The notes: a model not told the origin generated them from the sequence alone. A stretch of DNA of 32,000 nt from Halomicrobium mukohataei DSM 12286 (GCF_000023965.1 NC_013202.1:2550001-2582000), one strand, 5' to 3'; shown: positions 1 through 32,000, numbered from the stretch's first letter. Translations and numbers: made by a program.

Positions 1-24
1 CGTGACCGTCCTGGAGGCAGACGC

Positions 25-933
25 GTGATCCTCACGGTCACCTACAACCCCGCCGTCGACCAGACGGTCACCTTCGACGAGCCACTGGCCAGCGAGACGG
101 TCAACAGAGCGACCGACGCGCAGTTCGACGCCGGTGGCAAGGGGATCAACGTCTCGCAGTTCCTGACAGCGATGGACACCGCTACCGTCGCTACCGGGCT
201 CCTGGGCGGCTTTACGGGAACCTTCGTCACGGAACAGCTCGAAGCGGCCGACATTCCCGCGGAGTTCGTCACCGTCGACGAGCCGACGCGGCTCAACACG
301 ACCGCGCTGGCCGGCGGAGCCGACTACAAGCTCAACCAGGCGGGCCCCACCGTCGACGCGAGCGCCGTCGACGACCTCGTCGATCGCATCGCCGACCACG
401 AGCCGGCCCGCGTGCTCGTCGGTGGCAGTCTCCCGCCGGGACTGGAGAGCGACGCCATCGACCGCATCGCCTCGTCCGGACCGTGGCGGACGGCCGTCGA
501 CGTCGAAGGCGAGACGCTACGGACGCTGTCGGCCGACTACGCGCTGTGCAAGCCCAACCGCGAGGAGCTGGCCGCAGCCACCGAGACGACCGTCGAGACC
601 GTCGAGGAGTGTGTGGCGGCCGCCAGCGCGCTCGGAGAGCGGGGCTTCGAGCGCGTCGTCGCGTCGCTGGGTGCCGACGGAGCCGTCCTCGTCGGTCCCG
701 ACGGGGCCGTCCACGCCGAACCGCTGGCCGTCGATGTCGTCGACACGGTCGGTGCCGGCGACGCGCTGCTGTCGGGCGTGCTGGCGTCGCTCGAACGCGG
801 TGAGAGTGACGAACTCGCGCTGGCGACGGGAGTGGCGGTCGCGTCGCGCGTGGTGTCGCAGGCGGGGACCGGCGTTCCGGACCTCGACGGCGTCTTCGAG
901 GATCGGTCCGCCGTCGAGACGCGACGGCTCTAG
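25..933 (+). CDS. pfkB: 1-phosphofructokinase (PfkB/ribokinase family)
   Basis: 302-aa ORF with GTG start. N-terminal TVTYNPAVD and GGKGINVS motifs and C-terminal DTVGAGDA signature are typical of fructose-1-phosphate kinases. Acidic composition. Confidence 0.85.
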   Translation: MILTVTYNPAVDQTVTFDEPLASETVNRATDAQFDAGGKGINVSQFLTAMDTATVATGLLGGFTGTFVTEQLEAADIPAEFVTVDEPTRLNTTALAGGADYKLNQAGPTVDASAVDDLVDRIADHEPARVLVGGSLPPGLESDAIDRIASSGPWRTAVDVEGETLRTLSADYALCKPNREELAAATETTVETVEECVAAASALGERGFERVVASLGADGAVLVGPDGAVHAEPLAVDVVDTVGAGDALLSGVLASLERGESDELALATGVAVASRVVSQAGTGVPDLDGVFEDRSAVETRRL

Positions 934-2048
934 AACTTCGTCCCGTACTCGTCGACGAACGCACGGACCGCCTCGAACGTCGGTGGTTCGCCGCTGCGCA
1001 CGAACGCACCGGCGACGGCGTTGCCGACGACGACGGCACCGGCCGGATCCACACCGGCGACCAGTGCCAGCGCGAGGCCGGCGTTGAAGTGGTCGCCGGC
1101 ACTCGTCGTCAACTCGGGGTCGTCGACGGACGGGACGGCTACGTCCGTGGTCCCGTCGGCCCCAGCGACCAGCGACCGGTCGACGCCGTGCGAGACGAAC
1201 AGGCTGGCGTCGAAGGTCTCGCGGAGCGTGCGAGCCTTCGCTTCGAGCGATTCCTCGCTGCCGTCGCCGTAGGTCTCTGCGAGGAGTTGGGTCTCGGCGC
1301 GGTTGGCCGAGACGACGACGCGCGTCTTGGCCGCGAGGCGACCGATGGCACCGGTCCCGCCGTCGAGGCGCTCGGCGTCGAGCTTCCGTACGTCGCCGGG
1401 ATCGACGAGCACCGTCTCGGGCGGCTCGTCGATGTCGTCCCAGAGCCCGGCGATCCCGTCGAGTACGTCCGGCAGGTCGGGCGTCTCCGCCCAGTAGCCG
1501 GTGCCAAGCAGGGCCGCACCGTCGAGCCGGTCGCGGAGACGTTCTCGACCGAGCCGGTCCGTGAGAAACGACCAGTCCAGGTCCATCGTCGTCCCGTTCT
1601 CGATGAGCATGAGCTTGCCGTCGTCGAACTCGACGGCGTCCGTGTAGCCCGGTTGTCCCAGCGAGTGCAGCTCGCAGTCGGCGAACTCGTCGGCGAACAC
1701 GTCACGCACCGGCTGGCCGTACATCCCGATCATCACCGGATCGAAGCCCCAGCCGCCGAAGGCCCGAGCGAGGTGGCTCGTGTGGCCGCCGGTCCGGGTC
1801 CCTCGCTGGAGCCACTCGAAGGAGAGGGAGCTGTCGGCCGCGACGGAGTCGTGGACGCGATCGCCAAAGCCCGCCAGCGTGTCCAGTCGGTCGTAGTCGT
1901 CGGGATCGTGGCGATCGGCGACGACCTCGCGGACGCGGTCGACGTAGCCGTCGAAGCCGAAGACGACTCGCTCGCTCGGGACTGTCTCCGGGAGCTGTGC
2001 CCGTGCAACGGCGACGGCGGCCTCGGTCTCGTCGTCGAACGAACTCAT
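930..2048 (-). CDS. ribokinase-superfamily sugar-kinase homologue, specificity unknown (possibly ADP-dependent-kinase-like)
   Basis: 372-aa acidic ORF. C-terminal NRAE (NxxE) and TTSAGDHFNAG (GxGD-type) motifs of the ribokinase superfamily. N-terminal GFDGYVDRV and GGHTSHLA patterns recall, from memory, ADP-dependent gluco/phosphofructokinases. Its stop overlaps the pfkB stop in CTAG. Confidence 0.6.
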   Translation of the reverse strand: MSSFDDETEAAVAVARAQLPETVPSERVVFGFDGYVDRVREVVADRHDPDDYDRLDTLAGFGDRVHDSVAADSSLSFEWLQRGTRTGGHTSHLARAFGGWGFDPVMIGMYGQPVRDVFADEFADCELHSLGQPGYTDAVEFDDGKLMLIENGTTMDLDWSFLTDRLGRERLRDRLDGAALLGTGYWAETPDLPDVLDGIAGLWDDIDEPPETVLVDPGDVRKLDAERLDGGTGAIGRLAAKTRVVVSANRAETQLLAETYGDGSEESLEAKARTLRETFDASLFVSHGVDRSLVAGADGTTDVAVPSVDDPELTTSAGDHFNAGLALALVAGVDPAGAVVVGNAVAGAFVRSGEPPTFEAVRAFVDEYGTKF

Positions 2049-2072
2049 AGTGGTCCTCTCTCCTCCCGTCCC

Positions 2073-2855
2073 TTAGAGTACGTCGTCTGCACTCGCACCC
2101 TCGAAGACGACCCGTTCGAGTTTGTCGAGGATGTCGTACGGGTCCTCTCGTTGCCAGACGTTGCGGCCGACCGCGAGCCCGGAGACACCCGCGTCGAGAC
2201 AGCCCTCGACCAGTTCGAGGAACTCGCGGTCGGAGGTCTTCGAACCGCCAGAGAGGAGGACGCCGGTGTCGCCGGCCGCGTCGACGGCGTGAGCCATGGC
2301 CCCCGGACTGCGTGGGTACTTGACCTTCACGAAGTCACCGCCGAGTTCGAGGCCGATGCGGGCGGCGTAGGCGATCGCGTCCCGACTCCGATGCTCCTTG
2401 ATCGCCTGTCCGCGCGGGTACGACCACATCGCTATCGGGAGGTCGTGATCGCGTGCTCGCTCCTGAACCGGCCCGAAGTCCTCGAACAGCCGCGGTTCGT
2501 CGTTGACGCCGGGGTAGACCGTGTACCCGACGGCGTCGGCACCCAGCTCGGCGGCGTAGTCGACCGACCAGTTCTGGGCCGCGTACGGTTCGCCCATCCA
2601 GAGGTCCGAACCGCCGTTGAGCTTCGCCAGCAGATTCACCTCGTCGTCGTAGCTGGGATAGTACGTCTCGGTCAGTCCCTTGCCGACGGCCAGAGCGGTG
2701 ACCGCGTCGTGGGTCGCCATCTCGAAGACCGCGTTCGGATCGAGACGCGCCTCGACGCCGTCGAACTGCTTTGGCCCGTGTTCGAGCCCGTGATCGTGCG
2801 CGAGGACGATCGTCTTGCCGTTGCGGACGAGCGGCGAGTCGTCGCTGACGTGCAT
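2073..2855 (-). CDS. class I fructose-bisphosphate aldolase, archaeal DhnA/FbaB type (paralogous ADH synthase not excluded)
   Basis: 260-aa ORF. Motifs: AHDHGLEHGP near the N-terminus, lysine context DFVKVKY, GRNVWQ near the C-terminus. Neighbourhood with pfkB favours FBA. Confidence 0.75.
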   Translation of the reverse strand: MHVSDDSPLVRNGKTIVLAHDHGLEHGPKQFDGVEARLDPNAVFEMATHDAVTALAVGKGLTETYYPSYDDEVNLLAKLNGGSDLWMGEPYAAQNWSVDYAAELGADAVGYTVYPGVNDEPRLFEDFGPVQERARDHDLPIAMWSYPRGQAIKEHRSRDAIAYAARIGLELGGDFVKVKYPRSPGAMAHAVDAAGDTGVLLSGGSKTSDREFLELVEGCLDAGVSGLAVGRNVWQREDPYDILDKLERVVFEGASADDVL

Positions 2856-2863
2856 GCACGCTC

Positions 2864-2910
2864 GTACGAAAAACGATCACAAAGCGTTTTCGAATATGAT
2901 TGTTTCGTAC
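2864..2910. promoter_or_regulatory. AT-rich promoter region of the aldolase gene with nested inverted repeats
   Basis: GTACGAAA (2864-2871) is the exact complement of TTTCGTAC (2903-2910). AAAACG (2870-2875) pairs with CGTTTT (2885-2890). The region lies 10-55 nt upstream of the aldolase ATG (2855, minus strand) and is the only AT-rich stretch in the 2856-2980 spacer. Confidence 0.3.
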
Positions 2911-2980
2911 CGTTTCCGATCGGGCCGGCCAGAGCGTCGCCACTATCGGGAGTCACGGTCACGAAACGTCGCTCCGGGCG

Positions 2981-3424
2981 CTACGCGGCGCGGTCGCAGA
3001 CCATACTCCAGCGCCCGTTCGTCTCTAGCTTCTCCTGGAGCAGTCCCGCGTACTCAGCCGCGAGCTCCTCGGCTTCCTGGATGCGGTCGTCGCCGCCACC
3101 ACCGCCGCCGAGTCCCAGCGCGTCCTTGACGCCGCCCAGGATCCCTCCGCCGGTGTCGCCGCTCGAACCGCCGCCACCACCACCACCCATCGGCCCCTGC
3201 TCGGCGATCCGATCGAGTTCGGGCATGATCGTCGAGAGGTTCGACGTGTCGGCCACGATCTCTGCCGTCTCCGGATCTTCGGCCCCGTTGATCTCGAATT
3301 CGAGTGCCGTCATCACGAGGTTCCACTGCTGGTTCGAGAACGACGAGGCCTCGACGCGGTCGTTGAACTCGGTGTCGACCTCCATTCGCTCCGCGGCGAT
3401 CGCGTTCGTCCAGTCGCTACTCAT
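2981..3424 (-). CDS. small acidic protein with poly-glycine linkers, function unknown (conserved-haloarchaeal type)
   Basis: 147-aa ORF, very acidic, with two Gly tracts (GGGGGGGSSGDTGGG and GGGGGG). Clean ATG start. Confidence 0.7.
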   Translation of the reverse strand: MSSDWTNAIAAERMEVDTEFNDRVEASSFSNQQWNLVMTALEFEINGAEDPETAEIVADTSNLSTIMPELDRIAEQGPMGGGGGGGSSGDTGGGILGGVKDALGLGGGGGGDDRIQEAEELAAEYAGLLQEKLETNGRWSMVCDRAA

Positions 3425-3546
3425 ACACAGGCGTTCACGAGCCGGGGGTATGAGCGTTTCCCGCTCGTATTACCTTGTTTTCCACCACCGTGGAGTCTCC
3501 GCTAACTCCGTGACACATAAGTTGTCCTTTCAGTTAGACAGTGTAC

Positions 3547-4830
3547 ATGGACACACAGGTCGGTACAGGGCAAGCAACGGGAGATAACGGTGACGCCGCC
3601 GGTATGGCAGCAGCGCGTGAGGCTCTTAACGGCATTGAAGCTGATAGCCCCGACTTCTGTCAAGTATTCTGTTCACCAGTCTACGACTACGATGCAGTGC
3701 TGTGGGGCATTCGAAGCGTCGTCGGTTCAGACACCGAAGTCATCGGCTGCTCGTCTTCGGGAGAGTTCACTGAAGCGGGCTCGAAAGCAGAGACCGTGAC
3801 AGTTGGCATCGTCGCTTCGGACTCGATGGAGTTCTTTACTACGCTCTCGACGGGGTTGGGTGCCGACCACAAGCGCTGCCTGTTCGAAGCGGTACACGAT
3901 CTTCCGGAACCGGATGCTCCGCAGATCGACCAGTACCCACACCGTGCGGTAATCAACCTCCATGACGGAATCGTCAGCATCGGAGACGAGATCACGAAGC
4001 TCACCGAGCAGTATCTCGACGACGACCAGATTCCGATTGTCGGCGGCTCTGCTGGTGACGACCTTCGGCTAGAGGAGACACACGTATTCTGTAATGGACA
4101 GGTCGAATCAGACGCCGTCGCGCTCGCGCTACTGGCCTCTGAAGATCCATTCGCGGTAACGGTCAACCACGGCCACGAACCGATTTCGGAGCCGATGGCT
4201 GTCACGCGGGCCGAAGGAAGCACAGTCTACGAGCTCGACGGACGGCCCGCTTTCGAGGCCTGGCGAGATGCAATTCAGACAGATGCGAGAGAGTCGTACG
4301 GAATCGACGTCGACGACTTGGATGCCGGTTCTGAGGAGTTTCTAATGTTACTCGGCCGCTACGAGCTGGGTATCGAGTCGGAACCCGACGCCGACGCACA
4401 GAGTATCGCGTCTCGGATTAGAGATTTCGTCGCGTCTGCGTTCATTTCGACGGAAGGGTACAACATCCGGTGGCCGGGACGGACCGCAAATACTGATGGC
4501 TCTCTCGGATTTACCGTAGACATTGCCGAAGGAACTGAGTTACGTGTCACACACAGCAGCAAACCCGATCAGGTGTCGGCCGTCGAAACAGCCGCATCGA
4601 ATGCCGCCGACGAACTCGGCGGCAATGCCGTTGCTGGCGGGTTCGTCTACGACTGTGCGTGTCGGGCGATGATTCTGGGAGATGACTTCGACGACGCAGT
4701 CGACGCGATCAGCCGTTCGATCGATGCACCGTTCGCTGGCTTCGAAACATACGGCGAAGTCTGCTCGGCGGACGAGGACTATACGGGCTATCACAACACC
4801 TCTGCAGTTGTGTTCTTGTTCCCGGAGTAA
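3547..4830 (+). CDS. stand-alone FIST (FIST_N + FIST_C) sensory-domain protein
   Basis: ATG at 3547; the ORF track starts 2 codons earlier at a GTG. FIST_N-like VFCSPVYDYDAVL...VIGCSSSGEF and FIST_C-like GGFVYDCACRAMILG...PFAGFETYGEV motifs. No output domain. Sampled lines are about 52-57% GC, visibly below the neighbours. Confidence 0.8.
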   Translation: MDTQVGTGQATGDNGDAAGMAAAREALNGIEADSPDFCQVFCSPVYDYDAVLWGIRSVVGSDTEVIGCSSSGEFTEAGSKAETVTVGIVASDSMEFFTTLSTGLGADHKRCLFEAVHDLPEPDAPQIDQYPHRAVINLHDGIVSIGDEITKLTEQYLDDDQIPIVGGSAGDDLRLEETHVFCNGQVESDAVALALLASEDPFAVTVNHGHEPISEPMAVTRAEGSTVYELDGRPAFEAWRDAIQTDARESYGIDVDDLDAGSEEFLMLLGRYELGIESEPDADAQSIASRIRDFVASAFISTEGYNIRWPGRTANTDGSLGFTVDIAEGTELRVTHSSKPDQVSAVETAASNAADELGGNAVAGGFVYDCACRAMILGDDFDDAVDAISRSIDAPFAGFETYGEVCSADEDYTGYHNTSAVVFLFPE

Positions 4831-4858
4831 CCGCCGGCAAAAGTCGTCTCCTCGCGGC

Positions 4859-5257
4859 TCAGACCACGTCGTCGTGCAGCGTGATCTCGGCGTGGAGTTC
4901 GTCCTGGAGTGCCGAGTGAACGTGACAGATCTCCTCGCCGAGTTCGACGATCTCCTCGACGTCGTCGCCGAGGTCGGCCTCGACCTTGATCTCGAACGCC
5001 ACCGCGTCGAGGTCGTCGTCGTCGTCGAGATCAGCTGCAACCTCGGCCTCGACAGCGCCCAGATCGTCGTAGCCGGTCTGGTCTGCGGCGACGCGCAGCG
5101 CCGGGATGTAACACGAGACGTAGTCCGCCGCCAGCACCTGGTTCGGAGACGGACCGTCCTCGCTCAGCGCGTCGACGACCAGTTCCCACTCGTCGTCGAT
5201 GACGTTCGTGACCGTATACCCTTCCTCACACGTACTGCTGACTTCGATGTCTGCCAT
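4859..5257 (-). CDS. hypothetical very acidic protein
   Basis: 132-aa ORF, Asp/Glu-rich with halophile-like composition. ATG start with a TATA-like GTTTAC about 30 nt upstream. No recognisable motif. Confidence 0.6.
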   Translation of the reverse strand: MADIEVSSTCEEGYTVTNVIDDEWELVVDALSEDGPSPNQVLAADYVSCYIPALRVAADQTGYDDLGAVEAEVAADLDDDDDLDAVAFEIKVEADLGDDVEEIVELGEEICHVHSALQDELHAEITLHDDVV

Positions 5258-5365
5258 AGCACTCGTGAGGTCGAACGGCTCCGCCGTAAACGTTGTCGAT
5301 CCGTAATACTGAGGGTCGACAGGCGGGGTGGAGAGGGCCTCGCGGTTTCACCGCTCGGCTTTCGG

Positions 5366-5732
5366 AGACCCTCGCTTCGCTCGGCGCGCCCTTCGCTGCT
5401 CGCGTGTCGCTACGCTCCCGCTCGCAAAAACGAGACCCCTCGCTTCGCTCGGCATGCCCTTCGCTGCTCGCGTGTCGCTACGCTCCCGCTCGCAAAAACG
5501 AGACCCCTCGCTTCGCTCGGCGCGCCCTTCGCTGCTCGCGTGTCGCTACGCTCCCGCTCGCAAAAACGAGACCCCTCGCTTCGCTCGGCATGCCCTTCGC
5601 TGCTCGCGTGTCGCTACGCTCCCGCTCGCAAAAACGAGACCCCTCGCTTCGCTCGGCATGCCCTTCGCTGCTCGCGTGTCGCTACGCTCCCGCTCGCAAA
5701 AACGAGACCCCTCGCTTCGCTCGGCGTCTCGC
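5366..5732. repeat. tandem array of a 68-bp unit, about 5.4 copies
   Basis: CTCGCTTCGCTCGG recurs at 5371, 5439, 5507, 5575, 5643 and 5711, an exact 68-nt period. Units are identical except GGCGCGCC (units 1, 3) versus GGCATGCC (units 2, 4, 5). A degenerate partial unit lies upstream (about 5340-5370), and the last partial unit ends at the metE stop codon (5733-5735). Confidence 0.95.
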
Positions 5733-6800
5733 TTAGTCCGCGCTCGCCGTCTGTCCACCGACCACGTCGATCTCGCCCTCGTCGAGCTCCTGTTCGATCT
5801 CGCGGGCCGCCTGGACCATGTTCTCCATCTTGCCGTAGGCGACCTCGCGGGGCAGGAGCTTGATCCCGCAGTCCGGGGAGACCGTCAGCTGCTCGGGCGG
5901 AACGACTTCCAGCCCTTTCTTGATGTTGTCTTTGATCTCCTCTACGGACTCGACCTCGGCGACGTGGGCGTCGACGACGCCCATCGCGAAGTCCTTCGTG
6001 AACTCGTCGTTCTTGAACACGTCGAGTTGCTCGTAGTCGCCGTTGGCGAGTTCGAGGTCGTACTCGTGGACCGGGTACTCCAGCATCTCGGGGTAGATCC
6101 GAGAGTAGTCGCCGTAACAGACGTGCAGGCCGAGGCGCACGTCCTCTGGGAGCCCGTCGGCGATGCGTTCGAGACACTCGCCGACGATCGCGTGGTCGTC
6201 CTCGTACTGGGCGAGAGCCGGCTCGTCGATCTGGACGTACTTACAGCCGGCGTCGACGAGGCGCTCGATCTCCTCGTTGACGAGGTCCGCCAGGGCGTAG
6301 GCGGCGTCCTCGGTCGTCTCGTAGGCCTCGTTGAAGGCCCAGCGGGCGAGCGTGTAGGGACCGGTGATCGGCACCTTGACCGGGCGGTCGGAGACCGACG
6401 ACGTGAACTTGTACTCGTCGACGAGCCACTCCTCGCCGTACTCGACCTCGTCGGCGATCGAGGGCTTGTCGAAGTAGTTGTGGCCCCACACCTTCACGCG
6501 GCCGTTGAACTCGTAGCCGTCGATCAGCTCGGCGAAGTACTCGACCATCTCGTTGCGGCGCATCTCGCCGTCGACGACGGTGTCGAGCCCGGACCGCTCG
6601 TGTTCCTGCGTGATGAGTCGGGCGGCGTCGTCCTTCGCCTCTTCCCAGTTGTGCTCGTCGAAGTCGGCGTCGGGGTCTTCGAACAGCTCGCGGGCGCGGT
6701 CGTGCCACTTGGGCTTGGGGTAGGAGCCGACGACGCTGGTCAGCAGGAAGTGCTCGTTGTCGTGGTCCTCGGGTCGGAACTGCTCTCGGGGACCCGTCAT
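5733..6800 (-). CDS. metE: cobalamin-independent methionine synthase, catalytic (MetE C-terminal-domain type) protein
   Basis: 355-aa ORF. SVVGSYPKPKW N-terminus, DGEMRR and HVCYGDY / SPDCG (Zn-ligand contexts) typical of archaeal short MetE. Confidence 0.85.
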   Translation of the reverse strand: MTGPREQFRPEDHDNEHFLLTSVVGSYPKPKWHDRARELFEDPDADFDEHNWEEAKDDAARLITQEHERSGLDTVVDGEMRRNEMVEYFAELIDGYEFNGRVKVWGHNYFDKPSIADEVEYGEEWLVDEYKFTSSVSDRPVKVPITGPYTLARWAFNEAYETTEDAAYALADLVNEEIERLVDAGCKYVQIDEPALAQYEDDHAIVGECLERIADGLPEDVRLGLHVCYGDYSRIYPEMLEYPVHEYDLELANGDYEQLDVFKNDEFTKDFAMGVVDAHVAEVESVEEIKDNIKKGLEVVPPEQLTVSPDCGIKLLPREVAYGKMENMVQAAREIEQELDEGEIDVVGGQTASAD

Positions 6801-7792
6801 GCTTCCACCTCCTCGATCGCGGCGGCGTCAGCCAGCGCCTCGATCTTGGCCTCGAACTTGTTCTGCGGGAGGTAGAACAGCTCGGTGTTGGCCGTCGCGT
6901 AGACGGTGTCGTAGTCGCCGTCGGTCTGCTCGACGAACCACTCGACGCGCTCGCGGATCGTTTCGGGAGTCTCGACGAACGTGTTCTGGCCGTCGACCAG
7001 GCCGAGTGCCACGTCGTCTTTGGTGCCGTACTCCTGGACGTTGTAGACGTTCTGCTCGTGGTCGGCGATCAGGTCGAAGCCGATGGCGTCCACGTCGGCG
7101 TCCATGAGGTGGGCGTACACCTTCTCGTCGAGACTGCCCCAGTAGGTGTGAGCGACCACGTCGGCGTCGACGGCCGAAGCGACGGTGTCGATTGCCTCGC
7201 TGGCGCGCTCGTCGGCCCCCTCACCGGGCGCGTTCTCGACGAGAGACGGCTCCAGCAGGAACAGCGTCTCGACGTCCGGGAACTGGTCGGCCTCGGCGGC
7301 GAGAAAGTCCGCGACGGCGTCGAGGAACGCCGCCTCGTCGCCGTAGTGCTCGTCGGTCGCGAGGTCCGCGAGCGAGTACGGACCCGGCAGGACCGCCTGG
7401 AGCCCCGAATCGACGTGTGCTGCCGCGGCGTCGAGTTCGCCGGCCACGTCGCCGGAGGCTTCGAGGTCGCCGGTGACGACCGGCTCTCTGTAGAAGTTGT
7501 TGTTGTCGTAGTAGCGGACGATCCCGCGGGTCTCGACGCTGTCGGCGACCGCCAGCGGGTGAGCGATCATGTCGTCCCAGCGCAGCTGGCCCTCGGAGAC
7601 GCGGTCGAGGCCGGCGTCGGTCTGGACGCTGACGACCTCTTTGCGAGCGCGGTCGTAGGCGTCGACGATCTCCGGTCCCTCGTCACCGCTGACGAGGTCG
7701 GACTTCTGGTGGCCTTTCAGTCGAGACAGTTCGTCTTTCGCCCAGTCCGGAAGCGGGAACAGACCGGCTGTCGTGGCGACTACCTGTGTCAT
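6797..7792 (-). CDS. MetE N-terminal-domain-like protein (methionine synthase paralogue/partner)
   Basis: 331-aa ORF. TTAGLFPLPDW and EGQLRWDDM motifs parallel the downstream MetE but lack the Cys/His Zn contexts. ATGA overlap with metE (6797-6800) implies an operon. Confidence 0.8.
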   Translation of the reverse strand: MTQVVATTAGLFPLPDWAKDELSRLKGHQKSDLVSGDEGPEIVDAYDRARKEVVSVQTDAGLDRVSEGQLRWDDMIAHPLAVADSVETRGIVRYYDNNNFYREPVVTGDLEASGDVAGELDAAAAHVDSGLQAVLPGPYSLADLATDEHYGDEAAFLDAVADFLAAEADQFPDVETLFLLEPSLVENAPGEGADERASEAIDTVASAVDADVVAHTYWGSLDEKVYAHLMDADVDAIGFDLIADHEQNVYNVQEYGTKDDVALGLVDGQNTFVETPETIRERVEWFVEQTDGDYDTVYATANTELFYLPQNKFEAKIEALADAAAIEEVEA

Positions 7793-7912
7793 TACGGCTA
7801 GGTTGGAAATGACGGGCTTTAATATTTCCTATATCAGAAAATGTCCGGTAGTTATTCGACGGAGTTCCGATCACCGGGCGTCACAGCCCTGTGGTGGTAC
7901 GTGCTACCGCAC

Positions 7913-7920
7913 CTATATTT
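7913..7920 (+). promoter_or_regulatory. TATA box for the small zinc-finger gene
   Basis: CTATATTT is centred about 26 nt upstream of the ATG at 7943 (leaderless geometry). Confidence 0.4.
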
Positions 7921-7942
7921 GTGTGACGTTCGAAGACGCAGT

Positions 7943-8122
7943 ATGGCACACAGCCCCGAAAACGTCGTCGAGTTCGTCTGTTCGAACTGCCAGGTGACAC
8001 ACGCCGGCACGCCGGTTCACCGCTCGGCCGGCGATCACCAGTTCGAACCACCCGAGGCCTGTGGAGCCTGCGGAGCGACGGCGTTCGTCCCGACCAGCGA
8101 GTGGATTCACCACCACGAGTGA
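7943..8122 (+). CDS. small zinc-finger protein (CxxC...CxxC)
   Basis: 59 aa from the internal ATG of the 93-aa ORF. CSNC and CGAC pairs. The upstream part of the long ORF is basic/hydrophobic and would overlap the TATA box. Confidence 0.55.
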   Translation: MAHSPENVVEFVCSNCQVTHAGTPVHRSAGDHQFEPPEACGACGATAFVPTSEWIHHHE

Positions 8123-8203
8123 CGCCGCCAGTCGTCTCACGCGAGAGTCGACTCGGCGTCTGCCCGTCCCTCGGGGCGGCCCCGTCTCACAGCACACAGC
8201 CGA

Positions 8204-8830
8204 TCACGGGAGCGGGCTCTCGTCTCGCGACTCGAACCGGATCACGACCAGTCGCTCGTAGGGGTGTGCCTCGTCGGCGACGATCTCGCCCGCGAGCCCC
8301 CGCTCGTGGGCGTAGCGTTGCACGTCGCCGATCCCGGTGAGGCTGCTGATCAGCAGGAAGACACGTCCGCCGGGGGCCAGCACGCGCTCGACCGCTTCGA
8401 GGAAGGGGTCGACGAGCCTGCGGCCGTCTTCCCCGCCCGAGAGCGCGTGTTCCATCCAGTCGTCCCACTCCTTGTCTGGCTCGGTCGGGAGGTACGGTGG
8501 ATTGAACGTGACGAGATCGAAGGCGTCCTCGCGGAACGGAGCGAGCAGGTCGGCACGGACGGCCGGGACACCGCGAGCCGCTGCCTCGCGACAGGCGTCC
8601 GGGTTCAGATCGGACGCGACTACGTCGACGCCCGCCTCGGCCAGCGTCTCGGCGACGTAGCCCGAGCCCGTTCCCACGTCGAGCCCGCGGTCGCCGGGCG
8701 TGGCGTGTGACCTGGCCGTCCGCGCCAGCAGATCGGAGTCCGCTGCCGGCTGGTACACCGTCTCCGTGTCGCGCTGTGTGGCAAGCGAGGGTCGTCCGTC
8801 GTCGTCGTCCGTCGGCGGCTGGCCGGGCAT
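8204..8830 (-). CDS. HemK/Mtq2-type N5-glutamine (release factor) methyltransferase homologue
   Basis: 208-aa ORF. VYQPAADS, SAM-binding DVGTGSGY and catalytic NPPYLP motifs. Confidence 0.8.
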   Translation of the reverse strand: MPGQPPTDDDDGRPSLATQRDTETVYQPAADSDLLARTARSHATPGDRGLDVGTGSGYVAETLAEAGVDVVASDLNPDACREAAARGVPAVRADLLAPFREDAFDLVTFNPPYLPTEPDKEWDDWMEHALSGGEDGRRLVDPFLEAVERVLAPGGRVFLLISSLTGIGDVQRYAHERGLAGEIVADEAHPYERLVVIRFESRDESPLP

Positions 8831-8832
8831 CG

Positions 8833-9705
8833 CTAGTACTCTCCGGGTCGGCCGGTCTCGTACGCGAGTGTCGCCAGCGCCGCGAACGTCGCGGGCGATA
8901 GCTCTCCCGCGCGCTTGCCCATCAGCGACTCGTCTGCGGCGTCGACGACGGCGTCGGGATCCCCGAGGTCGGTGATGTGGGCCGTGTTCCGGACGGCGTT
9001 TCGCATCGTCTTGCGACGCTGTGTGAACACGCCCTTGAGGAAGTCCATGAAGAAGTCGTCGTCCGGGACGCTGTAGTCGGGTTCGCGCGGCCGGAGCCGG
9101 ACGATGGCACTGTCGACGCGGGGCTGTGGGTCGAACGCCGTCGGCGGCACCGTCTCGACGATCTCGACGTCGGCGTAGTGGCCTGCCGTCACCGAGAGCC
9201 GCCCGTAGTCGTCGCTTCCGGGATCGGCCGCCATCCGTTCGGCGAACTCCTGCTGGAACATCAGGACGAGCGGCTTTCCACGCGGAAGCAGCCGGAACGC
9301 GATCTCGCTGGAGGCCCCGTATGGGAGATTCGAGACGCTCGCGGAGAACTCGGGCAGGTCCACGTCGAGGGCGTCGCCCTCGACGATCGTCAGGCGATCG
9401 GCGTCGATGGCGTCGGCGAACTCCTCGCGGAGGTGGGCCGCGAAGTCGGGATCGCGCTCGATCGCAGTTACCCGGTCCGCGACCGCGAGCAGTCGATCCG
9501 TCAGCGCGCCGGGACCGGCACCGACTTCCAGTACGTGGGATCGGTCCATCTGGTCGGCGTACCCCGGAATCCGGTCCAGAACTCGATCGTCGATCAAGAA
9601 GTGCTGGTCCTGTCGGGTGTCCGCTCGCTTGCCCGCACGGGCGACGAGCGCGTCAGGATCGCGAGCGCCGTCGGCCCCCTCGGAGGGCGGTCCGTCGGTA
9701 GTCAT
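8833..9705 (-). CDS. rsmA: 16S rRNA (adenine-N6,N6)-dimethyltransferase KsgA/Dim1
   Basis: QHFLIDDRVL, EVGAGPGALT and SNLPY motifs. I prefer the ATG at 9705 (MTTDGPP...); the longest ORF would extend to 9744. Confidence 0.9.
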   Translation of the reverse strand: MTTDGPPSEGADGARDPDALVARAGKRADTRQDQHFLIDDRVLDRIPGYADQMDRSHVLEVGAGPGALTDRLLAVADRVTAIERDPDFAAHLREEFADAIDADRLTIVEGDALDVDLPEFSASVSNLPYGASSEIAFRLLPRGKPLVLMFQQEFAERMAADPGSDDYGRLSVTAGHYADVEIVETVPPTAFDPQPRVDSAIVRLRPREPDYSVPDDDFFMDFLKGVFTQRRKTMRNAVRNTAHITDLGDPDAVVDAADESLMGKRAGELSPATFAALATLAYETGRPGEY

Positions 9706-9755
9706 CGCTCCCGGATAGCGGGCAGGCCCGTAAAACGCTGTCACTTCCGGGCCGA

Positions 9756-10328
9756 CTACGACTGGTCTTCGCGGCGCACGAACCTGCTGTACTTCAGGTC
9801 GTCTTCCGATAGCTCTTCGAGGATCCGTTCGACCAGGACTTCCTTGGGGTTGTGGAGGCCACTGACTCGTTCTTCGAGCTCCTCGAAGCTCTCGAAGGGC
9901 TTGCGCTTTCGCTCGTCCAGAATGGAGTTGCGCAGCTTCTTGCCGATTCCGGGCAGCAGGTTCAGCTGGTGGAGCCGGAGCGTGATCGGCTGGGCCTCGT
10001 TGTAGAAGTCGACGAACCGACCTGCCTCTGCCTCGACGAGGTCCTCGACGGCGTAGTCGAGTTCGGACTGCGCACCGCTCGGGAGGTCGTCGTACTCGAC
10101 GACGCTGACCCGGTCGAAGTCGGTGCTGTGAACGTCGATGCGGTCACCGAAGGTCACGTCCGTCTCCTCTCCGACCACGATCTCGTAGAGCCGGAAGTCT
10201 TCGGTCCCCATCGCGTACGCGAGCGGCTGCTTTTGATACTGTGGCCGGTCGTCCTCGGACTTGCCGTGTGGCAGGAAGTCCAAGACGACGGCCGGTTCGC
10301 CGTCGTCACCGCTCTCGGTATCGCTCAT
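9756..10328 (-). CDS. DUF655-type putative RNA-binding protein (OB fold + helix-hairpin-helix)
   Basis: 190 aa from ATG 10328 (MSDTESG...). LLPGIGKKL HhH motif. Sits in the conserved position between rpoF and ksgA. The 462-aa track ORF is an artefactual upstream extension across rpoF/L21e. Confidence 0.85.
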   Translation of the reverse strand: MSDTESGDDGEPAVVLDFLPHGKSEDDRPQYQKQPLAYAMGTEDFRLYEIVVGEETDVTFGDRIDVHSTDFDRVSVVEYDDLPSGAQSELDYAVEDLVEAEAGRFVDFYNEAQPITLRLHQLNLLPGIGKKLRNSILDERKRKPFESFEELEERVSGLHNPKEVLVERILEELSEDDLKYSRFVRREDQS

Positions 10329-10405
10329 GGCAGTCGATAGGTCTAGCGCCCACTTAATGGCGTGGGTCGGGGAGGCCGGTGACAATCGCCACGCGGGCGA
10401 CCGAT

Positions 10406-10762
10406 CTACGCGTACTGTTTGACGACGTTGAGAATCTCGTCGAGTTCGTCGCCCGACAGCGAGTACCGCTCCTGTGCGAACACGGAGCGCAGCTCGTCGC
10501 GATCCAGCGGTCGGAGGTTCGCGATCTTGTAAGCGGTCGCCTCGTCGACCTTCTCCAGGTCCCGGAGCTGGTCGACGAACTCCTCGGCCTCGTCGGGATC
10601 GAGCATCGCGAATCGGTTGACGTGCTCGATCGCACGAGCGAGTTCGTAGCGCATCTCCCGGTCCTCGTCCATCGAGCGCTCGGCTTCGATGTCTTCGAGG
10701 ATCTCCTTCGTTTCGGCGATCGTGAGGTACTCCTCGTCGACCTTCTCTTTGAAGATCGTCAT
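10406..10762 (-). CDS. rpoF: DNA-directed RNA polymerase subunit F (Rpo4)
   Basis: 118-aa ORF. Size, acidic helical sequence and position directly downstream of L21e match archaeal RpoF. Confidence 0.9.
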   Translation of the reverse strand: MTIFKEKVDEEYLTIAETKEILEDIEAERSMDEDREMRYELARAIEHVNRFAMLDPDEAEEFVDQLRDLEKVDEATAYKIANLRPLDRDELRSVFAQERYSLSGDELDEILNVVKQYA

Positions 10763-10765
10763 ACC

Positions 10766-11056
10766 TTACTCCTGTCGGCGGAGGTGTGCGGGCGTGACGA
10801 TGATCGTCTTGTCCTTGCCGTTGTCGTTGATCTCGACCTTGTAGGCTTCGCCCTGCTGTCCGAGGACGACGCCGGTCGAACCGTCGAAGCGCGGGTGGAA
10901 GCGACCGTCGTTGACCGACGGGTCGATCTTGAGGTGGACCGTGTCGCCCTCCTCGTACTGCTCGACGGCGCGCTGGGGCGGCGAGGTGCCGCGCTCGCGA
11001 GGCTTGTTCTTCAGCTTGTTCCGCGTTCCTTTGAGGGGTCCATCCGAACTGGGCAT
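10766..11056 (-). CDS. rpl21e: 50S ribosomal protein L21e
   Basis: 96 aa from ATG 11056. [15 protein letters not shown]...[11 protein letters not shown]... is the L21e signature. TATA-like TTTTATTA lies about 29 nt upstream. Confidence 0.95.
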
Positions 11057-11204
11057 TCGTGCGGAGGGGTAATCCGGTCGTCCTAATAAAACGTGCGTTC
11101 CCGTCGCGCCAGCGCCACCGGACTCTCGGCAGGGCGGATCGCACCTCGACCAGCGCGAGCGTCGCGACTCGGTGCGTCGAACGGCGGGGAAGAAAGCGCT
11201 CGGT

Positions 11205-11471
11205 CTATATTCGGCCGACGTTCTCGACGGAGACCGACTCCACGTCGTCGACGTTGCTGAAGGCCTCCTCGACGGCTTCCGTGCCACCGCTGTCGTCGGG
11301 GACGATCACCGTCGGGAACAGGGCGACGAGCCCGAAGGCCACGTCGTCGCGCTCGACGCCGTTGATCTTCGCGCCCTCGGGGAGCGAGCCTTCCAGACGC
11401 TCCTGGAGCGCGTCCAGGTCGACGTCGGGGCTGTTCGGCATGACCTTGATCTTGGCGGCGACTTTCCCCAT
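11205..11471 (-). CDS. translation elongation factor aEF-1 beta
   Basis: 88 aa from ATG 11471. [12 protein letters not shown]... N-terminus is typical of aEF-1beta. Confidence 0.9.
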
Positions 11472-11473
11472 CG

Positions 11474-11659
11474 TTAGGGCCCCCGGAAGCCACAGTCGGG
11501 ACACTCGTAGAGGTTGCTCTGCTTGCGGCAGGTCCCACAGCGGTAGATCTGCTGACCGCAGTCCGGGCACTTGAACGCGGCGGCGTTCGTGCCGGCGATG
11601 TTGATGCCACACGAGACGCACTTCTGCGTGCGTTTTTGCTGAGTTTCGCTCTCGCTCAT
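11474..11659 (-). CDS. Zn-ribbon protein conserved upstream of aEF-1beta
   Basis: 61 aa with four CxxC pairs (CVSC, CPDC, CGTC, CPDC). TATA-like GTTAAAAG lies about 28 nt upstream. 2-nt spacer to the EF-1beta start. Confidence 0.8.
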
Positions 11660-11749
11660 ACACTCTCGTATCCGGCCACGACTTTTAACGATTGTCAAAC
11701 GCACCGGAGTAGGGAGTGGGTCTCCGAACGGCCGCAGTAGTCCGCTGGA

Positions 11750-12340
11750 CTAGCTCCCCGGCAGGATGTCACCCAGCGCGGCACCGATGGCCATCGGGAA
11801 GAAGGCCACGACGCAGACACAGAAGTCCAGCCACGGGTCCGCCCAGTCGACGACGCCCCAGACACTCAACAGCGCGACGGCCGTCGCGAACGACGAGCCG
11901 AGGACGCCCACAAGTCGCCGAGGGACGAGACCGAAGAACGCGTAGGCCACCCGCACGTCCTGAATGTCGGCCACGTAGAGGATCCCGACGACGACCGCGA
12001 CCGTCGCGATCAGCGTCAGGATCAGGAACAGGGGGCGAGCGGCGATGAACTGCCCGGAGTCGACCGTCCCGCCCTCGACGGCCATCGGGATGCCAAAGAG
12101 CAGCGCGCCCAGAACCGACTCTGCGAGGTCCGCACGGTCGAACCCCCAGACGACCCGGCCGAACACCGGCCCGTCGTCGTCGACCTCGCTCGCCGTCTGC
12201 ATCGCCTCGCGGACGCGGGCTCGTTCCTCCGGTGAGTCGACGAGGCTCTCCAGCTCCGAGAGGTCGTCGAACAGGTCGCTCATGTCGGCGTCGTCCTGCT
12301 CGACCGGCGAGTCCCCTCGCCGCCGCTCGGACCGGCTCAT
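11750..12340 (-). CDS. integral membrane protein (acidic N-terminal tail plus about 4 TM helices), function unknown
   Basis: 196-aa ORF with clear hydrophobic segments after residue 70. ATGA overlap with the upstream dehydrogenase gene (12337-12340). Confidence 0.7.
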   Translation of the reverse strand: MSRSERRRGDSPVEQDDADMSDLFDDLSELESLVDSPEERARVREAMQTASEVDDDGPVFGRVVWGFDRADLAESVLGALLFGIPMAVEGGTVDSGQFIAARPLFLILTLIATVAVVVGILYVADIQDVRVAYAFFGLVPRRLVGVLGSSFATAVALLSVWGVVDWADPWLDFCVCVVAFFPMAIGAALGDILPGS

Positions 12341-13203
12341 CGCTCACTCGCCTCAGCTGATCGGGTTTCGACCGTCGGATTCGGACTCGCCGGCCCGACC
12401 CGTTCACCGTTCTCCCACTCGTAGAAACCGGTACCGGTCTGGCGACCGAGATCGCCCGCCTCGACCTTCTCGAAGAGGAGGTCCGGCGGATCGAACCGCC
12501 CACCGAGCTCTAGGGCCAGGGTTTCAAGCGCCGACAGCACGGTGTCGAGCCCCAACCGGTCGGCCAGTCCGAGCGGACCGATCGGGTGGTCGCGACCCAG
12601 TTCGAGCGCGCGGTCGATGGCCGTGACGCTGGCGACCCCCTCTTCGACCATCCTGACGGCCTCCACGATGGCCGCCAGGTCGAGTCGCGTCGTCGCGAAT
12701 CCCGGCGTGTCCCGGACCACGATGGGCATGGTGTCGAGCGACTCGACGAACGACACCGCGCGGTCCCGCGTGTCTGCCGTCGTCTGCTCGGCGACGACGA
12801 GTTCGACCAGCCGGCTCTCTGCCGGATCGACCACGTGGATGCCGAGCGCGCGGCCGGGCCGGCGGAGACCCGCCGCGACGGCCGTGATTCGGTCGGACGT
12901 GTCTCCGACGACGAGCAGCGTCTCCACCGCGACCAGTGCCTCGACCTCGGCCAGCAGGTCCCGCCGAGCGTCGATCTCGCGTCCGGTGAGGTCGAAGACA
13001 ACGTCGGCACCGCCGACGGCCGCTTCCAGTCCGGTCGTGCCGTCGATCGCGTCCTCGCGGCCAGCGCGTCGCTGGACCGCGTCGACGCTGTCCATCACGG
13101 CGTTGGCGTCGTCCCCGTAGAGACGAACGGCGGCGTCGGACCGAAGGCACCACGCGGCGAGCGCGTGACCGGTGGTCGAGGTCCCGAGTACGGCAACGTC
13201 CAT
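12337..13203 (-). CDS. 3-hydroxyacyl-CoA dehydrogenase family protein (NAD-binding + C-terminal domain)
   Basis: 288-aa ORF. N-terminal Rossmann [14 protein letters not shown]. Central/terminal motifs ([20 protein letters not shown]) are typical of 3-hydroxybutyryl-CoA dehydrogenases. Confidence 0.8.
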
Positions 13204-13402
13204 GGATGTTATCGGGTCGTCGTATCGGATAAGCCTTTACTGGAACTCACTTCTCGTTGGGATACCGCCGTGGGAATCGCCCGATCGATGGATTCACACG
13301 AGAGGGGTGCTGAAACGAGATCCGTGCAAAGAAGCGCTGAGCTGTCACATTCCGTCGAGTAAGCTCGTGTTACTATCGGCACTGGTCGCCACCAGCCAAA
13401 CG

Positions 13403-13409
13403 TTTATAT
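13403..13409 (+). promoter_or_regulatory. TATA box of tfb
   Basis: TTTATAT lies about 30-36 nt upstream of ATG 13439 in an otherwise GC-rich spacer. Confidence 0.5.
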
Positions 13410-13438
13410 GTCTGAATTGTTTCTCCATAAAAGGACAC

Positions 13439-14392
13439 ATGGAGCGCCCCACCCGCCAGCGCGAGCACGACGGGACGCAGGAGCAGGAGACGGAAGAATC
13501 CGAGCAGACCTGTCCTGAGTGTGACTCGACGGCAATATCGACGGACGGGAGCGGCGAACTCATCTGCGAAGACTGCGGACTCGTCATCGAAGATGAGAAC
13601 ATCGACCGCGGCCCGGAATGGCGCGCGTTCAACCATTCTGAACGGCAGAGCAAGTCCCGCGTCGGGGCACCGACGACCCAGACGATGCACGACAAGGGGC
13701 TGACGACGACGATCGACTGGAAGGACAAGGACGCGTACGGCCGGTCCATCTCGTCGAAGAAGCGGTCCCAGATGCACCGACTGCGAAAGTGGCAGGAGCG
13801 AATCCGGACGAAGGACGCGGGGGAGCGAAACCTCCAGTTTGCCCTCTCGGAGATCGATCGGATGGCGTCGGCACTGGGCGTTCCTCGTTCGGTGCGAGAA
13901 GTCGCGTCGGTGATCTACCGGCGCGCGCTGGACGAGGACCTCATCCGCGGCCGTTCCATCGAGGGCGTCGCGACCTCCTGTCTGTACGCCGCCTGCCGAC
14001 AGGAAGGCATCCCACGGAGCCTCGAAGAGGTCTCGGACGTCTCTCGGGTCGAGCAAAAGGAGATCGGGCGCACGTATCGCTACGTCGCCCAGGAGCTCAA
14101 GCTCAAGATGGAGCCGGTCGACCCCAAACAGTACGTGCCGCGCTTCGCCAGCGAACTCGAACTGAGCGAGGAGGTCCAGTCGAAGGCCAACGAGATCATC
14201 GACGTGACCGCCGAGCAGGGCCTGCTGTCGGGCAAGTCCCCCACGGGCTACGCCGCGGCGGCGATCTACGCCGCGTCGCTGCTGTGCAACGAGAAGAAGA
14301 CCCAGCGAGAGGTCGCCGACGTCGCCCAGGTGACCGAAGTGACGATCCGGAACCGCTACCAGGAACAGATCGAAGCGATGGGCATCCACTGA
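13439..14392 (+). CDS. tfb: transcription initiation factor IIB (TFB)
   Basis: 317 aa. N-terminal Zn ribbon CPECDS...CEDCG, B-reader/linker, and two cyclin repeats ([33 protein letters not shown]). Confidence 0.95.
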
Positions 14393-14417
14393 TTCCGATC
14401 GTTTAGCCGTACGACGG

Positions 14418-14422
14418 TTTTT
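14418..14422 (+). terminator. oligo-T tract downstream of tfb
   Basis: T5 run 26 nt after the tfb stop. Archaeal termination commonly uses such tracts. Confidence 0.35.
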
Positions 14423-14551
14423 CCTCGACTCCTTCGGTGATCGCCGGTCACGAATAGACGATCGCAAGCAGTGTGAGTGACTGCCCCACACTCAGGACGC
14501 GTTTTCACGATGCGTCTTCACGGCATCGCCAGAGATGTACAGCCGGTAGAG

Positions 14552-15283
14552 TCAGTCAGACGGCTGTGCGTCGTGGTCTGGAGCCATCACCGCGTCCTCG
14601 TCTTCGAACACCTGCGTCCCGAGTTCTTCGACGATCGCCTCGCCACTGAGCGCAAGCAGGCCGAAGCCGACCTTCGTCACCACGTCGAGGTAGGCGACGA
14701 CCAGCGCCGTCGTTTCGAGGTCCATCAGCCCGAGTCCGGACTGTCCGAGGATCCAGATGATCGGATAGATGCCCCAGAGCACGACGACGAAGTTGCGCAG
14801 CGTCTCGTAGACACCGAATCCGACCTCCGAGAGCGTGTCGACGGCCGCGTCTGTGATCGCGCCGTACAGCAGGTAGCCGACGCCGACGAAGGCGAGCCCG
14901 CCCAGCGCGAACAGTCCCCAGGAGAGCAGCCCTCCGATCACCGCGCCCGCGAATCCGAAGACGATCGTCAGGACCTGCAAGCCGACGAGTTTCCCGATCG
15001 TCTCGCGGTCGGCACCCGCGAACAGCCCGAGGAACAGGACGTTCAGGGGTGTCGTCAGCAGCCAGTCGACGTAGCGGGGAATCCAGACGGTGTGGGTTCC
15101 CGTGTCGAAGCCGCCGATGCCGAGTGCCATGATCGCGTAGGCGAAGATCGCGATGCCGGGAATCGAGACCAGCACCGCGTACCGGGTGCGTCTCTCGGCC
15201 GGGACGAGCCTGAAGCCGTAGGCGAGAATTGCCGTCCCAGCGAGCATACCGATCGTACCGAGTGTGAACCAGAGTTCTATCAT
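14552..15283 (-). CDS. sopII: sensory rhodopsin II (phoborhodopsin)
   Basis: 243 aa, 7-TM. RYVDWLLTTPL with Phe at the BR-D96 position. Retinal lysine in DVVTKVGFG. Close overall resemblance, from memory, to Natronomonas pharaonis SRII. Sits 2 nt downstream of the transducer gene. Confidence 0.9.
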   Translation of the reverse strand: MIELWFTLGTIGMLAGTAILAYGFRLVPAERRTRYAVLVSIPGIAIFAYAIMALGIGGFDTGTHTVWIPRYVDWLLTTPLNVLFLGLFAGADRETIGKLVGLQVLTIVFGFAGAVIGGLLSWGLFALGGLAFVGVGYLLYGAITDAAVDTLSEVGFGVYETLRNFVVVLWGIYPIIWILGQSGLGLMDLETTALVVAYLDVVTKVGFGLLALSGEAIVEELGTQVFEDEDAVMAPDHDAQPSD

Positions 15284-15285
15284 CG

Positions 15286-17589
15286 TTAGTCGTCGTCAGT
15301 GGCCGCAGTCGTCTGCTGGCCGGGACTCTCGGCAGACTGCACCGAGAACCGGTCGAGCGCCTGTTCGAGTTCGTCTGCACGCTGTCTGAGTTCCGTCGCG
15401 GAGTCAGACACCTCGCCGATGGAGTGTGCCTGGTCCTCGGCCGCACCGGCGACCGTGTCCGCCTCCGTCGCGGTCTCCTGGCTGATCTCGGTCAGCTTGT
15501 CGATCATCTCCAGCAGCTCCGTCGCCGTCTCTGCCTGCTCTTCGGTCGCCCGGTCGATCTCCTGGATACCGGCGTCGACCTCCTCCGTGTACTCGACAAT
15601 GGTCTCCAGGGCGTTGACGGCCTCTTCGACGGTCTCGACGCCGTCGGTGATCCGCTGGCTGGTCGACTCCATCGTCTCGACGGTGTCGCCGGCCTGTGAC
15701 TGGATGCGCTCGATGCGCTCCTCGATGTCCCCCGCGGCCTCTTTGGTCTCTTCGGCGAGGCCCTTGATCTCGTCTGCGACGACGGCGAAGCCCGCGCCCT
15801 CCGCGTCGGCGTGGGCCGCCTCGATCGAGGCGTTGAGCGCGAGCATGTTGGTCTGCTCGACGATCTGGGTGATCACCGAGACGATCTCGCCGATCTCGTC
15901 GAGATCCTCGTCGAGCGCGTTGATCTCGGCGACGGTCTCCTCGGTCTCGGCCTCGATGCTGTTCATCTCCTCGATGGCCTCCTGGGCCGCACTACGGCCG
16001 TCTTCGCCGACCTCGGCGGCCGACTGGGACGTGTCGGCCACCTGCTGGGCCGACGCCGCCATCTCCTCGGAGGCCGCAGAGAGGTTCTCCATCTCCGAGG
16101 CCGCGTTCTGGAGTCGTTCGCTCTGTTCGTTCGTCCCGTCGAAGATCTCCTGGATCGACTCGCTGACCTGCTGGCTGGCCCGGTCGACCCGCTGGGCGTT
16201 CGTCCCCACGTCGTCGCTCGCCTGCAACACGTTGCTCGCGAAGGACTTCATCTCGGCGATGGTCGTAGAGAGATCCGCCAGCATGGCGTTGATCTCCTCG
16301 CCGACCTCGCTCATCGCGTCGTTCATGCTCTCGGTGTCGACGCGGACGGTGAGGTCGCCGTCGGCCGCAGAGGACAGTGCGTCACTGTACTCGGTGGCCT
16401 TCAGTTCGAGGTGGCCCGTCAGTGCCTCCATCTCTGCCTGCTCTTCCTCGGCGTCCTCACGAGCCTGTTGGGCGTCGCTCTTGGCTTGCTCGGCCTCGCG
16501 TCGTGCCTCCTCGGCGTCTGAGATCGTCTCTCGGAGGTTCGTCCGCATGTCGTCGAGCGACTGGTACAGCGAGCCGATCTCGTCGGTCCGGGCGGTGGTC
16601 AGGTCCACGTCGAGGTCGCCGGCACCCATCTCCTCGGCCCTGTTGGAGAGTCGGCGAAGGGAGACGATCGTGCCGCTCCCGATCGTGACGCCGACGAGCC
16701 CGAGGTTGATCACCGCGAACAACACGATCCCGATCAGGTCGGAGTTGATCTGGGAGCTCAGCGCGTAGGCCTCGCTCCGGTCGGAGTGGACCATCACCGT
16801 CCAGTCGGCCGTTTCGAGCGTCGTCATGCCCATCAGCGTGTCGCCCATCGCCACGAACCCGGATTCACCCGACGCCGGCATCGTCATGCTGCCGTCGTGT
16901 GCCGTGTTGATCTTGCTACTGTTGGGGTGGGCGATGTACTGACCGTCGTCGTTGACCACGGCGGTGTATGACCCGTCACGCTGGTCGGAGAACGCCTCCG
17001 TCCGCTCCTTCAGATCGGTCATGAAGACGATCGCGTGATCGCTGTCGCCCTCGACCGGCGAGAGAACGGCGATGATCGGGTGGTCGACGATCGAGACCTG
17101 GAATGGATCGGTCACGTGCGTGTCGTCCGGCCCCTCGAAGCTCGGGGGGTCGGTCGCGAACGGCGCTCCCTGCTCGCTGGCGTCGACGCCGACGAAGTCC
17201 TCGTTCGAACTGGCCTCGATCTCCATCGTCGTCGTGTCGACGTAGTGGACTGCGACGACGTCGGCCGGGAGCCTGTCGTTGTCCTGTAAGGTGTTCAACT
17301 GCGCCTGTATCTCGCTGGTCGACCCGGACTCGAAGACCGGCAGCGCAGAGGTCATCCGGACGCTCTGTCGAGCCGACTCGAGCCACGCGTCGATCTGGTC
17401 GGCCTGAGTCGCCGAGGTCGCGCGCAGATCGGACGCTACGTCGGACTCCAGCTCGTCTGAAGCCTGGACGCTCACCACAGCGCCGACGGCGATGACGACG
17501 ATCACCGCCAGCGCCAGCGCGAGTCCGAGTCGCAGGGCGTAACTGTCCCCGATAAACTCAGGAAGGAGAGATGATGTCTCAGAACTCAT
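15286..17589 (-). CDS. htrII: sensory rhodopsin II transducer (methyl-accepting protein with large extracellular domain)
   Basis: 767 aa. TM1 about residues 20-42, roughly 240-aa extracellular domain, TM2 about residues 283-305, HAMP, and a highly conserved MCP signalling hairpin ([15 protein letters not shown]). Size and architecture resemble Halobacterium HtrII. Confidence 0.9.
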
Positions 17590-17846
17590 CGTGTCGATGC
17601 TGGGCGTTCACGGATTAATAGATTCGCGCGCAGTTTTCAGCGGTGATAAGCGGATTCTGAAACGCGGGGGTCTCCCGGGACGGTGTCCCCGTCGAGGGCC
17701 GATCTGTCGTCGCCAGAACCCATAGAACTGTGGGTATCGCCCACCGATTCGTGACGTGTCGGCCGTGCCGGACACGCCACCGAGTCGTCGGACACGTCGC
17801 CTCGCCGTTCGTCCCGCCGTCACTTCGTCTTATACTGGCTGTAACT

Positions 17847-17854
17847 GTTTCAAG
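17847..17854. repeat. left copy of the 8-bp target-site duplication GTTTCAAG
   Basis: Identical octamer immediately outside both outer ends of the composite element (17847-17854 and 19124-19131). Confidence 0.6.
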
Positions 17855-18149
17855 TGCTCTGTTGAATCCGCAGACGGCACTGGGATTGAGGCTGAAGATA
17901 CAGTTATCAGACTCCATTGGTGGCGAATTCTTACGACCGACCTTCGATTGATGGGTCAGCTTTGGAGAGCGAAAGCAGATTCTGACTCGCTATCTGTTGC
18001 CGACTCCATCTGACACACTGGACGCTATAGTAGCCATTGAAAATCAATGCACACCCGATCGCACGACGGCAGTGCGATCGGTGTGTAAATCGTTTCAATT
18101 GTTACTATAGCCCGTCGACTTGGCCGCCATCACCGGATTCAACAGAGTA
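17855..18149 (+). mobile_element. MITE copy 1 (295 bp)
   Basis: Starts TGCTCTGTTGAATCCG and ends CGGATTCAACAGAGTA (16-bp TIR, 1 mismatch). 289/295 identical to copy 2 with no indels. Confidence 0.8.
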
Positions 18150-18213
18150 GAGTCAGGCTTATCCGAGATCCAGATTGCGGTGTGATTATTACAGCATTCC
18201 CAGAATTATTCGT

Positions 18214-18777
18214 ATGAAATCCGTTGAACTATCTGTGAAATTCGACGAGAACCCAGTTAGTCAGGCGATGGTCACTGGGAGAATTCAGGTTGTCGCAGAC
18301 GGACAGACCTTAACTCGTCTTATTGACGAGAACGGCGAACTCGTTACCGACAGGACGGCCCCATGCGGATACGTCGGAACACGTATTTTATTTGATTTGC
18401 TCAATCTAACGAAAGCGGTGAGTTTACTGAAACGCGGCAATGTAGGTCTTTACGAGCAGTATCGATCCGAATTTACTGGAGAACGGTTTGACTTGTTATT
18501 TGAACGGCTGTCGGATAACGCTGTCCGGATCTGTTATCAAGATCGAACGACCAAGTCCAAATCGGTTGAGCATCCAGCACCACCTGCTGAAGTGGCATTG
18601 GGTGCTTCTGTAGAACTTGATGAGCTCTGCGATCAGGTGATCTCATGTGATGAACGACTTCTCAAGTTTGCAAGAGAGGCTGATTTGGATGTTGAAGAGC
18701 CGCCGCTTGCCGCCATCTCAGAGATTGTGAGTGAGTTGGAGAGATTGCGGGAGGATTACGAGGGCTTCCCACAGTGA
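18214..18777 (+). CDS. hypothetical protein, cargo of the composite element
   Basis: 187 aa from ATG 18214; the track ORF starts at TTG 18175. TATA-like ATTATTA lies about 25 nt upstream. Low GC. No motif I recognise. It is the only ORF of at least 60 aa between the two MITE copies. Confidence 0.6.
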   Translation: MKSVELSVKFDENPVSQAMVTGRIQVVADGQTLTRLIDENGELVTDRTAPCGYVGTRILFDLLNLTKAVSLLKRGNVGLYEQYRSEFTGERFDLLFERLSDNAVRICYQDRTTKSKSVEHPAPPAEVALGASVELDELCDQVISCDERLLKFAREADLDVEEPPLAAISEIVSELERLREDYEGFPQ

Positions 18778-18828
18778 TTCAGTTCTCCATCTAAGCTTTT
18801 ACTGAACAGCATCGCGTTAAGTTTGGCG

Positions 18829-19123
18829 TGCTCTGTTGAATCCGCAGACGGCACTGGGATTGAGGCTGAAGACACAGTTATCAGACTCCATTGGTGACGA
18901 ATTCTTACAACCGACCTTCGATTGATGGGTCAGCTTTGGAGAGCGAAAGCAGATTCTGACTCGCTATTTGTTGCCGAGTCCATCTGACACACTGGACGCT
19001 ATAGTAGCCATTGAAAATCAATGCACACCCGATCGCACGACAGCAGTGCGATCGGTGTGTAAATCGTTTCAATTGTTACTATAGCCCGTCGACTTGGCCG
19101 CCATCACCGGATTCAACAGAGTA
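18829..19123 (+). mobile_element. MITE copy 2 (295 bp)
   Basis: Same ends and orientation as copy 1. Six substitutions relative to copy 1. Confidence 0.8.
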
Positions 19124-19131
19124 GTTTCAAG
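19124..19131. repeat. right copy of the 8-bp target-site duplication GTTTCAAG
   Basis: See 17847-17854. Confidence 0.6.
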
Positions 19132-19184
19132 AGATTCGCGATACGGGATCGCGAAATTCTTCACAGACGTACAGCCGGTAGTAT
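19132..19184. repeat. right part of a small palindromic intergenic element split by the transposon (left part 17832-17854)
   Basis: GTACAGCCGGTAGTAT (19169-19184) is the inverted partner of ATACTGGCTGTA (17832-17843). Internal hairpin TTCGCGAT-ACGGG-ATCGCGAA. After removing the insertion and one TSD copy the element is 76 bp, similar in ends, length and layout to 23237-23315. Confidence 0.45.
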
Positions 19185-19254
19185 CAGAAACGAAAGGCTC
19201 CGCTGTGGGCAACTCGGACTGGGTTTTATCCGCTGTCGGCCCGAGCTACCCCGT

Positions 19255-19965
19255 ATGTCAGTCGAATTTGACTTCGACGGCAGCGTCGTACTGGTGACCG
19301 GCGTCGGCGGTGCTCTCGGTGGTGCCGTCGCTCGTGCGTTCGACGACGCCGGTGCGACGGTCTGTGGAGCCGACATCGTCGCCCCGGAGAGCGAGGACTT
19401 CCTGCTCGACGAGACGGAAGCCATCGACTACTACCAGGGCGATTTCACCGACGAGGACGACGTGGCCGACATCGTGGCCGGTGTGGTCGAAGAGCACGGC
19501 CGCCTCGACGCCCTCTGTAACATCGCCGGGACGTGGCGCGGCGGCGATCCGATCCACGAGACCGACGCCGACACGTTCGACTTCCTGTTCGACGTAAATC
19601 TCAAGACGATGTTTCTGGCGTCGAAACACGCGCTTCCGCACCTCCGAGAGAGTGAGGGTGCCGTCGTCTCGGTCTCGGCGCGCTCCTCGCTTGAGGGTGG
19701 CGAGGGCGACGGAATCTACCGCGCGACCAAGGCCGGCGTGCGACTTCTGACCGAGACGATTGCCGCCGAAAACGAGGGGGTCGTCCGGGCCAACGCGGTC
19801 ATGCCGAGCGTCATCGACACGCCGATGAACCGCGAGATGATGCCCGACGCCGACTTCGAGACGTGGGTCGACCCGGACGATATCGCGACGATGATGCTGT
19901 TCCTGTGCTCGGAGGGAGCCCCCGTCACCAGCGGCGCTGCGGTCCCGGTGTACGGCGAAGCCTGA
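19255..19965 (+). CDS. short-chain dehydrogenase/reductase (SDR) family oxidoreductase
   Basis: 236 aa. Motifs: TGVGGALGGAVA (TGxxxGxG), NIAG, and YRATK (YxxxK). Confidence 0.9.
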   Translation: MSVEFDFDGSVVLVTGVGGALGGAVARAFDDAGATVCGADIVAPESEDFLLDETEAIDYYQGDFTDEDDVADIVAGVVEEHGRLDALCNIAGTWRGGDPIHETDADTFDFLFDVNLKTMFLASKHALPHLRESEGAVVSVSARSSLEGGEGDGIYRATKAGVRLLTETIAAENEGVVRANAVMPSVIDTPMNREMMPDADFETWVDPDDIATMMLFLCSEGAPVTSGAAVPVYGEA

Positions 19966-20015
19966 CGCGCTGGTAGCCCCGGCCTGCCGAACACAGCGGG
20001 CCGGTCACCCGATCC

Positions 20016-20492
20016 TCAGATAGCCTCGACGGCGTCGAGCACGTCGTCGTACTCCGGCTCGACGCCGGGATCGTCGCTCACCCAGGCGTACTGGACGACG
20101 CCGTCGCCGTCGATGACGAACACGGAGCGTTTGGCGACGCCGTCGACACCCAGTTCGTCGAAGTCCATCGAGAGGCCCCACTCGTCGACGACCTCGCGGT
20201 TCGAGTCGCTGAGCAGGTCGAACTCCAGACCGAGCTTGTCGCGGAACTCGTTCTGTGAGAACGGCGTGTCGATGCTGACGCCGTACACGCTCGCGCCGGC
20301 CTCGCTGAAGTCGTCGAGGCGATCCTGGAACGTGTTCATCTCGTGGGTACAGACGCCGGTGAACGCACCCGGGAAGAAAGCGAGGACGATCGGTGCCTCG
20401 TCGAGGCGGTCTGTGAGCGTGAACGACTCGATGTCACCGTTCGCCAGTGGTGCCGTAAACGACGGCGCTTCGTCACCAGTAGAGAGCATCAC
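20016..20492 (-). CDS. peroxiredoxin (AhpC/TSA, Bcp-like)
   Basis: 158 aa. FFPGAFTGVCTHE peroxidatic-Cys motif. Confidence 0.9.
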   Translation of the reverse strand: MMLSTGDEAPSFTAPLANGDIESFTLTDRLDEAPIVLAFFPGAFTGVCTHEMNTFQDRLDDFSEAGASVYGVSIDTPFSQNEFRDKLGLEFDLLSDSNREVVDEWGLSMDFDELGVDGVAKRSVFVIDGDGVVQYAWVSDDPGVEPEYDDVLDAVEAI

Positions 20493-20578
20493 TCACCCGT
20501 AGCGGGTACCAGATCAAGTCGCTTGCGTTCCAGAACCTCCCGAGCGATACGGTTCGTCGATCAGGGTGAGCAAAAAGC

Positions 20579-20586
20579 CTATATTA
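20579..20586 (+). promoter_or_regulatory. TATA box of tatA
   Basis: CTATATTA is centred 28 nt upstream of ATG 20611. Confidence 0.45.
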
Positions 20587-20610
20587 GACCTCACGCTAAG
20601 TCCTGCTACA

Positions 20611-20904
20611 ATGGTAGCAACCCTACTGCAGATCGGTTTACCGGGGACCCAGGAGATGATGATCATTCTCCTGATCGCGGTCCTGCTGTTCGGTGCAAAC
20701 AAGATCCCGAAGCTCGCTCGCTCGACGGGTGAGGCGATGGGCGAGTTCCAGAAAGGCCGCGAGGAAGTCGAGCAGGAACTCGAAGAGATCCGCGAGGGCC
20801 CAGGCGAGAGTCAGGGCGCGACCGAGGAGCCCGACTCCGAGTTCGTCGAGACGACCGCCGACGACACCGCTTCGGAGACCGCCTCCGAAACAGCCACCGA
20901 GTAA
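20611..20904 (+). CDS. tatA: twin-arginine translocase subunit TatA/E
   Basis: 97 aa from ATG 20611. Single TM helix MMIILLIAVLLFGANKIP followed by an amphipathic helix and an acidic tail. Confidence 0.85.
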   Translation: MVATLLQIGLPGTQEMMIILLIAVLLFGANKIPKLARSTGEAMGEFQKGREEVEQELEEIREGPGESQGATEEPDSEFVETTADDTASETASETATE

Positions 20905-21019
20905 CGCCCGCGACGGTCCCGACAGGTTCCCAATCCCTTCTCCATCCATCCACCGGTTAGCTCCTGGGTCCCACGGCGGAACAGCAGCGTTTTTCAGCCG
21001 TCTCGTACACCGCTCGATA

Positions 21020-21093
21020 GGGCGTGTGGCCTAGTGGACGAGGGCGAGGGGTTCCTAACCCCTCGATCGCGGGTTCGAATCCCGCCACGCCCG
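21020..21093 (+). tRNA. tRNA-Arg (anticodon CCU)
   Basis: Manual cloverleaf. Acceptor GGGCGTG/CACGCCC. Anticodon stem AGGGG/CCCCT with loop TTCCTAA. 5-nt variable loop. T arm GCGGG-TTCGAAT-CCCGC. Discriminator G. No encoded CCA. Confidence 0.9.
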
Positions 21094-21117
21094 TGCAGCG
21101 AACGCAGTGAGCGAACC

Positions 21118-21132
21118 GGCATGGCGGGATTC
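21118..21132 (-). repeat. inverted partial copy of the tRNA-Arg 3' end
   Basis: GGCATGGCGGGATTC is the reverse complement of GAATCCCGCCACGCC (21077-21091) in 14 of 15 positions. Confidence 0.8.
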
Positions 21133-21176
21133 TAATCAGGGAGGTCGCGCGCAGCGAAGCGAGCACGTCCGACCGT

Positions 21177-21198
21177 GGTTCGAATCCCGCCACGCCCG
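21177..21198 (+). repeat. direct 22-nt copy of the tRNA-Arg 3' end
   Basis: GGTTCGAATCCCGCCACGCCCG is identical to 21072-21093. Confidence 0.9.
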
Positions 21199-21274
21199 CT
21201 TCGTGGTTTCTCGCGTCCGCTCGAAACACACTTGCGGCCGTGGCGTAGCTCGCAAACGCTCCGCGTTTGCTCAC

Positions 21275-21290
21275 TCCCGCCACGCCCGCT
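21275..21290 (+). repeat. direct 16-nt partial copy of the tRNA-Arg 3' end
   Basis: TCCCGCCACGCCCGCT is identical to 21185-21200. Its first 14 nt are identical to the tRNA 3' end at 21080-21093. Confidence 0.75.
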
Positions 21291-21463
21291 CTCTCACCCC
21301 GTTCGTTCGCGGCCGTCATGCAGGTCGCGAAGCGTCGTGTTCGATCACGCCCGTCGGCCCGCACTCAGTACGACACGGACCCACGAAGCACCGAGCAAAG
21401 CGAGACGGTCGGCCGGAACACGGTTCTTGCCGTCACAGCGCGACAGACGCGACCGAGCCGTGG

Positions 21464-22342
21464 TTACTCCTCGACGACGATGCCGCCGCGCTGGCCGATC
21501 CCCTCGTGAGGGCGGCAGGCGTACAGGTAGACGCCCGGTTCGTCGAAGGTCACTTCGAAGTGGCGGCCGCTCTCGCTGTAGATGTCCGAGGTCCCGATGT
21601 CGCCCTGGAACGCGATGTCGTGTGCGCCACCGTCGCCGGTCCACTCGAACGCGACAGTCGTTCCGGTCGAACACCTGACTGCGAGCGGATCGAACGCGAA
21701 GTTACCGCCGTTACCGGGGCTGCCGACGGTCACAGAGACCGCGTCCGAGTCCGTGCGGTCGGCGAGGCTCCCGTCCCAGCCGTCGACGTCGACGAGCCAG
21801 TGGTCGAGGTCGGGATAGCCACTCTCCGGCGGCTTCCGGACCCGGATCACGCCTTTCAGTCCGTCGTCCCGCCGAGGTTCGGAGACGTAGGGGTACACGC
21901 CGGTCGTCTCGAAGTGGTGGGAGTAGGTCTCGTTTGGCCGGTCGGTGGCCTCGCCGCTATCGAAGCTGCCGTCGACCGCGACGACGTTGTGTGGGCCGCC
22001 GTGGTCGAGCCAGCGCCACACCACCGTCGTGCCGGGCGTGACGGTGACGGCCGGCGGGTCGAAGGCGTAGCCGTCGCCCTCTATCGGATGTCCGACCAGT
22101 ACCTCGACCAGGTCGTCGTAACCGACGTTTCGGGAGCGGCCGTCGTAGCCGTTGGCGTCGGCGAGCCACGCGTCGAGGTCGTCGACCGGGGCGTCGGTCG
22201 ACGAGGGTGTCGCTGTCGTCGGCGTCGGAGTCGCCGCCGCAGGTGAGCCGGACCGGCCGGACCCGAGACGGGCGGCGAGTGCCGGGACCGACGCGAACGA
22301 TACGCCCTGGAGGAGCTGTCGTCTGGAGAGGGACCGTCGCAT
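21464..22342 (-). CDS. Tat-secreted two-domain cupredoxin (halocyanin-like)
   Basis: 292 aa. Tat motif SRRQLL. Two plastocyanin-like repeats. The C-terminal repeat has GGAHD...CRPHEGIGQ (His, Cys, His, Gln). The N-terminal repeat has GGPHN but SEPRRDDGL in place of CxPHxxxxM. Confidence 0.8.
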   Translation of the reverse strand: MRRSLSRRQLLQGVSFASVPALAARLGSGRSGSPAAATPTPTTATPSSTDAPVDDLDAWLADANGYDGRSRNVGYDDLVEVLVGHPIEGDGYAFDPPAVTVTPGTTVVWRWLDHGGPHNVVAVDGSFDSGEATDRPNETYSHHFETTGVYPYVSEPRRDDGLKGVIRVRKPPESGYPDLDHWLVDVDGWDGSLADRTDSDAVSVTVGSPGNGGNFAFDPLAVRCSTGTTVAFEWTGDGGAHDIAFQGDIGTSDIYSESGRHFEVTFDEPGVYLYACRPHEGIGQRGGIVVEE

Positions 22343-22581
22343 AGCGAGTGAGAGCTACTGGGGGCTCGCTCGTAAAAGGGACCCCCGGTTTGCAGGATCT
22401 GGAAAGCATGACTTTTCCCTTTACATTGCGGGGACGATACTACGGTGGGCACGCCGCGCGCGGTTCCCCGCCGTCCGACTCGGACCGCTACCATTCCCAA
22501 GCCTCCACCCGACTGGCAGACAGTCTTGTTCCGACTGGTCCGGTCGGACGCGACCGCAGCGGCCACGGCCCACAGAGACGC

Positions 22582-22941
22582 ATGACTGACGAGGTGCCGT
22601 CCGAACAGGCCCTGTTCGATGCACTGGCAGACCCCGACTGCCGCGCGATCGTCGCCGCGCTCGACGAACCGACGACGGCCAAGGGAGTCGCCGACCAGTG
22701 TGATCTCTCGCAGACGAGTGCCTACAGGAAGCTGGAGACGCTGAGCGACGCGGCGCTGGTCGCCGAGCGAACGAAAGTCCGGGACGACGGCCACCACACG
22801 ACGCAGTTCGTCAGGGACTTCAGGGGCGTGTTCGTGGCGTTCGACGGCGACGAATCGTTCGACGTAGACGTCGTCGACCACGAGGAGACACCGGACGAGC
22901 GCCTCGCGCGCTTCTGGTCACAGATCAGTGAGGAACTATGA
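22582..22941 (+). CDS. winged-helix (ArsR-like) transcriptional regulator
   Basis: 119 aa from ATG 22582. LFDALADPDCRAIVAAL...SQTSAYRKLETL helix-turn-helix pattern. The upstream part of the 197-aa ORF is basic and unlike halophile proteins. Confidence 0.7.
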   Translation: MTDEVPSEQALFDALADPDCRAIVAALDEPTTAKGVADQCDLSQTSAYRKLETLSDAALVAERTKVRDDGHHTTQFVRDFRGVFVAFDGDESFDVDVVDHEETPDERLARFWSQISEEL

Positions 22942-23237
22942 ACACGGAGATACCGCTCGTCGTCATCGCGTTCAAGACGGGCACGTTGGCGCTCGGGGCG
23001 TTGATCACCTATCTGGCCGCGAAAGCGGGGTACAGGACCGGCGCGTCCGGACTACTGTACCTCGCAGCCGGATTCGGCGTCGTCACGTTCGGCTCGCTGC
23101 TGGCCGGCATCGCCGATCAGTTGATCGCCGATCCGTCGGTGGCGCTGGTCGTCGAGAGCGCGTTGACCTTCGTCGGCTTCGGGATCATCGCGTACTCGCT
23201 GTACGTCACGAGAAGTAATGGGACCGACCGCGGCTGA
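22938..23237 (+). CDS. small membrane protein (3 predicted TM helices), co-transcribed with the HTH regulator
   Basis: 99 aa with hydrophobic segments. ATGA overlap with the regulator gene (22938-22941). Confidence 0.7.
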   Translation: MNTEIPLVVIAFKTGTLALGALITYLAAKAGYRTGASGLLYLAAGFGVVTFGSLLAGIADQLIADPSVALVVESALTFVGFGIIAYSLYVTRSNGTDRG

Positions 23238-23315
23238 TACTGCCGACTGTCTGTCTGTGACGAATTTTGCGACCCCGTGTCGCGAATATCGCGAAACAGT
23301 GACAGCCGGCAGTAT
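23237..23315. repeat. 79-bp palindromic intergenic element (15-bp terminal inverted repeats)
   Basis: ATACTGCCGACTGTC (23237-23251) versus GACAGCCGGCAGTAT (23301-23315) is complementary in 14 of 15 positions. Interior contains TCGCGAATATCGCGAA. The element fills the gap between convergent genes and starts in the stop codon of 22938-23237. Confidence 0.55.
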
Positions 23316-23394
23316 AAGACGAGGCGGTCAGTGAGCGGTGTCGCCGCCCGGTGGCGGCGAGACGATCGTCACGAGGCTGGCGTCGGCCGGATCG

Positions 23395-23934
23395 TCACTC
23401 GACGACGATAGCGCCCTTCATCCCCAGCGACTTGTGGGGCGTACAGTAGTAGCGGAAGGTACCGCTCGACTCGAAGGTGTGTTCGTACTCGACGCCCTCG
23501 GTGTCGACTGCTCCGCCGGAGTCCAGCGGACCGTCACCCTCGGACTTCACGTTGTGGGTTCCGCCCTCGCCGGTCCACTCGAACTCGACCGTCGTGCCCG
23601 AGGAGATCTGGACGGCAGCGGGGTCGTACCCGAACGCGCCGCCGTTGGCCTCTGCCCCGACCGTGACGGTGACGGTGTCCTGTCCGGTCATGTCGGCGAC
23701 CGTCCCGTCGAAGTTCGACGTTTCGCCGAGGTAGTCGGCGACCTCGTCGCTGGCCTCCATCGACGAACCGCCGCTCTCGGTCATCTCCGCTTCCGTGGCG
23801 CTCTCGGTCATCTCGTCGTCCGTCGCGCTCTCGGTGGCGTCGCCGCCGTCCCCACTACAGCCAGCGAGGAGGCCTGCTGCGGCGATTGCACCGGTACTGC
23901 GGAGGAGCGTCCGTCGGTTCAGGGAGTCACTCAT
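23395..23934 (-). CDS. halocyanin (type 1 blue copper lipoprotein, Tat-exported)
   Basis: 179 aa from ATG 23934. Tat motif NRRTLL, lipobox LAGC, acidic linker, and copper ligands GGTHN...YYCTPHKSLGM. Confidence 0.9.
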   Translation of the reverse strand: MSDSLNRRTLLRSTGAIAAAGLLAGCSGDGGDATESATDDEMTESATEAEMTESGGSSMEASDEVADYLGETSNFDGTVADMTGQDTVTVTVGAEANGGAFGYDPAAVQISSGTTVEFEWTGEGGTHNVKSEGDGPLDSGGAVDTEGVEYEHTFESSGTFRYYCTPHKSLGMKGAIVVE

Positions 23935-24137
23935 AGACACAGCGACGTAGGAGGGGGAGACGGATAAGGTGGCCGAACACGGGGAATCCCGCCGGATGGG
24001 GTGCGATGACACGCGACAGCGAAACGCGGCTCGTCGGGGCATCTGGCGGCGTCGAAACGGCGACGACCAACGTTCGTTGGGGTGGTGTTCATTGTTCGTG
24101 TGGACGAAGGGCGGGACATGCGACAGAGTGGTTCGCA

Positions 24138-25664
24138 ATGACCGTGCTGGTGCTGGGCGACCAGCTGTCCCGGCGATTCGGTCCACTCGCCGACCGGCCC
24201 GACGACCGCGTGGTGATGATCGAGTCCAGCGGTTTCCTCCGTCGGTTACCCTACCATCCGCACAAGCCGACGCTCGTGTTCAGTGCGATGCGTCACTTCC
24301 GGGACGCGTTGCGCGAGGCGGGCCGGACCGTCGACTACTACCGAGCGGAGACGTTCGAGGACGGGTTCGAGACACACTTCGAGCGACATCCCGACGACGA
24401 TCTCGTGACGATGACCCCGGCGAGTCACGGCGGCACCGAGCGGCTGCGGACGCTGATCGAGCGACACGGCGGGACGCTCACGACGGTGCCGGACGAGCGG
24501 TTCCTCTGTGCGCCAGGGACGTTCGACGAGTGGACGGACGGTCCGCCGTACCGTCACGAGTCGTTCTACCGATCGATGCGTCGGGAGACCGGCTATCTGA
24601 TGGACGGCGACGACCCGGTCGGTGGCGAGTGGAACTACGACGAGCAGAACCGCGAGACGCCGCCCGACGAGTGGGAGCCCCCGACGGTGCCGACGTTCGA
24701 GCCCGACGAGACGACGCGTCGGGTCCAGTCGTGGGTCCGCGACCACCACGACGGAGGCTACGAGGAAGCGCCCTACGGCGGTGACTGGGCCGATCCGGAG
24801 CCGTTCCGGTGGCCGGTGACGCGACAGCAAGCCCGCCGAGCGCTGGACGCGTTCGTCGAGGACCGCCTCGCCGACTTCGGGGCGTATCAGGACGCGATGG
24901 TCGAGAGCGAGTGGGCGATGGCTCACAGCCTGCTGTCGACTTCGCTGAACCTCGGACTGCTGGGGCCCGCGGAGGTCGTCGAGCGCGCGATCGAGGCCTA
25001 CGAGGCCGGCGACGCACCGCTGCACAGCGTCGAGGGGTTCGTCCGGCAGGTGATCGGGTGGCGGGAGTTCGTCCGGCACGTCTACCGTCGGGAGATGCCC
25101 GAGCTGGCGACGGCGAACCAGCTCGGTGCGAGCGAAGACCTCCCGGCGTTCTTCTGGACGGGCGAGACGGACATGGCCTGTCTGGACGCGGCCATCGACG
25201 GCGTTCGCAAGCGGGGCTACGCACACCACATCGAGCGGCTCATGCTGCTCTCGAACTTCTCGCTGCTGCTCGGTGTCGAGCCCGCACAGCTCAACCGCTG
25301 GTTCCACGCCGGCTACGTCGACGCCTTCCACTGGGTCACGACGCCAAACGTCGTCGAGATGGGGCTGTACGGCTCTGGCGCGTTCGCCACGAAGCCCTAC
25401 GCCGCCTCGGCGAACTACGTCGACAAGATGAGCGACCACTGCAGCGACTGTCAGTACTACAAGACGAAGACGACCGGAGAGCGAGCGTGTCCGTTCAACA
25501 CGCTGTACTGGGACTTTCTGGACCGCAACGAGTCACAGCTCCGGTCGAACCACCGGATGGGGCTCGTCTACAGCCACCTCGACGACAAGGACGACGACCA
25601 GCTGACGGCGATCCGACAGCGAGCGGACGAACTGCGGACGCGAGCCGCCGACAGCGAGCTGTGA
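24138..25664 (+). CDS. cryptochrome/photolyase-family protein of the FeS-BCP / bacterial (6-4) photolyase (PhrB/CryB-like) type
   Basis: 508 aa from ATG 24138. N-terminal VLGDQL...YHPHK pattern of the COG3046 group. Cys pattern C-x87-C-x2-C-x12-C (MACL...HCSDC...ACPF) matches, from memory, the [4Fe-4S] ligands of PhrB. Confidence 0.8.
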   Translation: MTVLVLGDQLSRRFGPLADRPDDRVVMIESSGFLRRLPYHPHKPTLVFSAMRHFRDALREAGRTVDYYRAETFEDGFETHFERHPDDDLVTMTPASHGGTERLRTLIERHGGTLTTVPDERFLCAPGTFDEWTDGPPYRHESFYRSMRRETGYLMDGDDPVGGEWNYDEQNRETPPDEWEPPTVPTFEPDETTRRVQSWVRDHHDGGYEEAPYGGDWADPEPFRWPVTRQQARRALDAFVEDRLADFGAYQDAMVESEWAMAHSLLSTSLNLGLLGPAEVVERAIEAYEAGDAPLHSVEGFVRQVIGWREFVRHVYRREMPELATANQLGASEDLPAFFWTGETDMACLDAAIDGVRKRGYAHHIERLMLLSNFSLLLGVEPAQLNRWFHAGYVDAFHWVTTPNVVEMGLYGSGAFATKPYAASANYVDKMSDHCSDCQYYKTKTTGERACPFNTLYWDFLDRNESQLRSNHRMGLVYSHLDDKDDDQLTAIRQRADELRTRAADSEL

Positions 25665-25667
25665 GCG

Positions 25668-27416
25668 CTACTCCTCGCCGCTCTGGCGGCGACGCATCTC
25701 CTGGCGGATGAACTGCGGCGACGCGCCCAGGCCGGGACCGCGCCGGCCCCGGAACGACCAGACGAGCGCGAGAGCGAACAGTGCTGTCAGCCCGCTCACG
25801 GCGGCCAGCACACGCAGCGCCCCCATCGCGTAGAGCCCGGCGATCGCGAGGAGGCCGACGCTGACACAGAGCCCGTAGACGAGCCGCCGAGCCATCCTGC
25901 GGAAGGCACCGCGGTCGTCTTCGATCACCGCCGAGAGGGGGAGGTCGCCGCGTTCGACCTTCTCGAGCGCGTCGTCGAGTCGGGGCGGGACCGCGACGGT
26001 CGCCCGCGCGCTGGCTCGCAGCTGGTCGGTCACGCGCTCGCGGATCTCCCCGCCGCCACTCGCCATCCCCCGTTCGAGGACGTAGTCCGTGACGACTTCG
26101 ATGAAGTCGAACTCGGGGGCGAGCGTCCGGGTCACGCCGTCGAGAACCGTCGTCACGCGGACGACGTGTGCGAGGTCCTGGGGGATCCGCATCGGGAACT
26201 CGTACATCGCCCCCTCGAACTCGCTGATGATCCCCTCCACGTCGAACTCGTCCAGGTCGGCCCCCCGGAACTGCTCGAAGGCGATCTCGAACAGCTCGCG
26301 CACCATCTGTCGGTCGGCCGTCGGGTCCAGCGCCTCCATGGCGACGAACGAGTCGATCACCTGATCGATGTCGTCGGTCGCGATGGCGACGTAGAAGTCG
26401 ACGAGGTGAGAGCGAGTCTCCGGCCCGAGCCGGCCGGTCATCCCGAAGTCGTAGAAGACGATCGTCCCGTCGTCCTGTACCGCGAGGTTTCCGGGGTGGG
26501 GGTCGGCGTGGAAGACGCCGTCCTCGACGATCATCTTGATGTAGATCTCGGTCAGGCGCGTGACGATGCGCTCGCGGTCGACTCCCAGTTCGTCGATCGC
26601 GGCCACGTCGTCGATCTTCGTCCCCTCGACGTAGCGCATCGTGAGAACGCGGTCGGTCGAGTACTCGGGCAGCGAGTCGGGGATACACACGTCGTCGACA
26701 TCGGCGAAATTCTCGCGGACGGTGTCGAGCCGGCGGGCCTCGTGAGCGTAGTCCATCTCCTCGCGGATGGTCACGGTGAACTCCTCGGCGAGGTTCCCGA
26801 GCGTGAACGCCTGGCCCGGCGGGGACGCCCAGCGCAGGACCGGCGTCAGCGTCGCCACGACGCGGAGGTCCGACTCGACGCGGCGACGGACGTTCGGCCG
26901 CAGTACCTTCACCGCGACGCGGTCCCCGTCGACCTCGCCGACGTACACTTGTCCGAGGCTCGCGCCGCTGATCGGATCGGTGTCGAACGTCTCGAACACC
27001 GAATCGATCGGTCCCAGTTCCCGCTCGATCACCGGCTCGATGTCCGTCCACGGAGCCGGCGGCACCTGGTCCTGAAGCTCCGCGAGCACGTCGACGTAGG
27101 CCGCCGGCAGCGCGTCGGGCCGCGTCGAGAGCATCTGCCCGATCTTGACGAACGCGGGACCGAGGTCGACGAACGTCGCTTTCAGCGCTCGCGCCCGGCG
27201 GGACTGCTGGGCGCTGGTCACGTCACGCGAGCGACCGAAGAGAAGGAACCGGCGGCGATCACGCAGGAGGGTGATCGCGAACGGGACGAACTGCCAGGAG
27301 ATGACGACCGCGCGCCAGAGCGCACGCAATCGGACGCCCAGTCCGGTCGGCCGGCGCACGGTCTCGCTGCCGGTTCGCTGGTCGTCGGTCTCTTCGACGG
27401 CGTCGGTCCGGGCCAC
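25668..27416 (-). CDS. ABC1/UbiB-family atypical protein kinase with C-terminal TM helices
   Basis: 582 aa. FVKIGQMLSTRPD, SLGQVY, VAVKVLRP and HADPHPGN motifs. Confidence 0.85.
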   Translation of the reverse strand: MARTDAVEETDDQRTGSETVRRPTGLGVRLRALWRAVVISWQFVPFAITLLRDRRRFLLFGRSRDVTSAQQSRRARALKATFVDLGPAFVKIGQMLSTRPDALPAAYVDVLAELQDQVPPAPWTDIEPVIERELGPIDSVFETFDTDPISGASLGQVYVGEVDGDRVAVKVLRPNVRRRVESDLRVVATLTPVLRWASPPGQAFTLGNLAEEFTVTIREEMDYAHEARRLDTVRENFADVDDVCIPDSLPEYSTDRVLTMRYVEGTKIDDVAAIDELGVDRERIVTRLTEIYIKMIVEDGVFHADPHPGNLAVQDDGTIVFYDFGMTGRLGPETRSHLVDFYVAIATDDIDQVIDSFVAMEALDPTADRQMVRELFEIAFEQFRGADLDEFDVEGIISEFEGAMYEFPMRIPQDLAHVVRVTTVLDGVTRTLAPEFDFIEVVTDYVLERGMASGGGEIRERVTDQLRASARATVAVPPRLDDALEKVERGDLPLSAVIEDDRGAFRRMARRLVYGLCVSVGLLAIAGLYAMGALRVLAAVSGLTALFALALVWSFRGRRGPGLGASPQFIRQEMRRRQSGEE

Positions 27417-27542
27417 GATATGGGAACGTCTCGGGTCGCTTGCCGCTTGAGGCTGTCGGAGAGTTGCGGTGACCGATCCGGTCTCCTCGACAGATCCGGC
27501 GTAATAAAACCTTTTTACCGGCGAGTAGGAATCAGGTCAAAG

Positions 27543-29231
27543 ATGGTTTCGCTCCCCGAACGAATCACCGACATCGAACTCTCGCGTCGGGACCGACTCG
27601 TCGTCTACTATCTCCTCGGACTGACGGTGCTGGTCCTCGCCTACGCAGTCGTTTACAACATCATAATGGCGCGTCTGGAAGGCGTCGACCAGTCGATCTT
27701 CGCGTCGTTCGAGTGGGTCGTCCAGACGATGACGACCACCGGCTACGGCCAGGACTCGAGTCTGTGGACACATCCGGTCACGCTCGTGTTCGTGGCGCTG
27801 ACACAGCTGTCGGGGATCGGGATCGGCTTTTTCACGCTCCGGCTCGTGATCATCCCGCTGTTTACCGGCGCAGAGGTGAACCTCGACGATCGGCTCACGC
27901 CGAAACAGGACCACGTCATCATCTGCGAGTACCGGCGCGACTCGGCCGTGTTGCTCGACGAACTCCGGGAGCTGGACATCGATTACGTCCTGCTGTCCTC
28001 GGACGAGGAAGAGGCGAAAGACCTCTCCGACGAGGGGTACTCCGCGATCTACGGCTCCCCACAGGCCGCCGAGAGCTTCCGGCGTGCGAGCATCGACAGC
28101 GCGCGGGCGGTGATCACGGACGCCGGTGACGCGAACGTCAACACGATCCTGACGGTGCGGTCGATCAGAGACGACGTCGACGTGATCGCGCTGACAGACG
28201 ACAGCGACGTGGAAGACGTGCTGACCCAGGCCGGGGCCGACAGCGTCCTCTCGCCGCACGGCGTTCTCGGCCACCGCCTCGCCGAAAAGGCGGTCTCGTC
28301 GCTCAGTTCGGAGCTGACAGACACGATCGAGCTCGGCGCGGACATGGAGGTCACGGAGATTCCCGTCGATCATGGCAGCCGCCTCATCGGGAAACAGCTT
28401 CGAGACACCAATATCAGGGAACGAACGGGCGCGAACGTCATCGGGGCCTGGATCGACGGCGAGCTACAGCTCCCCCCGGACCCCGGCGCAGTCATCCACC
28501 AGAACACCGTGTTGCTCGTCTCCGGAGATCACGAGGCGCTGGAGGCGTTCGGGAACGTGACCCAGTCGCCCCGGACGCTCAGGCGGCACGATCGGATCGT
28601 CGTCGCCGGCCAGGGAGAAGTCGGGCAGGCCGCCCGCGCGGTCATCGACGAGGCGGGGATCGACGCGGTGACGATCGACATCGAGGACGGGGACGAGGTG
28701 GACATCGTCGGCGATGCGGCCTCGAAAGCGACGCTCCACGAGGCGGGCATCGAGACCGCAGGCGCGATCGTCGTCGGCCTGCCCGACGACTCGGCGTCGC
28801 TGCTGTCGACGGTACTGACGCGCTCGCTGAACGACGACATCGAGATTCTCGTGCGGGTCAGCGACACCGACGCGACGCGGAAGGCCCTCAGTGCCGGAGC
28901 CGACTACGTGTTGTCGGTGCCTCGGGTGAGCGCACGAATGATCGCTCGGGAACTCCGCGGCGAGGAGGTGCTCGCGCCCGCGAGCCAGATCCGGCTCGTC
29001 CGCGTCCCGGCAACCCCGTTCGCGGGCCAGACGCTCGCGAACTCGGGCATCTACGAACAGACCGGCTGTCGGGTGATCGCCGTCGACGACGGGACCGACA
29101 AGATGGTCGAAATCGACCCCCAGCGAGAGTTCACCGGCGAGGAACACCTCACGCTCGTCGGGCCGGACGAGGCGGTCCAGCAGTTCCTCAAGCGCCACGA
29201 CGTCTCACCGACCGAGGAACGCGGGATCTAG
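27543..29231 (+). CDS. 2-TM potassium channel with two tandem RCK (TrkA-N/TrkA-C) units
   Basis: 562 aa from ATG 27543. Selectivity filter TTTGYG between two TM helices. Two Rossmann-like repeats (HVIICEY..., RIVVAGQGEVG...). The 1021-aa track ORF is an antisense extension over the UbiB gene. Confidence 0.85.
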   Translation: MVSLPERITDIELSRRDRLVVYYLLGLTVLVLAYAVVYNIIMARLEGVDQSIFASFEWVVQTMTTTGYGQDSSLWTHPVTLVFVALTQLSGIGIGFFTLRLVIIPLFTGAEVNLDDRLTPKQDHVIICEYRRDSAVLLDELRELDIDYVLLSSDEEEAKDLSDEGYSAIYGSPQAAESFRRASIDSARAVITDAGDANVNTILTVRSIRDDVDVIALTDDSDVEDVLTQAGADSVLSPHGVLGHRLAEKAVSSLSSELTDTIELGADMEVTEIPVDHGSRLIGKQLRDTNIRERTGANVIGAWIDGELQLPPDPGAVIHQNTVLLVSGDHEALEAFGNVTQSPRTLRRHDRIVVAGQGEVGQAARAVIDEAGIDAVTIDIEDGDEVDIVGDAASKATLHEAGIETAGAIVVGLPDDSASLLSTVLTRSLNDDIEILVRVSDTDATRKALSAGADYVLSVPRVSARMIARELRGEEVLAPASQIRLVRVPATPFAGQTLANSGIYEQTGCRVIAVDDGTDKMVEIDPQREFTGEEHLTLVGPDEAVQQFLKRHDVSPTEERGI

Positions 29232-31891
29232 CGGAGCCGGCCCAACAGCCGGTAGTCCGTATCGGGCGTGTACCCCCGGAACAGCAGGCTGTTGGTCAGG
29301 ACGGAGACGCTTGACAGCGCCATGGCACCGGCCGCCAGCACCGGCTGGAGCAGGCCCAGCGACGCCAGCGGGATCATCAGCGTGTTGTACCCCAGCGCCC
29401 AGACGAGGTTCTGCTTGATCTTCTGTAGCGTCGCTTCCGAGACGCGGATCGCCTTCAGCACGTCCGCCGGATCGTCTCGCATCAGCGTCACGTCCGCGGC
29501 CTCGATCGCCACGTCGGTGCCAGAACCGATCGCACAGCCGACGGCCGCGGTCGCCAGTGCCGGTGCGTCGTTGACGCCGTCCCCGACCATCATCGCCTCG
29601 CGCCCGTCGCTCTGAATCTCGTCGACGGCGTCGGCCTTGTCCTCGGGGAGCACCTCGGCCATGACGTTGTCGGGATCGATCCCGACCGCTCGGGCGACCG
29701 CGCGAGCCGTCCGCTCGTTGTCGCCGGTGATCAGCCACACGTCGAGATCGCGGTCTCGCAGATCGGCGACGGCGTCGCTCGCCGAGGGTTTGATCGTGTC
29801 CGCGTCGGCGACGACACCGACCACGCGGCCGGCCCGCTCGTCGATCTCTCCGTCCGCGTCGCGGGGACGGAGTCCGACGAGCATCGCCGTCTTCCCCTCC
29901 GATTCGAGCCGCTCGCGGTCCGAGTCGGCGGGGGTGGGATCGATGCCGTTGGCGTCCAGCAGTCGGGGGCTCCCGACGAACACCTCCCCGCGATCGATCG
30001 TCGCGCGCACCCCCTTGCCGGGGACGTTCTCGAAGGCCTCCGGCGAGTCGAGAGTGAGTCCGCGCTCGCGTGCGCCCTCGACGATCGCCTCGGCCAGCGG
30101 GTGCTCGCTCTCCTGCTCGGCGCTTGCGGCCATCGCGAGCACGTCGTCCTCGTCGAAGCCGCTCGCTGTCTCGTGTCCGCCGCGCTGGACGCCACCGTCG
30201 GGCGCGGCCGGATCGAGCGCTACGACATCCGTCAGTTCCATCTCGCCTTCGGTGAGCGTCCCCGTCTTGTCGAAGACCACGGCGTCGACGTCGCGGACCC
30301 GTTCGAGGATGTCGCCGCCCTCGAAGAGGACGCCGTGTTGGGCACCGATGGCGGTGCCGACCATCGTCGCGGCCGGCGTCGCGAGCCCCAGGGCACAGGG
30401 GCAGGCGATCAGGACGGCACTGGCGAACACGACGATCGCGAACTCGGTGACGCCGATCGGTCCACCGACTGCCTCGGGGCCGCCGCCCAGCAGCCCCCAC
30501 AGGGGCAGCGCGTCGACGAACCCGCCCAGGACGGCGGGGAACTGCCACCACAGGACGCCCCACAGCAGGGCGTTGGCGATGACTGCCGGGACGAAGTACG
30601 CCGAGATTCGGTCGGCGATCCGCTGGATGTCCGGCTGACGCGACTGGGCGTCACGGACGCGGGCGACGATCTGCTGGATCGCCGTCTCCTCGCCGACCTT
30701 CGTCGCCTCGACGACGAGCGCGCCGTTCTCGTTGATCGTCGACCCGATCACCTCGTCGCCCTCGGCTTTCTCGACCGGGACGGACTCGCCGGTGACCATC
30801 GACTCGTCGACCGCGGATTCGCCGTCGACGACGACGCCGTCGGTCGGGACCTTCTCGCCGGGCCGGACTTTCAGTCGGTCGCCGACCGCGACCGCTTCCA
30901 GCGGGACCTCCTCCTCGGTGCCGTCTTCGTGGACGACCGTGGCGGTCTCGGCCTCCATCTCCAGCAGCGACCGGATCGCCTCGCCGGCTTGGCCCTTCGA
31001 GCGGGCTTCGAGGTAGTTCCCCAGCGTGATGAACACGAGGATCAGCGCGGCCGTGTCGAAGTACAGCCCCGCACCGGGGATCAGCCCGATCAGGGCCGCG
31101 ACGCTGTAGACGTACGCCGTCGACGAGCCAAGCGCGATCAGCACGTCCATGTTCGCCCGGCCGTTGCGCACCAGCGCGCGGTAGGAGTTGACGTAGAAGG
31201 GCTTGCCGAGCGCGATCTGGACCGGCGTCGCGAGCGCGAAGGCGAACCAGCCCACGTCGATGCCGGCCAGCGAATCGCCGAGCAGTCCCAGCCCGAGGAC
31301 GTGATCGACCAGCATCACCAGCAGCGGGACCGAGAGCGCGCCGCCAAAGAGCGTGAGGCGAAGCTGGCGGCGGATCTCCGCTTGCCGCGCGAGGTCGCGC
31401 TGGTCGCGGTCGTCCCCGCCGTCTCCGCTGTCGTCTCCCGCCTCCCGGACCGGCGTGTAGCCCGCCGACTCGATCGCGTCGTAGAGGTCCGAGCGGTCCG
31501 CCTCGGCCGGGTTGTACCGGACCTGTGCCTCGTCGGTGGCGTAGTTCACGTCGGCCGCGACGACGCCGGGGGTCGCCAGCAGCGACTCGGCGTTGGCCTC
31601 GGCGCAGTTGGCACACGACATGTCCGTGATGCCGACCGAGACCGTCTCGTCGACGGCACCGTAGCCGGCCGACTCGACGGCGTCGTAGATCGCCGACAGC
31701 GACGTGACTTCGGGATCGTACTCGACGCGCCCCTCGTCGGTGGCCGCGTTGACGTCGGCCGACGCGACCCCGTCGAGGGCGTCGAGCGCGTCCTCGATCG
31801 TGGCTGCACAGTTCGCACAGCTCATACCCGTCACCGACAGACGGGTCGTCCTGGTACTCATCTCGTGTATCGATACGGGCTCCTGTTTCAT
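29228..31891 (-). CDS. copA: copper-translocating P1B-type ATPase
   Basis: 887 aa. Two N-terminal HMA domains (GMSCANC, DMSCANC), TGE, CPC (ACPCALGLATP), DKTGT, and GDGVNDAP. The start may instead be the ATG at 31861 (MSTRTT...). Confidence 0.95.
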   Translation of the reverse strand: MKQEPVSIHEMSTRTTRLSVTGMSCANCAATIEDALDALDGVASADVNAATDEGRVEYDPEVTSLSAIYDAVESAGYGAVDETVSVGITDMSCANCAEANAESLLATPGVVAADVNYATDEAQVRYNPAEADRSDLYDAIESAGYTPVREAGDDSGDGGDDRDQRDLARQAEIRRQLRLTLFGGALSVPLLVMLVDHVLGLGLLGDSLAGIDVGWFAFALATPVQIALGKPFYVNSYRALVRNGRANMDVLIALGSSTAYVYSVAALIGLIPGAGLYFDTAALILVFITLGNYLEARSKGQAGEAIRSLLEMEAETATVVHEDGTEEEVPLEAVAVGDRLKVRPGEKVPTDGVVVDGESAVDESMVTGESVPVEKAEGDEVIGSTINENGALVVEATKVGEETAIQQIVARVRDAQSRQPDIQRIADRISAYFVPAVIANALLWGVLWWQFPAVLGGFVDALPLWGLLGGGPEAVGGPIGVTEFAIVVFASAVLIACPCALGLATPAATMVGTAIGAQHGVLFEGGDILERVRDVDAVVFDKTGTLTEGEMELTDVVALDPAAPDGGVQRGGHETASGFDEDDVLAMAASAEQESEHPLAEAIVEGARERGLTLDSPEAFENVPGKGVRATIDRGEVFVGSPRLLDANGIDPTPADSDRERLESEGKTAMLVGLRPRDADGEIDERAGRVVGVVADADTIKPSASDAVADLRDRDLDVWLITGDNERTARAVARAVGIDPDNVMAEVLPEDKADAVDEIQSDGREAMMVGDGVNDAPALATAAVGCAIGSGTDVAIEAADVTLMRDDPADVLKAIRVSEATLQKIKQNLVWALGYNTLMIPLASLGLLQPVLAAGAMALSSVSVLTNSLLFRGYTPDTDYRLLGRLR

Positions 31892-32000
31892 GCGGTTTGC
31901 CCCTTCGAAGCCAAGGTCTCTATCGAGGTAGACTTTCGAATAGAAGGATATCGCGGCCCGAAACGATCGCTTCCAAACCGATCACGTCCCGTCTCGGAGC

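Follow-up and report, generated by a model that had tools for sequence, protein, structure and literature searches.

IS5-family ISs and MITEs are well known in haloarchaea (PMC3119063, PMC7002104), and gene-carrying MITE pairs have been described in bacteria, where most of them enclose resistance genes. The bacterial examples include a pair of 439-bp MITEs around class 1 integrons in Acinetobacter and a MITE-297 pair around a 76-kb mer region, and in these systems two transposase-less copies bracket a passenger whose mobilization is presumed to occur in trans (PMC6382973). Archaeal MITEs figure in a 2024 review of MITEs in prokaryotes, which lists no archaeal composite made by a MITE pair (PMC10969869), and our literature search found no archaeal MITE pair moving a gene as a unit, the only related case being a MITE-flanked integration in Halobacterium. 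In that case, from Halobacterium salinarum 91-R6, two copies of MITEHsal3 with a hybrid duplication lie around a 164-kb integrated region, and the authors' reading is that the MITE came first and was then targeted by the integration (PMC7002104). Direct repeats with an 8-bp duplication on the outside only are also the arrangement of the pseudo-compound transposons formed by IS26/IS6 elements, whose passenger can exist as a circle together with one copy of the element (PMC7986276).

The locus that we describe here resembles the bacterial MITE pairs in its plan and differs in its contents, since it is archaeal and encloses a single gene of no known function from a virus-like element, whereas the bacterial pairs carry resistance determinants. 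The window, by which we mean the whole 32-kb stretch of DNA that was analyzed, belongs to the Halomicrobium mukohataei chromosome and holds ordinary chromosomal genes, with a sensory-rhodopsin/transducer pair immediately upstream of the unit and a short-chain dehydrogenase (SDR) gene immediately downstream. Two 295-bp segments in the same orientation (copy 1, 17855-18149; copy 2, 18829-19123; both on the plus strand) form direct repeats that lie 974 nt apart, and a repeat search of the window returned one direct-repeat family (300 nt, 97%). The original prediction of a repeat pair 289/295 identical and free of indels was borne out by direct comparison, in which the copies differ by six substitutions, at element positions 45, 69, 81, 140, 150, and 214, and by no indels. 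Each copy is bounded by 16-bp inverted ends (17855-17870 and 18134-18149 in copy 1; 18829-18844 and 19108-19123 in copy 2), the left being TGCTCTGTTGAATCCG and the right the reverse complement of TACTCTGTTGAATCCG; the terminal inverted repeats that had been proposed are therefore present, with 15 of 16 positions complementary. The 32-kb window contains exactly four occurrences of the 14-nt core CTCTGTTGAATCCG, where chance alone would give 0.22.

Direct reading also agrees with the earlier statement that one octamer marks the outer ends only. GTTTCAAG abuts the left end of copy 1 (17847-17854) and the right end of copy 2 (19124-19131), while the inner junctions carry the different octamers GAGTCAGG after copy 1 and GTTTGGCG before copy 2; the chance of an 8-nt match at two fixed positions is ~1.5e-5. 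Two element copies thus bracket a 679-bp passenger segment (18150-18828, plus strand), with the duplication at the outer ends only, which is the layout of a composite transposon. The low GC content reported earlier was recovered as well, at 50% for the MITE and 48% for the passenger versus 65% for the window, and the chromosome CP045142.1 matches the 1.6 kb that surround the unit (17700-19300) at 100% identity. As had been claimed, neither the unit nor the rest of the window contains a transposase according to Pfam searches (large ORFs outside 8214-28777 and the Pfam matches within that interval) and tblastn with the cognate transposase described below.

We searched one genome per species with the 18-nt left end of the element and obtained at least 120 matching stretches. 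Among the matches listed, nearly all are in Halorubrum, Halopenitus, Haloplanus, Halolamina, and Halomicrobium, and pairing each left end with the nearest right end among these matches gave two size classes, of ~212 bp and 935 bp. The 935-bp class is an autonomous element with one ORF, which encodes a 276-aa DDE transposase with a DDE_Tnp_1 domain (Pfam, 3e-20) that scores 183.5 bits against the NCBIfam model NF033579 transpos_IS5_2 (cut-off, 140). Its PGAP-annotated plasmid relatives are labelled "IS5 family" or "IS5-like ISHma10 / ISH28 / ISHvo1," and its nearest named transposase relatives are ISHma10 (56-57% amino acid identity) and ISH28 and ISHvo1 (about 50%). The short class and the IS have only ~38 nt at the left and ~27 nt at the right in common, an anatomy that is usual for a MITE. 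The 935-bp Halorubrum IS (L038) and a ~939-bp IS on an H. mukohataei plasmid (L138) have exactly the left end TGCTCTGTTGAATCCG of the Halomicrobium repeats, and their right ends are closely similar to that of the MITE. The 295-bp element has no credible ORF and is small, multi-copy, and non-coding. Judged by these features, the repeats are genuine MITEs of an IS5-family insertion sequence.

The same comparison bears on where the element ends. Among the matches listed, which come from other haloarchaea, 63 complete members have both flanks available, and 26 of these, all solitary, are abutted at their TG...CA ends by perfect 8-bp duplications (12 MITEs of 176-214 bp, 10 ISs of 935 bp, and 4 of other sizes); a duplication of any other length was found in none of the 63. 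Because these 26 perfect duplications directly abut the ends, GTTTCAAG is external to the element and 8 bp is the duplication length of the family, and GTTTCAAG is a genuine target-site duplication, as the original prediction supposed. Elements of the ISH1 subgroup make 8-bp duplications. The guess that the partner element belongs to the IS1595/ISH4 group was mistaken: the cognate IS scores as IS5, and no IS1595 model is among its NCBIfam matches. We also rejected IS6/IS26, which is suggested by the CTGTT in the ends and by the direct orientation of the copies, since the transposase types as IS5 and the tips are TG...CA, not GG.

The family as a whole is like the haloarchaeal IS5-family ISs and MITEs in its 276-aa DDE_Tnp_1 transposase, its 935-bp IS, its TG...CA ends with inverted repeats of 16 bp or longer, its 8-bp duplication, and the confinement of MITE-IS similarity to the ends. 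It departs from them in the length of the Halomicrobium subfamily, which is 295 bp rather than ~212 bp because an 86-nt hairpin is nested inside.

The transposase that could act on these ends has close relatives in Halomicrobium. The ~939-bp IS on the H. mukohataei JP60 plasmid, the only cognate IS that we found in H. mukohataei, is a family member with perfect ends whose transposase is 85% identical to that of the Halorubrum element; a reading of its DNA suggests an apparent frameshift 29 codons before the end, past the catalytic residues. A 237-aa version with 99% identity is encoded on the H. katesii chromosome, and intact 275-279-aa versions with 87-94% identity occur in H. urmianum and in metagenomes. 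On this evidence the cognate transposase appears to be present in the lineage. Mobilization of the unit, if it occurs at all, must be in trans, and to that extent the original prediction is supported.

The 295-bp copy consists of a 213-bp Halomicrobium MITE plus an insert of ~86 nt with the core CTATAGTAGCC...GTTACTATAG. In copy 1 the insert occupies 18024-18111 (plus strand), where it is recognized by its absence from a near-identical 213-bp H. katesii MITE, and in copy 2 it occupies 18998-19085 (plus strand). Stand-alone copies of the insert occupy 223 places in 59 plasmid records of haloarchaea, covering at least 17 genera with up to 19 copies per replicon, and they are nearly always intergenic and have no constant neighboring gene. 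The insert folds as one long hairpin of 26 pairs, 8 of which show compensatory changes in an alignment of 15 copies. An Rfam scan of 17500-19500 gave chance-level matches only, and the hairpin is therefore not a curated RNA family. Filled and empty hairpin junctions can be read as a TA duplication in a target resembling CTAG, with one base misfit. Searching the literature with the sequence string and with keywords turned up nothing relevant to the hairpin, and the hairpin is probably the least-described thing in the region.

The nearest described counterparts of the hairpin are the SMRs of Haloquadratum walsbyi, the small mobile repeats, which it resembles in being small and transposase-less, in having inverted ends, in lacking a relationship to known transposons, and in tending to insert into other mobile elements (PMC3119063). 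According to their description the SMRs duplicate no target sequence (PMC3119063), whereas the nested repeat is a hairpin over its full length, is conserved across at least 17 genera, and may make a TA duplication.

The passenger contains an ORF of 187 aa on the plus strand (18214-18777) without a known domain: it has no Pfam or NCBIfam match. Its AlphaFold model (pLDDT, 72) consists of two beta-beta-beta-beta-alpha repeats and has no significant match in the PDB, the top non-significant matches being nucleic-acid binders of the Whirly/PUR/MRP type. The protein is present letter for letter in assembly GCA_003992375.1, and homologues of the ORF number four among 5.8 billion proteins. The closest one outside the locus is encoded by Halomicrobium sp. 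IBSBa (83% amino acid and 87.5% nucleotide identity; L126, 5936-6592), where it sits in a run of small genes beside genes with pleolipovirus envelope (Viral_env_HRPV) and VP3 domains and thus lies inside a pleolipovirus-like integrated element. The earlier description of the ORF as foreign accords with this relationship. Relative to the IBSBa homologue the ORF has a dN/dS of 0.22, and it therefore is, or recently was, a real gene.

The limits of the homology to IBSBa are informative about how the passenger was cut. Nucleotide homology begins at the first base after copy 1 and ends ~20 nt short of copy 2, and it takes in the last ~64 nt of the gene that lies upstream in IBSBa, leaving a 3' remnant of that gene in the passenger (18150-18217, plus strand). 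At the point where homology starts, the octamer is GGGTCAGG in IBSBa versus GAGTCAGG at the locus. The passenger is therefore foreign DNA, a segment of a virus-like element whose boundaries coincide with insertion points of MITEs, and such a cut implies a donor with two MITEs flanking the gene. We found no two-MITE donor and no second copy of the passenger or the unit among the 5.8 billion proteins, in viral contigs searched by protein and by MITE pattern, in phage and plasmid records searched by tblastn, or in two metagenome pattern scans. The additional MITE-ORF-MITE loci with other duplications that the original prediction proposed to look for are thus missing from the protein, viral, phage/plasmid, and metagenome collections, and all passenger searches together returned the same locus and three more distant homologues only.

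We compared the SDR locus in seven other sources. Halomicrobium katesii DSM 19301 carries exactly one 295-bp MITE there, in the same position and orientation and with GTTTCAAG on both sides: its junctions read CTATAACT and GTTTCAAG to the left of an element running TGCTCTG...CAGAGTA, followed by GTTTCAAG and AGATTCGCG to the right. The other six sources (KBTZ05, a second H. mukohataei assembly, LC1Hm, IBSBa, a JGI metagenome, and an ENA MAG) are MITE-less, with an intergenic region of 324-326 nt. The empty site that had been sought in relatives was not among them, as these six also lack ~75 nt around the target and H. katesii holds its solitary MITE. The paired state occurs in near-identical H. 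mukohataei assemblies only, and the flanks are 92-98% identical between H. mukohataei and H. katesii, so that the species split is old at this locus.

Of the 295 positions, 4 distinguish the solitary MITE of H. katesii from copy 2 and 8 distinguish it from copy 1; at the six positions where copies 1 and 2 disagree, it has the copy 2 base in five cases. We polarized these variants with a hairpin-less 213-bp H. katesii MITE and the hairpin consensus as outgroups, which identified 140T and 214A as derived bases that copy 2 has in common with the H. katesii copy. Copy 2 is thus the orthologue of the solitary copy. Because copy 1 lacks both derived bases, it must derive from a different copy of the MITE, and its origin by duplication of the resident element in place, replicative duplication included, was rejected on these grounds. 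By its variants, copy 1 would be the "incoming," or outgroup, copy. Position 121, at which copies 1 and 2 agree with each other and not with H. katesii, hints at some gene conversion between the two copies.

These observations change what can be read from the outer-only duplication, which the original prediction took as the signature of the whole unit transposing as one piece. Since a solitary MITE in H. katesii is flanked by the same GTTTCAAG, the duplication is no proof of en-bloc transposition of 1,269 bp. This orthologous solitary copy puts en-bloc movement in question at the Halomicrobium locus, unlike in the bacterial MITE pairs. The paired and single states differ by one recombination between MITE copies, and because passing from single to paired and from paired to single are exact reverses, the six variants fit both directions. 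Either direction needs a crossover to the left of position 140, or to the left of position 45 if the copy 1 variants are old.

We infer the order of events, and the recombination step within it, as follows, and we lean toward a single copy having come first over en-bloc movement having come first. A solitary 295-bp MITE, mobilized in trans by the 935-bp IS, would have inserted upstream of the SDR gene and created the GTTTCAAG duplication before H. mukohataei and H. katesii split, and would survive today as copy 2 and as the H. katesii copy. Elsewhere, one gene of a pleolipovirus-like element would have come to lie between two MITEs of the 295-bp subfamily, inserted at the target octamers GAGTCAGG and GTTTGGCG. 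In the H. mukohataei lineage, homologous recombination between this donor and the resident MITE would then have added copy 1 and the 679-bp passenger, either as a 974-bp circle that had been excised from the donor between its direct repeats and then integrated, or by gap repair, in which a break in the resident MITE is repaired with the donor as template. Both routes would leave the old duplication on the outside. We assign a probability of roughly 0.5 to this account, in which the single copy is older and the passenger and copy 1 were added later by recombination.

Several observations count in its favor. The homology to IBSBa begins at the inner MITE end and the octamer there differs, as it would at a donor MITE insertion site; the paired state is confined to near-identical H. 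mukohataei assemblies, without a second copy of the unit in the collections searched; and the reading frame of the H. mukohataei plasmid IS is apparently broken, while recombination needs no active transposase. Direct repeats of 295 bp spaced 679 bp apart are expected to collapse or to be homogenized over time in a recombination-proficient haloarchaeon. Six scattered differences have been kept despite the old split, which favors a recent juxtaposition of the two copies, although this argument from persistence fails if the passenger is under selection, and the dN/dS value marks it as a real gene, now or recently. The same order, MITE and then integration, was proposed for the MITEHsal3 pair of H. 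salinarum 91-R6, where foreign DNA likewise joins a resident MITE and the original duplication ends up outside (PMC7002104); that case involves 164 kb of plasmid-like DNA with one partial copy, and the Halomicrobium locus 679 bp with both copies complete. Against single copy first stand the lack of a donor with two MITEs around the gene in our searches, the hint of gene conversion at position 121, and the larger number of steps than one composite transposition followed by one deletion would take.

That shorter sequence of events is the main rival: the 1,269-bp unit would have moved whole, its donor a provirus or plasmid and its working ends the left one of copy 1 and the right one of copy 2, and would have created GTTTCAAG on arrival, and H. 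katesii would later have lost copy 1 and the passenger by direct-repeat recombination, much as solo LTRs form. It explains directly why a duplication of the length typical of the family lies at the outer ends only, why the inner junctions resemble former target octamers, and why the passenger homology starts at the MITE edge; at 1,269 bp the unit is only slightly longer than the 935-bp IS moved by the same transposase, copies of the cognate IS occur in Halomicrobium, direct repeats readily lose the DNA between them, and fewer steps are needed. It would also require, however, that the pair, with its six unhomogenized differences, outlast the whole divergence of H. mukohataei and H. katesii, and that the deleting crossover fall near the left end, since H. 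katesii equals copy 2 at five of the six sites, and the unit is at one locus only in all collections searched. We hold this reading to be a serious contender that is somewhat less probable than not. The recombinational addition of copy 1 to an older copy 2 can be compared as well with an addition carried out by transposase, in which a circle of MITE plus passenger joins the resident MITE without a new duplication, or a replicative cointegrate forms, on the model of IS26-type translocatable units and pseudo-compound transposons. Direct orientation and an outer duplication only are hallmarks of the latter (PMC7986276), the CTGTT in the end sequence recalls IS6-family ends, and copy 2 is undamaged and resembles the H. 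katesii copy along almost all of its length. The IS26/IS6 systems depend on an IS6 transposase, whereas the Halomicrobium locus involves an IS5 transposase, with a score above the NF033579 cut-off and no IS6-type Pfam match, and has non-coding MITEs as its flanking elements. A replicative copy of the resident MITE is also excluded by the derived bases missing from copy 1. We know of no targeted conservative reaction in IS5-family elements, which further counts against a transposase-mediated addition, and we give it little credence.

One could also suppose that the solitary MITE of H. katesii and a composite in H. mukohataei arrived independently in the same hot-spot octamer. The family does show a weak target preference, with many duplications beginning with G (e.g., GTTTCTTG and GTTAGAAG), but the 26 duplications are otherwise diverse, so that specificity is not strict, and two independent hits would have to agree in position, orientation, and 295-bp subfamily while copy 2 and the H. 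katesii copy happened to have two derived bases in common. Independent insertions are very unlikely on this comparison. A bolder combined proposition is that a working MITE-based composite transposon moved a captured pleolipovirus-like gene into a haloarchaeal chromosome and that the hairpin, as an invader of other mobile elements, represents a family of small mobile repeats or structured RNAs that spans the haloarchaea and has yet to be described; we consider this rather unlikely.

If the composite reading were true, the locus would be the first documented capture of a gene by a MITE pair in archaea. Under either order of events it is a compact case, in which the element family, the autonomous partner, the virus-like source of the passenger, and the orthologous single-copy state can all be read from sequence, and its value as a tidy and useful example lies in the viral origin of the passenger together with the solitary orthologue, although it would not surprise a specialist. 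It carries the caution that an outer-only duplication around direct repeats is not proof of en-bloc transposition, because recombination at a pre-existing solitary element looks alike. Genome annotation would gain from names for three families, those of the 295-bp MITE, the 935-bp IS, and the 86-nt hairpin repeat.

Both MITE copies contain a nested 86-nt palindromic repeat, CTATAGTAGCC...GTTACTATAG (window 18024-18111 and 18998-19085), whose hairpin fold carries 8 compensatory pairs. Haloarchaeal plasmids also carry it as a stand-alone element: 223 such places were located across 59 records, representing at least 17 genera. Among the comparison sequences, further copies lie at L001 3001-3088 (from a plasmid of H. 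mukohataei JP60), L003 1058-1145 and 3013-3100, L039 3997-4084, L137 1501-1588 and, at about 1200-1288, in each of L139-L146. An Rfam scan of window 17500-19500 returned no family for the hairpin, and a literature search by sequence string and keywords found nothing matching it; by description, it is similar to the 'small mobile repeats' of Haloquadratum. We suggest that the hairpin may duplicate a TA within a CTAG-like target. The stand-alone JP60 plasmid copy has directly upstream of it about 2.5 tandem copies of an ~83-nt unit (GGCTGTCGGCCTGTGACGATGGACGACACC...; L001 2760-2960), placed between a gene for an HTH-domain protein and one for a P-type ATPase. On a plasmid of Natronococcus sp. 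CG52 (L136 1501-1628), one copy of the hairpin bears in its apical loop an extra 41-nt GC-rich insertion that is itself a hairpin, and this hairpin within a hairpin is a third level of nesting.

The cognate IS5-family element on the JP60 plasmid (L138 1415-2353, corresponding to NZ_CP039376.1 about 157694-158632) has a perfect left end, has no entry in the gene table used and is not flanked by an 8-bp duplication. Judging from its nucleotide sequence, its reading frame is apparently disrupted by a 1-nt deletion 29 codons before the end, past the catalytic residues. A degenerate MITE of the same family, ~195 bp long and bounded by GCTCTGTTAAATCCT and GCGCTGTTGAACCCG, was noted downstream of the short-chain dehydrogenase (SDR) locus in the sister species H. 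katesii (L134 6109-6303), and nothing equivalent occurs at the corresponding position in the window.

The predicted structure of the passenger protein (window 18214-18777) shows two beta-beta-beta-beta-alpha repeats, and its top matches in the PDB were single-strand nucleic acid binders of the Whirly/PUR/MRP type, at E values of 0.02-0.2 that are not significant.

Only the window strain and H. katesii have the roughly 75 nt that surround the insertion site (window about 17830-17846 and 19132-19190, compared with L128, L130, L131, L133 and L147), and six other Halomicrobium sources have a short unrelated stretch in their place. The MITE could long ago have been lost imprecisely, along with its flanks, or a lineage-specific insertion could account for the difference. 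Elsewhere in the window, GC content is reduced to 56-60% at 3501-5000, a segment spanning the gene for a FIST-domain protein (3541-4830). Two closely adjacent minus-strand genes at 14552-17589 encode a sensory-rhodopsin-like protein of 243 aa and its HAMP/MCP transducer of 767 aa. The MITE site is upstream of both the transducer gene (258 nt from the start codon) and the SDR gene (124 nt from the start codon), and therefore may touch both promoters.
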